Below, piece by piece: positions 1 through 64,000 of a stretch of DNA of 64,000 nt. Every line of letters starts with the position of its first letter. Positions within the stretch are counted from its first letter, which is position 1. Below the pieces are notes generated by a model, which searched no databases, was not told the DNA's origin, and was given only the letters and a program-made list of their open reading frames with translations. Both the position numbers and the translations under genes were made by a program. This stretch comes from an uncultured Nitrososphaerota archaeon (GTDB taxonomy: Archaea; Korarchaeota; Korarchaeia; Korarchaeales; Korarchaeaceae). Location: assembly GCA_964618805.1 (NCBI GenBank), contig CAZUBM010000003.1, positions 1 to 64,000 of the forward strand, read 5' to 3'.

Positions 1-2
1 AG

Positions 3-191
3 AGGATTCAGGAAGTGAGGAAAGATCCGTTTAAGGAAGAGAGGGTTAGAGGATATAGGAATGTCTTTAAGACAAGAATAGGGAATTATAGGCTTGCCTA
101 CAAGGTTGAGGGAGATTGCATCTTATTGATAATAGTAGACAAAAGGGGTAAGATCTACGAGGAACTTAGGAGGAGATTGAGGGAGTTTTAA
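3..191 (+). CDS. RelE/ParE-family type II toxin, 5'-partial (runs off window start)
   Basis: Manual translation RIQEVRKDPFKEERVRGYRNVFKTRIGNYRLAYKVEGDCILLIIVDKRGKIYEELRRRLREF*. It has the RelE 'R-I-G-x-Y-R' motif and the 'R-x-x-I-Y' C-terminus. Confidence 0.85.
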   Translation, partial: RIQEVRKDPFKEERVRGYRNVFKTRIGNYRLAYKVEGDCILLIIVDKRGKIYEELRRRLREF

Positions 192-531
192 GGGATCTAG
201 TCTTGATAAACCCAAAATTTATTAGGTCGGAACGCTTTTGAAGCCTAACTATCATTACATATCAACACACCGCCAAAAAAAGCAACTCAATTCTTCTGGG
301 CTGGGATTCAACCCGGCCCATATCTTAATTCATCCTCAAATACATTCGGAAGGTTTTGGAGAAGACCAAGAAAAATCGAGGTATCCTGAATTCTTCCTTA
401 TTTATTAAAAATATCAAATTTATAACCATAAATTTAAGATTAAAGAAATTATCAGAATACATAAAGTCCTACTTCCAAGATAAAAGGTTTGAAATTTGTT
501 GTCATTTTTCTAATTGCTCCTATCATCAAAC

Positions 532-681
532 TTAGTTACTTTCTGCTTCTAGAATGCGTTTCAGTTTTCTAATAGCCTCTATACTCTCTTTTGCACTTTC
601 TTCTACATTATCTAGTGCTATCACAAGTACTTCTCTCAAGGGTTTGATTCTTCTGGCTTCCTCAAGTCTAGCGCGCGCCAA
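532..681 (-). pseudogene. C-terminal fragment of a helical/coiled-coil protein
   Basis: Manual translation (L)ARARLEEARRIKPLREVLVIALDNVEESAKESIEAIRKLKRILEAESN*. It begins at the GCGCGCGC junction (671-678) with no visible SD. Confidence 0.4.
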
Positions 682-682
682 G

Positions 683-1287
683 ATGATCTACTATTTCCCC
701 TGGCCTGGACTTGGATCTAAAGCCTTCACTGTAGATGTAACCACAAGGAGAATACTGGTAAGGCCCCCCATAACAGGATCCCCAGAATACGCCAAGGAGG
801 AAGTACAGAGGATAGTGGAATTTGTCAGGCGTAGCTTCCAGGAGGAAGGGTGGGAGCTGTCAGAACCATACGAGGATGGAAAAAATCACTGGGGGTCTAC
901 GATCCCATAGGAGAGTACGCCAAGAACCTTGGCCTTATAGTGGATGATGACGTGGGAGCTGTCGATAACTCCCCAGGAGAAGATGGAGAGCTGGACATAT
1001 ACGATAAAGTGAGCGACCCAGAGAGAGTAAAGCGCTACATCCTGGCTGTCACTGAATATATCCCTAAGGGCTACCAAAATCTTGATAAAAGGATCCAGGA
1101 GATGGAGACCACTGTAGGCCAGGCCCTGGAGAAGATGGCTAAGAGCTTGGAATCTATGGCCTCAGCAATAACCACTATGGGGGATAACATAGTCACCTTG
1201 GCCACTAACGTGAACACCCTGGCTAACCAGGTAGCTGTCCTGACACACTCACAGCCCCAGCCCACAGGAGGTGGTATAAGTGGCTAA
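683..1287 (+). pseudogene. Virus/plasmid-type hypothetical protein with C-terminal coiled coil, frameshifted and probably 5'-truncated
   Basis: ORFs 554..910 and 850..1287 join as ...EPYEDGKNHWG/VYDPIGEYAK... if one G is added to the G5 run at 891-895. It contains DNSPGEDGELD and a heptad tail. Confidence 0.5.
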
Positions 1288-1831
1288 GGCTAAGAAGTAC
1301 TTAATTCCCAGGGATAAGGCTATAGCTGTCGCTCACAGGGTAACTATGGCCATAAGACATCTAGCTGACGTATACGTGGCTGGGAGCCTTAGAAGGGGGA
1401 AGCACATAGTCCACGACGTAGACCTGGTGGCTGTACCATTTGACGAGCTTGGCGTCTTCCAGCTAATAGAGGGAGAGCTAAAGAGCATAGGGCCATCATA
1501 GAACAGAAGGGTTCTAAGAAGTGGACCTTACTCTTAGATGATATCCCAGTAGACATCTGGTGGGCTAATAGGAGTAATCTTGGAACTATTCTACTCATAA
1601 GAACTGGACCCAGGGACTTTAACGTGGAACTAATAAAGAGGGCTAAGAGTCTAAGGCTGGAATTCAGTGCCTCTAAAGGGGTAATGGAGGGGGAGGGTCA
1701 TAGCTTCCACCACTGAGGAGGCCATATTTAGCGTCCTTAACCTTCCATACATACGCCCAAATCTTAGAGATCTACCACTGGCTGAGGCTGGTTACGATTA
1801 CGAGTCAGAGGAGGAGGATTTCTATGGATGA
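1280..1831 (+). pseudogene. Minimal family-X DNA polymerase-like nucleotidyltransferase, two frameshifts
   Basis: Three frames give VAGSLRRGK..HDVDL, then IPVDIW...LLIRTGPRDFNVEL..RAK, then TEEAIFSVLNLPYIRPNLRD. These are the PolX palm and thumb motifs. Shifts fall at G-runs 1490-1492 and 1689-1693. Confidence 0.8.
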
Positions 1832-2134
1832 GGTCTGGATACAGCAAAAAGTAAAGGAGTTAAAGACAGTCCAGGAGAGGGTAGAGTACCTCCTTGAGAA
1901 ATACCCAGAGACCAGGAATAACGACCTTTACCTAGTAATCAGATACTGGAGAGAATTTGATGGCCTGAGCATCTTTATACCACCAGAATTCATCTGGGGG
2001 AAAAAGAAGCTAACCAGTTTTGAATCTATACGCAGATCCAAGCCAGCGGAAAATTCCTACCCACAGATCCAGAGGTACTGAAGGAACGTAAGAAAATGGA
2101 GGAGCCTTTTAGAAGATTCGTGAGGGATGAGTGA
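1824..2134 (+). pseudogene. Phage-type hypothetical protein, frameshifted near 2035
   Basis: LLEKYPETRNNDLYL..YW...LTSFESIRR continues in another frame as IQASGKFLPTDPEVLKERKKMEEPFRRFVRDE*. The stop overlaps the next ATG (TGATG). Confidence 0.55.
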
Positions 2135-2358
2135 TGGATCCTGATGTAACTGTCAGCGCCCCCAAGCTGGCCAGGGTAGTAGCTGAAATAAGGGGACGTA
2201 GCATAACCCCACAGACTATGAGAGATGTGATAAGGGGATTTGAGCAGAAATTAAACGCCCTCTGTCCAGAGTGGATCCAGTTAATAGCATTGATAGGGCT
2301 TCTGGAGGATCCAGAGTACAGGAAAAAGATACGCATAGTCTACAGGGAGGATATCTAA
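2134..2358 (+). CDS. Small hypothetical protein (element-borne)
   Basis: Short ORF translationally coupled to the upstream gene by a TGATG overlap. Confidence 0.5.
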   Translation: MDPDVTVSAPKLARVVAEIRGRSITPQTMRDVIRGFEQKLNALCPEWIQLIALIGLLEDPEYRKKIRIVYREDI

Positions 2359-2365
2359 TCAGGAA

Positions 2366-2787
2366 ATGGGTAAGAGGATCCTTTCCTTACTTCCCTTCCT
2401 TAGAGAGAAAGAATCCCTGAAAGAGGGAGAGGAAGAAGAGAGACCGACATGTCTTGAGATCCTGATAGAGAAGAAGGGATATACCTACTTAGTACGAATT
2501 CCTAGACTCAGAAAGAAGTTTTATGACATCTCAGATAGGATCCAAGCTCCAAAAGCCTATCTCGGCAACTTCTTAATTCAGTTAGCCCACAACTATAGTA
2601 TGGATGGAGGAGGGATCCTTATCCTAACAGATAAGGAGCCATAGAGATCATCAAAGAGGTAAGCAAGATGAGACTAGACAGGAAAGGATCCTGGAAAGAA
2701 TGCGTTGATCTTATACTCAAATTCAAGGAGATTGCTTCTACAAGGAAAGTAGGAAGCCTAAAGATGGATGAGAGAAGGGAGAAATAA
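2366..2787 (+). pseudogene. Hypothetical protein, probably frameshifted at ~2640
   Basis: ORF 2366..2644 continues in another frame as IEIIKEVSKMRLDRKGSWKECVDLILKFKE...REK* if one C is added at 2639-2640. Confidence 0.45.
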
Positions 2788-3230
2788 GTTCTCAAAAAAT
2801 TGAGAGTTAAAAATTGTTACCCTCGGAAAACTGAGACCCAACCTGGCAAGGTGCATAAGCTACCAACGTTACAATTTGTACGGAAAAGGAGGCCTCTCAT
2901 AGCTTACATAGCCCAGCCCTTTCATTATAAAAGGAAGAAAGGAGGTTTAGCTCAAACTACGGATCTCGTTGACGTACAACTTGAAAGAAAGATGATGTTA
3001 TAATGTTACCTAGTGCAAAAAATACACTTAGTAGTCAAGGTTAATCGACACCTTAAACATCCAAAAAGGGGGGTTTGGGGGAGGGTGTTTCCCTTGTACA
3101 ATGTACAAATTTTATAGGCAAAACCTAGTATCTTTTAACATCTGTTTTTACCGTAAAGAGCTATATTTAAGAATGTGAACGAAAAATTAATTCCTAGAGA
3201 GAGTTTTCTTAGCAGATCTTCAAGGTTTTT

Positions 3231-4286
3231 ATGCATTCAATCATAAGGAAAGGCTTAATTAAACTGGGAAAGATTCAGATGAATTCAAATGATCTAAATG
3301 AAATTCAAAGTAGCTCACAAGGACCGATATCTTTGAATCATAAAAGAAAACTGATTTTGACCAAAGAAAACTTAAAGGAAGAGTTTAAGAAAAGATACAA
3401 AGCTCTCCTAGGACTAGATTATGATAAATTTATAGATTGCTTGTTTTCAAAGCCGCCGACCTTCATCAGAATCAATCCTATGAAGGCACCCGTAAAATGG
3501 TTAAGACAAAAGAATTGGGAAGTTGAGAGAGTGGCTTGGTATAAATATGGATATAAGGTGATTAAAGGACCTGAAAACATTGGAAATACCGTAGAACACA
3601 GACTCGGCCTTTTTTACGTGCAGGATGCTGCTTCAATGGTGCCTCCCGTGGCTCTTGATCCTAGGCCAGGGGAGAGAGTTTTAGATCTAACTGCAGCTCC
3701 TGGATCTAAAACTACCCAAATGGCGGAGATGATGAGATGGAAAGGAGTTATAGTGGCTAATGATATAAGCATGGCAAGAATAAACGTACTTAGCTCAAAT
3801 GTGCAGAGAATGGGTTCTATAAATGTAACAATAACTCAGCTAGATGGAAGATTCATTCACAAGATTTTCGGAAAAGATAGGTTCGATAAGGTCCTTTTAG
3901 ATGCTCCATGTAGCTCGGTTGGTGAAGTAAGGAGAAATTGGAGTCCCCTAATACGTTGGAGTCTGCGTCTAGTACTACGTCTCTCTAAGCTGCAAAAGGA
4001 ATTGGCTACTGCAGCTTTTATCGCCTTAAAACCAGGAGGTAAAATGGTGTACTCTACCTGCACTTTTGATCCAGAAGAGAACGAGGAGGTGGTACAACAT
4101 CTGATAGAACTTGGTGCAGAGGTGCTAGAAATGAAAATCCCTGGACTTAATGCAAGATCTGGCTTGATAGAATGGAATGGTAAAAAATTTGATCCTAGTA
4201 TCTCAAAATGTCTGAGGATATATCCACATTGCAACGACACATTGGGCTTCTTCGTCTGTCTATTAGAGAAACCAGAGAGGTTATGA
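3231..4286 (+). CDS. RsmB/NOP2 family RNA m5C methyltransferase (start uncertain)
   Basis: Motifs YVQDAASMVP, VLDLTAAPGSKTTQ, LLDAPCS, VYSTCT and PEENE. Confidence 0.95.
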   Translation: MHSIIRKGLIKLGKIQMNSNDLNEIQSSSQGPISLNHKRKLILTKENLKEEFKKRYKALLGLDYDKFIDCLFSKPPTFIRINPMKAPVKWLRQKNWEVERVAWYKYGYKVIKGPENIGNTVEHRLGLFYVQDAASMVPPVALDPRPGERVLDLTAAPGSKTTQMAEMMRWKGVIVANDISMARINVLSSNVQRMGSINVTITQLDGRFIHKIFGKDRFDKVLLDAPCSSVGEVRRNWSPLIRWSLRLVLRLSKLQKELATAAFIALKPGGKMVYSTCTFDPEENEEVVQHLIELGAEVLEMKIPGLNARSGLIEWNGKKFDPSISKCLRIYPHCNDTLGFFVCLLEKPERL

Positions 4287-4289
4287 AGG

Positions 4290-4727
4290 TTGTGGGAAAT
4301 TTTGGACCAAAAAGAGTTAGCTAGGCTTAAGAGAAGGCTACTTGAAAGGTATGGAATAGCGGAAGTTCCTCATGTAATTGTAAGGTCTGGCAAACGGAAA
4401 TATAGAGCTGCTACAAAAGAGGCGATTGAAATAATGAAAGCTTGGCTAGTTGGCGTTTACATAATGAAGGAAACTCCCTTTGGATTAATGCTTAGCATTG
4501 AAGGTACTCAACTTCTAGGCCCTTTGGCTAAGAAAAACGTTTTCGAGATCTCTCAAGAAATGATTGATGGATGGATGCGTGGAGAAGACATTGAGATTGG
4601 TGCTAGAAATGAATTGGAACGAGGCCTCGTAATCATAAGATGTGGAAACCTCTATTTGGGTTCAGGCCTATATGATGGCCAGCGGATCAAGAACCTTCTG
4701 CCTAAGGCAAGAAAAGTGGTGGGTTAG
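4290..4727 (+). CDS. NIP7/RsmF C-terminal-like PUA-fold partner protein
   Basis: LSIEGTQLLG..AKKN, WMRGED and LGSG...IKNLLPK motifs; coupled to the NOP2 gene. Confidence 0.7.
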   Translation: MWEILDQKELARLKRRLLERYGIAEVPHVIVRSGKRKYRAATKEAIEIMKAWLVGVYIMKETPFGLMLSIEGTQLLGPLAKKNVFEISQEMIDGWMRGEDIEIGARNELERGLVIIRCGNLYLGSGLYDGQRIKNLLPKARKVVG

Positions 4728-4731
4728 TAGC

Positions 4732-7089
4732 TTACCCATTTAGGGCTTTTTCCAGCATTATCCTTCTCTCTACTCTAGCAACTAGCCTTCTTGTAGCTAT
4801 TACAACATCTGGATTAACGCTTATGCTGTCAATGCCATTTCTCACTAAGAACTCAGTGAATTCAGGATATACGCTCGGTGCCTGTCCACATATACTTACT
4901 GTAGCTCCTTTCTTGTGAGCACCCTCTATTATGCGCTTTATTGCATTCAAAACCGCAGGATCTCGCTCATCGAAGTACCCCGCTCTTCCAAGCACTTCAC
5001 TATCCCTATCCACGCCGAGTACCAACTGTGTAAGATCGTTTGAGCCTATGCTAAAGCCGTCGACCAGCTCTGCGAATTCCTCAGCTAAGAGAGCATTGGA
5101 TGGAATTTCAGCCATTACCCAAACTTTGAAGTCCTTTCCTCTCTCTAAACCTTCCTCTTTCATTATCTCTAGTACTCTCTTGACCTCCCATATTGTCCTG
5201 ACGAAGGGTATCATGACCCAAACGTTATTTAGCCCCTGATCATGCAGTCTCTTTATTGCCCTTACCTCTAACCTAAAGGCTGGTTCAAAAGTTGGAGATA
5301 TATATCTAGAGGCTCCTCTCCATCCAAGCATTGGATTAGCCTCTAATGGTTCATACTTCTCCCCTCCTTCAAGTTTTGCGTATTCGTTTGTCTTGAAATC
5401 GCTGAACCTGACTACAACGGGTCTTGGATAAATTGCTCTGGCTACCATGCCAATTCCTTCAGCCAACTTCTCCACATAGAAGTCAGATTCGCCGCGTTCT
5501 ATGGCTACGAGGGGATGCATCTTTATCCAGCTGGCAATTATGAACTCTATCCTCATCAAGCCTATACCATCTATCGGAAGGTCTTTATACTCGTCTATTT
5601 TGTCAGGAACACCTAAGTTCATGAAGATCTTTGTAGCTGTTATGGGAATTTCTAATGCTGCATACCCAACTCCAGCAGCTGGAGCCAGTTCCTTTGCTGG
5701 TTTGCGAATGAGGTCTTCCCTAATACCTTCATAGACCATGCCAGTTCTACCGTCAACGGTATACTCTTTGCCCGTTTTCATGATTTTTGTCGCATTTCCT
5801 GTTCCTACAATACATGGTATGCCCAGTTCTCTGCTGACTATAGCTGCATGGCTAGTCATACCACCTTCATCCGTAACTATTGCGGAAACGATCTTCATGT
5901 AAGGCTCCCAATCAGGAGACGTCATTCTCGTGACTAGAATATCTCCCTCCTTGATAAGCTCCTTAGCATCCTCTAGCCGTAGTGCAACTTTAGCGACGCT
6001 AGCAGCAATTCCAGGACTTGCTGGAAGTCCTTTTACTATGGGTTCTGCCTTAACTTCTGCCCTTGGTTTTTCCTCGGTTACAGCTTCCCTTAAACTCCAC
6101 ACTGTTTCTGGCCTTGCCTGTAGTATGAATATGTCATCGGGTGGATTTAAGTCCATGTCAACAGCCCACTCAACATCCATAGGTTTTCCATAGTGCTCCT
6201 CTATCTTTAACCCATATTCTGCCAATTTCTTTATCTCCTCGTCCGAGATCGCCTGCATCTTCCTCCTTTCTTCCTCTACTTCCCTCTCTATAGTTCCTCC
6301 TTCTGGTGTCAACAATATTTCTATCCTTTTGTCGCCTATGTGCTTTTCTTTAATTTCTAAGGTCTTTTTATCAACGACATAAGTGTCTGGAGTTACCTTT
6401 CCTCCAACAACGGTCTCTCCAAGCCCCCAACTTGCCTCAATAACTAATTCATCGGTTCTACCGGTAACAGGATTTATTGTAAACATAACTCCGGCGCTAC
6501 GAGAGTTTACCATTTTCTGAACTCCTACGCTGATGAGAACATCCTCGTGCCTGAAACCCTTGTCCTCCCTGTATGAAATCGCTCTTGGGGTGAAAAGACT
6601 TGACCAACACTTTCTAACTTTTTTCACTAATTCCTCTTCGCCCTTAACCCCTAGAAAAGTCTCTTGCTGGCCAGCAAAGCTAGCATCTGGCAGATCTTCG
6701 GCTGTTGCTGAACTTCTGACCGCAACTAAGGGATTCTTTACGTTAAGCCTTTCCTCTAACTCTCTATATGCTTCCTTTATCGCTTCTTCTATATCTTTTG
6801 GAATCGGCGTAGATTCGATAAGCTCTCTTATCCTTCTTGAAGCTTCTTCATATGCAGCAGGTGTCTTTTTCTCCCCAACAACCTCTTTGATTATATCATA
6901 GATCCTCTCAGCTATTCCCATTTCCTTAAGAAAGCGCTCATAAGCGCGCGCAGTTACTGAAAAGCCTGGAGGTATGGGTAAGCCAATGGCTATCATTTCT
7001 CCTAAACTAGCAGACTTTCCACCAACCAATGGCACGTCCTTCATGTTAGTTTCCTCGAACCATAGAACTAAACGCTCATCTCTTGACAT
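4732..7089 (-). CDS. ppsA: Phosphoenolpyruvate synthase
   Basis: VGGKSASLGEM, AVRSSATAEDLPDASFAGQQET, GGMTSHAAIVSRELG, EANPMLGWRG and SIGSNDLTQ. Start set at MSRDERL. Confidence 0.97.
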   Translation of the reverse strand: MSRDERLVLWFEETNMKDVPLVGGKSASLGEMIAIGLPIPPGFSVTARAYERFLKEMGIAERIYDIIKEVVGEKKTPAAYEEASRRIRELIESTPIPKDIEEAIKEAYRELEERLNVKNPLVAVRSSATAEDLPDASFAGQQETFLGVKGEEELVKKVRKCWSSLFTPRAISYREDKGFRHEDVLISVGVQKMVNSRSAGVMFTINPVTGRTDELVIEASWGLGETVVGGKVTPDTYVVDKKTLEIKEKHIGDKRIEILLTPEGGTIEREVEEERRKMQAISDEEIKKLAEYGLKIEEHYGKPMDVEWAVDMDLNPPDDIFILQARPETVWSLREAVTEEKPRAEVKAEPIVKGLPASPGIAASVAKVALRLEDAKELIKEGDILVTRMTSPDWEPYMKIVSAIVTDEGGMTSHAAIVSRELGIPCIVGTGNATKIMKTGKEYTVDGRTGMVYEGIREDLIRKPAKELAPAAGVGYAALEIPITATKIFMNLGVPDKIDEYKDLPIDGIGLMRIEFIIASWIKMHPLVAIERGESDFYVEKLAEGIGMVARAIYPRPVVVRFSDFKTNEYAKLEGGEKYEPLEANPMLGWRGASRYISPTFEPAFRLEVRAIKRLHDQGLNNVWVMIPFVRTIWEVKRVLEIMKEEGLERGKDFKVWVMAEIPSNALLAEEFAELVDGFSIGSNDLTQLVLGVDRDSEVLGRAGYFDERDPAVLNAIKRIIEGAHKKGATVSICGQAPSVYPEFTEFLVRNGIDSISVNPDVVIATRRLVARVERRIMLEKALNG

Positions 7090-7120
7090 ATGCTGGCCCA
7101 CTCCCTCCGACAAGAGTCGA

Positions 7121-7960
7121 TTAAAAAGATGACCCAAACTTGAGGATAAATGTATCGCCAGGTTTAATGTTTAAGAATTTTGCAGCGCTGCCTTTATTTA
7201 GCGAGATTTCAATGAAATCCTCACTTCCAGGCAGTATAAGAAACTCTTTTGGCTTTCCTTCAAAATATGATGAAGCTGGTTTTAGAAGAGAGGTCTTTCC
7301 CTTCGCAATTATTGTTATTTTTTCTTTAGAGGTTATTTCATGATACAAATTAGTTGGAATATTGGTTATTAGATTGCCAAACCTGTCTACATGTAATACT
7401 CTTGCTTCTATCCCGTTATCTATCCATTTGACGTCACCAAAATCAAGTTTTTTAGGACTACGTATTACGGGACCGAGTTCTTCAAGTTTCATCCCAGCGA
7501 CAAGGTTAGCAGCTGCTGGTGCAAAGACATCTCGACCGTGAAATGTATGGCTAGTGCATTCGAAGAATTTCCTTCTTATCTCTCGGACTTCAATTATTCC
7601 GAAGTAATTTGCAGCTGGCATTAATACCCCGTTATCAGGCCCTATTAACACGCATTTTCTTGTCTTGATAGCTAAGGGCTTTCTTTCCGATCCCACTCCA
7701 GGATCTACTACAGCTACGTGAATAGTCCAAGTAGGAAACCAGCGTACAGCTTGATATAGCAGGAAAGCTGCCTGTAAAACGTTGAAAGGTTCCACCTCGT
7801 GCGTTATGTCAATTATTATTGCGTTTGGCGCAATAGATAGAATAACTCCCTTCATCGATGAGACATAGTAATCTCTCGTCCCGAAGTCCGTTAAAAGAGT
7901 AATAATCCTCCTGACTGAGTTTTGCTTCATGATCTCTATCCTGTCCTTAGTTTTCTTCAT
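7121..7960 (-). CDS. SAM hydroxide adenosyltransferase (DUF62, chlorinase/fluorinase family)
   Basis: ITLLTDFG, VVDPGVG, GPDNG, TFHGRDVFAP and DRFGNLITN. Confidence 0.93.
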   Translation of the reverse strand: MKKTKDRIEIMKQNSVRRIITLLTDFGTRDYYVSSMKGVILSIAPNAIIIDITHEVEPFNVLQAAFLLYQAVRWFPTWTIHVAVVDPGVGSERKPLAIKTRKCVLIGPDNGVLMPAANYFGIIEVREIRRKFFECTSHTFHGRDVFAPAAANLVAGMKLEELGPVIRSPKKLDFGDVKWIDNGIEARVLHVDRFGNLITNIPTNLYHEITSKEKITIIAKGKTSLLKPASSYFEGKPKEFLILPGSEDFIEISLNKGSAAKFLNIKPGDTFILKFGSSF

Positions 7961-8832
7961 TCTTCTTTTCCTAGAAAGTCTCTAACCAAATCTACTAGCT
8001 GCATTGGCAGCACGATCTTTGTTGAAGGAGATGTCGCTACCTCCTTTAGAGTGTCTAGATACTGAAGCCTCATAGTATTAACATCTATCTCTCTTGCAAC
8101 ACTGAAGATAGTTCTAAGAGCCTCTGCGTATCCTTCTGCCTTCAATACAGTGGCTTGTTTCTGCCCTTCTGCCTTCAATATGGCTGCCTGCTTTTCTCCC
8201 TCAGCAATCAATATGGCTGAAGTCTTTTTTCCCTCGGCTTCTGTAATCATGGCTCTTCTATCTCTTTCTGCAGCCATCTGTTTGATCATAGCCTCTTGCA
8301 CTTGTCTAGGAGGCAATATCTCCCTTATTTCTACGTTTGTTATTTTGACGCCCCATCTCTCAGTAACTTCATCGAGCTTTACCCTTAGGACTTGGTTTAT
8401 GTCATCTCTTTTAGCTAAGACTTCATCCATCTGCATCTCTCCAATAACCGCTCTTAAGGTTGTAGTAGCTAAAGCAAGAGCTGCTCCCTTAAAGTTCGCT
8501 ACGTTCAATACGGACAGTGCTGGGTCCACTACTTTAAAGTAGACTACGAAATCTATGTCAGTCGGGGCATTATCCTCTGTTATACATGTTTGGTGGGGAA
8601 TTTCAAAGTAATTTTCTCTAAGATCGACCCATATGATTCTGTCAATGATGGGAATTCTGAAAACTAGCCCAGGACCTCTAACTCCTATAAAACTACCGAG
8701 CCTAAGTATGACCAGCCTCTTATACTCTGGAACTATCTTAATTGCGGATGCTATGAGAGCTAGAACCACAAGACCTATGATGAAGGTCGTTATGGTCCCT
8801 AAAGATATGGGAAAGACTTGCGTAACTCTCAC
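7957..8832 (-). CDS. SPFH/stomatin-like (QmcA-type) membrane protein
   Basis: N-terminal TM, GPGL, TTLRAVIG, WGVKITNVEI and QMAAERDRRA coiled coil. Confidence 0.93.
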   Translation of the reverse strand: MRVTQVFPISLGTITTFIIGLVVLALIASAIKIVPEYKRLVILRLGSFIGVRGPGLVFRIPIIDRIIWVDLRENYFEIPHQTCITEDNAPTDIDFVVYFKVVDPALSVLNVANFKGAALALATTTLRAVIGEMQMDEVLAKRDDINQVLRVKLDEVTERWGVKITNVEIREILPPRQVQEAMIKQMAAERDRRAMITEAEGKKTSAILIAEGEKQAAILKAEGQKQATVLKAEGYAEALRTIFSVAREIDVNTMRLQYLDTLKEVATSPSTKIVLPMQLVDLVRDFLGKEE

Positions 8833-8884
8833 CTCCTATTCTTTAGGTTTCTTTTGGCTTATAACTCTGCTCCTTTCATGTGCT

Positions 8885-10099
8885 CTACTTCATTTTTCTC
8901 ACTACTAACTTTAATCCAGTCACATCAACTACCTTGACCCTACAACCCTCCTCTATCTCATCCTCAGAAGTTGCGGACCAGAGTTCTGACTTCACTAAAA
9001 CTATTCCAGTTCCACCGGCAGGTATTTTCCTTCTAACAACACCTTCCTCGCCTATAAGCTTCTTGGGATCTAGCAACATTCCTCTAAGAGATAACGTTTG
9101 TTTTATTTTATGTAAATAGAAACCAATTAAGCCTGCTATCACAATGCCTGTAGCTGAAAATAAATAAATGTCAAAACTAGTCCTAAGCAGTGGAGCAGAC
9201 CTGTACATTAATATTAAGCCAAGTACGGCCATGGTCATTCCTCCAACCGCAAGGAAACCGTGTCCCATTTTTAGTTCCAGAAGCATAGCGGCGATGCCTA
9301 GCAGCATTAGAGCTAGTGCTCCAAGTCCTATGCCTATCTTACCAAGGCCATACAGCCCAAGTAAGACCATGACTCCTCCAATCCACTCCATGAAAAGCCC
9401 AGGGGTCTTGAGCCCTACTATGAATATAATTCCTCCAAGGACTAGCAAGAGCCAGGCTATCACAGGAGTTGATATTAGAATTAAGACATATGATCTTATG
9501 TCCATTCTCATTTCAATGACCTCTTGAGGGAACTCACAATCTACAATGAAGGATAAGAGAGTTGGAGAAATGTGTTGAATTATCCCTGAGTCAAATGCTT
9601 CAGTTGCAGTTAAGACAAGGTTTTCTTTCACCATTTTTTCTGCTACTTCAACTGGTCTCCCAGTTGATTCAGCTAGGCTTCTCATCCACCCACTCATAGC
9701 CTTAAGAATTTTTTCCTCAGGCGGAATGGGCATCGCAGCCCCTACAGTCGCTCCTTGGGCCATTCCTGCCACATCAGATGCCATCAATATGTAGGCTCCA
9801 GCCGAAAAAGCTCTACCGTTCTTTGGAACGTAAACTCCAACTGGAGCATATGCCTTAGCTATAGAGTCTATGATTTTCTCTGTAGCAGTGAGGAGACCGC
9901 CATTCGTATTTATTACAAGAACAATGGCCTCATATCCCTCCTTATTTGCAAAATCAATGGCAGAACTGATAAAATCAGCCATCCCAGGAGTAATATCACC
10001 TTCTATCCTTATCACCAAAGTTTTTTGGCTAGTTTCCTGCCCAAGTATTTGTAAGGCAAGAGGCAGCAATAAAAGAAGGATCGGGATGATTTTCTTCAT
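8885..10099 (-). CDS. nfeD: NfeD/STOPP membrane-bound ClpP-class serine protease
   Basis: INTNGG, AFSAGAYI, GAAMP, several TM helices and a C-terminal OB domain (ELWSA). Sits upstream of the stomatin gene. Confidence 0.92.
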   Translation of the reverse strand: MKKIIPILLLLLPLALQILGQETSQKTLVIRIEGDITPGMADFISSAIDFANKEGYEAIVLVINTNGGLLTATEKIIDSIAKAYAPVGVYVPKNGRAFSAGAYILMASDVAGMAQGATVGAAMPIPPEEKILKAMSGWMRSLAESTGRPVEVAEKMVKENLVLTATEAFDSGIIQHISPTLLSFIVDCEFPQEVIEMRMDIRSYVLILISTPVIAWLLLVLGGIIFIVGLKTPGLFMEWIGGVMVLLGLYGLGKIGIGLGALALMLLGIAAMLLELKMGHGFLAVGGMTMAVLGLILMYRSAPLLRTSFDIYLFSATGIVIAGLIGFYLHKIKQTLSLRGMLLDPKKLIGEEGVVRRKIPAGGTGIVLVKSELWSATSEDEIEEGCRVKVVDVTGLKLVVRKMK

Positions 10100-10143
10100 C
10101 TTCTAAGGTAAAGATTGCAAAAGTGATATTAAATTTCTACTTT

Positions 10144-10707
10144 CTACTCCAGTTTTATATCGACAAGAGTTTCGTATATCGGCCCTTGAGGAGTTAAGGT
10201 GCTCCTCTTTATTCTAATATGATCTACTGACATTCTTCCTATTTCCACATCCGCAAGAGATGAAAATAGCTTTTTAATAGCTTCAATAGATCCGATTCGT
10301 TTCACTCTGGCTATCGTAAGATGAGCAGTTGGTTCGCGACGCTCTTTTGGAAGTCCAAGCTTTGCTACTGCCTCATCAACTCTCCTCATTAATGAAATGA
10401 ACTCATTTTCTCCTTCTTTTACTCCTAACCAGATCACCTGAGGCCTCCTTCGATTGGGAAATGCTCCAATCCCGGCTATGTTTATGAAGAATTTGTTAAG
10501 CTTGAGCTCTCTCAAATTTCCTTCTATTTCGCTTACTAAGCTTTCGTCTATTCTGTTCAAAAATTTCACAGTAAAGTGAAGATTTTCGGGTTTCACCAAT
10601 TTTAACTTGCTTCCTGTCTCGAGAAGGTCCTCTTGAATTCTTCTAATTCTGAATATTAATTCAGGCCCTTCAACATCTACAGCTATAAATGCTCTTATGT
10701 ATCCCAA
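10144..10707 (-). CDS. thpR: RNA 2',3'-cyclic phosphodiesterase (2H family, 2'-5' RNA ligase)
   Basis: RAFIAV, HFTVKFL and HLTIAR (two HxT motifs), STLTPQGPIY. Confidence 0.95.
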   Translation of the reverse strand: MGYIRAFIAVDVEGPELIFRIRRIQEDLLETGSKLKLVKPENLHFTVKFLNRIDESLVSEIEGNLRELKLNKFFINIAGIGAFPNRRRPQVIWLGVKEGENEFISLMRRVDEAVAKLGLPKERREPTAHLTIARVKRIGSIEAIKKLFSSLADVEIGRMSVDHIRIKRSTLTPQGPIYETLVDIKLE

Positions 10708-10819
10708 TAGCTCACCTACCCAACAGCCTACTTCTTCATGCGATTATTGGAAAACGTCCAATATAATAATGAAAAATTTCCTTGACTGACCTGGGAAATG
10801 CATCAGGCCTTTTGGAATA

Positions 10820-11647
10820 TCACTTAGGTTCAACCTTTATCCTACCAAAACCGACAGTGTTTCCCAGCCCAACACCAACAAACTCACCAAATCTGAGCAA
10901 AGTCCAAGAAATTTTGAGCAATTTTTCGTGCTCATTTTCAGCCCATCCTGGATGCAATATGTGTTTGTAATTGGTCCATCCCAGAAACCCGACAGTGTTT
11001 CTTCCGTCAGGAAGTCTTAGTGGTTTGGATGTGCATAACTCATACCCTGTCTCAGCAAGACTTAGTTGTGCCCATCTTCTGAATTGTCTAGGTTCTATTT
11101 TGGAGTCTGGATTAAACTTCCTCCAATTTGAGGCAAGAGATTGAAAAATGAAGCCTGCTGCTGGAAAGAGAGAGCAATAGGGTGATTGGGCTTTATGAAA
11201 ACATGTGGGTGATATGAAATAAATCCTAAAGCTCCTGTGAGACTCTTCTCCTTCCTCAGAAAAATCAGCTTCACTTACCCTTAGATCAGATATGTCAAAT
11301 GTGATACCTCCTATGGATAGTCGAGGATTCCTAAAAGTCCAAGAACGTAAGATTTGAGGCAATTTCTCTGAATTGCTGACTATTTTGACGAAATATGGGG
11401 CTCCTCTAGTCACATTAATGTCTTGAGATCCGCATCTATAGTCTATCGAATCACTTTCAAGGACGCTGGTTACATGTATGTGAAAGGTCCCTGACCTGAT
11501 TGAGCGGATTAGAAATGGTTCTACAGAAGTTATTGCTTTCATAATTGCAGATCTAACACCTGCACCCGAAAAGGAAAGTAATCCATCGGCCATAGATATG
11601 AGAGAAAGCTTAATCATGAAAAGTTTCATATTCAAGTTTGAACACAC
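10820..11647 (-). CDS. cas6: Cas6-family RAMP endoribonuclease, orphan (start uncertain)
   Basis: FISPTCF, FP....IFQSL...W..F, GFLGW and the C-terminal Gly-rich loop FGEFVGVGLGNTVGFGRI. Confidence 0.8.
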   Translation of the reverse strand: MCSNLNMKLFMIKLSLISMADGLLSFSGAGVRSAIMKAITSVEPFLIRSIRSGTFHIHVTSVLESDSIDYRCGSQDINVTRGAPYFVKIVSNSEKLPQILRSWTFRNPRLSIGGITFDISDLRVSEADFSEEGEESHRSFRIYFISPTCFHKAQSPYCSLFPAAGFIFQSLASNWRKFNPDSKIEPRQFRRWAQLSLAETGYELCTSKPLRLPDGRNTVGFLGWTNYKHILHPGWAENEHEKLLKISWTLLRFGEFVGVGLGNTVGFGRIKVEPK

Positions 11648-11726
11648 CTTGTCTTTACTCTAATAATTAAGGATGGATTGATAGAAAAAAGTGATAAGTA
11701 CTTCCCTCATTTTTTAGGAGGTCACA

Positions 11727-12335
11727 TTGAGATCAAAATGTGAGGGACCTAAGTACAAATATATTCTGCTTGTAGGCCTTCCTGGCTCGGGTAAGGATGT
11801 TGTAGCCAAGATTATCGAAAGGAGATATGGTTTTAGGATAATAGTAATGAGTGAAATGGTTAGAAGGAGGGTAATAGAAAAAGGATTGCCCGAAACAAGA
11901 GAAAATTTCAGGAAAGTAGGTCTTGAACTGAGAGAAAAGTTAGGACCCGCTGCTGTCGCTCTGTTGTGCATTAGAGAGGCTGAAGAGATCGAGAAAATTC
12001 AAAGCCCTCCAGGTTTTGTGATCAATGGAATAAGAAATATTGAAGAAATCGATGCCTTTAAGGATAGATTTAAGGATTCTGTCATAACTTTAGCAGTTCT
12101 AGCCTCCAAAAAGGTTCGTTTCGATAGAATCAAGAGAAGAGGACGTAAAGGGTTTGATTTAATTCATAAAATTAAACCTATGACTTACGAAGATTTCCTA
12201 AAGCAAGATAGAGAGGAGCTAAAGCTGTTTGATATGGGAAATGCAATAGCATGGGCTGATATATTCATCGTTAATGATGGAAGTGCAGAGGAATTAGAGA
12301 AGAAGGTAATATCCGTTCTATCTATAGACTCTTAA
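11727..12335 (+). CDS. UPF0200 / dephospho-CoA-kinase-like P-loop nucleotide kinase
   Basis: GLPGSGK, LREKLG, NGIRNIEE, DREEL and ADIFIVNDG. Confidence 0.85.
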   Translation: MRSKCEGPKYKYILLVGLPGSGKDVVAKIIERRYGFRIIVMSEMVRRRVIEKGLPETRENFRKVGLELREKLGPAAVALLCIREAEEIEKIQSPPGFVINGIRNIEEIDAFKDRFKDSVITLAVLASKKVRFDRIKRRGRKGFDLIHKIKPMTYEDFLKQDREELKLFDMGNAIAWADIFIVNDGSAEELEKKVISVLSIDS

Positions 12336-12343
12336 ATCCTTCT

Positions 12344-13417
12344 CTAAGATACAGACCTCCACCTTAGACCTAATTTCTCGGCCTCTTCGTAAGCTTCCTT
12401 CATTTCAGCAGCAGTTGGCCTTCTAGAAATCTCTGGGTATCTTAAAGCTTTGTATTCTGGCCTATATTGAGCCATCACATTAACTAAAGCATTTGGCAAG
12501 TTCTCGGAGATCCATCTCAAGATGGGCTTTGTGCAACATTCGATGTGATTTGGAAGAACAAGGTGCCTTATCACTATCTCTCCTCTTGCCTTGTATGCCA
12601 TCTTCAGGTTCCTCCTGACTACAGTCGTGTAATTTGGTACTCCGCTCAGCTTCAAAGCATGTTCCTCGTCCCAATACTTGAAATCTGGTAACCATAGATC
12701 AACCACCCCTATCAGTAGTTTCATCGATTCCGGTGTTAAGTACATATTAGAGTTCCAAATTATTGGAACGTTCACTTCTGTTAATCTAAGTGCGTCTAAG
12801 ATGGCCGGTATATTAGGAGTAGGTTCACCTCCTACGAGATTTATGTTTCTTGCACCTTCTCTCCTAAGAGAGATAAACATGTTAGAGAGTTCTATTGGAT
12901 TCGCCAATTTACCAGATTTAGGATTTTGTGATATATCCCAGTTTTGACAATAGACGCACCTAAAGTTGCATGAGGAGAAGAATATTGTACCAGATGGAGA
13001 TATGGGGGCTTCCTCTCCCATATGAATGAAGTATGTTGCTACTCTAGGATTCTCACCAACTCTGCAAACACCTAGCTCCCCGCTCGTTCTATCGACAAGA
13101 CATCTTCTCTCGCAAAGCTCACAAGAAGTCAAAATTTTCTTGGCTATCTCTGCCTTTAGATCGAGAAGTGAGTATGGAGGTTTTGGAGGTAGTTCTATGC
13201 TATCAAACGAATCTACAAAATCCCAGAAATCGTTCATGAGTTCATCATGTAGAGACCATAGCTCTTCTAAGTTTGAGCTACGATTTGCTGGAAATCTAGA
13301 GGATATCAAAAATAGGGCAGGCAATCTGTCCTTAACTACTGAAATGTACCTTGGGATTGATGATCTAATCTCTTCATTTTGGAATGCTGTCAGTATGTCT
13401 GTTCTAATCAGCCACAT
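12344..13417 (-). CDS. Radical SAM protein, PflX (PFL-activating-like) family
   Basis: CELCERRC, GEEAPISPSGTIFF, CNFRCVYCQN and GGEPTP. The true start is MWLIR at 13417 because the upstream extension runs through a GC-rich RNA hairpin. Confidence 0.9.
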   Translation of the reverse strand: MWLIRTDILTAFQNEEIRSSIPRYISVVKDRLPALFLISSRFPANRSSNLEELWSLHDELMNDFWDFVDSFDSIELPPKPPYSLLDLKAEIAKKILTSCELCERRCLVDRTSGELGVCRVGENPRVATYFIHMGEEAPISPSGTIFFSSCNFRCVYCQNWDISQNPKSGKLANPIELSNMFISLRREGARNINLVGGEPTPNIPAILDALRLTEVNVPIIWNSNMYLTPESMKLLIGVVDLWLPDFKYWDEEHALKLSGVPNYTTVVRRNLKMAYKARGEIVIRHLVLPNHIECCTKPILRWISENLPNALVNVMAQYRPEYKALRYPEISRRPTAAEMKEAYEEAEKLGLRWRSVS

Positions 13418-13451
13418 ATCTATACCAACCCCATGAAGTTTAAGAAGAATG

Positions 13452-13579
13452 GGCCGCCCGGCGATCGATGGGCCAAGTCCTGCGAGCCAGGGTCGCTGAG
13501 GACGGGCTAAATAGGGCCCGTCTCCCAGCAATGTAACCCTGCCCACTAAGTCAGGCCCAGGACCATGGCGCCGGGCGGC
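13452..13579 (-). ncRNA. Unassigned structured ncRNA, ~128 nt, rod-like
   Basis: GC-rich island with an 11-bp terminal helix GCCGCCCGGCG/CGCCGGGCGGC and nested helices whose G-U pairs work only on the minus strand. A TATA-like CTTAAATA lies ~25 nt upstream and a pyrimidine tract follows. Confidence 0.7.
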
Positions 13580-13601
13580 AATTAATTATTCTTATTACCG
13601 A

Positions 13602-13609
13602 TATTTAAG
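13602..13609 (-). promoter_or_regulatory. TATA box of the putative ncRNA
   Basis: CTTAAATA on the minus strand at canonical archaeal spacing from the first G of the terminal stem (13579). Confidence 0.5.
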
Positions 13610-13823
13610 ATTTAGGTTCAAATTCCTCCCTTTAGAAAATTACCAGTAGGGAGGAAGAGGATTGATCCTAACTCCTCGTTATCGAGGATTATGGCAGTAA
13701 TTATTACATTTCGTCTTTTATTATAGCAAAAGACATTTTCACCAATTATCTTTTCAAGAAACTGAGCATGTACCAAGATTTAAGTGTATGAGTTAAATTT
13801 ATGCTTTATTCAGGATATCTTCG

Positions 13824-14690
13824 GTGGGAGTTATTGTGAGGATAGATAGAACCAGATTCGGACCAGCTGGTTTCCCCATGGGATGTCCAAAAGAAGAGGC
13901 CTTTGATTATTTACACAAGCTAAAACTCGGAGCTATGGAGTATCAGGCCGTGAGAAGAGTTCCCACCAAGCTGGATCCTCTCAAAGAAATGGGGAAAAAA
14001 GCTAAAGAGAGGGATATAGTGCTAACCCTCCATGCCCCCTATGCGATAAATCTTGCTTCGGAAGAGGAGGATAAAATAATAAAGAGCGTTGAAAGACTGT
14101 ATTTATCAGCAAAAGCCGCAGATGCGATGGGAGCTACTCACGTTACCTTTCATCCAGGATACTATAGCAAAAGGGACCCTGAAGATGCTCTGAAACTTGC
14201 TATAAAGGCTCTTAGTGATCTTGTCCAGCGTTTAAAGGATGAGAATATTAGAATGGAATTGGGGCCAGAGACTACAGGCAAACCATCGCAACTTGGTTCA
14301 TTAAATGAAGTCTTGAGAATGGCAGAGGAAGTAGATTGCGTATTTCCGACGATAGATTTTGCTCACATACATGCTAGGGAGGGAGGTTCTATCAAGGGAA
14401 GAGAAGATTACGCTAAAATACTTGACGAAATCGAAGGGAGATTGGGCACATTGAATGGTCTCGTTGTTCATTTCACTGAGGTGGAGCTCACAGCTTCAGG
14501 TAAAGGTGAGAAGATGCACCACGAGCTTGGCTCTGGTTATGGTCCTGACTTCAAGCCTTTGGCTGCTGAGATGGCAGAAAGGGGAGTTAGATGGTTAGTA
14601 GTTTCAGAAAGTCCACTTCTAGAGGAGGATTCATTAAAGATGAAAAGGATTTACATGAGGGCTCTGAAAAAGGCAAGTCATGGGAAATAA
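13824..14690 (+). CDS. nfo: Endonuclease IV (AP endonuclease family 2)
   Basis: RFGPAG, HAPYAINL, FHPGYY, PETTGK..QLG, IDFAHIHAR and SESPLLE. Confidence 0.92.
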   Translation: MGVIVRIDRTRFGPAGFPMGCPKEEAFDYLHKLKLGAMEYQAVRRVPTKLDPLKEMGKKAKERDIVLTLHAPYAINLASEEEDKIIKSVERLYLSAKAADAMGATHVTFHPGYYSKRDPEDALKLAIKALSDLVQRLKDENIRMELGPETTGKPSQLGSLNEVLRMAEEVDCVFPTIDFAHIHAREGGSIKGREDYAKILDEIEGRLGTLNGLVVHFTEVELTASGKGEKMHHELGSGYGPDFKPLAAEMAERGVRWLVVSESPLLEEDSLKMKRIYMRALKKASHGK

Positions 14691-14695
14691 CACCG

Positions 14696-15223
14696 TTACT
14701 TCTTGAATTTAGCCCTTAGTTCCCTAACAATCCTCCAAAATATGTCTCCAGCATAATGTAGGTTCTTTACACTTTTTCCCCTGCGTTTTAACTCGCTTTT
14801 ATTTCTTAATGCTTGGCCAATAGCTATTACTCTCCCAAACTTCTCGTCCGTTATTAGCACTAGGTCTCCCTCCTTTACTTCACCCTCAATGCCCACTATT
14901 CCTGGACCCATTACATCCGCTCCGTTAGCGATGTGAGGTACTGCCCCTGGATCAACAACTATTCTAGGAAGGCTTAAGTCTGTTCGTTCAGCTGCCTCTA
15001 CATAGGGAACAATGGAGCCATCATAGAGTTCTACCAATACAGGGGAGTTCTCGGAGAGGAAGACCTTCTGCATCCCTTTTCCTGTCTCAAATTCAATTAC
15101 CTCTAACCCTATTTTCCCTTTAGGAAATAAAGGGTTCAACCTTGGATGTTTTTGGAGGACGGATCTTATTAGATCCCGGCTTACGCTTGACTTAAGTCTA
15201 TATCTTCTAGGTTTCCTCTTCAA
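14696..15223 (-). CDS. PUA-domain RNA-binding protein (pre-PUA/DUF1947 type)
   Basis: VVDPGAVPHIANGADVMGPGI and GK.VKNLHYAGD. Confidence 0.9.
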   Translation of the reverse strand: MKRKPRRYRLKSSVSRDLIRSVLQKHPRLNPLFPKGKIGLEVIEFETGKGMQKVFLSENSPVLVELYDGSIVPYVEAAERTDLSLPRIVVDPGAVPHIANGADVMGPGIVGIEGEVKEGDLVLITDEKFGRVIAIGQALRNKSELKRRGKSVKNLHYAGDIFWRIVRELRAKFKK

Positions 15224-15325
15224 ACCTTAGTTCCACCGAGAAATAGATTTAAAAGATATTTTTAAGGTAAATGAATCAAACGAGCTAACAAAATTTTATA
15301 TACGTCCCTCTACTGACTCAAATGA

Positions 15326-15402
15326 GCCCCGGTGGTGTAGTCCGGTTAGCATAGGGGCCTGTCGAGCCCCAGACCCGGGTTCAAATCCCGGCCGGGGCGC
15401 CA
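15326..15402 (+). tRNA. tRNA-Asp(GTC), CCA encoded
   Basis: Acceptor GCCCCGG/CCGGGGC, anticodon arm GGGGC-CTGTCGA-GCCCC, T-arm CCGGG-TTCAAAT-CCCGG, G73 then CCA; upstream TTTATATA box. Confidence 0.97.
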
Positions 15403-15597
15403 TATTTTCGGTTGTTTAGCCCTTAGCTCCTTCAATAGAGCTTACTCTACTCCAGAAGTCTGAAGGATTTTTGACTAACTCCTCTGTTCTTATGGTTGAA
15501 TTCGAGTGAACGGAAGCATCTGTGAGACAGACTTATTCTTGATTGAAGTTAAAATTAAGTTAAATATTTGGACCGTTTCTTAAGGCGGAAATAACAG

Positions 15598-16968
15598 ATG
15601 ACTGAAGCATTGGACAGTATTTTCAAGCCAAAATCAGTGGCTGTTATAGGAGCTTCTAGATTCCCAGGGAAGATAGGGTACGAAATACTAAGGAATATCA
15701 AAGAGTATGGCTACAAAGGAAAAATTTACCCGATAAATCCAGCCGCAGATGAGATCCTAGGCATTAAATGTTACCATACCATTTCAGATGTGCCTGGGAA
15801 CATAGATCTGGCGATAATATCAATACCGGCACGGTTTGTACCAGAGGTTATCGATCAGCTCGCTGAGAAGAAAACAAAGGCTGCTATCGTAATTTCTAGC
15901 GGATTTTCGGAGGTAGGAAATAAAGAGCTTGAAGAGGACCTTATTAGGAGAGCAAGAAGAGCTGGCATAAGGATAATTGGACCGAATGTCTTTGGTGTAC
16001 TCTATTCTCCTACTAGGCTGAACGCTACGTTTGGCCCTAGAGACGTCAGACCTGGGAACATAGCTTTCATAACACAGTCAGGAGCATTAGGAATTGCTTT
16101 AATGGGATGGACTGTTACTGAGAAGATAGGTCTTTCAGCAGTCGTGAGCGTGGGCAACAAGGCTGACATAGACGATTCAGATCTGCTCAGTTGGTTCAGA
16201 AAAGATGAGAACACAAATGTAGTCCTAATATACATGGAAGGCATTACTGATGGAAGGAAATTCATGCATGAAGCTCGTCTAACGACTCAGTTAAAGCCCA
16301 TTATCGTACTCAAAGCTGGGAGGAGTAAGAAGGGCATGGCTGCTGCCTCATCCCACACAGGATCAATGGCTGGTTCAGATGTAGTTTATTCAGCTTCATT
16401 CAAACAAACAGGCGTCTTACGGGCCGAAAATCTTGAGCAAGCATTTGATTGGGCTTTAGCGTTCTCAGCATATAAAATTCCAAAAGGAAAGAGAGTTGTG
16501 ATAGTCACTAATGGCGGAGGGGTTGGGGTCATGGCAACAGATTCTTGTGAGGCAGCTGGTCTTGAAGTGGTCGATCCTCCGGAAGACTTGAAGCAAGAGT
16601 TCAAGAAATATATGCCTGAGTTCGGAAGCGCGAAAAATCCGATTGATCTCACTGGTATGGCAACTCACGAGGAGTTCAGAGGTGCGCTGAGGTCAGCCGT
16701 TAAACACAAAGCAGTAGATTGCGTAATTGCTCTATACTGTGAGACAGCTGTAAGCGATCCGATCAAAATAGCTGAAGTTATCGGAGAAGTTTTTGAGACT
16801 AGCAATAAGCCGATCACAGTGACCATGATTGGAGGGAAAAATGTAAGCGAGGCCATAGCTTTCCTTAAGGAACACGGAGTTCCGGTGTATCCTGATACTG
16901 AACGGGCTGTATCTGCTATGGCGGCTCTTGTTAAATGGGCTGAGAGAAGATCTTTATCTATCATGTGA
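15598..16968 (+). CDS. acdA: ADP-forming acyl-CoA synthetase, alpha subunit
   Basis: PKSVAVIGAS, IIGPN, QSGALG, SVGNKAD, SHTGSMAG, TNGGGVGV and NPIDL. Confidence 0.93.
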   Translation: MTEALDSIFKPKSVAVIGASRFPGKIGYEILRNIKEYGYKGKIYPINPAADEILGIKCYHTISDVPGNIDLAIISIPARFVPEVIDQLAEKKTKAAIVISSGFSEVGNKELEEDLIRRARRAGIRIIGPNVFGVLYSPTRLNATFGPRDVRPGNIAFITQSGALGIALMGWTVTEKIGLSAVVSVGNKADIDDSDLLSWFRKDENTNVVLIYMEGITDGRKFMHEARLTTQLKPIIVLKAGRSKKGMAAASSHTGSMAGSDVVYSASFKQTGVLRAENLEQAFDWALAFSAYKIPKGKRVVIVTNGGGVGVMATDSCEAAGLEVVDPPEDLKQEFKKYMPEFGSAKNPIDLTGMATHEEFRGALRSAVKHKAVDCVIALYCETAVSDPIKIAEVIGEVFETSNKPITVTMIGGKNVSEAIAFLKEHGVPVYPDTERAVSAMAALVKWAERRSLSIM

Positions 16969-17011
16969 GTTAACTTTTTTTCCGTTTAGAGAATCCCCTA
17001 GAAGGTGTAAT

Positions 17012-18913
17012 ATGTTAAGTGTTTTAGCCCCAGCTGGGAGAGTAGAGGCCCTGCTAGGGAACGAAGCTATAGTTAGGGGTGCTCTTGAGGCCGGACTGGA
17101 TGTTGCAGCAGCCTATCCTGGAACACCTAGCACAGAGATAGGAGACACCCTCGGTTCGATAGCAAAGCAAGTTGGGGTGTACTTCGAATGGTCAACAAAC
17201 GAAAAGGTTGCTGTAGAGGTAGCTACTGCTGCTGCTTGGTCGGGATTGAGAGCTCTAGTTTCAATGAAACATGTTGGTCTAAATGTCGCCTCAGATGCTC
17301 TGTTTACACTAGCTTATGCTGGAACGAAGGGCGGATTGGTCGTGGTTAATGCTGGAGATCCATCAGCTCATAGTTCTCAAAATGAGCAGGATAACAGATA
17401 TTATGCGATAGCGATGGGCCTTCCCATGCTAGAGCCCTCCAATTCTCAGGAGGCAAAGGACTATACAAAGGAGGCATTTGAGCTATCTGAGAGATATGAG
17501 ACGCCCTTCATCCTAAGGACTACAACCAGAGTTAGCCACTCTAGAGGACCTGTTCTACTCGGTGAAATAAGAAAAGGGAGGGGTAGGGGGAGTTTTAAGC
17601 CGGAGAGATTTGATCAATACCTGCAGGTGGGTGCAATTGCTAGAAAGCATCATAAGATACTTTTAGATAAGCTGGAACGAATTGAAAAAGATCTGGGAAA
17701 GGATTCGAGATTTTTCAAGCTAGAAGGAGAAGAGAATTCTTCTTTAGGAATAATTACGTCTGGAATCTCTTATTCGTACGCATGGGAGGCTATTAAGCTA
17801 CTGGGATTAAGGGCGAAGTTATTGAAGTTAGGTTTAACGTTTCCCTTTCCAAAGGAAGTAGTTTCTGATTTTATAGATGGATTAGATACCTTAATCGTCG
17901 TAGAGGAGCTAGAACCCTTCTTAGAGACGCAGGTCACAGCTTTAGCTAAGGATTGTGCTCCAGAGTTGAACATAAAAGGTAAGCTAACAGGTCATTTTCC
18001 TAGGGTAGCAGAATATACTCCAAAGATAGTTGTTAAAGCTTTAGCAGCAATTACAGGGACACCTTTGCCATTAGATTTCGAAAAAATCGAAAAAAGGGCT
18101 AAATCAGTTCTTGAGAGGCTTCCTAGTAGACCACCAGTCCTTTGCCCTGCCTGTCCTCACAGGGCTACGGGTTACTCTCTTAGGAGGGCTACTTCTGGCA
18201 AATCCACCATCTACGTCGGTGATATTGGGTGTTATGCCCTTCTTTTCCAGAAACCCTTTGAGGTAGAGCACATAACACATGCAATGGGCTCTTCAGTTGG
18301 ATTTGCTAATGGATTCAGCTTGGCAACAGATCAACCAGTTGTGGCCTTGATAGGTGACTCGACATTTTTCCACGCTGGGATACCTGCCCTAATAAACGCA
18401 GTTCATAATAAGCACACTTTTGTAGCCATTATTTTGGATAATAGAATAACGGCTATGACTGGACATCAATCCCATCCTGGTGTCCCAATAGATGCCATGG
18501 GCGAAGAAGCGCCCATGATCGACATAGGCGGGCTTATTAGATCAATAGGTGTTGAATTTGTGAAAGAAATAGACCCATATAACTTTAAAGAGATGGAGAG
18601 TGCTCTTAGAGAAGCGCTAAATAGGAAAGGATTATCGGTAATAATAGCTAAGAGGGAATGCGCCCTCCTTACTGTTAGAAGGAAGAGGAGAAAGGGAGAA
18701 AAAATAGTGCCTTATCGCGTTAACCCTGAGAAGTGCACCCATTGCTTGGTTTGTATCAACACATATGCCTGTCCTGCTTTCACGGATACGGGAGAGAAGA
18801 TGATGATAGATCCCTCTATCTGTTTTGGATGCGGATCATGTGTGTCTATCTGTCCTTTTGGTGCGATAGAGCCATCAGAAGGTGCAAAGCCATGGCTAGA
18901 GGAGGGTGAATAA
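17012..18913 (+). CDS. iorA: Indolepyruvate:ferredoxin oxidoreductase alpha subunit
   Basis: GNEAIVRG, YPGTPSTE, KHVGLNVA, SSQNEQD, RPPVLCPACPH, GDSTFFH and C-terminal 2x[4Fe-4S]. Confidence 0.96.
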   Translation: MLSVLAPAGRVEALLGNEAIVRGALEAGLDVAAAYPGTPSTEIGDTLGSIAKQVGVYFEWSTNEKVAVEVATAAAWSGLRALVSMKHVGLNVASDALFTLAYAGTKGGLVVVNAGDPSAHSSQNEQDNRYYAIAMGLPMLEPSNSQEAKDYTKEAFELSERYETPFILRTTTRVSHSRGPVLLGEIRKGRGRGSFKPERFDQYLQVGAIARKHHKILLDKLERIEKDLGKDSRFFKLEGEENSSLGIITSGISYSYAWEAIKLLGLRAKLLKLGLTFPFPKEVVSDFIDGLDTLIVVEELEPFLETQVTALAKDCAPELNIKGKLTGHFPRVAEYTPKIVVKALAAITGTPLPLDFEKIEKRAKSVLERLPSRPPVLCPACPHRATGYSLRRATSGKSTIYVGDIGCYALLFQKPFEVEHITHAMGSSVGFANGFSLATDQPVVALIGDSTFFHAGIPALINAVHNKHTFVAIILDNRITAMTGHQSHPGVPIDAMGEEAPMIDIGGLIRSIGVEFVKEIDPYNFKEMESALREALNRKGLSVIIAKRECALLTVRRKRRKGEKIVPYRVNPEKCTHCLVCINTYACPAFTDTGEKMMIDPSICFGCGSCVSICPFGAIEPSEGAKPWLEEGE

Positions 18914-19544
18914 TATGGATGAGATAAATGTCATAGTTTCGGGAGTTGGGGGCCAGGGCATTCTGTTTGCAACCAATGTCATCATCAGAACCGCTCTCAA
19001 GAAAGGACTAAACTTTTCCCAGAGCGAAGTTCATGGACTTTCTCAGAGATATGGATCCATTCACACTGAGATTCGGATAGGCCCAAAGGTCAAGAGCCCA
19101 TTGATATTAGAGGGAACTCTTGACATGCTAATAGCAATGGAGCCTTTAGAAGCCATGAGATATGCAAATTATGTTAGCGAGAGAACTATTATTGTTTCAA
19201 ATAGCCACATAATACCTCCCCAATCCGCCCTTCTAGAGAGGTTTCAAGTACCAAATATTGATGAGATTAAAGAGCTCCTTTTATCCCTCAATCCGAGGAA
19301 ATTGGTGATGTTCAATGCCACAGAAATAGCTGCAAAGAAAGTTGGAGATCCCATAGTCACGAACTCGGTTATGCTTGGAGGAGCCTCGGCAACAGGGGTT
19401 TTACCGTTCTCCGATCAGGATATTAGAGAGGTTTTAGAGTCTTTAGTTCCTGAGAAATACAAAGAACAAAATATGAGAGCATTTGATTTGGGATATGAGG
19501 AAGTTAAGAGGATATTGGGGGGAGGGTTAGAAGATAAGGCGTAG
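18906..19544 (+). CDS. iorB: Indolepyruvate:ferredoxin oxidoreductase beta subunit
   Basis: GVGGQG, SEVHGLSQRYGS and EPLEA.R. Confidence 0.95.
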   Translation: MNNMDEINVIVSGVGGQGILFATNVIIRTALKKGLNFSQSEVHGLSQRYGSIHTEIRIGPKVKSPLILEGTLDMLIAMEPLEAMRYANYVSERTIIVSNSHIIPPQSALLERFQVPNIDEIKELLLSLNPRKLVMFNATEIAAKKVGDPIVTNSVMLGGASATGVLPFSDQDIREVLESLVPEKYKEQNMRAFDLGYEEVKRILGGGLEDKA

Positions 19545-21315
19545 AATAGCCGTAGTTTCCAGAGACAAATGTAATCCCAAAAAATGCGGGTTAGAGTGCA
19601 TTAAATACTGTCCACAGGTGAAATCTGGACAGGAAGACACTATAAAAATCAACGAGGAAGGCCTATTGGTTATCGACGAGGGTCTTTGCACCGGATGTGG
19701 TATATGTATCAGGGTTTGTCCATTTAACGCAATATCCATCGTTAACCTTCCAGCTCCCGTAGTTGGTGAAGATATACACAGGTACGGCAAAAACGGATTT
19801 GTGCTTTATAGATTACCCATTCCAAGAAGAGGAGCAATCGTAGGTATGATAGGCCCTAATGGGGTCGGTAAAACAACTGTGCTAAGGATACTTTCGGGGA
19901 CTTTGAAACCGAACCTTGGCAGATTGGAAGAAGAACCTTCATGGGACGAAATAATTGAGAGGTTTAGGGGATCTGAATTACAAGATCACTTTAAGAATAT
20001 CTCAGATGGAGGTATAAACGTCTCAATAAAACCGGAAAGAATAGACCTTATTCCTAAGGTTGCAAAGGGAACTGTTTCTGAAATCCTCAAAAGGGCTGAT
20101 AAAACCGATAAGGTCGATGAGATTGCTGAACTCTTAGGGCTTGAAGGGCTGGGGGATAGAAAGATTACTCAGCTAAGCGGAGGTGAATTACAAAGGTTAG
20201 CTGTTGGAGTAGCATGCTTAAAGGACGCAGATTTATACGTGTTCGATGAGCCCAGCAACTACTTAGATGTCTATCAAAGAATGAGCGTAGCTAGGGCAAT
20301 AAGGTCGATAATAAGAGAAGATAGATCGGTTCTTCTTGCTGAGCATGATCTTGCGATGTTAGATTATCTAAGCGACTATATTCACATAATATATGGTCTT
20401 CCGGATGTTTATGGTGTTGTTAGCTTTCCTCATTTCTCCAAGGATGGTATAAACATATTCCTAGACGGATATCTGCCAGAGGATAATGTTAAATTTAGAG
20501 ACTACTCGATAAAGTTCGTTAAGAAAGGAGCTGCAAAGCCTACGGAAAGAACTCCTCTTGTCGTTTACACAAGTCTAACAAAGAAATACGATGAAAATTT
20601 TAGATTAGATGTTGAAGAGGGAGAAATTATTGCAGGAGAGGTAGTGGTAGCCCTTGGCCCAAATGGAATAGGGAAAACCACGTTCGTTCGAATACTAGCT
20701 GGTGAGTTAAGTCCGGACTCAGGAGACGTTTTGACGTCAGGCTTAAAAGTCGCTTATAAGCCCCAGTACATCAAATCTGATTACGAGGGAACCGTTGAGG
20801 ATTTACTTAAGAGAGTTGCTGGATCATTTTACACCTCAAGCTACTTCAAAACAGAGGTACTCCACAGACTAAGACTCACTGGCCTTCTTGACAGAAAGGT
20901 TAGTGAGCTAAGCGGAGGAGCGCTTCAAAGAGTGGCTATAGCAATTACGTTGGCAAGAGATGCCGATATATATCTTTTAGACGAACCTAGCGCATTTCTA
21001 GATGTTGAAATGAGGCTTGCTGCCGCAAAAGCCATAAAGAGACGAATTGAGGGAGAAAGCAAAGCCGCTATGGTTGTTGAACACGATCTCTTAATGGCCG
21101 AATCTTTGGCTGATAGAGTAATAGTTTTCAGAGGCAATCCTGGAATTCATGGTCACGCTGAAGGCCCATTAGAAGTATCTGAGGGCTTGAACAAGTTCCT
21201 TAAAGATGTAGGCATAACTATACGAAGGGATCCTTCTACGGGGAGGCCCAGGGTAAATAAGCCTGGATCAAAAATGGATCAGTTGGCCAGGTCTTCTGGA
21301 ATTTATTACGCCTAG
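19534..21315 (+). CDS. rli: Ribosome recycling ATPase RLI/ABCE1 (probable ATA start)
   Basis: The in-frame N-terminal extension IRRRIAVVSRDKCNPKKCGLECIKYCP lies upstream of the track start at 19618. Also CTGCGICIRVCP, two Walker A motifs and LSGG signatures. Confidence 0.95.
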   Translation: MRRRIAVVSRDKCNPKKCGLECIKYCPQVKSGQEDTIKINEEGLLVIDEGLCTGCGICIRVCPFNAISIVNLPAPVVGEDIHRYGKNGFVLYRLPIPRRGAIVGMIGPNGVGKTTVLRILSGTLKPNLGRLEEEPSWDEIIERFRGSELQDHFKNISDGGINVSIKPERIDLIPKVAKGTVSEILKRADKTDKVDEIAELLGLEGLGDRKITQLSGGELQRLAVGVACLKDADLYVFDEPSNYLDVYQRMSVARAIRSIIREDRSVLLAEHDLAMLDYLSDYIHIIYGLPDVYGVVSFPHFSKDGINIFLDGYLPEDNVKFRDYSIKFVKKGAAKPTERTPLVVYTSLTKKYDENFRLDVEEGEIIAGEVVVALGPNGIGKTTFVRILAGELSPDSGDVLTSGLKVAYKPQYIKSDYEGTVEDLLKRVAGSFYTSSYFKTEVLHRLRLTGLLDRKVSELSGGALQRVAIAITLARDADIYLLDEPSAFLDVEMRLAAAKAIKRRIEGESKAAMVVEHDLLMAESLADRVIVFRGNPGIHGHAEGPLEVSEGLNKFLKDVGITIRRDPSTGRPRVNKPGSKMDQLARSSGIYYA

Positions 21316-21320
21316 CCCGC

Positions 21321-22469
21321 CTAAGGTGGTGAAATCACACCAGTTCTTTCTGCTAGCTTCCTTGCCGCGGTTTCCGTTAGACCGCTTGTGCCCAGTATAG
21401 TGAACCTATCCCTTACCTTGTGGGCAATGGTCAGAGCTTCTATCACTGCTTCTCTATCTAAGCCGGCTTCCTCAGCAGTGACAGGGACCCCAGCCTCCAT
21501 AAGCTTTGCTCTTATCTTCTTCCAATCCTGCCCCTGAAGATCTGCCATCATTATTGTTCCCAAAGCAACTTGTATGCCATGATGTGTGTTTCTATACCCT
21601 TTTTCCATAGCTAAAATGTCTAGTGCGTGACTGAAGAGGTGCTCGCTTCCGCTTGCAGGTCTTGAACTACCAGCAATGCTAATGGCTACCCCGCTACCTA
21701 TTAGCGCCTTGACTATTATTCTAGCACTTTCCTCTAGGCCAGGTTTTACTTCGCTTGCATGATCCATGACGATCTTAGCGCTTAAAATCGCCATCGAAGC
21801 GGCATATTCACTATATCTCTCAGCTCTTAGCTTAGAGGCCAATTCCCAGTCTTTGACAGCCGTAATCTTAGATACTAGATCGCCAAATCCTGCCTTAAAT
21901 GTCTCTGGAGGGGCATTCTTTATGATTTCAGTGTCTGCAATTATTGCAAAGGGAGCTTCGGCAATTGCCCACTCTGGACCTTTTGTGTTCTCAATTTGTC
22001 TTGAAAGCAGGAAGTTTATGCATGGAGATGCTACTCCATCATGGCTTGCAGATGTTGGAGCACTTAGATATTTCAATCCTAGCCATGCTGCCATGAGCTT
22101 AGTCACATCTAATATCCTTCCGCCTCCAACACCGATCAATATCTCTGGATGGATCCTTTTTCCTTTCTCCACAAGGTTTTCGATGTCCCTTGCCTTGGGC
22201 ATCCTAGTGATGACCTTCTGAATGTCGTAGCTCCAGCCCTCATCATCTAATCTATCCGCTAATCTTTCAGCTATTTTGCTGGTATGAGTCCCTCCAGTTA
22301 CTATCATGATAGTTCCTTTTATTTCTAATGATTTTAGGATTAGGGGAGTCTTATCCAAAGCCCTCGGGCCAAAAAATATGTATCTTGGGCTCTCTATAAA
22401 CTCGAGCCTATCTATGTACTTCTTCATTAGAGGGGCCAATTGCGTCGATGAAGTTATGATCTTATCCAT
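21321..22469 (-). CDS. egsA: sn-glycerol-1-phosphate dehydrogenase
   Basis: GVGGGRILD, PTSASHDG, GSSRPASGSEHLFSHALD and HGIQV. Confidence 0.95.
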   Translation of the reverse strand: MDKIITSSTQLAPLMKKYIDRLEFIESPRYIFFGPRALDKTPLILKSLEIKGTIMIVTGGTHTSKIAERLADRLDDEGWSYDIQKVITRMPKARDIENLVEKGKRIHPEILIGVGGGRILDVTKLMAAWLGLKYLSAPTSASHDGVASPCINFLLSRQIENTKGPEWAIAEAPFAIIADTEIIKNAPPETFKAGFGDLVSKITAVKDWELASKLRAERYSEYAASMAILSAKIVMDHASEVKPGLEESARIIVKALIGSGVAISIAGSSRPASGSEHLFSHALDILAMEKGYRNTHHGIQVALGTIMMADLQGQDWKKIRAKLMEAGVPVTAEEAGLDREAVIEALTIAHKVRDRFTILGTSGLTETAARKLAERTGVISPP

Positions 22470-22600
22470 AAAAATCCTTCATGTTAAGTCAATCCTTTAC
22501 CCAGAAAACCCAGTTTAATAAGGGTGCATAGATTCACCAAAAGTAGCTGTGTGATGCAACAACCTTAAAAGAGATGGACAGAGAGCAGATCTGATCATAT

Positions 22601-23305
22601 ATGGGGATGGATAACAAACTCAAACTGGCAATAGGCTTCAATGTAATAATACTGCTGCTTATCTTGATCATTCCAAACTTACCAGAAAGACACATGTTTG
22701 AGATACAGGTTGAGCCCAAGGTAGTTCGGTTAGGAACGGAGTTCAGTGTTAAGATTAAGTTTGAGGAAATCCCGACATCCTGTATTTTGAAGATAGTAGA
22801 CGGAGCTACTAATAGAGTGATAGAGAGCAGAGAGTTTGCCTCTGTTAGTGAAAATAGTCTGATTGCGCGTTTCTTTGCAAACGAAGAGATCTATCCCATA
22901 GGACTTCAGATAGCTCGCGTTGAGGCAAACTATGGTGGGAAAAAAGTCGTCAGGGAGGCATATTTCCCTGTGTCAACTGGTGTTAACATATCTGCAGTTA
23001 TAGATATCAAACCCTCGGTATTGCGACTCAGACCAGGGGAGAACGCTACCGTGGATATTAAGATAAGGGTGTGTGATGAATTAAATCGCTCTGTTTCTAA
23101 TGCAATGGTATGGATTTGGACCGATGATGTGAACGTATCTGTGACTCCAAACATGAGTAAGACGGATATAAATGGAGAAACTAGTGCTGTCCTTTATCTA
23201 CCTCCTGGCAATTATACACAGGTAATAGTGCATGTAACCGCTGCAAAAAGAGGACATCCAGTCTTTTACACCTCTTTTGAGATTCCGATACTCAGAGAAA
23301 AGTGA
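22601..23305 (+). CDS. Secreted/membrane-anchored protein with Ig-like beta domains
   Basis: N-terminal hydrophobic helix, beta-rich repeats and an invasin/Big-1-like 'V.D...R.VSNA.V ... TDING' pattern. Confidence 0.6.
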   Translation: MGMDNKLKLAIGFNVIILLLILIIPNLPERHMFEIQVEPKVVRLGTEFSVKIKFEEIPTSCILKIVDGATNRVIESREFASVSENSLIARFFANEEIYPIGLQIARVEANYGGKKVVREAYFPVSTGVNISAVIDIKPSVLRLRPGENATVDIKIRVCDELNRSVSNAMVWIWTDDVNVSVTPNMSKTDINGETSAVLYLPPGNYTQVIVHVTAAKRGHPVFYTSFEIPILREK

Positions 23306-23488
23306 TAGCTTGCGAATTTGAACTCAAAAGAATTAACCGTTAGCATGCAAATGGCTTTCGTTCTTCTCAAGTCATTTGCTATTTACTGATTGTTACTGCT
23401 ACATTGATTGAGCGCGACATGAGAGAGTTAAGTTTCACGGCTAATTGAAGTTGTCTAAGAGGCTCATCTTAGGAAGAGAAAGCTGTTA

Positions 23489-23962
23489 TTACTTGGAAGT
23501 TTCCTTGTCTTCCTTTCCTTCACCATGACTGCTGAACAATTTCATTATCCTCTCAACAACGGTACTAGTAGAAGGTACTTCAACTTCGAATTTTCTCATT
23601 CGCACAACCTTCGTTTTTAATCCTCTTTCCTCCAGTTCCTTTATAAGCCACTCCTCACTTGCCCATTGATCGTATCCAAGGACGATTATATCTGGCTTCT
23701 CCCTTTCAATAGTAGAGAGCGGATCCTTTATGTCCCCTAAAACTGCTCTATCAACAGGTTTAAGGTTCTGCATCATGAACAATCGTTCCTTTTCTGAGAA
23801 GATTGGAGGATGACCCTTGTACTTTCTAACATTCTTGTCTCTAGCTATAATCACAACTAATTCTCCATCAGGACCTGCTAACTTCTTCGCTTCTATCAGA
23901 AGTCTCACATGCCCTGCATGGATTATATCGAACGTTCCTGCCGTTAGCACCTTCTTTCCCAA
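23489..23962 (-). CDS. ribL: FAD synthase (archaeal cytidylyltransferase-like)
   Basis: GTFDIIHAGH, VIIARD and KPDIIVLGYDQ. Confidence 0.85.
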   Translation of the reverse strand: MGKKVLTAGTFDIIHAGHVRLLIEAKKLAGPDGELVVIIARDKNVRKYKGHPPIFSEKERLFMMQNLKPVDRAVLGDIKDPLSTIEREKPDIIVLGYDQWASEEWLIKELEERGLKTKVVRMRKFEVEVPSTSTVVERIMKLFSSHGEGKEDKETSK

Positions 23963-24036
23963 TCTGCCTCAACTCCTTCCATTCGGTGTTGTTTTAAATA
24001 CCTCTCCTAACCATCGTCAGTAGGGAGTGCCTGGAT

Positions 24037-24975
24037 TTGGAAGGCCTCTTAGTGTGGCTTGAATCCCAAGGAGATCCGCCATACAGCTTATTAACCCATG
24101 GTGAAGACTTAGATGGATTAGTCTCAGCTGGGATATTCTTAAAGATCCTAGAAAAAGTTGTGAATCTGAAATTTTCGGCGCCATACTGGGCTATAGATGA
24201 TAAGAAAATGTATGACATAGTGACAGACCTCCCTCCTCCGAAAGGCGGGTGTAAAATTCTAATCGATCATCATCCTAGCAACGTTGAACTCGGAAGGAAG
24301 AGGGCAATCAAATCATTTGTCCGGCCTAGTTACCCATCAACAGCTCTCCTTGCATGGGAATTGCTTAATGAGGAAACAGATCTAAATCAACTGAAGCCAT
24401 TAGTGGATTTAACTTCAGAAGTGGACTCAGGCAAGTATGATGAGGGTTCAATAAGATTTACAGTAGTAGTTAGGAAACTGTTCTCATCTCCAAGTAGAGA
24501 GACTACTCTTAGAAGAGTAGTTAAAGAGCTGATAGAAGAAGCGCCGTCAAGTGGAGAAGGATTGCTAAAACTTAGGTCTATTTTCCCTGTTTGGAAGGAT
24601 ATTGAAAACGAGGAGGGCGATTTTCTATCTTGGATAAATTCTCTACCAATGAAGGTTACAGATGGAAGAGATCTTGCAGTAATAATTCATGTTGGAAGGG
24701 GTCCAGGGTACCTAAGCCCATTAATTCACTATAAGCTTCAGAATTTGGTTGATCTAGAAGCCGTCCTTAGGATATCCGACGATGGTAAAGGAAGGCTTTC
24801 GATAAGGAGTAGAGAGGGTTCTAAAGTAAGTGCTCTGGAACTTGCTGCGAAACTTGGTGGCGGTGGACATGAGAGGGCAGCTGGTGCCACCATTGACCCG
24901 AAAGATATAGAATTACTTGAGAAAATCCTTAGGAGGATTGGTCTGAAGGTTATGATGATTAACAAACCTCATTGA
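24037..24975 (+). CDS. DHH/DHHA1 family phosphoesterase
   Basis: HGEDLDGLVS, IDHHPS, SIRS and GGGGHERAAG. Confidence 0.9.
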   Translation: MEGLLVWLESQGDPPYSLLTHGEDLDGLVSAGIFLKILEKVVNLKFSAPYWAIDDKKMYDIVTDLPPPKGGCKILIDHHPSNVELGRKRAIKSFVRPSYPSTALLAWELLNEETDLNQLKPLVDLTSEVDSGKYDEGSIRFTVVVRKLFSSPSRETTLRRVVKELIEEAPSSGEGLLKLRSIFPVWKDIENEEGDFLSWINSLPMKVTDGRDLAVIIHVGRGPGYLSPLIHYKLQNLVDLEAVLRISDDGKGRLSIRSREGSKVSALELAAKLGGGGHERAAGATIDPKDIELLEKILRRIGLKVMMINKPH

Positions 24976-25005
24976 TTTATATGGCTGCTTGATTAAATTT
25001 CACTT

Positions 25006-25064
25006 GGCCGATGAAGAAGGAGGTGATCTCTGAGTAATGATGATGCACGAAAAAGACGGAGGCC
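25006..25064 (+). ncRNA. Box C/D guide sRNA
   Basis: GGCC ends; C box CCGATGA (25008-14), 15-nt guide, D' CTGA (25030-33), C' ATGATGA (25037-43), 13-nt guide, D CGGA (25057-60). Upstream TTTATAT at ~24977. Confidence 0.7.
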
Positions 25065-25086
25065 GCTTGTTGAGGTGCTTTAGATC

Positions 25087-25452
25087 TTGAAGGACCTTGA
25101 CAGGATTAATGAGATTTTAAATGGACTTAGGAGGGGGAAAATTCAGATCTCTTACGCTGCTCAGGAATTTTGGTGTCTCTTATGTGAGTTTTCTGAGCAA
25201 TTATCTGAGATCCTAGCGAGGGTTCCTCCTGAGATTTTGTACCAATTGATAAGAGCTGGACTTTTGAGCGCTGATCCGGATATGTTTAGACTTGGTGAGG
25301 AGAACATTTGGTTTAGAGAGAAAGTTGGAAGTGTAATACGATCTCTAGATAGGGATGAGCTTGAAGAGGTTTCCAAAGCTATACTAAATTCAGGTTTGGA
25401 GAGAAGTGCACTCGCATCAAGGGTCTTTTATATGCACAAAAAGTTAAGATGA
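25087..25452 (+). CDS. Hypothetical helical protein
   Basis: 121-aa ORF with a GAGGTG SD and TTG start; no recognised motif. Confidence 0.6.
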   Translation: MKDLDRINEILNGLRRGKIQISYAAQEFWCLLCEFSEQLSEILARVPPEILYQLIRAGLLSADPDMFRLGEENIWFREKVGSVIRSLDRDELEEVSKAILNSGLERSALASRVFYMHKKLR

Positions 25453-25465
25453 ATCTAAAGAAGGA

Positions 25466-25592
25466 TCGGGGCGCCGGGATTCGAACCCGGGACCTGCCGG
25501 TTTCTGATAGTTCTTGAATGAGCGGCTACCGAAAGGGCTCGGTATCCGCCGAACCCCTACAGCCGGCCGCTCTACCACTGAGCTACGCCCCG
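25466..25592 (-). tRNA. tRNA-Tyr(GTA) with ~55-nt intron at 37/38 (25502-25556)
   Basis: Acceptor CGGGGCG/CGCCCCG (C1-G72, A73), GCCGG-CTGTAG[intron]A-CCGGC and T-arm TTCGAAT; relaxed BHB at the junction. Confidence 0.93.
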
Positions 25593-25664
25593 AATCCTAG
25601 AGATCTACTATCACTTCATAAGTATTAAAAGATTGCTTGTCCTCTCAGCTAACAGCCTAAGAAC

Positions 25665-25946
25665 TTATTCGACTAACAAGCAAGGAACTCCTTTGTAAAT
25701 TCCATACCTTCCTCCACAAGATTTGCAGACAAGTTCTCCAGCAACTATCTCTGTACCTAGACAGATCTCACAATCTTCAGGACGTATTTTTGACGGAGAT
25801 TCCCCTCTCATTGCACAGAATTTTTTGCAAAGCACTCTCTTAGGCCTCTTCTGCGTTCCTATTTTCTCTGTCGTGTAATTTATTAGGGTTAAAGGGAAGC
25901 TATTACATTTTGGACATATCAAAACGTCCAAAAGCATGAATTTCAA
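25665..25946 (-). CDS. trm112: Trm112-family methyltransferase activator
   Basis: LLDVLICPKC..FPL ... EIVAGELVCKSCG.RYGI.KGVP.LL. Confidence 0.88.
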   Translation of the reverse strand: MKFMLLDVLICPKCNSFPLTLINYTTEKIGTQKRPKRVLCKKFCAMRGESPSKIRPEDCEICLGTEIVAGELVCKSCGGRYGIYKGVPCLLVE

Positions 25947-26656
25947 TTCATCAGCCTCTCAACTACTTTTGGGAGATCTTTAAGCGAATATATAACCTCA
26001 TCCACGTACTTTGGAGGCTTTAAGGGCTGGTGTTCCCATGGGATCCAAACGGTTCTGATGCCTAGATTTTTAGCACCAAGCATGTCGTCCTCCAACTCGT
26101 CTCCAACCATAACGCACTCATGTGGGCTTGATTTAGCGGTTTGAAGAGCTAATTGAAATATTTTTGGATGAGGCTTCCTATATCCCACTTCCTCTGAAAA
26201 TAATGTTGCTGAGAAGTAGTTTAAGAGACCATTTCTCCTTAAAATCTCTCTGCCCATCCATGCAAAGGAGATATTTGAGATTAAAATGAGCGAATATTTC
26301 CTAGAAAGGCGTTTAACTACCTCTTTTACGCCCTCCCTTAACTTTGTCAGCTCCAAATATGGTTTTGAATACGCATTTAGATGTTCCTTTCCAACCGATA
26401 CGCTTAATCCCAGCCTGTCAAAAAACATTGATATCGCCTTTTTTGCTGGAATCTCCTTCAATGTACTCTTTCTTATCTTAGAATGCTCTTCTTCAACGTT
26501 TTTATAGGTTGAATAAGCGAATTCCAAATAATCATCCGAAGGATCCATTCCACAAGCTCTTAGCAGCTCAAGAACTCTGATCTTAATGTAAAGGGTCTTT
26601 GAAACCTTAGGTTCTATTAGGGTCCCCCACAAATCCATCAAAACAGCAGATGTCAT
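25943..26656 (-). CDS. HAD-superfamily hydrolase
   Basis: DLWGTL, ISN, KPHPKIF and VGDELEDDMLGA. Confidence 0.92.
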   Translation of the reverse strand: MTSAVLMDLWGTLIEPKVSKTLYIKIRVLELLRACGMDPSDDYLEFAYSTYKNVEEEHSKIRKSTLKEIPAKKAISMFFDRLGLSVSVGKEHLNAYSKPYLELTKLREGVKEVVKRLSRKYSLILISNISFAWMGREILRRNGLLNYFSATLFSEEVGYRKPHPKIFQLALQTAKSSPHECVMVGDELEDDMLGAKNLGIRTVWIPWEHQPLKPPKYVDEVIYSLKDLPKVVERLMN

Positions 26657-26708
26657 CGATGACCAAAAAGGGGAAATTCATAAAAATGGTTCTGATAGGC
26701 AACATAGC

Positions 26709-26978
26709 ATGTCATCAGCTGAAAGGCCAAGGTACGAGGTCAAGATAGTCAGGTTAGAGAGAGCTCTGAGGACGAAAAAAGAGGTTAGGGAGAAGGTTAA
26801 AGAATTGCTAGGGGGGAACATGGTCAAGAAGTTCAGCAAAGACGCGGTCGACTGTCCTGTACTTGAGAAAAGAGTGTCCTTTCTCGAATGTTATATATGT
26901 CCTAATTTCATTAGGAGATTCAAGGGAACCGTTCACTGCAGGGGTGAACCTATCTCGACCTCCTCCGCAGAAGAATAA
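26709..26978 (+). CDS. Small Cys-rich conserved archaeal hypothetical protein
   Basis: VDCPV...VSFLECYICPNFIRR.KG.VHC.G, a likely metal site. Confidence 0.7.
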   Translation: MSSAERPRYEVKIVRLERALRTKKEVREKVKELLGGNMVKKFSKDAVDCPVLEKRVSFLECYICPNFIRRFKGTVHCRGEPISTSSAEE

Positions 26979-27588
26979 GTGTAACTAGGAATGAAAGTAT
27001 TGCTGATAGCAGTGAAAGCGTGAGAATCCAGGAGAATAATGGCATCCTTCTAATCTCAGAGACTGCAGATACGTTTTCTGCTTCTGAAACTGTTGGATGC
27101 AATGGTGGAGCTTGAAATGGGCCCTTTTCACGTAAGCCACTCACCTCGGGTGTCATAAGAGGTCCAAAATAAGCCCAGCCCCAAGCTAAACAGACTGCTA
27201 TGAGAATAACAGGTATTATAGGCCTTGCTGCTAACCATAAAGTTTTACTGGTCCCTTCCAGCCAATTTCGTAGGGATTTAATGGTTTTCTCTTTATTTCC
27301 AGCCGATAGAATTATAGATGTTGCTACAAGGGAATAAAGCTTCCTTCTACCCCTCTTACCAGCCGTGATTTCCTCTATTTTAATAATTCCTGCTTTTTCT
27401 AGCCTTTTTATGTGAAAAAGGACGGTATTCACCGGAATTTCTAACTGTTCAGCGAGCATTCCAGCGCTTTGAGGTCCTTTAGCTAGCATCATGAGTATTT
27501 TTCTACCTGTCTCATTTGCGAGCTCGGAACCAAGAGCAGATATAGCTGAACTGTTGAGATCTAACAATAAGGGCTCGTCTTTCATCAA
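26950..27588 (-). CDS. ArsR-type wHTH regulator with two C-terminal TM helices
   Basis: LANETGRKIL..L, V.FHIKRLEKAGII and GRRRKLY; two hydrophobic segments. Confidence 0.85.
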   Translation of the reverse strand: MMKDEPLLLDLNSSAISALGSELANETGRKILMMLAKGPQSAGMLAEQLEIPVNTVLFHIKRLEKAGIIKIEEITAGKRGRRKLYSLVATSIILSAGNKEKTIKSLRNWLEGTSKTLWLAARPIIPVILIAVCLAWGWAYFGPLMTPEVSGLREKGPFQAPPLHPTVSEAENVSAVSEIRRMPLFSWILTLSLLSAILSFLVTLILLRRRSR

Positions 27589-27630
27589 ACTATTAAATTT
27601 CGAGGCTCTTAAAAAAGGATATGATTTACT

Positions 27631-28269
27631 TCAATCACTGTTGAACTTTTTGAGTATGACCTTAGCGACTTTTATAAGATCCTTCTCTCTGATTGTGACG
27701 TCTGCTAGCTTTTCAAGTTCTCTATTAGATGGTAAAAATGCTATCTTATAAACTTCAGGAAGTTTAAACATTTCTAGATCGTTTTCAGAGTCTCCAACAA
27801 CTATGATGCGATTTAGTGGAATTGAGAACCTTTCACTTAGCTCAATGACTTTTCTACCCTTATCATGATAACCTACCCTCGTCTTCCAACCCACTACGAT
27901 GTTGTTCCTCAGTTCAAGTTCATTTGCCTCATAGAAATCGAGAGAAACTTCCTTAAGGACCTGATCCAGAACAACATTGAGGCCTGCGCTTACTACTCCA
28001 ACGATAAAACCATTGGATCTCAGAAGGTTAACAGCATCTCTCGCTCCTTTCATCAATCTAACTCCTTTAAGTACTGAAAGAGCTGGAGAAAAATCCCTTC
28101 CTATCCAAGTACTTATGTCAAGCTCAGCCCATCGATCATAGTCTATTGTGCCATCCCGATACATTCTCTCATAATCTCTTGCCTGATCCTTAGTTCCCAT
28201 TGCCTCATGAATTAGCCACCAAGAGCTCTTAGTTTCTATTAGAGTCCCATCCATATCAAAAACTACCAT
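27631..28269 (-). CDS. serB: Phosphoserine phosphatase-like HAD (SerB family)
   Basis: FDMDGTL, SSW..IH, VVSAG, K and VGDSENDLEMF; directly downstream of serS. Confidence 0.8.
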   Translation of the reverse strand: MVVFDMDGTLIETKSSWWLIHEAMGTKDQARDYERMYRDGTIDYDRWAELDISTWIGRDFSPALSVLKGVRLMKGARDAVNLLRSNGFIVGVVSAGLNVVLDQVLKEVSLDFYEANELELRNNIVVGWKTRVGYHDKGRKVIELSERFSIPLNRIIVVGDSENDLEMFKLPEVYKIAFLPSNRELEKLADVTIREKDLIKVAKVILKKFNSD

Positions 28270-28279
28270 TCCTTTTCGT

Positions 28280-29854
28280 CTATGGCCAAGTGATGAGTTT
28301 TGGTATTTTTGGAATATACGCTCTTTCATATCTCTCCCTCACTTCTCTTGGCCACTTTTCTGTTTCAAAGCCATGTCTTGCCAGAAAAGCGACTAGATAT
28401 CTGGTGAGGCCATAACCATTACAACCGGTCCAAACCTCGGTATTCGCCTTAATCTTGAAGCTATTGACATATTTCTTCTTGTGCACGTTTATTCCATTTA
28501 TCTCCAGCCATTCAGCCTCTTCTCTACTGCCTTTATATGGCAGATAAGCTTCTATATCTAGAGTAGGAACCTCTGGATATTTCTCCCCTGATATGTCGAC
28601 AAGCTTTTCCTTGGCTTGCTCCGTTGTCATGTAGAACGGAGCACCAACTGTCATTCTAACTTCAAGATCTAAGACTTTATCCAAGAACCTGAATGTCTTG
28701 TCGGCCAAGTCCCACCTTATATCTATAACCTGTTCTGGCGTACCTAACCAGACAGCTTCAAGTCTGAAGAATTCAACTGTCCTTAATAATCCCTCTACTC
28801 CGCCTCCTTCCCATCTGTAAGTCCAGCCTGATGCGTCATAAACTTTTACGGGTAAGATCTCCTCTGGAGCTATCTCCCCGCTAAAGAATTGGTAAAAGGG
28901 CTCGCATTGAGCTGCTGCTAAGATATGAGTAGGTCCCTCTAACTCCTTCCTAACAAGAGATGGATCTGCCTTCTTTTTCAACCTAGCCTCAAGTTTGAAC
29001 TCCTTTAATGCCTCCGGATCCCTTCCTGCATGACAGACATACATCAAGCCCTCTGCCAAATGCTCAAAGTACCCTGGCATTCTCTCATAGACGTCCCAAG
29101 GGATCAATTTAGGGAACATCCACTCCTGAAAGCCTAAAGGAATCAGGATGTGATCCTCTATCATTTCCTTCAGGACCCTAAGAAGTCTTGCCATAGGCGA
29201 AGTTATCACCCATTGTCCTCGGCCTGGAAATCGCTTTATCCAGCCCTTCTTAATGGCTAAATTGCTTGGATCAATTGGAGCTCCATTTTCAATAGCATAC
29301 GTTTTCTGAGGAGTCTCAGTTAGTACAGTTCCGACAGGTACTAACTTTCCCTTTGGAACCAGTACCCTCTTTGAGACTTCTGTTAGCTCTGTCAGTGCTC
29401 TATCTATTAAACGAGACTTTATGTCCTTTTCCTCCAAATCCTTAAAGACTATCACAAGTGGTTCCTCGCTAAGCACTTCTGCATAATCTCCTAGAATCCT
29501 ATTTACATCGATAGATTTTATTTTGACGTCTGTCTTTATCCTATACTCTTCTATTTTGAGATCCCTTATGCCCAACCTCCTCCTTGATAGCTCTGCTAGG
29601 AGGAGATTCTTCAGTCTAAGCATCGCATCATGAGGTCTTAGGTACCTGGTTCCTTCTATCTTGATCTTCAATGTATTCCCTTTAGCCTCCCAATTTACGA
29701 TTCTGCTTCCTTTCTTGCCTCTAGGAACCCCTTTGTTAAATTGTTCAGGAACTTTATGCTGGATTATTTCAGATATGGTGACTATATCCTCTTCCTCGAG
29801 GTTTCTGTTGAATCTCAGCCAGCCCTTCAATAGGAAGTCCATCTCTACTTCCAT
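28280..29854 (-). CDS. serS: Seryl-tRNA synthetase, type 2 (methanogen-type)
   Basis: R.HDA.LR, WIKRFPGRGQW, AQCEPFY, SGWTYRWEGGG..GL.R..EF.R.E.VW.G and WTGC.G.G.TR. Confidence 0.92.
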   Translation of the reverse strand: MEVEMDFLLKGWLRFNRNLEEEDIVTISEIIQHKVPEQFNKGVPRGKKGSRIVNWEAKGNTLKIKIEGTRYLRPHDAMLRLKNLLLAELSRRRLGIRDLKIEEYRIKTDVKIKSIDVNRILGDYAEVLSEEPLVIVFKDLEEKDIKSRLIDRALTELTEVSKRVLVPKGKLVPVGTVLTETPQKTYAIENGAPIDPSNLAIKKGWIKRFPGRGQWVITSPMARLLRVLKEMIEDHILIPLGFQEWMFPKLIPWDVYERMPGYFEHLAEGLMYVCHAGRDPEALKEFKLEARLKKKADPSLVRKELEGPTHILAAAQCEPFYQFFSGEIAPEEILPVKVYDASGWTYRWEGGGVEGLLRTVEFFRLEAVWLGTPEQVIDIRWDLADKTFRFLDKVLDLEVRMTVGAPFYMTTEQAKEKLVDISGEKYPEVPTLDIEAYLPYKGSREEAEWLEINGINVHKKKYVNSFKIKANTEVWTGCNGYGLTRYLVAFLARHGFETEKWPREVRERYERAYIPKIPKLITWP

Positions 29855-29969
29855 CCTCTAGCCTACAAATAAAGATGAAGGAATTGGTTCTCCTATGAAG
29901 ATCAGGTTTCACGAGCCTTGTGAGAATCATGGAGATTGTTAGTTTTTAAAATCCTGTCAGCTTATCTAA

Positions 29970-31106
29970 TTGTTGCCATCAGTTTTATACATTGGAGACG
30001 CCTGCTACAAACATATCCAGCGCTGGATGTTGTCCTTCGCTGATTTAGGATGGAATGTCTCAGTAATAACGAGAAAAACATATGAGCTCAACTCTGAATT
30101 TCTTAAGACCCATAATATAAGGCAATACGTAATTCCAAGGCCCTATGGATCGCAGATCATGTACGGCCTTCTATCCCTAGTCTTTCCTATGTATTTTAGA
30201 AAAGTTGTTCAGGAAGTCAAACCTGACCTGATACATGTCCATAGCATTTTATATGCCATGATCTCTGCTTTTTCAGAATTTCATCCCAAGATAGTAACTG
30301 TTTGGGGATATTATCATATCATAAAAAGTTGGATCGTTAAGAGGTGGCTTGAGCGCAGATCCTTAAAATCGGCGGATATTATTACAGTTAATTCTCCCAG
30401 TTTAGCCAAGAAAATAAGCGAAGTTTACGGAATTTCGCCAGAAAAAATCCTTTTTCTTTTTTGGGGAGTTAATTTGAATACATTTAAGCGAGGCTACAAG
30501 AATGAAATGGAAAGGTTAAGGAAGGAGTTAGATCTAGAATGGGCTGAAACTATATTTCTGAGCCCCAGGGCAACCACGCCTCATTATAACATAGATGTGA
30601 TAATAAAGGCTTTTTCTAATCTAGTAGCTGAGAGCGAGAGAGCTGCGTTGATAATTCTAAAAGGGACAGGAAAGGATGAATATGTAAATAAAATCGTAAG
30701 GCTTGCGAAGAAGCTTAAAGTTCATTCTAGAATTAGGGTTATTGATAGGTTCTTATCGGAGAAGGAGATGGCAATAATGTTCAATTTATGCGATGCATTT
30801 ATTTCAATACCGAACACGGATCAGATCGCATTTACTGTCGTAGAAGGCATGGCTTGTGGTTCTGTGCCGATAATAAGTGACTTGCCTGACTATGATGGAA
30901 TAATAGATCACGGAGTTGGGGGGTTTAGAGTTAGACCTAGGGATGTGGACTCTTTAACCACATTTATGGAGATGATAGTAAGAGATAAATCTATTAGAGA
31001 GGCTATTTCCTCAAAAAACATAAAGCTAGTTAAGGAATTTGCCGATCGAGAAAGGAATCTCAAGAGAATGTATGAACTGTACGAGTCATTAGTTTTAGAG
31101 GAATGA
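29970..31106 (+). CDS. Glycosyltransferase family 4
   Basis: KPDLIHVH, TVWG, WGVN...F and VVEGMACG.VPI.SD. Confidence 0.9.
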   Translation: MLPSVLYIGDACYKHIQRWMLSFADLGWNVSVITRKTYELNSEFLKTHNIRQYVIPRPYGSQIMYGLLSLVFPMYFRKVVQEVKPDLIHVHSILYAMISAFSEFHPKIVTVWGYYHIIKSWIVKRWLERRSLKSADIITVNSPSLAKKISEVYGISPEKILFLFWGVNLNTFKRGYKNEMERLRKELDLEWAETIFLSPRATTPHYNIDVIIKAFSNLVAESERAALIILKGTGKDEYVNKIVRLAKKLKVHSRIRVIDRFLSEKEMAIMFNLCDAFISIPNTDQIAFTVVEGMACGSVPIISDLPDYDGIIDHGVGGFRVRPRDVDSLTTFMEMIVRDKSIREAISSKNIKLVKEFADRERNLKRMYELYESLVLEE

Positions 31107-31193
31107 TGTTCTAACCATCATCAATAAAAAGGCGCTTTGGAGAGATTTCGGATCTACTTTTTCTAAGCCCTTTAAATCCTTTTGTAGTTTTAT

Positions 31194-31589
31194 CTAAGAT
31201 AACTTTTTACTCCTACTTCTCACATTAACGAATTCATCAAAGGAAATCCCATCGTTCTTACTCACACGAAAAGATCTTCGAGCCTTAACAAGATCTTCCA
31301 GTTCAACAACTCTGGGCCTCTGCCTGTAAAATGAGAATATAATTACGGGTGTAGCATCAAAAATGCTAGCTAGCTCGGCCAATTTCCTTATCTCGTCTTC
31401 AGGCAGGTAGATAGCGGATTCCTCCTTTCTAGTAATGTTCTTGCACTCAGCAATAAATTTCTCATCTCCCAACTTAAAGAACAGATCTGCTGGTTTTGAT
31501 CCGGCAAATCTTATGACAGGAATGCCTTTTTCCTCGAGAAATCTTTTAATTGAGTATTCTAGGCCATAACCCTTCCTATAACTGCTCAT
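31194..31589 (-). CDS. Hjc-like PD-(D/E)xK nuclease (Holliday-junction resolvase family)
   Basis: YRKGY.LE, R.AGS.PADL, IAECK and IYLP.DEI.KL. Confidence 0.8.
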   Translation of the reverse strand: MSSYRKGYGLEYSIKRFLEEKGIPVIRFAGSKPADLFFKLGDEKFIAECKNITRKEESAIYLPEDEIRKLAELASIFDATPVIIFSFYRQRPRVVELEDLVKARRSFRVSKNDGISFDEFVNVRSRSKKLS

Positions 31590-31599
31590 TTCAGATCAT

Positions 31600-32820
31600 C
31601 TACTCTAAAATAAATCTCCTTATAGTAATTGGTCTCCCTGAAATATAGAGACCTTCCCTTTCAGAAAGTTTGTGCACTTCATCCAGAATTTTCCTATCCA
31701 TCGACCTTAAAACATCTGCTAATGGTCTATTTGCGGCCAAATTTATTGGATGAAGCAAGATTATGGAGGAAAAGCATCCTACAGCTGAAGGATCGACTTC
31801 ATATGTGGTGCTAATGAGGGCTCCTTTAGAAGAAAGTGATTCTAAGAGTTGGAGAATGAGGTCCTTGCTCTCTCCCCTAAGGATCTCTCTTTGTAGAGAT
31901 CTAAATAAAGAGGCTACGACTACAAAATCCCTATAGTCCAGCGCAGAAACTTGTAAAAGCACGAGGAGTGTTGCGAGTTCTTTTGAGAACTCGCTTTCAA
32001 GATCCGTTAGATCTATGATCAAAGGTCCAAGCTTAGGTAAGAGATCTGGAAGTAGAAATCTTTCTGGGCCAACTATTTGTTTAATTGCCAACCTGAAAGA
32101 CTCTGGTGTCGTCTGATCCTTAAGTAGGATATCCCATCTTCCTTTACTAGCAGCTGCCACAATCATTGAAGGAATCGCGCCTGTTAGATTCGACAATATG
32201 CTAGCTAGAATAACAGGAAATGATTCACCAAGTCTTCCAGGGTAGAGGAATTCTATTTCATCAGGTTTTGCTATTCTAAATGGAATCTTCTTTTCCTCTA
32301 AAAGCTTAATGGATCTTCCATCTCTATCAATAATTACCAAGCGGTAGAGAGATCTTATTAGATAAATCGATAGCTTCGCCAATGCTTCTTCAGCTTCAGA
32401 TGGAGAGGCTCTAATAACTATTAGACTTGGTATTTCTCTTATGAAAGGCGTCGTTGGTTGTTCCTTTATTTCTTCTTGCTTCAATTCTTTCTTACTGAGA
32501 ACAATCCCTTGAAAGTAAAAGGATTCTGATATTGTTGGGAGTATGATTGCCACAAGAACTCCTAAAAGGGGGGAAATAAGGTAAGCGATAAAGAATGAGA
32601 TTAGCAAAATGAGAACGGTTGGCTTTGGTCTTTCTAGAGGATTATACTTAGCTGCATATACCCCCAATAAGAGTCCAAAGACGACAGCTAATAGGGGAGA
32701 TATTCTAGGATTCTCCATTCTTTCTGCCTCAATTGCAAATATGAGAGCTAGAACTAGGAGCAGGATTAATATCATCTTCTTCAAGTTCGGTGCCCCCTCT
32801 TGTGAAAATTGATCGTTCAA
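31600..32820 (-). CDS. Membrane protein with degenerate HerA/VirB4-like C-terminal region
   Basis: 3-4 N-terminal TM helices, then LVIIDRDG, LIIDLTDL and ...KLSEREGL echoing HerA-type segments. No intact Walker A. Confidence 0.45.
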   Translation of the reverse strand: MNDQFSQEGAPNLKKMILILLLVLALIFAIEAERMENPRISPLLAVVFGLLLGVYAAKYNPLERPKPTVLILLISFFIAYLISPLLGVLVAIILPTISESFYFQGIVLSKKELKQEEIKEQPTTPFIREIPSLIVIRASPSEAEEALAKLSIYLIRSLYRLVIIDRDGRSIKLLEEKKIPFRIAKPDEIEFLYPGRLGESFPVILASILSNLTGAIPSMIVAAASKGRWDILLKDQTTPESFRLAIKQIVGPERFLLPDLLPKLGPLIIDLTDLESEFSKELATLLVLLQVSALDYRDFVVVASLFRSLQREILRGESKDLILQLLESLSSKGALISTTYEVDPSAVGCFSSIILLHPINLAANRPLADVLRSMDRKILDEVHKLSEREGLYISGRPITIRRFILE

Positions 32821-33479
32821 AGCTGATAAAATTCCTTAACTAGTAGAGATATTAGCCTTTTAGGTAGGAAAACCGGCCTTTTTGTATACATCCTAATCAA
32901 GTGCTCGTGCTCCAGTCTGTAACCCATACAGTCCATAACTATCAGATCTCGGTCTGCCAGACGTTTTAACTTCTGAGTAGGAGGTTTATTGCTTAGATAA
33001 GGGGACATTGTCACGATTCTAATGTCTTCAACGAACTTCCTCCACACACCTTCTATTTGACTCTTCTGACTTTTTAGTGGGATAATAAGGCCCAATTTTC
33101 CCTCTTTAGATAAAATAGACCCCACTGAGTTTCTCATAATCCTCCCGGGTTGAATCAAAGGTATTGGAGTAGAAGAGAGTTTAAAGGTGCCAGTACATAG
33201 GAGGATAGCAATTTCTGCCCCGGCTAGTTTGAGACGATTTATCGCCTCACTGAGCAATGGACATAATTTTTTCTTTCCCATTATGACCTGCTGTCCGCTT
33301 CTTAACCTCGAGACCAAAACTTCATCCCCTTCTTCAGGTCTTAGCTTCGCTATGTGCTCAGCCGATAAGCCATCAAGAGCTCCTGCCTCTATCTTCCTTA
33401 TATCAGGAAATTGAGGCAATATTTCCTCAAGGATATCGTGTCTAGGGCTTTGACCTATTGTAAGGAAACCTACTTTCAA
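32817..33479 (-). CDS. AroM-family protein
   Basis: TIGQSPRHD, EAGALDG, LVSRLR.G, LLCTG.F and VMDCMGY. Confidence 0.9.
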   Translation of the reverse strand: MKVGFLTIGQSPRHDILEEILPQFPDIRKIEAGALDGLSAEHIAKLRPEEGDEVLVSRLRSGQQVIMGKKKLCPLLSEAINRLKLAGAEIAILLCTGTFKLSSTPIPLIQPGRIMRNSVGSILSKEGKLGLIIPLKSQKSQIEGVWRKFVEDIRIVTMSPYLSNKPPTQKLKRLADRDLIVMDCMGYRLEHEHLIRMYTKRPVFLPKRLISLLVKEFYQL

Positions 33480-33563
33480 ATGAATCCCTCATTAAGGAAT
33501 CTTTATTTCAAAAAACTTTCCTAGTGCAAAGTTTGTATTGCCTTAACAGCATGATGTGCGTCT

Positions 33564-34136
33564 TTATTGAAGGTTTAACCTTCTAGCTGCTGGACAGGGC
33601 AGAGGCCTCCCAAAAATCGAGCTTCTTAAAAATGATACGCAATCTTTGTAGCCGCAAAGGCCACAGTCCGTCCAAAGAGGGAAATATGGTGCTTTATCAA
33701 GCAAGAGTTCTGGGATCTCTTCAGGAGGATAGAAAGAGATGTTTTTGATGTTAAGGCTCTTTTGAAGAGATGTCAGTCCGATGGTCCATTCATCTATCAG
33801 TTTCAACGCTTCCTCTTCATTCCTTGCCACTACTATCCTAGGAAGAGGTTGCCTTTTGAAACCCTCTAATAGGAGGAAATCACAACTTAATATAGTTGAG
33901 AGATCTTTAAGCCTCAGCCTTCTATCGAAGACAGTTAACGAGATTTCTGGGCCAAGAACAACAACTACTTTTGCGCCTGATTTTATGAACCGGGCCTCAT
34001 GTTTCTTAATCTCTATTTCCTCTGCGCTCTTAACCACACAAGTTTTTAAACCTCTCTTAGAGAAGTCCTTTATTATCTGAGAAATTAAACTGCTCTTTCC
34101 TGATCCAGAAAACCCAGATATGGTTATGAACCTCAT
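33564..34136 (-). CDS. mobB: MobB-like molybdopterin-guanine dinucleotide biosynthesis protein with C-terminal FeS motif
   Basis: GFSGSGKS, LEGFK and DCGLCGY.DC...CP. Confidence 0.8.
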   Translation of the reverse strand: MRFITISGFSGSGKSSLISQIIKDFSKRGLKTCVVKSAEEIEIKKHEARFIKSGAKVVVVLGPEISLTVFDRRLRLKDLSTILSCDFLLLEGFKRQPLPRIVVARNEEEALKLIDEWTIGLTSLQKSLNIKNISFYPPEEIPELLLDKAPYFPLWTDCGLCGYKDCVSFLRSSIFGRPLPCPAARRLNLQ

Positions 34137-34204
34137 ATCTTCAAGATCCTCTTAGCAAGAGGGTGCTTCATATAATAGAAAAAGTTTAAGGGAGGGATGT
34201 CTGT

Positions 34205-35908
34205 CTATTGAAGTTTTAGAAATGGAGCATATGTTTTTCTGTAAATCTCTGAAGAAGTTAGTGCCTCTACATTCCTCTTATATTTAATCGCATCTCCTAC
34301 CTTGTCCTTACCGAACATCTTGGCATAGTCTTCCAAAGATATAGAGTGATTTTTCATGATGTAGTCCCTGTAAATGTCTGGAAGAACGTTGTAGGTGCAG
34401 AACGGGATTATTCTACCATCAGGAGAGAGATAATGTATGTTACACCTCATCACCCTTTGAATGTCATAATTGTAAGTATCCATGAAGTGCATCATGCCAA
34501 GGAACAGGGACATATCATGGAACTTTCCTAGGGCATCATAATTTCTTCTTATGAAGATATCTGCAAGTAATCTTATGAGATTTAATCCTTTAGGCTGCTT
34601 CTTTCTATTTATGAAGCCTGGTAGCTTTGCTATAAGCTTGGCCAGTATCCACTTTTTGTTAGCTCCCGACTTCAATTCTTCCGTCTTCTCCTTCAAGTAT
34701 TCATACAAACTTGCTACATCAACGAAATCAGTAATTGGTATGAGTCTCTTCAATTTCTTCTGTCCATCAACTACTTCTAGCTCGGGGAAGACGTAGGTAG
34801 CAGCTCCACATGCAGGATGGTTTGAGAAACGTATTACTGGTTTTCCTGTCAAAGCCTCTATGAAGTCGCTCAAAACTGTTGAGAATGGAATTGGATACCA
34901 TGCATCCATTGGTATTTGCCCATTTGTCTGCTCTTCTATGGCTTTTATGACTTCAGGTATCGTTATGCGGATTTCTTTCCTCTTTTCCCTGGGAACCTGG
35001 CCTACTATGGAAACTGGTTGGAAGTTTACCCCTCTAATGACATCTAGATTTAAAGACGCGAATTCTATGATTCTTCCGAGCTCATGGTCGTTCCATCCCT
35101 TTATTACAGTAGGCACGAGAACTATACTCGTAGTCTTGGTTTTTCTTGCATTTTCCAAGATATATGGTATTTCCCAGTGATTCTTTACGTTTATTTTGGG
35201 ATCTACAGCATCAAAACTTAAGTATAGAGTGTTAACTCCTGCTTTCCTTAAGTCAGCCATCAGTTGTAGGTTATAGGCAAGCCTTATCCCGTTGGTGTTT
35301 AGTTGAACATGCGTTATTCCCTCTTCTCTTAATATCTTGACGATCTCAACGAGATCTTCTCTTAGCAGTGGTTCGCCTCCTGTTATTTGAACCGCATTTG
35401 GTATGACTGGGCGTTGACTTCTTAGAACTCTTATCATCTCTCTAATCTCCTCTATGGTTGGTTCATATACATATCCAGCTTTCTCTGCATAGAAGAAGCA
35501 GTACCAGCACGAGAAATCACATCTATTTGTTACAACCAGATTAGCAAGGGCAGTTGAGTTTCTATGCATGGAGCATAGACCGCAACTGAATGGACATGGG
35601 GCCCTAGCTTCTACATTTTTAGAGACCCTAACTCCTACAGTTTCGTATCTCAGGGCTCGTCGCAAATACTCAGCATCTGCCCAATAAGATTCTTCGATTT
35701 CACCGTGATCAGGGCAGATTCTTCTTATGAAAGCCTTTCCTTCCCTCTCAAATATAATGGCTGGTAACAGTCTGTAACATATGGGGCATATTGATGCCGT
35801 CTTTCTAATCAGCTGCTCTCCTTCCCTTAATTTTGGGAAAGGACCACCTATCTTGATGGATTTACCGCTAACTATTATCAGGGGCTCTGCAGACTGTTCT
35901 TGTTCCAT
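34205..35908 (-). CDS. tes: Tetraether lipid synthase (radical SAM)
   Basis: SICPIC...CPDHG, CPFSCGLC..H, TNRCDFSCWYC, VNFQPVS, HPACG.ATY, MMHFMD.YNYD..RV.RC.IHY and IPFC. Confidence 0.9.
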   Translation of the reverse strand: MEQEQSAEPLIIVSGKSIKIGGPFPKLREGEQLIRKTASICPICYRLLPAIIFEREGKAFIRRICPDHGEIEESYWADAEYLRRALRYETVGVRVSKNVEARAPCPFSCGLCSMHRNSTALANLVVTNRCDFSCWYCFFYAEKAGYVYEPTIEEIREMIRVLRSQRPVIPNAVQITGGEPLLREDLVEIVKILREEGITHVQLNTNGIRLAYNLQLMADLRKAGVNTLYLSFDAVDPKINVKNHWEIPYILENARKTKTTSIVLVPTVIKGWNDHELGRIIEFASLNLDVIRGVNFQPVSIVGQVPREKRKEIRITIPEVIKAIEEQTNGQIPMDAWYPIPFSTVLSDFIEALTGKPVIRFSNHPACGAATYVFPELEVVDGQKKLKRLIPITDFVDVASLYEYLKEKTEELKSGANKKWILAKLIAKLPGFINRKKQPKGLNLIRLLADIFIRRNYDALGKFHDMSLFLGMMHFMDTYNYDIQRVMRCNIHYLSPDGRIIPFCTYNVLPDIYRDYIMKNHSISLEDYAKMFGKDKVGDAIKYKRNVEALTSSEIYRKTYAPFLKLQ

Positions 35909-36045
35909 ATTTAGACCCCCATCAAACCTTGGAAGATTAACACTGTGCTTCTATAAAAAAGTAGAACATTTTTACATTGGAAATATTCAATTCAGCAATG
36001 CTGCTTAGATTTTAAGGCATTCAAATGAGAAGGGAGTTGGTTTGA

Positions 36046-36771
36046 TTGATTAAGCAAGAAGATATCCGATTAATGGCGCTAGCACTTCAATTGGCTCTTG
36101 GATTGAAATCAGAGGAGTTACCAGCTATTGAGGATTTGGAGAAAGAAAGACAGGATTTATCAGCGGTTTTTGAAAAGAAAAGTTTTAAGGACGCGTTCTC
36201 AAGTATAACGGTTCGATCTCTCAGGAAATGGCTTGCTATCATACTGATAGCTGCCCAGGTCGATTTCAAAACACTTTCAGCGATGGCCTCTGGTACAAAG
36301 GAGGAAAAGATCCTTGCTGCCTGTGCTTCTTTCCTGAGGAAGGATCCCTCCTTGTTACCCCTCTTCAGATCAATAATTGAGGAATCTGATGAAGATCTAT
36401 TCCTGGCAACCCTTCTCCTATTGATGAGCGCTGTTCAGGAGTATTCAAATGGCAAGTTGATAGATGAGATTGAGAAGTGGCTTGAATGGCCTGATGTGCA
36501 GGTGAGGATTTCAGCTGTAAAGCTCTTGTCGAATCTCGGATCTAGAATGCCAGATTTCTCAGAAAAGGTTTTAGAGGACCTTTTAGAAGCCTTCGAGAAG
36601 GATCCAAACAAGAGGGTGAGGGAGTCGATAGCAACTCAACTTGGGATTCTAGCGATGGAGAATCCCTCTCTCAAAAGTAGATCTTATTCCGCTCTTCTAT
36701 CAATGTTTAGGAAGGAAAGGTCTGCAAAAGTAAGAAAGGCTATCTTAGATTCTTTGCTGACTCTGACCTAA
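36046..36771 (+). CDS. HEAT-repeat protein
   Basis: Repeats PDVQVRISAV, DPNKRVRESIA and ERSAKVRKAI. Confidence 0.75.
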   Translation: MIKQEDIRLMALALQLALGLKSEELPAIEDLEKERQDLSAVFEKKSFKDAFSSITVRSLRKWLAIILIAAQVDFKTLSAMASGTKEEKILAACASFLRKDPSLLPLFRSIIEESDEDLFLATLLLLMSAVQEYSNGKLIDEIEKWLEWPDVQVRISAVKLLSNLGSRMPDFSEKVLEDLLEAFEKDPNKRVRESIATQLGILAMENPSLKSRSYSALLSMFRKERSAKVRKAILDSLLTLT

Positions 36772-36827
36772 AATAAGCACTAATGTGGAAACTTAATATT
36801 TTTGAAAATAGGGAAATTGCAATCGGG

Positions 36828-37499
36828 ATGGCTAAGATAACTTGGTTAGGTCATGCTGCCTTCCTCCTAGAAGCAGAGGGTAAGAGAATAGCTTTTGATC
36901 CTTGGATAGAGGGCAATCCTAAATGTCCAATATCGCTGAAAGATTTTGAAGGGGCCCACATATACGCAGTTTCTCATTCCCATGCAGATCACGGTTTAAA
37001 CGATGCAATAAGGCTCTCTAAGGAGAAAGGAGGCGTCATAGTTGGGATCTTTGAGCTTGCTAACTATGCAACCGAAAAGGGAGCAAGGGCTGTAGGGGCT
37101 AATATAGGCGGCTTTTTTGACGTTGAAGGCGTAGAAATAGCTCTAACAGAGGCCGTCCACAGCTCAGATATTGGGAGTCCCGTAGGATTTCTCGTTAGAA
37201 TAGGAGGTAGGACCTTTTACTATGCAGGAGATACTGGTCTTTTTGGAGGAATGAGTTTAATAGGTGAACTGTACTCCCCCGAGGTTTGCATGCTGCCTAT
37301 AGGAGGATATTACACGATGGATCCTGTCCAGGCCTCTTTAGCTGTTAAGATTCTCAAATCGAAGGTTGTAGCTCCAATGCATTGGGGAACATTTCCTGTG
37401 CTTAAGGGAACTCCAGAAGCTTTGGAGGAAGAAATTAGAAAGCTTGGCATTCAGGTTCGAGTTTTAAAGTTAAGACCGGGAGAGGCAGTAGAGATCTAG
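36828..37499 (+). CDS. UPF0173 metallo-beta-lactamase-fold hydrolase
   Basis: WLGHAAF, SHSHADH, AVHSS, YAGDTG, LPIGG.YTM and PMHWGTFP. Confidence 0.92.
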   Translation: MAKITWLGHAAFLLEAEGKRIAFDPWIEGNPKCPISLKDFEGAHIYAVSHSHADHGLNDAIRLSKEKGGVIVGIFELANYATEKGARAVGANIGGFFDVEGVEIALTEAVHSSDIGSPVGFLVRIGGRTFYYAGDTGLFGGMSLIGELYSPEVCMLPIGGYYTMDPVQASLAVKILKSKVVAPMHWGTFPVLKGTPEALEEEIRKLGIQVRVLKLRPGEAVEI

Positions 37500-37506
37500 T
37501 CCAACC

Positions 37507-38373
37507 TTAATCTGTAATACCATATAATTCCTTTCTTTTTGCCTCAAGGAAATCTGGTCTCTGTCCCAAGAATTCGGCCGCTGTTTCAACACAGATACCC
37601 TCTTTCCTGGCAGCTTCAATAACAGGTCTTATCTTTTCCATCCACTCCAAGTCCCTAACTAAGTGATGGTCAATTATTACCTCCCATGGTCTGACTTGAT
37701 CTAATATGTTTAGAAGAAGTTCGTTTGCTTTTGAGAGGATTTCAAGAGGCTCTCTCCAGCCTATAAAAAGGGTAGCTGGCCCATCGATTATGAGCAACTC
37801 TGGCCTCTCTCTAATTATCCACTTGGCAGTTGGAGGATAACTCGGTCCACCTATATCGCTTGAGAAAAGGATTTTTTGCCCTCCTGATTCGACTAAACAC
37901 ATTAGGACAAACCCTAGCTTTGTTCCCTCCCTGCCATGCGGAAATGGTTGCGAGAATTTTATTCTGGTCCTACCGAAAGAGAACTCTCTTCCATCTGCTA
38001 TCTCTATTCTAGCTGGCTTTCCTTCTATTTTGGATAGAAGCTCATAAGCTCTATTTCTCTGATTTTCATTTATCCAGCTTTCAGGATCTTTCAGCAGCAA
38101 GACCTTGCCCTGATACATTTCTGGAAAGTCCCTTAGGTAATGATCGAAGTGGTAGTGAGTTATTACTAATACATCAGCGTCTTTAGCAGCTTCCTTTATC
38201 TTCTTTTTGTGTTCTTTGAGTCTTTCCTTTTCTATAGGGTGTGGAGGAAGCCCGTATCTTGATGGACCCAAGGCAGCACCAGGATCTATCAGGATTCTGA
38301 GATCTGCCGTCTCGACTAGCGTAGCCATGCTCCTCGTTCCTAAGCTGTCAAAGGCGAGGGGTAGAATCTTCAA
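37507..38373 (-). CDS. UPF0282 metallo-beta-lactamase-fold protein
   Basis: DSLGTRSMAT, IDPGAALGP.RYGLPPHP.E, THYHFDH and DHHLVRD. Confidence 0.9.
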   Translation of the reverse strand: MKILPLAFDSLGTRSMATLVETADLRILIDPGAALGPSRYGLPPHPIEKERLKEHKKKIKEAAKDADVLVITHYHFDHYLRDFPEMYQGKVLLLKDPESWINENQRNRAYELLSKIEGKPARIEIADGREFSFGRTRIKFSQPFPHGREGTKLGFVLMCLVESGGQKILFSSDIGGPSYPPTAKWIIRERPELLIIDGPATLFIGWREPLEILSKANELLLNILDQVRPWEVIIDHHLVRDLEWMEKIRPVIEAARKEGICVETAAEFLGQRPDFLEAKRKELYGITD

Positions 38374-38416
38374 TTCAAATCTATGGTAGGATAATCCAAG
38401 AAAAATTTGAACCTTT

Positions 38417-39766
38417 TTAAGGGGTCAAGTCCCATCGACCGCTTTCAGTTGAGATATGACAAGGTCCACTGACTTCTCTTCTTGCTAACAACTCTATAAC
38501 CTTTCCGATTAAATAATTACTCCTCGCTCCGACTATTTCTACCCTATAGAAACTTCCAAGCTCAACCTCTTGCTCTATTAAGACCGGCCTATAGAAACCA
38601 GTTCTCCCCTGGGCCTTCTCCCTGTATTTCTCTGTGATCAATACATAGAACTCCTTTCCAACAAGCTTTTCATTTCTTCTAAGTTTTATTTGGGCGCAGA
38701 GCTCACTAACAATTCTGCTTCTTTCCTTTACAATTTTTGTGGGGAGTTTCTTCATTTTTGCTGCCTCAGTACCTGGCCTTGGACCGAACTTGCTGATATT
38801 AACGACTTCTGGTTTTACGTCCTTTATTAGGGAGACAGTTTGCTCGAAGTCCTCCTCACTCTCCCCTGGAAATCCAACAATTATGTCCGTAGCTATTGTG
38901 CTGATTGGATATCTCTCCCTTATTCGTCTTACAATTTCTAAGAAGTCTTTAGAACTGTACCCTCTTTTCATTAGCCTCAACACTTTGTCACTTCCACTTT
39001 GAACGGGCATGTGGAAGAACTTGTAGATTCTTCGGTCGGAAAATGACTCAAGAAGCTCATCGATAATTGCCTTTACGCCCATGGGGTTCATCATCCCTAC
39101 TCTTACTCTAAATTCGCCTTTTATCTCTTTAATTGCCTTAAGAAGCTTGGCTATGTTTGTTCCTATATCCCATCCATAGACTCCCAAATCTTGGCCTGTT
39201 AGATAAATCTCCTTAAATCCTTCAACAACATAACCCCTTATTACCCTTGCAATTGAGTCTGGTGGGTAGCTCTTAAGCCTTCCTCTTGCAAATCTTGTTA
39301 TGCAATAAGTGCATTGTCCTAGGCACCCTTCTGCCACAGGTATGGCAGCTGAAACTTTAGAAAAAGGAACCCTTTTCATTTCGGCTTTGTTAATCGAAAG
39401 ATCTTCTACTATCTCAATGCCTCTTTTTCCTTCCAGAACCTCCTTGGCCACATTAGATATTATACTAATCGACTTAGGCCCTATCAGAGCAGCTGCATAT
39501 CTTCTAATAAGAGCTGGCTGAGTGGCTGCCATGCAACCAGCTATTATAAGAGGCTTGTTAAGTAAGGAAAGAGTCTTAGCTCTACTCAACATTCTCTGTT
39601 CCGTTGGTTGCTTCACGTTACACGTATTTAGTATGAGAAGGTCGGCTTCTTCTGGAGAACTTGTTATTTCAAAGTTGGATTCCTTCAGAATTCTGAAAAT
39701 AGCCTCTGAGTCAGCTCTGTTCATCGTACAGCCATGCGTCTCAAGATAGATTTTTGGCTTGACCAT
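38417..39766 (-). CDS. mtaB: tRNA t6A37 methylthiotransferase (archaeal MtaB/CDKAL1 type)
   Basis: ETHGCTMN, NTCNVK, AGC, EGCLGQCTYC, RVGMMNP, PVQSGS and a TRAM domain. Confidence 0.92.
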   Translation of the reverse strand: MVKPKIYLETHGCTMNRADSEAIFRILKESNFEITSSPEEADLLILNTCNVKQPTEQRMLSRAKTLSLLNKPLIIAGCMAATQPALIRRYAAALIGPKSISIISNVAKEVLEGKRGIEIVEDLSINKAEMKRVPFSKVSAAIPVAEGCLGQCTYCITRFARGRLKSYPPDSIARVIRGYVVEGFKEIYLTGQDLGVYGWDIGTNIAKLLKAIKEIKGEFRVRVGMMNPMGVKAIIDELLESFSDRRIYKFFHMPVQSGSDKVLRLMKRGYSSKDFLEIVRRIRERYPISTIATDIIVGFPGESEEDFEQTVSLIKDVKPEVVNISKFGPRPGTEAAKMKKLPTKIVKERSRIVSELCAQIKLRRNEKLVGKEFYVLITEKYREKAQGRTGFYRPVLIEQEVELGSFYRVEIVGARSNYLIGKVIELLARREVSGPCHISTESGRWDLTP

Positions 39767-39796
39767 AGATCCACTCAGCCCTATAAAGGAACTTTA

Positions 39797-40108
39797 TTAC
39801 TCCCCTTCGGACTCTCCTAGAGTACTTACACCATCTAAACTAGCTACATTTCCGCCATACCGTCTTATGGTTTCTTTGATTATATCAAGGTCCAGGCTGT
39901 CCCCAACTGTGACGAGCCTCAGCCTCTCGATGTTGGAATCATAGTCCTTAACATCTATATCAACCCTTTTCACGCCGTTTAGCCTTGCAATAGCCTCTGA
40001 TAACTCTACAATGTCCGGTTTGTGAGGTTTAACGACGTCAAACACCAAACGAGTGATTGAAATTTTCTTATTCGAATCCTCCTTTGAATTGGAGGAAAGG
40101 CCCAGCAA
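39797..40108 (-). CDS. DUF211 family protein
   Basis: RLVFDVVKPHKP, L.GV..V.I and I...GG.V.SLD.V. Confidence 0.85.
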   Translation of the reverse strand: MLGLSSNSKEDSNKKISITRLVFDVVKPHKPDIVELSEAIARLNGVKRVDIDVKDYDSNIERLRLVTVGDSLDLDIIKETIRRYGGNVASLDGVSTLGESEGE

Positions 40109-40219
40109 GATCTCTCAGTTCCTCCCTTCATTTAGCGATGATCTGTGAAGTATTAAATCTTTTGTTTTCGAGTTCTTCCCTGAACAGATCGGGATCCTTC
40201 TAAAACCTATCTTTACAAA

Positions 40220-40573
40220 TCATTTTTCTTCACTTTCCTCTTCAAGAGAACGCAGTGTTAAGAAAAGGCGAGAAATTATCTTATTAACGCTTTTATGTCT
40301 TCCTCCTCTAAGATTTATGAGGAAAAGATCTCTTTCAAACCCCTTCGGTAATCTCAGATCTCGATAAAAGGATGCGATGATGCGTATTCTCCTCGCCCTG
40401 CAGTACTTGCATATCTCCTCGAAATTTCTGACATCTTTCATCGCTGAATTCGGCTGCCAAACTGCGCCGTATCCCATGATGTTTAGCCTCTTTTGGATCT
40501 TATAGTATAATTCTCTAGGAACTGTTCTGTCGAAGAAGAAAAGTGTCCTGTATCTTGGACGTTCTTTACGCAA
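40220..40573 (-). CDS. Hypothetical basic protein
   Basis: 117-aa ORF overlapping the dtdA stop; weak PIN-like start (FFFDRTVP). Confidence 0.5.
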   Translation of the reverse strand: MRKERPRYRTLFFFDRTVPRELYYKIQKRLNIMGYGAVWQPNSAMKDVRNFEEICKYCRARRIRIIASFYRDLRLPKGFERDLFLINLRGGRHKSVNKIISRLFLTLRSLEEESEEK

Positions 40574-41384
40574 GCTTCTCTCCTCTCAGAGCATCTTTTG
40601 TCCTGATCACCCTTACATTAAGGTTCTCTAGCAATTCAACTATTTCTCTCCTTTTCTCCCCCTTAATTCCCTTCCAGTCAAGTATCGCAACTCTGGCCTT
40701 AGTTACGCTTCTATTTATCGCCTTCCTGAGCATATCCAAATCTAAGTACTTTGTGTCAAGCTTTCTTATGAAATGGCCTATAGCATATTCAGAAGTCAGC
40801 TCTAACCTAGTGAACTTGGGGTTCAAGTGAAGTCCCCCAATCGCGATTGCTGGCGTGAATTTTTGTTCCCTCCTTGTGCTAAGAGCTTCAACCACTGAAA
40901 GGACTACCGCCTTACAAGCTCTGATATCTTTCCAGTTCTCTTCGCTGCTACCTACTTCAACAAAAGCCATCGGAACGTCTAATGAGGGACCGTGATGCGT
41001 TGGTTCAAGGGCTATGGGATAACCTATTCCCTCGGCTCTGCTCCTAACCGCTCTTAAGAAATTTTTCATGAAAAATGGCATCGCAATACTTATTTTCCTA
41101 TCTTCTCCTCCATAAATAGCTGGCCCAAAATTCCCAGGCACATGGGTAGTTATTATAGGTCCCCCAGGAGTTCCGCTATGCCTTGACAGGACGATAATTG
41201 CATCTGATCCCTCTCCTTCAAGATCCTTTGGTTCTTTTGCATAAAGAGCCTCTCCTTCTACCTTTCTAAGGAAGATTTCACACTCGCCTACCCTAAACTC
41301 TTCACCAAACTCGCTTTTAAGGAGCGAGTACATGTTTTTCGCGGCCATATCCTTTAGAGAGGCAACTAGGACGATTGATCTCAA
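40566..41384 (-). CDS. dtdA: D-aminoacyl-tRNA deacylase (DTD2)
   Basis: LSRHSG, THVPGN, EPTHHGPS, FVEVGS.E..W and GG.H. Confidence 0.93.
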   Translation of the reverse strand: MRSIVLVASLKDMAAKNMYSLLKSEFGEEFRVGECEIFLRKVEGEALYAKEPKDLEGEGSDAIIVLSRHSGTPGGPIITTHVPGNFGPAIYGGEDRKISIAMPFFMKNFLRAVRSRAEGIGYPIALEPTHHGPSLDVPMAFVEVGSSEENWKDIRACKAVVLSVVEALSTRREQKFTPAIAIGGLHLNPKFTRLELTSEYAIGHFIRKLDTKYLDLDMLRKAINRSVTKARVAILDWKGIKGEKRREIVELLENLNVRVIRTKDALRGEKLA

Positions 41385-41477
41385 CCTTTTAGGTTTTGAT
41401 TGATTAAAGAATAAAAAGAGTTCTAAGGGCGTGTTAAGCGCTCCTCCCTCCTTTAAGTATCTTATTAGTTTAGCGTT

Positions 41478-42281
41478 CTATGGTTCTAGTTCTTTGGCTC
41501 TATCCCAATACTCGAGAATCCTCTCCTTTGAATAGAGTAGATATGCTGGATCCTCTACGTGAGGCTCTATCGTAATGGTCTCATTGTAATCCAAGAACTT
41601 AAGCAATCCTAACGCCAAGTTCCAGTCTAGCTTTCCCGCTCCTACCGGAAGATGCAAGTCCAGTTGTCCATTGTTATCATGTGCATGGACGTGTACTATT
41701 TTGGATCCTAAGTGTCTTATGTAGGCTTTAAGTTTCTCACTCCCCCCGAGCCAAGCATGGCCCAAGTCTAAGGTTAGCCTAAGCTCAGGGACGCTCGAAA
41801 ATATGAAGTTCATGGAAGATATCGAAGTGAAGGCCCCTGTATCAGTGTTTTCTAAACATATGGTAACGGAATGTTCTCTACCAAGCTTTATAAGCTCACT
41901 AAACGCATTTAAATTGAGCTTTTTGGCACTTTCTTTGAGAACAGCTAGCCATTTTGGGGAAAAGGGGTGAAATGTAACTATCTTGGCATCTAACTTCCTT
42001 GCCAGGTTTAATATCTTTTCTGCCTCTTTTATTGCCCCTACTCTTACCATTTCATAAGGAGATGCGATTTCTAAGTACCAAGGGGCATGAATTAAAGGAG
42101 GAATGTCGAAAGAAGTTAATAAATCACTTAATTCGGCTTTGACTCCTTCAAGGACTTCAACGGTCGAAAGAGGCCATTCCACAGTTAGTTCAATGAATTG
42201 AAAGCCCATTTCAAGAACTTTCCTTATTTCCTCTAGCACGTTGTTTAGAGGGTTATTCATGCAGCCTAATTTCGGTTCCAT
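41478..42281 (-). CDS. Sugar-phosphate isomerase/epimerase (xylose-isomerase-like TIM barrel)
   Basis: HAP, FHP, LEN, LDLGHA, HVHAHDN.G..DLHLPVG.G and TIE. Confidence 0.88.
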   Translation of the reverse strand: MEPKLGCMNNPLNNVLEEIRKVLEMGFQFIELTVEWPLSTVEVLEGVKAELSDLLTSFDIPPLIHAPWYLEIASPYEMVRVGAIKEAEKILNLARKLDAKIVTFHPFSPKWLAVLKESAKKLNLNAFSELIKLGREHSVTICLENTDTGAFTSISSMNFIFSSVPELRLTLDLGHAWLGGSEKLKAYIRHLGSKIVHVHAHDNNGQLDLHLPVGAGKLDWNLALGLLKFLDYNETITIEPHVEDPAYLLYSKERILEYWDRAKELEP

Positions 42282-42624
42282 ATTCCACATCTTTACGAAG
42301 AAAAAGACTAATTTAAACATGTGAAAGGATTAAATCGTTAAATCGAACTGGAAATGAGGTAAGTGATCTCTTAGAAGAGATCTCAATGGATTAGTAAACA
42401 TAGATAGAGGAGAAGTTTTGACTTTCACGAATAATCGCTAAGAGCCTTATTAATGTGTAATCGATATGAAAATGTCTCTATCATTAGGATCGATGTATAT
42501 GTCGATATGATTTCCTAAGGGATTTCCAGCATAAATATTGGTCCATTTTATGACGTAAAATGCTATTGTAAAGACACTGTACCTTACGCAAACTATAATA
42601 ATCTAAAAAGAAAATAATGTGACT

Positions 42625-42748
42625 GGGCCCGTAGCTCAGTAGGATTAGAGCGCCGGCCTTCGGAAAGTCTGCGTCTAAAACCGCAGATATTAGAGATTTT
42701 CTACTTGAAGAAAGCCGGTGGTCGCGGGTTCGAGTCCCGCCGGGCCCG
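42625..42748 (+). tRNA. tRNA-Arg(TCG) with 49-nt intron at 37/38 (42664-42712)
   Basis: Acceptor GGGCCCG/CGGGCCC and CCGGC-CTTCGG[intron]A-GCCGG. Canonical BHB with a CTTC/GAAG helix and GGA and AAA bulges; T-arm TTCGAGT; T-tract downstream. Confidence 0.95.
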
Positions 42749-42837
42749 TCTTTTTAGAAAAAAGACCTCTGAAAAAATGTAGCTAGTCTTAGATGCTAGC
42801 ATGATAAAAAATAAAAAAAGGAAGAGGAGGGCAGATT

Positions 42838-43068
42838 TTACCTGCCCAAGATTGCCTCTACTGCGAGCTCGATGTCTCTGTCGGTAACGGTCTTTCTTCT
42901 TGCGTGATGAGCCATGTCAACGGCCTGCTTGGCCACTCTCATGCCGAACTTCTCCATATGATAGGCAAGGGTGCTTCTAGCGGCGTTGCTGACTCTTTCT
43001 GCACCTGCTTCCTTAATCATCCTGTATATCGGAGCTAGAGGCAGAAACCTCACTGGTTTGGATGGCAT
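42838..43068 (-). CDS. Archaeal histone (HMf family)
   Basis: LPLAPIYRMIKEAGAERVS...A..MAHHARRKTVTDRDIELA. Confidence 0.97.
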   Translation of the reverse strand: MPSKPVRFLPLAPIYRMIKEAGAERVSNAARSTLAYHMEKFGMRVAKQAVDMAHHARRKTVTDRDIELAVEAILGR

Positions 43069-43589
43069 ATATCATATCCCTCCTTAATGACCCCTCTCCA
43101 AAGGGGTTATGTTTTTTAATCATATCCCAAATATAAGTTTTTCTCTTCATATTGACCCTCGGATCGCATGCGAGTACCAAATGGTAGATGAGATCATCAT
43201 CTCGGAAATATCATATGCATTTAATGCTAGGATGGTAATTCATAATTTTCCATTTTATTAATCATTTATTGAGAAAAAAGAAAAAAGACATAAAGAAGAA
43301 TTCTATTTGAAAATAAATTATTCTAAGATCATTTAATATGTTCATTTTCTACTGAAAATCAAACGAGTAGTCGATTGTCTCCATCCCATCAGATATGTGA
43401 TATCAAAATTCATATCATGAAAAGAGGTCTCATGGGGAACTTTTCTCCACAATGATAAGGCGCTATCCCAACTCAATTTATAAATATGCTAATCCATCGA
43501 TGACATGCCATGAAACCCAGTTTCAATTATTTTAATAAAATGACCTTCATATGATAAAGAAATAACAATCCTTATGAAAAATAGAATAC

Positions 43590-43750
43590 TTAAGCTGATG
43601 AGTCCTTCAAACCATGCAAAAGAGCGTCTTTGACCTTAAGAAGAGCTAGTTAGCCTAGCGAATGCTAAATGGGACCTAGGTGATCTAGGTCTTGGTTGAA
43701 TTTTTGAAAATTTTTAACAATTCTTGGATTTATTAGAATCATCAGCTTAA
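43590..43750. repeat. 161-bp element bounded by a 12-bp perfect inverted repeat (MITE-like or structured RNA)
   Basis: TTAAGCTGATGA (43590-43601) and TCATCAGCTTAA (43739-43750), with AC on both outer flanks. Internal hairpins include GACCTAG-gtgat-CTAGGTC and GCTAG-ttagc-CTAGC. Confidence 0.5.
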
Positions 43751-43796
43751 ACAACGAGGGAAAAGTTATATTATCTCAACATTCATAAATTGAGAA

Positions 43797-45494
43797 TTGA
43801 TTGGGTTTGGAAGGAAAAAAGGAGCCTCCAATCCTGCTCTTATCGTCAAGATCTTGCTCCTATCTGCCCTTTTGATTCTAATCTTCCTTCCTCCAACTGC
43901 CTCTTGGATCTCCAGCTCGTTGAGAAGACTTGACTTAGTTGGGGGTTACACCTCCATAGAAGTCATTTCCTCAACTGGGATAGGCACCGATAGCCCCGAG
44001 GTATACGTGAGGAACCTTGGGCCGAGAATGCTTAGCCTCGGGTATGATAAGCCTAGAGACCCAGGTCTCTGGCAGGTTTTCGTTGGAAATGAGTTCTTCA
44101 AGGTCATAGAGGTAAGGGAGCTGGGAAAAGAGGACAACCTGTTCGAAGTGCACGAAATAATCTGCCTCAGGCTTGAGGGAAAGCATGTAAAGGGATCATG
44201 GAAAATGGTGACGGTTTACGGGCCCGGAGCAACTTTGGCCGATCCTCCTGGCAAGATCGAATCCGGATCCATGGGATGGCTTAAGGGAGTTCTGAGCAAG
44301 GGAAAGAGAGTTCTGAGTTCGGCTCTGAACTCGGCGAAGAGAGTCCTTTCCTCAGCGAGGGATAAAATAGTCTCCTCCTTCTCAAGGGTCAAGGAAGCGG
44401 TATCATCCGCCAGAACGAAGCTTAAGGAGAGATTCAAGGGCTATGGCCTCGAAAAGAACGAGCCAGAGGTCAAAGCTGCGAAAGGAGGGGGATCTTTCCT
44501 TAGCAGGGCAAAAGATAAGCTGAAGTATGCTTGGAATTGGCTTAAAGGCAAGGCTTCTTCCTTCTGGAGCTGGTGCAAAAGGCACAAGAAGGAGATAGCG
44601 GTTGCTGGAGCGGTTGCAGCGGGAGCAGTCATAACTGTCCTAACTTTGGGGAGCGCGCTTCCAGTTATAGGGTCAGCTGCAGCAGGGATAAAAGGGGCTG
44701 CGATAACGGGTGTCCTGGGGGCTACTGGCTACGGAGCCTTATCCTACGCAGGAACCATCTCCCTCTCCCTAGAGAAGTCCGTCCTAATAGGATTTGCTGT
44801 TAGCTCAGCATTGTACGGAGTTTCTAAAATCCTCAATAAGCCTAAGAAGCCTAACCTGGATGATCTAAAACCCAAGGGACCAGTAAAGCCTCAGATAAAG
44901 GGGGACTTGATGGAGGACTTGAAGGAGTTCGAGAAGAGGTGGTCGTTTTTGCCCACAGATCCAGAGGAGCAGCTCAAGATAATAGAGAAATTACGACCTG
45001 CAAGGCCCTTGGAGGTAGATCAAAGGTCTCAGACGCCTGAGATCTTAAGAGTAAGAAGGAGAAAAAGGAAAATATTTGAGTGGTGGAAGAAGTCTAGGAA
45101 AAAAGTAACTCCAGGTCCTCGTCATAGAAAGGCCGAGGAAAGGCTTTATAGAGTAGCAAATCGCTTCGGAGAATCGTTACATCCAATAAATGGTAAGTCT
45201 AAATGGAAATGGGCAAAATCCTATGGAACAGTTCCTGATTTTGAGTCTAAGAACTACATCTGGGAAGCTGAAACAAGCTCTGCTGATCCATCTCACATTC
45301 TAGGCCATCTTAGAGGAAGATTTTCGAGAAGCGGACATCGTAAAGGCGGTTTCAAACGTTACGCTAGCGAATACGGAAAGGGGATCGTTATCGTATTTGA
45401 TAAGAAACCCTCAAGGAAGGTTATTGAGTTGCTTATAAAACATGGATTTAAGGCAATATCTGGGAAAGTGGTATGGGTGTGGGAGCCAGGTTAG
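43797..45494 (+). CDS. Putative pilin/FlaG-like domain-fused polymorphic toxin with C-terminal REase-fold domain
   Basis: RKKG|ASN plus a hydrophobic helix; beta domain with VYVRNLG...VTVYGP; KRVLSSA repeats; W-rich helix and Gly/Ala hydrophobic segment; basic C-terminus with G.RH..AE, PDF and WEAET. Confidence 0.6.
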   Translation: MIGFGRKKGASNPALIVKILLLSALLILIFLPPTASWISSSLRRLDLVGGYTSIEVISSTGIGTDSPEVYVRNLGPRMLSLGYDKPRDPGLWQVFVGNEFFKVIEVRELGKEDNLFEVHEIICLRLEGKHVKGSWKMVTVYGPGATLADPPGKIESGSMGWLKGVLSKGKRVLSSALNSAKRVLSSARDKIVSSFSRVKEAVSSARTKLKERFKGYGLEKNEPEVKAAKGGGSFLSRAKDKLKYAWNWLKGKASSFWSWCKRHKKEIAVAGAVAAGAVITVLTLGSALPVIGSAAAGIKGAAITGVLGATGYGALSYAGTISLSLEKSVLIGFAVSSALYGVSKILNKPKKPNLDDLKPKGPVKPQIKGDLMEDLKEFEKRWSFLPTDPEEQLKIIEKLRPARPLEVDQRSQTPEILRVRRRKRKIFEWWKKSRKKVTPGPRHRKAEERLYRVANRFGESLHPINGKSKWKWAKSYGTVPDFESKNYIWEAETSSADPSHILGHLRGRFSRSGHRKGGFKRYASEYGKGIVIVFDKKPSRKVIELLIKHGFKAISGKVVWVWEPG

Positions 45495-45533
45495 GATGAG
45501 TTAAAGTGTTAAAGGAACTAAGGAGGTATTCCT

Positions 45534-46091
45534 ATGGAAGCTAAAAAGGCTATGTGGAAATATATAAGAGATTCTTATCTGGAGCAGTATGGAGATGAGC
45601 TTCCAGCCTACTTAAGGGAGTTCATAGCCTCACTTGAGAAGATAGAGGGCCCTCACGAGAACCCCACTGCTAAAGAAATTGAGGAAGAGGAGTATGGTCC
45701 CCGTATCTTGGAGGATGAGGAATCAGAAGACCTAGGAGTAGATAGCGATGTCGCTCTCTTCAAGCTAATGCACGTCTTTGGCATGCCAACGATCTTCATG
45801 CTTTACGAAGCTCAATTCAGTTTATTTGGTTATATGTTTGAGTACAAGGGCTGCCTTTTCTTAGTATCTGATTTCCGCGGAGGTACTTTTGTCGATGCCT
45901 ATGCCTATAAACGCAAGGTTAGGGATAAGACGACCATAGGCATAGCAATGGAGTTCATCTACAGGATGAGGAAGTTCTTAACGAAGGAAATCCCCCTAAA
46001 CTACGACGATAAGGTCTATTACTCTGGAGAAGGAGAGTTCTCATACGAGGAAAGAGCAGAGGAGTTGGAAGAAGAGGATCTAGAAGGTTAA
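45534..46091 (+). CDS. Acidic protein, putative cognate immunity protein
   Basis: Starts 40 bp after the toxin-like gene with a strong AGGAGGT SD; very Glu/Asp- and aromatic-rich; no signal peptide. Confidence 0.55.
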   Translation: MEAKKAMWKYIRDSYLEQYGDELPAYLREFIASLEKIEGPHENPTAKEIEEEEYGPRILEDEESEDLGVDSDVALFKLMHVFGMPTIFMLYEAQFSLFGYMFEYKGCLFLVSDFRGGTFVDAYAYKRKVRDKTTIGIAMEFIYRMRKFLTKEIPLNYDDKVYYSGEGEFSYEERAEELEEEDLEG

Positions 46092-46130
46092 CTGAAAACT
46101 ATGCTCTGAGCTCAGTTCTTGAAGGCTACA

Positions 46131-47510
46131 TTAGATCTCTATTATCCTAACTATATCCGTCGTTCCTCTCCTCAAACCATAGGTAAATACAACTACGTCA
46201 CCATAGGACAGTTTACCCTCGGATTTTAACTTATTAATGAAGTCTTGAATTGCTTCGGCTTCTGTTTTGCTTTTGAGCGTATATGAAAATACCCCCCAGT
46301 AAATTGTCAGTTTGCTTGATACTTTTTCATCGTTGGATGCAGCGTAGATCATTGATCTTGGTCTATGTGCCGACATTCTTCTGGCGGTTGCGCCAGTTCT
46401 TGTGAAAATTATGATCTTAGCTCCAAGACTGTCGGCAAGTAGAGCGATTCCCTTTGCAAATCTATCATATATGGTTTTAGCTTCCGGCTTTATTTTTGGA
46501 GGCTTAAACTCTCTCTCAGCTTCTTCAATTACGCGTCTCATCCACCTTACGGCCTCTATTGGATATCTCCCTATTGCTGTCTCACTTGCTAGTAATAGGG
46601 CATCTGCTCCATCAAGAACAGCTGACATTATGTCAACAACCTCGCTTCTTGTCGGAAAGGGGTGCTCTATCATCGATTCTAAAAGTTGGGTGGCAACCAC
46701 CGAAGGCTTTCCTTTGCGAAGGGCCTCGCTAATTATGCTGCGCTGAATATTGGGTATGGTCTCTAAGTCATAATGTAGTCCGAGATCACCTCTAGCGACT
46801 AGTATGGCGTCAGCTTGTTCCGTTATCTCGGATATGTTATCAACTGCATCCTTTGTTTCTATTTTTGCTATGACTCCCACATCTTCTCCTCCTAGTTCGT
46901 CTAAAAGCCGTCTTAGCAGTGAAATGTCCTGCCCAGTTCTAACGAAGCTCATTCCAACGTAGTCCATCTTATGTTGGACCACGAACTTTACGTTGCTTAC
47001 GTCTTTCTCGGAAAGTGGTGGAAGTGGGATTGTTTTGTTCTTAATTGCGATATTCTTCTCTGCTCTTATTGTGCCAGAATTTAGGGCAAGAGCCTTGAAC
47101 TCTTTTGTGCCGATCTCCTTGACTACTAGCCTTACCCTGCCTTCATCGATAAGCAAAACATCTCCTTCCGAAATTACAGAGAAAACCTTCTCCTCCGGGA
47201 TAGGTATCTTCTTAGATCCTTCGGTCTCAGCGGATAGAAAGAATGTAACCTCCTCGCCTTTTTCCACACCTATCTCATCAAACTTTCCTAACCTTACAGT
47301 AGGACCTGAAAGATCTCCTATGAACGCTACTTTTTTGTGCACGAGTGATGAGGCTCTTCTGGCTGTATTGATTAATTCATCCCAATATCTCGTTTCGCCG
47401 TGAGCAAAATTAATTCTAAGAGCATCTACTCCCTCTCTTAGCATCATGACGATCGTTTCGAGGTTTTCGCACGCTGGGCCTAAGGTTGCGATTATCTTAG
47501 CTCTTTTCAT
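46131..47510 (-). CDS. pyk: Pyruvate kinase
   Basis: KIIATLGP, RINFAHG, AKIE, VARGDLG, ATQLLESM, PTRSEV.D and ETAIG.YP. Confidence 0.97.
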   Translation of the reverse strand: MKRAKIIATLGPACENLETIVMMLREGVDALRINFAHGETRYWDELINTARRASSLVHKKVAFIGDLSGPTVRLGKFDEIGVEKGEEVTFFLSAETEGSKKIPIPEEKVFSVISEGDVLLIDEGRVRLVVKEIGTKEFKALALNSGTIRAEKNIAIKNKTIPLPPLSEKDVSNVKFVVQHKMDYVGMSFVRTGQDISLLRRLLDELGGEDVGVIAKIETKDAVDNISEITEQADAILVARGDLGLHYDLETIPNIQRSIISEALRKGKPSVVATQLLESMIEHPFPTRSEVVDIMSAVLDGADALLLASETAIGRYPIEAVRWMRRVIEEAEREFKPPKIKPEAKTIYDRFAKGIALLADSLGAKIIIFTRTGATARRMSAHRPRSMIYAASNDEKVSSKLTIYWGVFSYTLKSKTEAEAIQDFINKLKSEGKLSYGDVVVFTYGLRRGTTDIVRIIEI

Positions 47511-47534
47511 TCCTAAGTAAAGGATCTCAGTGGA

Positions 47535-48290
47535 TTATTTAAGTTCTGTATCAAGGGACTGAACTTCCCATCCTTTCAAGGTTCTTTCAATAACTCTAGC
47601 TACTATCTCGATTACTTCCCTTGCAAATTCCATGCAAGCCTCTTTTGGAGGAATTTCTGCCTTATCCTCAGGGTGGTATATCAAAATGGAGCCTGGTAGA
47701 GGGAAAGCCTCTATTCCCTCTTCAATCAAAAAGATCTGAGACTTATCAAAAAGTTCTTTCTTCACAAGATTCTCCTGTATCGCAATTATCATGGCTGTTT
47801 CCTCAGTTCCCGCGTGACCTCCTATTGAACCCAAAATCTCCTTTGATTTCTTAGCAGCATATGCCCACCAGTTGATGAGCAGGGTTCTCACCCGTAGCTC
47901 AAGCCAAGCTTGTTTCATAGCTTCAACTATCGCATTCATGTGCTCTGAGCCGCCATGGCCATTTATTATGACTACTTTATCGAATCCGCTTCTCTTCAGC
48001 GAGTTTAAGGTCTGAAAAATCAACTTCTTTAAAGTTTCTCGCTCTATCGAGAGGTATCCTGGAAAACCAGTTAACGAAGTTGTAACCCCATATGGAATTG
48101 TGGGAGCAAGGAGACCATTTAGTTTCTCAACTAGTATTGCTGAGATATATTGAGGGATCAAGAAGTCGGTTCCTAAAGGGAGGTGAGGTCCATGAGCTTC
48201 CACAACCCCTATTGGTAGTGCAACGAACCTAACTTTCTTTCTTACATCTTTGAGTTCCTTCCAGCTGAGTAACCAAAGCCTTCTCTCCAT
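47535..48290 (-). CDS. Creatininase family amidohydrolase
   Basis: LPIG..EAHGPHLPLGTD, INGHGG and HAG.EET. Confidence 0.92.
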   Translation of the reverse strand: MERRLWLLSWKELKDVRKKVRFVALPIGVVEAHGPHLPLGTDFLIPQYISAILVEKLNGLLAPTIPYGVTTSLTGFPGYLSIERETLKKLIFQTLNSLKRSGFDKVVIINGHGGSEHMNAIVEAMKQAWLELRVRTLLINWWAYAAKKSKEILGSIGGHAGTEETAMIIAIQENLVKKELFDKSQIFLIEEGIEAFPLPGSILIYHPEDKAEIPPKEACMEFAREVIEIVARVIERTLKGWEVQSLDTELK

Positions 48291-48291
48291 A

Positions 48292-49614
48292 TTATCCCCT
48301 CTCAGAAAGGAAATCAGACATAATCTCCTCCAGATTTGGGCTGCCTATCTCCTGCAGTTCATATCTAACATGAACCACGGGTTTGTTCAAGCTAAGATAT
48401 CTTGACAGATCTGTTGGAGTTCCGAGGATCACAGAGTCTGCTGGTATTGAGTTCAGTACCCCCTCGAGTTCTTTCATCTGCATCTTGCCATATCCCATCG
48501 CAGCAAGGACCGGTCCAATATGCTTGTATCTCTTATATGCTTTCTTTAGGGATCCCTTCAGCCAAGGTCTGGGATCTATTATTTCAGAAGCTCCAAATTT
48601 CCTTGCAGCAATGTATCCAACCCCTGTAGGCATTTCACCGTGAGTAATCGTTGGACCATCCTCAAGAACCACCACCTTCCTGTTCCTTATTAGATCTGGT
48701 CTATCGACGATCAGCGGAGATGCTGCCTCTATTACAATAGCTTTATTGTTTACTGAGATCACATTTCGCCTCACACTCTCGATCTGGTCTCTGGAAGCAC
48801 TGTCCACTTTATTTATGATTATTACATCGGCCATCCTGACATTCACGCTTCCTGGCCAATAAGTTAGCTCGTGACCTGCCCTTAGAGGATCAACTACGGT
48901 TATCAAAAGATCTGGTTTGTAGAAGGGGAAGTCGTTGTTCCCTCCATCCCAAAGGATTATATCTGCTTCCTTCTCTGCTCTCCTCAAGATCTTTTCGTAA
49001 TCCACTCCTGCATAAACCACATTTCCCATCCTTAGGTGCGGTTCATAGTCTTCTCTCTCTTCAATCGTACATTCATTTCTATCTAAGTCTTCTAGCGTCT
49101 CAAATCGCTGTACCACTTGTTTTCTTAAGTCCCCATAAGGCATAGGATGTCTTACAACTACAACCTTAAGTCCATTCTTTCTGAGTATTTTTGCCACTCT
49201 TCTACTAGTTTGGCTCTTCCCAGAACCTGTTCTTGCAGCAGTTACTGCAATTACTGGTTTTTCAGACTTCAGCATAGTGCTTTTAGGTCCAAGCAACATG
49301 AAATCAGCTCCACATGATTGAGCTATAGAAGCCCTTTCCATAATGTAGTTGAAGGAAATGTCGCTGTAAGCAAATACAACGACATCAACCCCTTTCTCTT
49401 CGATTATTTGAGGTAGTTCTTCCTCTGGAATTATGGGTATCCCATCCGGATATCTAGGACCTGCAAGCTCTGGTGGATATACTCTTCCAGCTATGCCAGG
49501 GAGTTGGGCAGCTGTGAAGGCAATGACTTGATAATCTGGATTGTCTCTGAAGAACACGTTGAAATTATGGAAGTCTCTTCCAGCTGCACCCATTATAACG
49601 ACTTTTCTAGCCAT
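48292..49614 (-). CDS. arcE: Arginine synthetase ArcE-like P-loop ligase (cyclic-2,3-DPG-synthetase/GTPase-annotated family)
   Basis: IMGAAGRDFHNFN, RTGSGKS, RHPMPYG, TIEEREDYEPH, WDGGNND and EDGPTITHG. Confidence 0.75.
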   Translation of the reverse strand: MARKVVIMGAAGRDFHNFNVFFRDNPDYQVIAFTAAQLPGIAGRVYPPELAGPRYPDGIPIIPEEELPQIIEEKGVDVVVFAYSDISFNYIMERASIAQSCGADFMLLGPKSTMLKSEKPVIAVTAARTGSGKSQTSRRVAKILRKNGLKVVVVRHPMPYGDLRKQVVQRFETLEDLDRNECTIEEREDYEPHLRMGNVVYAGVDYEKILRRAEKEADIILWDGGNNDFPFYKPDLLITVVDPLRAGHELTYWPGSVNVRMADVIIINKVDSASRDQIESVRRNVISVNNKAIVIEAASPLIVDRPDLIRNRKVVVLEDGPTITHGEMPTGVGYIAARKFGASEIIDPRPWLKGSLKKAYKRYKHIGPVLAAMGYGKMQMKELEGVLNSIPADSVILGTPTDLSRYLSLNKPVVHVRYELQEIGSPNLEEIMSDFLSERG

Positions 49615-49660
49615 TAAGCATCCATCTTGCTTAGGTGGGATAAATCTTTAACATTATGCC

Positions 49661-50659
49661 TTGAAGTTTCGGAGGATGAGATTATCCGAACTTGGTGAGA
49701 GAAAGCTCATAGAGCTAGTGATGAAGCTAGTAAGAATAGATCCTAGATCTCTTCTTAAGCTAGGGGTGGACGATGCTGATGCCCTTTCTCTAGAAAAGGG
49801 TATCTATGTTTTTAACACTGACTTTGTAGCGGAGTCAACTGATAGACTTCCTGGAATGACATATTGGCAGCTTGCAAGGAAATGCATTGTTGCAAATGTA
49901 GCGGATCTTGCAGCTAAAGGAGCAAAGCCCGAAGGGTTCCTAGCTTCCGTTGCTCTCCCATCCGATTTCGATTTAAATTCCTTTAAGGAGATATTCAAAG
50001 GATTAGATCAGGGGGCTGCAGAATACGGTTCTTATCTGCTTGGTGGCGACTTAGGTGAAGCAAAGGAAGTTGTGATTTCCATATCAGCTTTTGGTAGGGT
50101 TAGGAAGAAACTTATCTCTCGTGATGGTGCTAAGGAGGGCGATATAGTTGCTGTAACCGGGTTCTTTGGTTGGAATACATTAGCATTTAAGGCCTTATTG
50201 GAAGGTCTCGAACTCCCTGATAAAATAAGGAAGAAGGCATTAGAATCTGTTTTTATGCCAAAAGCCCCGTTAAGAGAGGGATTAATTTTATCTGAATCTG
50301 GAGTAGTTACTTCAGCAATTGATAGCAGTGATGGACTTTACGCTTCCCTAAATCATCTTTCCAAAACAAGCAAGGTTGGTTTTCTTGTGGAAAATCTTCC
50401 TGTTGAAGATGAATTGATTAAATTCATATCAAGAAAAGGTTTGGACCCAATTCAGATTATTTTTTATGGTGGTGAAGAATTTCACCTCGTTTTTACAGTA
50501 TCACCCCCGGATTGGCCAAAAGTGAAACTTGCTCTCTCTTCCGAAGGTCTTAAAGCGATTCCTATTGGAAAAGTGATTTCAAGAACCGGCATTGTTGTCG
50601 TGCAAAATTCGAGAAGAATAAGACTTCATAAGGGAGGATGGGAGCATTTTACTGGTTAA
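49661..50659 (+). CDS. thiL: Thiamine-monophosphate kinase
   Basis: LGERKLI, DDA, NVADLAAKGA.P, GGDL, AIDSSDGL, GGEEF.LVFT and GWEHF. Confidence 0.93.
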   Translation: MKFRRMRLSELGERKLIELVMKLVRIDPRSLLKLGVDDADALSLEKGIYVFNTDFVAESTDRLPGMTYWQLARKCIVANVADLAAKGAKPEGFLASVALPSDFDLNSFKEIFKGLDQGAAEYGSYLLGGDLGEAKEVVISISAFGRVRKKLISRDGAKEGDIVAVTGFFGWNTLAFKALLEGLELPDKIRKKALESVFMPKAPLREGLILSESGVVTSAIDSSDGLYASLNHLSKTSKVGFLVENLPVEDELIKFISRKGLDPIQIIFYGGEEFHLVFTVSPPDWPKVKLALSSEGLKAIPIGKVISRTGIVVVQNSRRIRLHKGGWEHFTG

Positions 50660-51054
50660 GTCGATAAAACTACCTTCTCTCCAGTTCCTATCGATCTAAG
50701 AACTTCCATTCCCTCTAGAACCTCTCCTAAGGGGGTTACTGGGAAATCTATATTTAAGTCAGTTAGTGCTATGATGAGAGATTTGTTAGCCGGAGAGAAG
50801 ACCAATTGACCTTTCTTTAGCTTTTTTAATGGTCTTTCGAGCCTTCCTTCCAGATTAATGCTGATATATAGGAGATCATTCGCTTTTATTGTTAGCCCAC
50901 TTAGAGGAACGTTCTTGTAAAGCCTCTCAACAGTGATAGGAGATAAATGCCTAGTTAAGAGAATCTTAACGTCTCCAGCCTTTGTTTTCAATTTTACTGT
51001 ATACTCTCCGACCCCTTCAAGCAAGATCTCTCCCTTCCCCACGAAGAAGAACAA
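50656..51054 (-). CDS. Cyclophilin-like fold protein (start uncertain)
   Basis: RHLSPITV..L...PL, G.LVFSP and LGEV.EG.E.L. Confidence 0.7.
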   Translation of the reverse strand: MFFFVGKGEILLEGVGEYTVKLKTKAGDVKILLTRHLSPITVERLYKNVPLSGLTIKANDLLYISINLEGRLERPLKKLKKGQLVFSPANKSLIIALTDLNIDFPVTPLGEVLEGMEVLRSIGTGEKVVLST

Positions 51055-51057
51055 TGT

Positions 51058-51306
51058 TTACTTTGCCTTAACTCCTCTATAAATCCTAAGTTTTGAGTTA
51101 CCGTTGACGTATACAACTAGTCCCCTCTTGTAAAAATCTCTGAGCAACCTCTTTGCAGTACTGACCCTTATTCCATGTTTGATCGCTAAAGACTGTGGAG
51201 TTATAACTGGGCTACTTACAACCTCTTTTTCGATAGTCTTCAGCAAAGATTCTGATGGCCAAAGTATCCTCACGGCTTTCTCTTCGCCTTTTTCCCTAGC
51301 ACTCAT
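51058..51306 (-). CDS. rps25e: 30S ribosomal protein S25e
   Basis: KEV...VITP..LA.K.GI.VS.AKRLLR.....G........K..IY. Confidence 0.88.
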   Translation of the reverse strand: MSAREKGEEKAVRILWPSESLLKTIEKEVVSSPVITPQSLAIKHGIRVSTAKRLLRDFYKRGLVVYVNGNSKLRIYRGVKAK

Positions 51307-51357
51307 TGGCGACCCTCTTTACAAGATCTTTCAAGAGGTCAGATAAAAGCTTTGAGT

Positions 51358-52476
51358 TTAGAGGAATTTCCTGAGGAGCGCATAAAGTTCAGGGGTGACA
51401 GGAAAAGTGAGGACTAACGCAGCGAGGTAAAGGATTGTTCCAAAATAGGCTCTTTTCTTAGAAAGGGAGCTGTATTCGTCCAGTGGAGGAGGATGTCGGA
51501 CAAAAAGGCTGAATATCAGGAGCAAAAATGCCATTTCTGGCCTAAGAAAGACAAAGGAAGTTATTATTGTTATTGCTGATATAAACCGCCTTATCCTTTC
51601 GTCAGGAAATAAGGCATAGCATACATGACCTCCGTCGAGCTGGGAGACTGGCATGAGGTTAAGGAAGGTCACGGTTAGGATGACCCATCCTGCAAGTGCA
51701 ACCGAGCTTAGGTAAATGATCTTGCCTTGAGGAACCCCAGCTAACTTAAACATGTAAGAGAAGATGGGTTGCTCCCACCAAAGAGCTCTAACTCCTTCTT
51801 TTTTCAAAGCGCTTATTAGAGAAGGATCAAGAGGTATTGAGCCCCTAAGGCCGAAGTAGCAAACTGGAAGCGATGCTATGAGGCCCGTTATGGGACCAGA
51901 TAATCCTAAATCAAAGAGCTCATCCCTGTTTAATGGCATTCTCCTCCCGAAGATTATAGCCCCAAAAGTGCCAAGAGGAGGACCTCCTGGAATGAACATT
52001 GGGGGTTCCCACTCGCCTCCTTTTATCTTAGTAGCCACCATGTGACCCAATTCATGAGTTCCAAGCGTAAAAAATACAGAGATCGTAAACATAAGGGCAC
52101 TAGAGATTATGTTTATGCTGGGAGTTATGCCAATTTTGCTTAGTATCTCTACAGCGTTCTTACTGTAGAGGTAGCCCGAGAATGTTACGGTGCAGATCGT
52201 GGCTATCAGCATCACTAGATAAATTATTTTTGATCTTCTAGACGGAATTTTGGCGGGAAACACTATTAGTCTTAGATAAGGCCTTCCTGGAAGGAGTTTT
52301 GGTACAAATCCGTTGGGAATGAGCTCTTCAGCTATCCTCTTGAACCTTTCTCTGGATTCATCCGGGTCCACTCTATCCACTAACATCTCGAGCCCAGCTG
52401 GCGTTTCAGTAACGTCAACTATCCTAAAGCTCCTATTCACTACATCAACGATTAGTTTGTAAGGTGTTGGATACAC
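51358..52476 (-). CDS. Site-2 protease (M50 family)
   Basis: HELGH, GTFGA, GPITG and NLMPVSQLDGGH; multiple TMs. Start set at GTG 52476 to avoid head-to-head overlap. Confidence 0.92.
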   Translation of the reverse strand: MYPTPYKLIVDVVNRSFRIVDVTETPAGLEMLVDRVDPDESRERFKRIAEELIPNGFVPKLLPGRPYLRLIVFPAKIPSRRSKIIYLVMLIATICTVTFSGYLYSKNAVEILSKIGITPSINIISSALMFTISVFFTLGTHELGHMVATKIKGGEWEPPMFIPGGPPLGTFGAIIFGRRMPLNRDELFDLGLSGPITGLIASLPVCYFGLRGSIPLDPSLISALKKEGVRALWWEQPIFSYMFKLAGVPQGKIIYLSSVALAGWVILTVTFLNLMPVSQLDGGHVCYALFPDERIRRFISAITIITSFVFLRPEMAFLLLIFSLFVRHPPPLDEYSSLSKKRAYFGTILYLAALVLTFPVTPELYALLRKFL

Positions 52477-52558
52477 TTTCCTCTTTACCCCATTGTGATC
52501 GTTTGGGTGGCGTTTAAAACTTTGTTTGATGTAAGATTTTTCTGACAGAGGTGGGCTA

Positions 52559-53086
52559 ATGCAGAAACAGTACATCATAAGAAGGTTCGATCCTAAGGAT
52601 TTGGACCATGTAGTTAAGCTTAACTGGGTTTTTCTCCCAGAGAACTATCCTTCGTTCTTCTTCTTAGAAAACTACACGCACTGGCCTGAAGCTTTTCTTG
52701 TAGCGGAATCGGCTGGCGAAATAGTTGGTTATGTAATGTGCAGGGTTGAAGAAAAGTACTATCGATTTAGTCCGGTTAAACTCGGACACGTTCTCTCCAT
52801 AGCTGTAGAGAAAAAACATAGAAGGCAAGGAATAGCTACAGCACTCATGAAGGGAGCTGAAGAAGGGTTGGTTGGCACTTATGGAGTAGATGTAATTTAT
52901 CTTGAAGTGAGGGTCTCAAACGAACCAGCCATTTCTCTCTACAAGAAACTGGATTACAAAATCCTGGGCGTAATGCCCAGTTATTACAGCGATGGAGAGA
53001 ACGGCTATCTTATGGTTAAGTCTACTTCTGAAAGAGCCGATGATCACCTCATTAGGGCTGTATTAGGGTATAGGGTGAGAAGATAG
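52559..53086 (+). CDS. N-terminal acetyltransferase (Ard1/RimI family GNAT)
   Basis: LPENY, VGYVMCRVE, GHVLSIAV..HRRQGIA, YLEVRVSN and YYSDGE. Confidence 0.93.
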   Translation: MQKQYIIRRFDPKDLDHVVKLNWVFLPENYPSFFFLENYTHWPEAFLVAESAGEIVGYVMCRVEEKYYRFSPVKLGHVLSIAVEKKHRRQGIATALMKGAEEGLVGTYGVDVIYLEVRVSNEPAISLYKKLDYKILGVMPSYYSDGENGYLMVKSTSERADDHLIRAVLGYRVRR

Positions 53087-53325
53087 TGACCGGGAAGAGG
53101 AAATTGGTTAAAAAGATAGATTTGAGGGGAAAGAGCTTTCCATCGACTCTAATCATCATGGCAAAGGAGGCAAAGTCTCTTAATCCGAAAAGTTCTTTGC
53201 TAGTTTTAATTGACGACAGAGAGACAGTCGAGCAAGCCAGAGAGTGGGGTGAAAGGATAAGCTGGGCTTCTGTAACATCAGATAGAAAAGAGGGCTATTG
53301 GATCCTTCGTATCACAAGACTGTAG
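53086..53325 (+). CDS. TusA/SirA-like protein lacking the catalytic Cys
   Basis: IDLRGKSFP in place of D.RG..CP; L.VL.DD ... W and Y...I.R. Confidence 0.7.
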   Translation: MTGKRKLVKKIDLRGKSFPSTLIIMAKEAKSLNPKSSLLVLIDDRETVEQAREWGERISWASVTSDRKEGYWILRITRL

Positions 53326-53343
53326 TTGGAGGCAAAATAGGAC

Positions 53344-54420
53344 ATGATAGAGCTCCCCTATGGTTCACTAATGGTTCGAGGTAAGAGTCCTTCTTGTGAA
53401 ATCTGTTGGAAGGGGGGTAAGCTCGTTATATTTATAACAGGAATATGTCCTCGATACTCTTCCTGTTTTTATTGCACGATCTCTCCTGAAAAGAGGGGAA
53501 AGGACATAATTCTTGCAGATGAAGTTGAGGTTAAAGAAGAAAAGGATGTTTTGAGAGAAGCAAACCTAATAGATGCAGAAGGTGCGGGAATAACTGGCGG
53601 AGAGCCTAGTTTAGTTATGGATAGGGTTTGTAGGTATATAAAGATCCTAAAGGAGAAGTTTGGAAGAGATTTTGACATCCATCTTTATACAAATTCTATA
53701 GGGATAGATCTTGTTAGTCTTAGGAGATTAGAATCTGTTGGTTTGGACGAGATCAGATTTCATAGCTGGCAAGAGAGGGATTGGCAAAAGATTAGACTTG
53801 CTCTAGACTTCAACTTTAGGGTTGGTGCAGAAATGCCAGCCATACCTGAGAGAGCTTACGAAAAAAGGTTGATAGAACTTGCAGGATTCCTTGATTCTGT
53901 GGGAGCTCATTTCTTGAATCTTAATGAGTTGGAGTTTAGCGAGGGAAATAGGTATGATCTCATATCTAGAGGCTATAACGTTAGAGATGATAGCGGAATT
54001 GCCGTTTTTGGAAGCAAAGAGGTAGCAAGAAAGGTATTAAAGTATGTAGAGGAGGAGACTGGAATTCTGGGTTATTTTTGTTCGGCGGAAGTGAAGGAGC
54101 TGCAAGTCCTCAATAGATGGAGGAGGAGGGCTAGAAATGTAGTAAAACCCTACCAACGGATAACTGACCAGGGTACTCTTGTATTTGGTATTATAAAGGG
54201 AAGCCGTAGTGAATTGCTAGCTCTCAGAGAGCTTTTAGAAGGTAAGGGTCTGTACCACTTGGAGCTTGAGGATATGGAACTCAGAGTTCCGCCTGATATC
54301 TTACTAGAAATGAGGTCAATGCTACTATCTAAGGGTTTGAATGCAGAGATCGTAGAAATAGCTCCTTTAGATTCTTACTTTGAAATTTCGAGGAACCCTA
54401 TAGTTAAAAATGATTCTTGA
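53344..54420 (+). CDS. Radical SAM protein (uncharacterised archaeal family)
   Basis: C..C..G.KLVIFITG.CPRYSSCFYC, ITGGEP, HLYT, LDEIRFH and NLNELEFSE.N. Confidence 0.9.
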   Translation: MIELPYGSLMVRGKSPSCEICWKGGKLVIFITGICPRYSSCFYCTISPEKRGKDIILADEVEVKEEKDVLREANLIDAEGAGITGGEPSLVMDRVCRYIKILKEKFGRDFDIHLYTNSIGIDLVSLRRLESVGLDEIRFHSWQERDWQKIRLALDFNFRVGAEMPAIPERAYEKRLIELAGFLDSVGAHFLNLNELEFSEGNRYDLISRGYNVRDDSGIAVFGSKEVARKVLKYVEEETGILGYFCSAEVKELQVLNRWRRRARNVVKPYQRITDQGTLVFGIIKGSRSELLALRELLEGKGLYHLELEDMELRVPPDILLEMRSMLLSKGLNAEIVEIAPLDSYFEISRNPIVKNDS

Positions 54421-54428
54421 ATCTACCT

Positions 54429-55700
54429 CTAGACAGTTATCTCTTCCTCCAGCGAGGGAGACAATACACTTATACCCATAAGTTCACGAACTTCTTCCCC
54501 AAACTTTTCGGCTTCTTCTCCATGTACCGGAAGGACCTGCTTTGGTGCTACTATCCTTATAAATTCAAATAGCCCAGACCTTCCTACGTGTGAGGAGAAG
54601 TCTAGTTGATTTACTCTCATCTCAATCGTTTTTCTTTCTCCATCTATGTATATCTCCCCCTCCTGCAGGAGCCTCCTTCCTTCAGTTCCCTCAATCTGAT
54701 ATCCTGTAAGAGTTAGTGAACTGACCGGATCCTCTCCTCTCTTCTCAAGGTAGAAGTAAACTGGTCCTCCTTCTAGCATTCCAGAGGTTGTTAGAACGAT
54801 AGATGGTCTTCTTATGATCTTCTCTCTAGCTCTCCAATCTCCAACCATTCTCAGATTCCTCAAAGAGAACTCAAACTCCTTATCATCTCTAAGCCTGTGA
54901 GGATACGAGAGTAAAATTTCCGTTCCAGCCCTTGCCATTCCGTCCAGATAGAGGTTCTTTATTCCACCAGCTGATAGGATCATTGCGATCTCATTGAGTC
55001 TAGCTATAGCAAAGCCAGCTATTATTGCCAGACCTCCTCTATTGATCGTATCCTTAACTACTTCTCTTAGGAGTCTCTCCTGACCTTTCCTGTTTGGGTG
55101 CTCTCTTTGAGAATAGGTACACTCTGTGATTAAGAGATCTACTTCTGGAAGGTCTCTTTCAGCCCCGCGAGATAGTCTGGTATTTCTAAGTTTAAAGTCG
55201 CCTGTGTAGAGGAGAGAGGTGCCATCTGTTCTCACGTAATACATAGCACTTCCCGGTATGTGACCAGAATCAAAAGGAATGACCTCAACAGGTCCTATCT
55301 TAAAGGGAACGCCATATTCTATTGGTCTAAAGTTCTTCATGAACTTCTTAATCTCAGTTGGGCCGTAGCCTATTGTATATCCCCTTTTCTTTGCTACCTT
55401 TATAGAATCGTAGAGTAGAAGTTCAACGAAATCTCTGGTTATATCTAGACCGTAAACTTTTGGGGAGTTCCTTCCTCTGAAGAGGAGAGGCAATGCTCCT
55501 GAGTGATCTAAATGTGCGTGCGTTAGCAGCACAGCATCCACATCTTCAACATCTGGAGGGAAAAGTGGGCTTTGTTTTGGCCTTAGCTTTATTCCGTAAT
55601 CGAGCAATATCCTCTTATCCTCAGTTTCGAGGAGAATGGCGCTTCTTCCAACTTCTCCAATAGCTCCAAGTGGTTTTACCTTTAGCAAACTCATATTCAA
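54429..55700 (-). CDS. beta-CASP metallo-beta-lactamase ribonuclease (aCPSF2-like)
   Basis: EVGRS, THAHLDHSG, GHIPGS, YTGD, ECTY, SGMLEGGP, FSSH and VHGE. Confidence 0.92.
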   Translation of the reverse strand: MNMSLLKVKPLGAIGEVGRSAILLETEDKRILLDYGIKLRPKQSPLFPPDVEDVDAVLLTHAHLDHSGALPLLFRGRNSPKVYGLDITRDFVELLLYDSIKVAKKRGYTIGYGPTEIKKFMKNFRPIEYGVPFKIGPVEVIPFDSGHIPGSAMYYVRTDGTSLLYTGDFKLRNTRLSRGAERDLPEVDLLITECTYSQREHPNRKGQERLLREVVKDTINRGGLAIIAGFAIARLNEIAMILSAGGIKNLYLDGMARAGTEILLSYPHRLRDDKEFEFSLRNLRMVGDWRAREKIIRRPSIVLTTSGMLEGGPVYFYLEKRGEDPVSSLTLTGYQIEGTEGRRLLQEGEIYIDGERKTIEMRVNQLDFSSHVGRSGLFEFIRIVAPKQVLPVHGEEAEKFGEEVRELMGISVLSPSLEEEITV

Positions 55701-55847
55701 CGAATCCTCCCATTAACGTCAGGAGAAAACGATTTCTATCTCCTTTATCCATCCTCCCAACGAATCAGAGAATCATGCAGATGGAAGATATAAAAAAGTT
55801 CACTTCTTTTTCAGATCGAACGCCACTTAAGAAAGAAAAGTTTGATC

Positions 55848-56240
55848 TTAAATGCCTGGAAACCTGTAGACCTCTACACCCTCGTCTTCTATCTTTTCAA
55901 AGTCTAGATAAGCTATACCCTTTTTCTCTAGTGATAGAAGGGCTTCTCTCGCTAAATCGACAGGAAGGCACAGGTCGGAGACCACTTCGGTAAGTGTGAG
56001 CTTGCCTCCTCTTCTTCTTGCTAATCTTATTATATCATCTTGTATTTCCCTTATCTTTCTCTCCCTTCTTTGTCCAGAGGTTCCGACGTAAATAGTTAGA
56101 GCACTTAGTCCAATTAGAATTATTCCTGGGAATATGCGTGCTGGATTATAGCTCGCAGCTATTAAGAACATTAGGCCCAAAAAGGCAAATGCCCCCCCAA
56201 CTATGAGAGCAGCAATGAGAAAAATAGAGAGGCGGGGCAT
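55848..56240 (-). CDS. Two-TM membrane protein with C-terminal winged-helix domain
   Basis: Two hydrophobic helices, then IIRLARRRGGKLTLTEVV..L.....A...L..L..KG ... G..VYRF; coupled to pspA. Confidence 0.7.
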   Translation of the reverse strand: MPRLSIFLIAALIVGGAFAFLGLMFLIAASYNPARIFPGIILIGLSALTIYVGTSGQRRERKIREIQDDIIRLARRRGGKLTLTEVVSDLCLPVDLAREALLSLEKKGIAYLDFEKIEDEGVEVYRFPGI

Positions 56241-56245
56241 CTTTA

Positions 56246-56956
56246 TCAGCCCCTTGAGATTTCTTCTTTCAGTTTCTTCATTTCTTCTTCTATTTCACTT
56301 TCGAGCCTCGCCTTTTCAAGCTCTCTTTCTATCTCATCCCTCTCCTCAGGTTCAAGTACGTCTAACGTTCCTCCAACAGCTATGAGTTCATCTATGGCCG
56401 CAGATCTTGCCTCTAGATCTCTGATCCTTGAATCTGCTCTATCAACTATCCTCGCAACGTTCACAACCTCATCGCCAAAGCCAGTCAACATCTCCTTAAC
56501 CTCAGCTTGTGCCTTTGCACTCAAATATTCAGCCTTTAGTTGCTCCTTCCTAGCTCTAAACATCTCGACCTTGCTTTCAAGGTCGTCTCTTACTTTCTTA
56601 AGACCTTCCTCTTCTTCCTTCATTTCAGATATTTTCCCTACAAGTCTCTCCTTTTGAAGTAGAAGGATGTGTTTTCTCTCCAGCGCCTTTCTAGCTAGGT
56701 CTTCCCTTCCAATTTTCATCGCTTTTTTGGCGTTCTCATCAAGTCTAGTTATTTTCTCGTCGATCTCTTCTACTTCAAACTCTAGCCTCTTCCTGGCTGT
56801 TATGGCCCTCGCGAGGGCCATATTTACGTTGTGCAGCTGTTGTACCATCTTTCCATATGCATAATCCAGTTGTTCTATGGGATCCTCAAACCTCTCCATT
56901 AGTTTGTTTAATTTGGCCTCTATAGAGACCTTTAACCTCTCCCAGAAACCAGTCAT
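56246..56956 (-). CDS. pspA: PspA/Vipp1 (IM30) family protein
   Basis: EDP.EQL, A..AM..GREDLARKALERK, long coiled coil and EARSAAIDEL...G.L. Confidence 0.93.
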   Translation of the reverse strand: MTGFWERLKVSIEAKLNKLMERFEDPIEQLDYAYGKMVQQLHNVNMALARAITARKRLEFEVEEIDEKITRLDENAKKAMKIGREDLARKALERKHILLLQKERLVGKISEMKEEEEGLKKVRDDLESKVEMFRARKEQLKAEYLSAKAQAEVKEMLTGFGDEVVNVARIVDRADSRIRDLEARSAAIDELIAVGGTLDVLEPEERDEIERELEKARLESEIEEEMKKLKEEISRG

Positions 56957-57080
56957 ATCGATCTGTGCCTTATTTCCCGAAGAACATTAATAAAATTAGG
57001 TGTAATCTAGTTCTAATCTTATAGAGCTTCCTAATCTTTATTTTGAATTTTTGAAGGGTGATGGAAAGAGGTAGAGCTCG

Positions 57081-57413
57081 ATGAATGAATTCATCAGTTT
57101 TGAGGAGTTTAAGAAAATGGATATTAGGATAGGAAAAGTAGTTCATGCTGAAAAAGTTCCTGGAACAGCTCGTCTAATCAGACTTGAAGTCGACTTGGGA
57201 CAGGAGAAGAGGCAGTTAATTGCAGGGATTGGTGAGGAATACCAACCACAAGATCTCTTGAATCTAGAGATAGTTGTGTTGGCGAACCTAAAACCGAAGA
57301 AGATAAGAGGACTTATCTCCGAAGGAATGTTGTTGGCAGCTGTCTTAGAAGGAAATAAGCCAGTCCTCATTGTTCCGGACAAAGAGGTCCCCCCAGGGAC
57401 TCCCGTTAGTTAG
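57081..57413 (+). CDS. Stand-alone tRNA-binding OB-fold protein (MetRS C-terminal/Trbp111-like)
   Basis: F.KMDIRIG, VDLG.E.RQLIAGI and NLKPKKIRG..SEGMLLA. Confidence 0.92.
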   Translation: MNEFISFEEFKKMDIRIGKVVHAEKVPGTARLIRLEVDLGQEKRQLIAGIGEEYQPQDLLNLEIVVLANLKPKKIRGLISEGMLLAAVLEGNKPVLIVPDKEVPPGTPVS

Positions 57414-57425
57414 GGGCTGGTTGCT

Positions 57426-58844
57426 ATGGTTTCAGAGGAAATTAAGGATTTGGTTGAATACGCAGTAAGACGTGCTTTAGGGATGCATGCAGATTATGCA
57501 GAAGCAAGATTTCAGATTAACCGTTCAACTCGGCTTTTTATGATTAATGGGAATATTGAGGCTTTTTCAAGCGTTTCTGTAGCAGGAATCGGTATAAGAG
57601 TCCTTGTTAATGGATCCATGGGTTTTTCATCGACAAACGACCTAAAGCAAGTGGATAAAGCCATTGAAAACGCGATTAGAGGGGCAAAGGCATGTCTGAA
57701 GATCTCTAAGAAAATCAGACTATCTGAGGAGAAATTTAGTGAAGCTTCGTACTCCTCTAAAGTTCTTAAGAAACCAGAGGACATCTCGCTTGAAGAGAAG
57801 ATAGAGTTCCTCAATTCTATAGACGAACTAGCCAAAGAAAAAGGAATAACAACAAGAAATCTATCCCTAAAATACTCAAGAGAGCAGGTCTATTATGTGA
57901 ACTCTGAGGGTTCGCGTGTTGAAGGGGACGTAACGCGTTTAAATGGAGATGCCATGCTAACGCTTGTAATAGGGTCAGAATCTGCTCAAGAATTTGTCGA
58001 AAAGGGCGGAAGTGGGGGTTGGGAGCTTATAGAAGGTTGGAACTTCTTAAAAGAGGCTTCAAGGATAGCTGATGTAATGAAAGAGGGGTTGGAAAAAGGT
58101 ATTCCTCCACCAAAGGGCAAGATGGATCTGGTTTTGGGCCCTCATGTAGTCGGCTTGATGATGCACGAATCGACTGGACATCCATACGAAGCTGACAGGA
58201 TATTAGGAAGAGAAGCTGCTCAAGCTGGAGAATCATTCGTAAAGCCTAACATGCTTGGAAAAAGGATAGGATCAGAGGTAGTAACCGTAGTAGATGATCC
58301 AACTATTGAAGGGAGTAGCGGTTTTTATCTCTATGACATGGAAGGCGTCAAAGCAAGAAGGAGGATCCTCATGAAAAACGGTATAATTAATGAGTTCCTC
58401 CATAATAGAGAGACTGCTGCTATTTTTGGAGTCAAAAGCAATGCCGCTGCCAGAGCTTCTTCTTACGATAGGGAACCCATAATAAGGATGGCCAACACCT
58501 TTATGCTCCCAGGAGAATACTCTCAAGAAGAGCTAATGGAGGATATCAAAGAGGGAGTGTACATCGCTCGATTCACAGAGTGGAACATTGATGATAGGAG
58601 ATACAATCAAAGATATGTCGGCTCCGAGGCATACCTGATAAAGAACGGTAAGTTGGACAGGATGGTCAAGAGACCCATTCTTGAAATTACTACGCCCGCT
58701 TTTTACTCAAGCATAGATGCTGTTGGAAAAGATCTTGAGTTTAATCCTGGATTGTGTGGAAAAAGCGATCCTGGACAGTCCGTACCAGTTTGGTTTGGAG
58801 GACCAAGTGTTAGGTTGAGAGGTGTTAGACTTGGCGGAATCTGA
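57426..58844 (+). CDS. tldD: TldD metalloprotease
   Basis: GIGIRVL, HESTGHPYEAD, YD.EGV, PIIRMANT and CGK..PGQ.VPV..GGP. Confidence 0.93.
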   Translation: MVSEEIKDLVEYAVRRALGMHADYAEARFQINRSTRLFMINGNIEAFSSVSVAGIGIRVLVNGSMGFSSTNDLKQVDKAIENAIRGAKACLKISKKIRLSEEKFSEASYSSKVLKKPEDISLEEKIEFLNSIDELAKEKGITTRNLSLKYSREQVYYVNSEGSRVEGDVTRLNGDAMLTLVIGSESAQEFVEKGGSGGWELIEGWNFLKEASRIADVMKEGLEKGIPPPKGKMDLVLGPHVVGLMMHESTGHPYEADRILGREAAQAGESFVKPNMLGKRIGSEVVTVVDDPTIEGSSGFYLYDMEGVKARRRILMKNGIINEFLHNRETAAIFGVKSNAAARASSYDREPIIRMANTFMLPGEYSQEELMEDIKEGVYIARFTEWNIDDRRYNQRYVGSEAYLIKNGKLDRMVKRPILEITTPAFYSSIDAVGKDLEFNPGLCGKSDPGQSVPVWFGGPSVRLRGVRLGGI

Positions 58845-58860
58845 ATCGTTTGAGGAGGGA

Positions 58861-60192
58861 TTGAGCACAGTACAAAAAATTCTAGATATAGCTCTAAGAA
58901 AAGGGGCCGAGGACGTCGCTGTGATATACGATGAGGAGATAGGAAGGCATTTGAGGTTTTCACAGAGTAAGGCTGATATAGTGAACACTTGGTTATACAA
59001 GAAAGTTGCTGTTTGTATAGGAAAGGAGAAAAGGGTATTGGTTGTAGAAACTGAGGATCTTCGTCCAGAAAACCTCAGAAGGTTTGTTGAGGAGTCCATT
59101 GATGCCATGAAATATCTGCCACCCAGGCCAGTGTACGCACCTATGCCGGAAGGACCTTTTGATTATCCAGTGGTTCCAAGTCTTTACGACGAAAGACTTC
59201 TAACAGCTGAAGATGAACTTGTTGATGCAGCTAAAATAGCTATAGACTCAGCTCTATCAGAAGGGGCTGAGAGAGTTGCTGGAGTTATTAGATCCCGTGC
59301 CGGATATTCCTGTTTGGCTACAACTGGAGGGGTTAATGTTTGTGCTAGAGATAGCCAGATATACTTGGAAGTTAGAGCGTTTGCTGATGAGGAGGCCACT
59401 GGACATGGAGTCACTTGTTCAAGATCTCTGGGAGGGATTGATCCTAAGAGAGCTGGAATAGAGGCAGGAATGGACGCAGTACTTGCAAAGAACTTCACAA
59501 AGGGTGAACCAGGTAGATACGATGTGGTCTTCGGTAGAAGTGCGCTGGGAAACTTAGTAGGCATATTTGGTCACATGGCATCAGCCATGTACGTTCTCAT
59601 GCAAATGTCCCCATATGTAGGAAAGCTGAACCAGAAAATAGCCTCCGAGGAAATTACTCTAATAGATGATCCGTTAAAGCCAGCGGGGTATGGATCTAGG
59701 GCCTATGACGATGAAGGGTTGCCAACAAAGAAAAACACCATCATAGAGAATGGCGTTCTGAAAACCTATCTCCATAACAGGCTAACTGCGAAGGCCTTTA
59801 ACGCTGAATCTACTGCAAATGCTGGTTGGATAATTCCGAAACCATGGTATCTTATCCTTAAGCCCGGAGATGCTGGTGAAGAAGAGCTCATCGAAGAGCT
59901 TAAAGATGGCCTTCTGGTCAAGAACGCTACATATCTGAGGTTTCAGAACTACATGACTGGGGATTTTTCTGCGGTGATAAGGGATGGGGTCTTTAGAGTA
60001 AAGAACGGCGAGATCATAGGAGAAGTAAGAGGTCTACGACTCAGCGACAACCTGCTAAATATGCTTTCAAACGTTTATCAGATCTCGAGAGAAGCTTTGC
60101 CCATATTTCATTGGTGGATGGAGTGGGAAGTTCCTGTAGAGACTCCCCTAATAGCGATTCATAATGTAGGATTCACCTCAGCAACTCTCTGA
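58861..60192 (+). CDS. TldE/PmbA family protein
   Basis: PGRYDVVF, YDDEG.PT, G.LKTYLH, STANAG and TGDFS; no HExxH. Start set at TTG after the GAGGAGG SD. Confidence 0.9.
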   Translation: MSTVQKILDIALRKGAEDVAVIYDEEIGRHLRFSQSKADIVNTWLYKKVAVCIGKEKRVLVVETEDLRPENLRRFVEESIDAMKYLPPRPVYAPMPEGPFDYPVVPSLYDERLLTAEDELVDAAKIAIDSALSEGAERVAGVIRSRAGYSCLATTGGVNVCARDSQIYLEVRAFADEEATGHGVTCSRSLGGIDPKRAGIEAGMDAVLAKNFTKGEPGRYDVVFGRSALGNLVGIFGHMASAMYVLMQMSPYVGKLNQKIASEEITLIDDPLKPAGYGSRAYDDEGLPTKKNTIIENGVLKTYLHNRLTAKAFNAESTANAGWIIPKPWYLILKPGDAGEEELIEELKDGLLVKNATYLRFQNYMTGDFSAVIRDGVFRVKNGEIIGEVRGLRLSDNLLNMLSNVYQISREALPIFHWWMEWEVPVETPLIAIHNVGFTSATL

Positions 60193-61581
60193 GGATATAC
60201 TGCCCTTCTTTTTGACTTCTCCAAATCTAGCGAGAGCCGCTATTGCCCTTGCTCCCCTAGACGGATCGGTATAGTATGGGATGCCAGCATGCTTTAGTCT
60301 CCTTAGCTGTTTAGTTATTTCTTCGGTTGCCTCCATGGAAATTACCACTAACGGCTTTTCTTTAGAAGAAGCAAGCTCTATCATGTAGTCTATTAATCGA
60401 GGTCGGTCTAACAATGGAGGAGACATAAGGGCAATAACCATCACACAATCTATATCCTCAGAGCTCAGCATGGCTTGAGTTGCAATCTTGTATTGATCAG
60501 CAGTGCACGAACCTGTAAGATCTAATGGATTGCTTATAGAATAGAAGGGTGGAAGTTCCCTTTTTAGCCTCTCTTTGAGTTCTTTAGAGATGGATGGAAC
60601 CTCTAGACCATTATCTTCCAGCGAATCCACAGCAACTACACCGTAACCTCCTCCATTTGTGATAATTCCAACCTTCTTACCCTTTGCTGGTGGTTGAGTA
60701 GCTAGACACATGCAAACATCGACAAATTCTTCTAGAGTTTGGGCAACGATAGCTCCGCATTGTTTTAGGGCTGCGTCGTATATCTCCTCATTTCCAGCCA
60801 GGGATCCGGTGTGACTCAAAACTGCCCGAGTTCCAGCTTTTCCACGTCCTCCTTTCATAACTACTACTGGTTTATTTGTAGAGATCTCTCTAGCGACCTC
60901 CATAAAGCGCCTTCCATCCTTTAAGCCCTCCATATAAAGAGCTATTACCTTTGTCTCCTTGTCTTCAGATAAATACTCCAGGAGATCTGCCTCATCCACA
61001 TCAGCAGCATTACCATAGCTTATGAACCTGCTTACCCCAATCTCTTGCTTAGCTAACATGGTCATCAGACCAGCTGCTAAGCTCCCGCTCTGGGAAAGCA
61101 CCGCCACATTTCCCCTTGGAGCCCTTGGCAGCACATCGTCTGGGGTGAAAAGCATATCCACATTTGAAGAGGGGCTATACACTCCCATGCAGTTTGGTCC
61201 CATAATCCTTATTCCCCACTTTCTTGCTTCCTTTACAAGTTCTTCTTCGAGTTCCCTGTTACCTACCTCGCTAAAACCACCTGAAATGATTACCACAGCC
61301 GCTACTCCCTTTTTCCCGCAATCTTCTATGGCTTGAATGGTGTAATGGGCTGGGATCGATATTATTGCAAGATCGACCCTTTCTGGTACGTCCAATATGC
61401 TTGGATACGCCTTAAGTCCCAAAATCTGCGTAGCTTTTGGGTTTACAGGGAAAAGTTTCCCGCTAAACCCAGCTTTTAGCATCTGGGAAACTATAATGTG
61501 ACCTATTTTCCTCGGATTTCTTGAAGCGCCGATCACAGCCACACTCTTAGGCTCAAAGAAAGCTCTTAGTCTAAGGTCCAT
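60178..61581 (-). CDS. acdA: ADP-forming acyl-CoA synthetase alpha subunit (second paralogue)
   Basis: PKSVAVIGAS, GPNCMG, SQSG, SHTGSLAG, TNGGG and NPLDL. Confidence 0.9.
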   Translation of the reverse strand: MDLRLRAFFEPKSVAVIGASRNPRKIGHIIVSQMLKAGFSGKLFPVNPKATQILGLKAYPSILDVPERVDLAIISIPAHYTIQAIEDCGKKGVAAVVIISGGFSEVGNRELEEELVKEARKWGIRIMGPNCMGVYSPSSNVDMLFTPDDVLPRAPRGNVAVLSQSGSLAAGLMTMLAKQEIGVSRFISYGNAADVDEADLLEYLSEDKETKVIALYMEGLKDGRRFMEVAREISTNKPVVVMKGGRGKAGTRAVLSHTGSLAGNEEIYDAALKQCGAIVAQTLEEFVDVCMCLATQPPAKGKKVGIITNGGGYGVVAVDSLEDNGLEVPSISKELKERLKRELPPFYSISNPLDLTGSCTADQYKIATQAMLSSEDIDCVMVIALMSPPLLDRPRLIDYMIELASSKEKPLVVISMEATEEITKQLRRLKHAGIPYYTDPSRGARAIAALARFGEVKKKGSISSESC

Positions 61582-61696
61582 GATTTAATCCCCGTAATTT
61601 GAAAATTATGTAGTTAAAATGATGAACCCTCAACACTTTAACCAGTCCCTGGCTCCATCTAATTTAATATTCCTTAGAGCTAATCTTCAACGGACT

Positions 61697-62158
61697 ATGT
61701 CTTCCTGGGATTATTATAGATGGAAAATTCGGAAGGAAATGGAGAAGATGGTTAGAGAGTTTAGGAAATTATTGGAGGATTTAGATAGAGAGCTCTTCAG
61801 ACCAGCTATAAGGGAAGGAGTAGAGGCTAGGGAGGGGTTTGTTTATCCAGAAGTTGAAGTTTATGAGAGAAATAATACAATAATCGTAGAGGTAGAGTTA
61901 CCTGGAGTTAAAAAGGAGGATTTAGACCTTTTCGTATCGGAAAGAGAGATTGAACTTACCGCTAGGAGAAAGATCATAGAAGAAGTAACCAAGGCTGAGT
62001 ACGTTACTAGAAGGAGATTTAAGAAAGGATATCATCTAAGATTGACGTTACCATCATCAGTTGACGTAGAAAGGGCAAAAGCCAGGCTAGAAGATGGTTT
62101 GCTGAGGATAATCTTACCAAAGAAGGGTAGAAAAGGTATCAAGATAAATGTTGAGTAA
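61697..62158 (+). CDS. Small heat-shock protein (Hsp20)
   Basis: ELPGVKKEDL, LP..VD...AKA...DGLL.I.LPK and C-terminal IxV motif. Confidence 0.92.
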   Translation: MSSWDYYRWKIRKEMEKMVREFRKLLEDLDRELFRPAIREGVEAREGFVYPEVEVYERNNTIIVEVELPGVKKEDLDLFVSEREIELTARRKIIEEVTKAEYVTRRRFKKGYHLRLTLPSSVDVERAKARLEDGLLRIILPKKGRKGIKINVE

Positions 62159-62202
62159 ATGTAATTAACATGGTTACATGCATTAATCATGAGGGAAAAG
62201 GA

Positions 62203-62754
62203 ATGGAAGAAGATCCATTTGATCGATGGATGAGAGAAATGATGAGGTTGTTTAAGAAGGTAGAGGAAGATCTATTGAAAAGCTTAGGGGAGATGGGAAC
62301 ATTTGACTGGAAAGAGCTTGAGGACAAATTTCCAGAATTGGAGACGCCAAGTGGGATGAGGGTTCGAGGACCTTTCATACAGGGCTATTACTTTACAATT
62401 GGACCGGATGGAAAGCCTGTTATCAAGTACTTCGGAAACGTCCCAAGAAGTGGTGAGATAAGGGAAGTTGAGGAAGGAGAGGAGGAAAAGATTCCAATCC
62501 AAATAGAAGAAGGAGGAAGAGAGGTATTAAGAGAGCCTGTCGTAGATGTGCTAGATTTTGGAAACGAGGTCGTAGTAATAGCAGAAATGCCTGGAGTCGA
62601 AGAAAAGGACATCAAGATTAAAATAAAGGATAAGAAACTGCACATAGAGGGAGGACACTATTCTAGAACGATTGAACTCCCAACCAAGGTAGATACATCT
62701 CTAAAGAAGTCATACAAGAACGGAATCTTAGAGATTAGGCTTAAGAAAAAGTGA
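62203..62754 (+). CDS. hsp20: Archaeal Hsp20
   Basis: GPF..GY..TIGPDGKP.I..FGN, REP.VDV, AEMPGV and YKNGILEI. Confidence 0.93.
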   Translation: MEEDPFDRWMREMMRLFKKVEEDLLKSLGEMGTFDWKELEDKFPELETPSGMRVRGPFIQGYYFTIGPDGKPVIKYFGNVPRSGEIREVEEGEEEKIPIQIEEGGREVLREPVVDVLDFGNEVVVIAEMPGVEEKDIKIKIKDKKLHIEGGHYSRTIELPTKVDTSLKKSYKNGILEIRLKKK

Positions 62755-62760
62755 TAGGCT

Positions 62761-63531
62761 TTACATGTGGTATGGGAGGGAAGTTTCCTCTTTTGGGGTT
62801 TCTGCTTCTGCTACCTCTCTTGCAGCGCGTCTGAGCTCCTCCATTAGTTCACGCTCCCTCTCAATCATTTTATCCATTTCTGAGAAGTCAGTTCGTCCTC
62901 CTATTATTTTATCTACGATCATAAGAATGTTCTTCGATGCCCCAGGATCCGGAAAAGATCCTCCCGTTGTTCCAAGCAAACACGCGCTTCTTATTCCGTG
63001 CACATGAGCTATGCCTACTATTATCCCACAGGCTCCTGTGACATATCCTCCCCTTAGCCTCTTAACTCCGTAAGATTCCAGTTCTTTCATTAGGTCCATG
63101 TCGTTTGTACATGCAAAAACGCCCTTTATGTTTGGTGATCCTGGAACATATCCTCCTAGAGCAAGGACTAAGTTAACGTTAAGGGACCCGACGTATTTGA
63201 TGATCTTTTCAGCAACCCTATATTGACCCCAAGGTACTGGTTGTGCTTCTGAAGTCATCAGAAGCACATCTCTCTTTGAACCCTTTCTTCTAAGGTAATA
63301 GAGATCTATAGACGCTAGTTTCAGGTCTTCCTCCTCCACTCTTACACCAGCTGAGCCATCTGGAAGTGGTATCAAGTCACTTACAATCTTTGCAATTAGT
63401 GGCGGGTTATATTGATCTATCAGGTACTGAACTGCGATTTTTCCGACTAATCCCAGTCCTGGCAGCCCTTGTATGAGCACAGGGTTATCAGGTCTGACTT
63501 TCTTATGCTCTATCAGTTCAATCATGGACAA
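62761..63531 (-). CDS. Proteasome assembly chaperone (PAC2/Pba family)
   Basis: GLPGLGLVGKIA, QP, LGG, G..G, CLLG.T and PDP.A. Confidence 0.9.
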   Translation of the reverse strand: MSMIELIEHKKVRPDNPVLIQGLPGLGLVGKIAVQYLIDQYNPPLIAKIVSDLIPLPDGSAGVRVEEEDLKLASIDLYYLRRKGSKRDVLLMTSEAQPVPWGQYRVAEKIIKYVGSLNVNLVLALGGYVPGSPNIKGVFACTNDMDLMKELESYGVKRLRGGYVTGACGIIVGIAHVHGIRSACLLGTTGGSFPDPGASKNILMIVDKIIGGRTDFSEMDKMIERERELMEELRRAAREVAEAETPKEETSLPYHM

Positions 63532-63598
63532 CTGCTCTCAAGCCTTCTGTTCTGAAGTAGGATTTAAAGTGTATTCCTAAAGATAGGCTGGGGTTATC

Positions 63599-64000
63599 AT
63601 GAGAGTAGTTATAATCGGTTATGGAACTGCTGGCCAAACAGCTTCAGCCATAGCGAAGAAACGAGATCCGGAACTTGAGATCGTCGCCATTGAAAGAAGA
63701 CCCTATCCAGCATACCATCCCTGTTCTCTTCCGTACGCATTGAGCGGAAAGATCCCCTTAGAAGATGTTATAGTGAAGAGCAAACCACCTAATATTGAGC
63801 TGATAACAAATGCAATTGCAAAAAGGATAGATCCCTACAAGAAATTGGTAGAGTTTGAGAAGGATGGAAGCAAGGAGCTTCTCGAATACGACTTTTTGGT
63901 AATATCAACTGGTCTAAAACCTACCGTCCCACCTGTTGAGGGATTGGACTTAGAAGGTGTTTCCCTCTTTTGGACGGTTGAGGACGTTGAGCGTCTCAGA
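63599..64000 (+). CDS. FAD-dependent NADH oxidase / CoA-disulfide reductase family, 3'-partial
   Basis: Manual translation MRVVIIGYGTAGQTAS...YHPCSLPY...YDFLVISTG, with GxGxxG and the redox Cys. Confidence 0.9.
   Translation, partial: MRVVIIGYGTAGQTASAIAKKRDPELEIVAIERRPYPAYHPCSLPYALSGKIPLEDVIVKSKPPNIELITNAIAKRIDPYKKLVEFEKDGSKELLEYDFLVISTGLKPTVPPVEGLDLEGVSLFWTVEDVERLR

Follow-up and report, generated by a model that had tools for sequence, protein, structure and literature searches.

Structured RNAs in archaea and the locus under study

To our knowledge, archaea have yielded very few structured RNAs of the regulatory or orphan kind, and Korarchaeota hardly any. Klein and colleagues reportedly brought to light in 2002 a group of orphan G+C-rich non-coding RNAs, such as HgcC, which appear as G+C islands in the genomes of A+T-rich hyperthermophiles. 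HgcC is presumably the family that Rfam lists as RF00062. Small RNAs can also derive from 5′ UTRs or riboswitches and act in trans as well, as exemplified by SreA and SreB of Listeria. With regard to riboswitches themselves, a 2017 census indicates that archaea employ a very small number of the known classes and counts one riboswitch instance for Korarchaeota (McCown et al., 2017; PMC5473149). In the literature listings searched for the present analysis, no RNA like the one described here, no PflX and no loss of the SRP were found for Korarchaeota.

The locus analysed in this study lies in a stretch of DNA of 64,000 nt (hereafter, the window), whose host family belongs to the Korarchaeota of hot vents; the source names attached to protein relatives place the family in this group. 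The window encodes a rod-shaped RNA in front of a pflX-like gene, and comparison with relatives identifies it as the genus-specific, stripped-down form of an undescribed RNA of one korarchaeal family. The rod shape, the restriction to one family, the core that its members share (a closing helix, P1, and an apical hairpin, P4) and a case in which the RNA has been kept beside a pseudogene are new.

A rod-shaped RNA on the minus strand

The original prediction, drawn from the sequence of the window, had proposed a GC-rich, rod-shaped RNA gene at 13452..13579. This extent held for 13453-13579, that is, for an RNA of 127 nt on the minus strand; position 13452 adds one C outside the closed helix, which ends at 13453. 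The rod is closed by the pairing of GCCGCCCGGCG (13579-13569) with CGCCGGGCGGC (13463-13453), which can be read directly in the sequence. These are the 5′ and 3′ strands of P1 (13569..13579 and 13453..13463, both on the minus strand), invariant in the genus and paired throughout the family. The helices predicted inside the rod are all present (TGGGCC/GGCCCA, GTGGGC/GCTCGC, AGGGTT/GACCCT and TGCTGGG-A-GACGGGC/GCCCGTC-CTCAGC(G)), as is the apical loop CCTATTTA (13515-13508). RNAfold returned the same structure, an unbranched rod of −82.1 kcal/mol (z −5.56), and none of 200 dinucleotide shuffles was as stable (mean −57.0 kcal/mol). At the tip of the rod stands the apical hairpin P4 (13501..13522, minus strand; GACGGGC / loop CCTATTTA / GCCCGTC, or GACGGGC-CCUAUUUA-GCCCGUC in RNA letters), the sole internal element common to the five genera described below. 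The bulges of the rod are UACAU, in place of which relatives have GACAC and UACUC, and one lone A. The element also forms a G+C island, as had been noted: G+C content is 0.65 at 13450-13549 vs 0.34-0.45 in the surroundings and 0.425 (42.5%) in the whole genome, where the rod RNA is present as a single copy. Other long G+C islands of this genome (at C5:53.7 kb and elsewhere) turned out to be coding or unmatched.

The element is a real, tightly folded RNA structure and it is strand-specific. Folding of the plus strand with RNAfold gave a structure weaker by 12 kcal/mol (−70.1 kcal/mol, z −3.6). Two G-U pairs, at columns 42/100 and 60/86, are kept in the five sequences of the genus (5/5), and model R1, which represents the genus of the window (g1), scored the window RNA at 167.8 bits on the minus strand vs 34.6 bits on the plus strand; across the genus, it gave 148-168 bits on the RNA strand vs 35-46 bits on the opposite one. 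Because the G-U pairs are kept and the score is strand-specific, the RNA strand is the minus strand, as had been deduced from the G-U pairs of the window. The radical-SAM frame of the downstream gene is open upstream through the RNA in the genome of the window (400 aa from a GTG). In the relative G004, the open frame spans just 358 aa for a match of 357 aa, and for this reason the RNA region is considered non-coding.

A BLAST search recovered the RNA in the four other genomes of the genus (G001-G004; 88-96% identity) and nothing credible for the rod among 36 other relatives. Comparison of the five genus sequences revealed that the pairing of the rod is kept in 99.0% of 210 cells, compared with at most 49% when the partners are slid. 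P1 is invariant, the loop sequences of the rod differ, and both-sided changes amount to 0 of 42 pairs, there being too little variation within the genus. In G003, four substitutions (CAGGGUU to CAAGGAU; GACCCUG to GAUCCUU) move helix 3 by one register, which takes in the bulged G and still keeps the helix. Contigs from four DNA sequencing runs carried the same variants as the known genus relatives, and the apical pattern matched only four g1-type records among genome contigs, at least one of which is the contig of G001. An alternative fold had also been put forward as a sign of a switch or pseudoknot. This fold exists in the genome of the window, but it is not conserved: it pairs in 83.1% of cells (80% in its helix A) vs 99.0% for the rod, and as a whole it is indistinguishable from shuffles. 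One-sided changes speak for the rod: at column 40, where the window RNA has U and its four relatives have C (4/5 genus sequences), the change converts a U-G pair of the rod into C-G and a U-A pair of the alternative helix into a broken C-A.

Family-wide occurrence upstream of pflX

The constant downstream partner of the RNA is a pflX-like radical-SAM gene of 357 aa (12344..13417, minus strand). Its product matches the Pfam domains Radical_SAM (2.5e-17) and Fer4_12, its NCBIfam matches are all sub-threshold and to glycyl-radical activases, and its relatives carry source names such as 'radical SAM protein' or 'putative pyruvate formate lyase activating enzyme'. Neither PDB nor NCBIfam yields an enzyme function for it. 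An orthologue of pflX was present in 33 of the 36 family genomes, one in each (53-60% identity), and at the 30 family loci that were fetched a G+C-rich RNA of 127-154 nt closed by P1 preceded it on the same strand in every case (30/30). The locus of G003 is the 31st with the RNA, and model R2, which represents genus g3, added those of G022 and G017. In total, five genera (g1-g5) carry the RNA at the pflX locus, at a distance of 13-36 nt from the start codon in g1, g3 and g5 and of 92-115 nt in g2 and g4. Upstream of the pflX orthologues of eight genomes from outside the family, which were drawn from sister families within the order, class and phylum and from four further phyla, the RNA is absent and a plain promoter is found. 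The original view of a stand-alone gene stood as far as a structured RNA with a promoter is concerned, but the RNA is fixed in front of pflX throughout the family.

Recognition by sequence stops at the genus borders. Model R1 matched g1 only, as did BLAST, and a weak match of R1 in G018 was discarded as coding DNA. Model R2 recognised the RNA in 19 of 21 g3 genomes and weakly in two of four of g5, with no match in g1 (0/5), g2 (0/5) or g4 (0/1). R2 found exactly one RNA copy per genome, always at the pflX locus; the RNA was never found away from pflX. Since neither model crosses genera, the membership of the window RNA in the family rests on its position, strand, promoter, P1 and P4.

A consensus structure was obtained with RNAalifold from 17 sequences of g3. 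It comprises P1 of 13 bp, P2 (UAGCCC/GGGCUA), the variable hairpin P3, P4 (GGGGCC-CNNNAUU-GGCCCC) and P5 (GGCGUCC/GGACGCC), and its pairing is kept in 97.4% of 617 cells vs at most 49% with slid partners. Both-sided changes were located at four pairs, three of them in P1, and in 12 cells; none of 500 shuffles reached the observed covariation score or cell count, and five reached the pair count. For the family as a whole, 32 sequences from the five genera were anchored on a shared 6-mer and compared at nine positions of P1. Pairing was found in 283 of the 288 cells, with G-C/A-U or C-G/U-A exchanges at positions 1-4; positions 7-9 vary too, and there g2 is possibly shifted by one base. The core of P1 in the window, GCCGCC/GGCGGC, fits the shared G(C/U)C(G/A)CC...GG(C/U)G(A/G)C. 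Across the family P1 measures 10-18 bp (8-18 bp by the locus scripts) and is G+C-rich. Hairpin P4 is present in the 32 family sequences (32/32) as a G+C stem of 6-8 bp with a loop of 7-8 nt that ends in AUU or a close variant, and its stem shows a C-G to U-A exchange in G045, G022, G008 and G011.

Between P1 and P4, which are constant, the interior differs by genus: it is a rod in g1 and has four or five hairpins elsewhere. The genus of the window is devoid of the side hairpins P2, P3 and P5, and P4 of the window RNA is extended and stacked on two further helices, which gives the rod. Judging from this comparison, the genus has lost the side hairpins, leaving the rod. Collinear motifs persist, on the 5′ side CCNUGG, YGGGC and UUAG and on the 3′ side GGAC. 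Genus g3 conserves junction nucleotides (CUUAG, GGAA, GAUC and CCCUCCG-AC) that are not conserved in g1, g2, g4 or g5. Remodelling of the interior around a constant P1 and P4 would fit a scaffold with a binding site better than a metabolite pocket. This bears on the possibility that the RNA is a metabolite riboswitch of a new class that controls pflX in response to a ligand such as SAM, 5′-deoxyadenosine or a substrate or product of the enzyme. Such a switch would account for several helices meeting at a junction in a radical-SAM gene's 5′ leader, for the conservation of the junction nucleotides in g3 and for the SD-occluding hairpin that follows in part of this genus. We regard it as improbable, because those nucleotides are not kept in the other genera and the architecture changes from rod to multi-branch, because a P1 with 10-18 G+C pairs would not need a ligand to form, and because no genome has a second copy of the regulon type. 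Furthermore, no known riboswitch class matches the window RNA (Rfam, E≤10) or seven loci of g2-g5 (E≤1), and the pseudogene case in G022 presented below also counts against it.

The same body of evidence can be set against the absence of any RNA function, in which case the element would be a G+C-rich palindrome, the remnant of a mobile element or a signal at the DNA level. Its terminal inverted repeats do resemble the ends of a MITE. Moreover, the closing-stem pattern, which is its own reverse complement, arises by chance in G+C-rich bacterial DNA when taken alone, and in a metagenome scan all of the 120 listed loci that it matched were of this kind. However, the element is single-copy, occupies the orthologous position in five genera, and displays compensatory changes, strand-specific G-U pairs and a promoter at a fixed distance; the apical pattern had no match in viral contigs. 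We therefore hold this explanation to be very improbable.

Promoter, spacer and leader layout

The RNA has its own promoter, in agreement with what was first proposed. The TATA box TTAAATAT (13601..13608, minus strand) is located at −29 to −22 from the first G of the closing helix, and the alignment shows that the TATA region CTTAAA(A)TA(T/C)C is kept in the five genus genomes, the DNA farther upstream not being kept. In each of the remaining genera, an A+T-rich TATA-like box is found ~25-30 nt 5′ of the helix. On the other side of the RNA, a spacer of 35 nt (13418..13452, minus strand) leads to the start codon of pflX. Reading of its sequence on the minus strand reveals T-rich CCATTCTTCTT directly after the last rod pair, a T-rich tract (13442-13450) with TTCTTCTT at 13449-13442, a TATA-like CTTAAAC (13438-13444) and a G-rich, SD-like GGGGT (13428-13432). 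TTCTTCTT had been interpreted as the terminator of the RNA and CTTAAAC as a separate promoter for the radical-SAM gene. Both are weak candidates, possible in g1 and without counterpart in the other four genera, and release of the RNA by termination is doubtful in g1 because the T-rich tract nowhere has more than two T in succession. A stable or conserved hairpin was not found in the g1 spacer: the structures differ among the four genomes folded, and at 75 °C three of the four spacers are unfolded and that of G001 has −1.1 kcal/mol.

The layout of the leader is best seen in g3. Here, the spacer of 20-35 nt between P1 and the ATG is G+C-rich and includes an SD sequence (GGUGA/GGUGG) 4-7 nt before the ATG, and no TATA-like box or T-run was found in it; therefore, pflX is transcribed through the RNA. 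By this reading of the sequence, the g3 RNA is physically the leader of the pflX mRNA. The anatomy of a unit that runs from the promoter to pflX is apparent in the sister genera, and we infer the same arrangement for the genus of the window. In eight g3 genomes (G006, G010, G013, G016, G019, G048, G050 and G051), CCACCUCC(G)CC forms with GGUGGAG...GUGG a hairpin that covers the SD sequence and the start codon and that stays folded at 75 °C in the model. The hairpin has 4 bp only and melts at 75 °C in the other g3 subclade, and in G045 it is missing. No pairing mutually exclusive with P1 was identified.

These features are what would be expected of a purely cis-acting 5′ leader, in which the domain binds a protein or stabilises the 5′ end and so sets the translation or the stability of the pflX mRNA, with no separate RNA being made. 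One candidate binder would be the PflX-like enzyme itself, another a general RNA-binding protein. The link to the start of pflX on the same strand (30/30 loci plus G003), the presence of one copy per genome, the position of the SD sequence in g3 with neither a separate promoter nor a T-run, and the anti-SD-like hairpin of the eight g3 genomes are all in line with this explanation. On the other hand, the other g3 subclade has only a weak SD hairpin, G045 has none and g1 does not conserve it, and orthologues beyond the family get by with a plain promoter. We consider a purely cis-acting leader credible but rather doubtful, above all in view of a genome that has lost the gene and kept the RNA.

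Retention of the RNA beside a pflX pseudogene

In G022, a g3 genome that is 92% complete, pflX has decayed into a pseudogene: it contains stops and frameshifts and has lost ~100 codons by deletion. Its SD sequence and start codon are gone and no other pflX copy was found in this genome. In contrast to the gene, the RNA scores 120 bits with R2 and keeps the TATA box and all five helices; alignment and folds show five substitutions in the helices, C-to-U or A-to-G, which leave wobble pairs. Compared with the nearest relative, the RNA is 87.4% identical; the gene remnant reaches 65.4%, the 120 nt upstream 70.6% and the intact flanking genes 77.5-78.9%. The margin of 9-10 points over the intact flanks lies in the upper part of the range of pairs in which the gene is intact. 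In three of the closer pairs of this kind (G045-G042, G045-G024 and G042-G024) the RNA exceeds the nucleotide identity of the gene by 11-13 points, and over all 15 intact pairs the difference between RNA and gene goes from −6 to +13, shrinking or reversing in the most divergent pairs. No second dead-gene case was found; G018, G044 and G047, in which both the 5′ end of the gene and the RNA are missing, are 70-72% complete.

This case, which comes from one metagenome-assembled genome and involves an excess that is modest by rough estimate, suggests that selection acts on the RNA itself and that the RNA may have a role of its own. It argues against a purely cis-acting leader in that the RNA and its promoter are kept at normal constraint where the gene, the SD sequence and the start codon have gone.

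A possible role for the RNA

Two of the functions initially suggested, a stable non-coding RNA and a cis-regulatory leader, survive the analysis and are not exclusive. Our tentative preference, which we rate a little below an even chance, is that the RNA has work of its own to do, the likeliest form being a stable RNA that is bound by protein, derives from the leader and would accumulate separately. According to this proposal, transcription would start from the RNA's own TATA promoter, and the RNA would make up roughly the first 130 nt of the pflX transcription unit. The long G+C-rich P1 would close a very stable domain and act as a protective clamp, and the conserved apical hairpin P4 would be displayed as a putative recognition or binding site. 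Selection would be on this function of the RNA itself, most likely that of a small RNA produced from the 5′ leader or ending there, and any effect on the translation of pflX would be secondary and variable between genera. The proposal is favoured because G022 keeps the RNA beside a dead pflX, because a P1 of 10-18 G+C-rich bp is far longer than a ligand-gated P1 and because the g1 spacer has no stable hairpin that occludes the SD sequence; it is weakened because the layout in g3 is what a cis-regulatory leader looks like. A farther-reaching idea, which we deem unlikely, would make the RNA the core of a family-specific korarchaeal RNP or regulatory RNA, made from the leader, acting in trans and needed even where pflX is dead. 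A bolder variant of it would be a new archaeal class of riboswitch or ribozyme. If the RNA acts in trans, g1 would carry its minimal form, P1 and P4 on a rod, and so mark the parts that matter.

The locus provides a covariation-supported RNA family with a constant place in the genome, in three natural designs (the rod, the form with four or five hairpins and the extended form) together with a natural knock-out of the downstream gene. Comparison of the designs suggests that P1 and P4 make up the functional core, and the 127-nt RNA offers a minimal construct for biochemistry. If the RNA acts on its own, it would represent a lineage-specific archaeal RNP or sRNA. If it is a switch, it would represent a new archaeal control element for an uncharacterised and widely conserved PflX-like radical-SAM enzyme, as well as a handle on the function of this enzyme.

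Comparison with known RNA families and systems

The claim that the RNA has none of the hallmarks of known families was corroborated by searches of Rfam 15. At gathering scores, the only matches in the window were three tRNAs located elsewhere in it. The segment 13350-13700 gave 0 matches at E≤10, guide families and HgcC included, and the seven loci of g2-g5 gave at E≤1 only a neighbouring tRNA-Asp and its mascRNA shadow. Neither ARAGORN nor Rfam detected a tRNA, 5S rRNA or RNase P RNA at the locus, and the 5S rRNA and RNase P RNA genes of the same genome lie elsewhere (C5:38466-38587 and C23:29427-29694). A multi-intron tRNA or 5S was ruled out by sequence reading, Rfam and ARAGORN.

With archaeal H/ACA sRNAs, the korarchaeal RNA shares a long hairpin with internal loops in an archaeon, and the presence of one internal CUGA could be taken to recall C/D RNAs. 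However, the RNA has no ACA box, K-turn or exact target complementarity. The sequence 3′ of the basal stem is CCAUUC, and the sole ACA, at RNA position 46, is placed in an inner bulge; no tandem sheared G-A and no NNN-GA / GA arrangement indicative of a K-turn or K-loop was found. A genome-wide search for the pocket target deduced from the two strands of the large internal loop gave no exact match; matches with up to two mismatches are scattered, in an assembly whose rRNA genes are partly assembled. A C box (RUGAUGA) is lacking, in line with the original prediction, which had seen no C/D hallmarks. The loops vary within the genus and no guide family of Rfam matches. We give almost no credence to an atypical H/ACA-like or C/D guide, the former of which had been among the first suggestions.

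The resemblance to the bacterial 4.5S-like SRP RNA lies in the rod-like hairpin of 110-130 nt and in the long closing helix. The korarchaeal rod differs by having no GNAR tetraloop and no CAGG/AGCA loops, the helix-8 motif being absent from the RNA and from the whole assembly, and RF01857 (SRP RNA) gave nothing at E≤10 in the genome. SRP54, SRP19 and FtsY are also missing in this genome, so there is no protein for an SRP RNA to serve. In g3 and g5, the same RNA coexists with a canonical SRP RNA. On these grounds, the idea that it is the missing SRP RNA was rejected, in accordance with the exclusion of SRP RNA made at the outset.

The SRP deserves an observation of its own, as three genera, that of the window among them, are without SRP54, FtsY, SRP19 and SRP RNA. 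The three proteins were undetectable in all 11 genomes of g1, g2 and g4 (completeness 71-97%), 10 of which have SecY. No copy of SRP RNA is detectable in the genome of the window, and a tblastn search of this genome with SRP54 of g3 yielded nothing (best E-value 2.3). The sole g1 match to SRP RNA is in G003, on a 3-kb contig that outside its tRNA has no DNA match in the four other g1 genomes; one ORF of this contig, tested as protein, had no match in G000 or G002. Among the other genomes of the phylum, 32 of 32 have a strong match to an SRP-type GTPase. Most of them have both SRP54 (about 210-245 bits) and FtsY (about 160-220 bits), with one match each in G050 and G051. The SRP loss is unrelated to the pflX-leader RNA, because the RNA occurs in all five genera.

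Riboswitch-type 5′ leaders are comparable in their position at the start of the mRNA, in a multi-helix domain closed by P1 and, for part of g3, in an SD/start hairpin after P1. Unlike them, the korarchaeal RNA belongs to no known class, has a P1 of 10-18 bp and a core that is not conserved between genera, takes the form of an unbranched rod in the window and is kept beside a dead gene. Non-coding RNAs of the HgcC type are similar with respect to their discovery as G+C islands, a length of about 130 nt, a stable fold and the lack of an assigned function. The differences are that no Rfam match was obtained here and that the korarchaeal RNA is locked to the 5′ end of one gene in one family. Finally, RNAs of the SreA/SreB type have in common with it a structured leader whose product could have a second, independent role, an analogy that would fit the retention of the RNA and its promoter in G022.

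Genomic neighbourhood of the leader RNA and the pflX-like gene

The leader RNA, a rod-shaped structured RNA, lies in the window a short way downstream of a gene for a universal archaeal PUA-domain protein of the arCOG04150 type (14696-15223, minus strand; 1e-34) and of a tRNA-Asp gene (15326-15402, plus strand), and just upstream of the pflX-like radical-SAM gene. Gene order around pflX is conserved within the korarchaeal family, since a tRNA is also found near pflX in genera g3, g4 and g5: in each of the five loci where one showed up (L196, L204, L201, L206 and L208), its distance from the pflX locus is at most ~1.1-1.4 kb. On the other side, a Cas6-like endoribonuclease gene (10820-11647, minus strand; Pfam CRISPR_Cas6, 7.2e-14) is located ~1.8 kb downstream of the leader RNA on the same strand, and no connection between this gene and the RNA was seen. 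Elsewhere in the window, two tRNA genes of 124-127 nt were missed by ARAGORN and recognised by Rfam, one at 25466-25592 on the minus strand (60.4 bits) and the other at 42625-42748 on the plus strand (58.8 bits); both presumably contain introns.

In genera g2 and g4, the distance between the RNA and the start of pflX is 92-115 nt (loci L184-L187 and L201), and the spacer 3′ of the RNA carries additional conserved G+C hairpins (CCGGGGGG...CCCCCGG). The g2 gene likely starts at a TTG codon, five codons upstream of a conserved Trp. In the g3 genome G022, the pflX-like radical-SAM gene has decayed into a pseudogene (G022:C16:56906-57661; locus L220:1107-1862) with several stops, frameshifts and ~100 codons missing; just upstream of it, the leader RNA is intact, as is its TATA box.

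Apparent absence of the SRP pathway

From the genome searches, the entire SRP pathway looks absent from the genome of the window (G000) and from genera g1, g2 and g4 (11 genomes). In these 11 genomes, PF00448, which covers the SRP54-type GTPases SRP54 and FtsY, gave only ~20-bit P-loop matches, and neither the SRP54 M domain (PF02978) nor SRP19 (PF01922) was detected; a g3 SRP54 query gave a best E-value of 2.3 by tblastn against the window's genome. SecY was found in 10 of the 11. SRP RNA (RF01857) was likewise not detected in them, apart from a single match (128.7 bits) that adjoins a tRNA on a short contig of 3073 bases in the g1 genome G003 (G003:C15, locus L051). Judging by sequence comparison, this contig is probably a contaminant of the G003 assembly: its DNA, the tRNA excluded, had no match in the other four g1 genomes (G000, G001, G002 and G004), and its ORF 857-1807, the single one compared as protein, had none in G000 or G002. 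A literature search turned up nothing on SRP pathway loss in Korarchaeota. Among the g3 and g5 genomes, the M domain is present in all 25 and SRP19 in 24, and a strong SRP-type GTPase match was obtained in each of the 32 other genomes of the phylum, most of which gave one for both SRP54 and FtsY.
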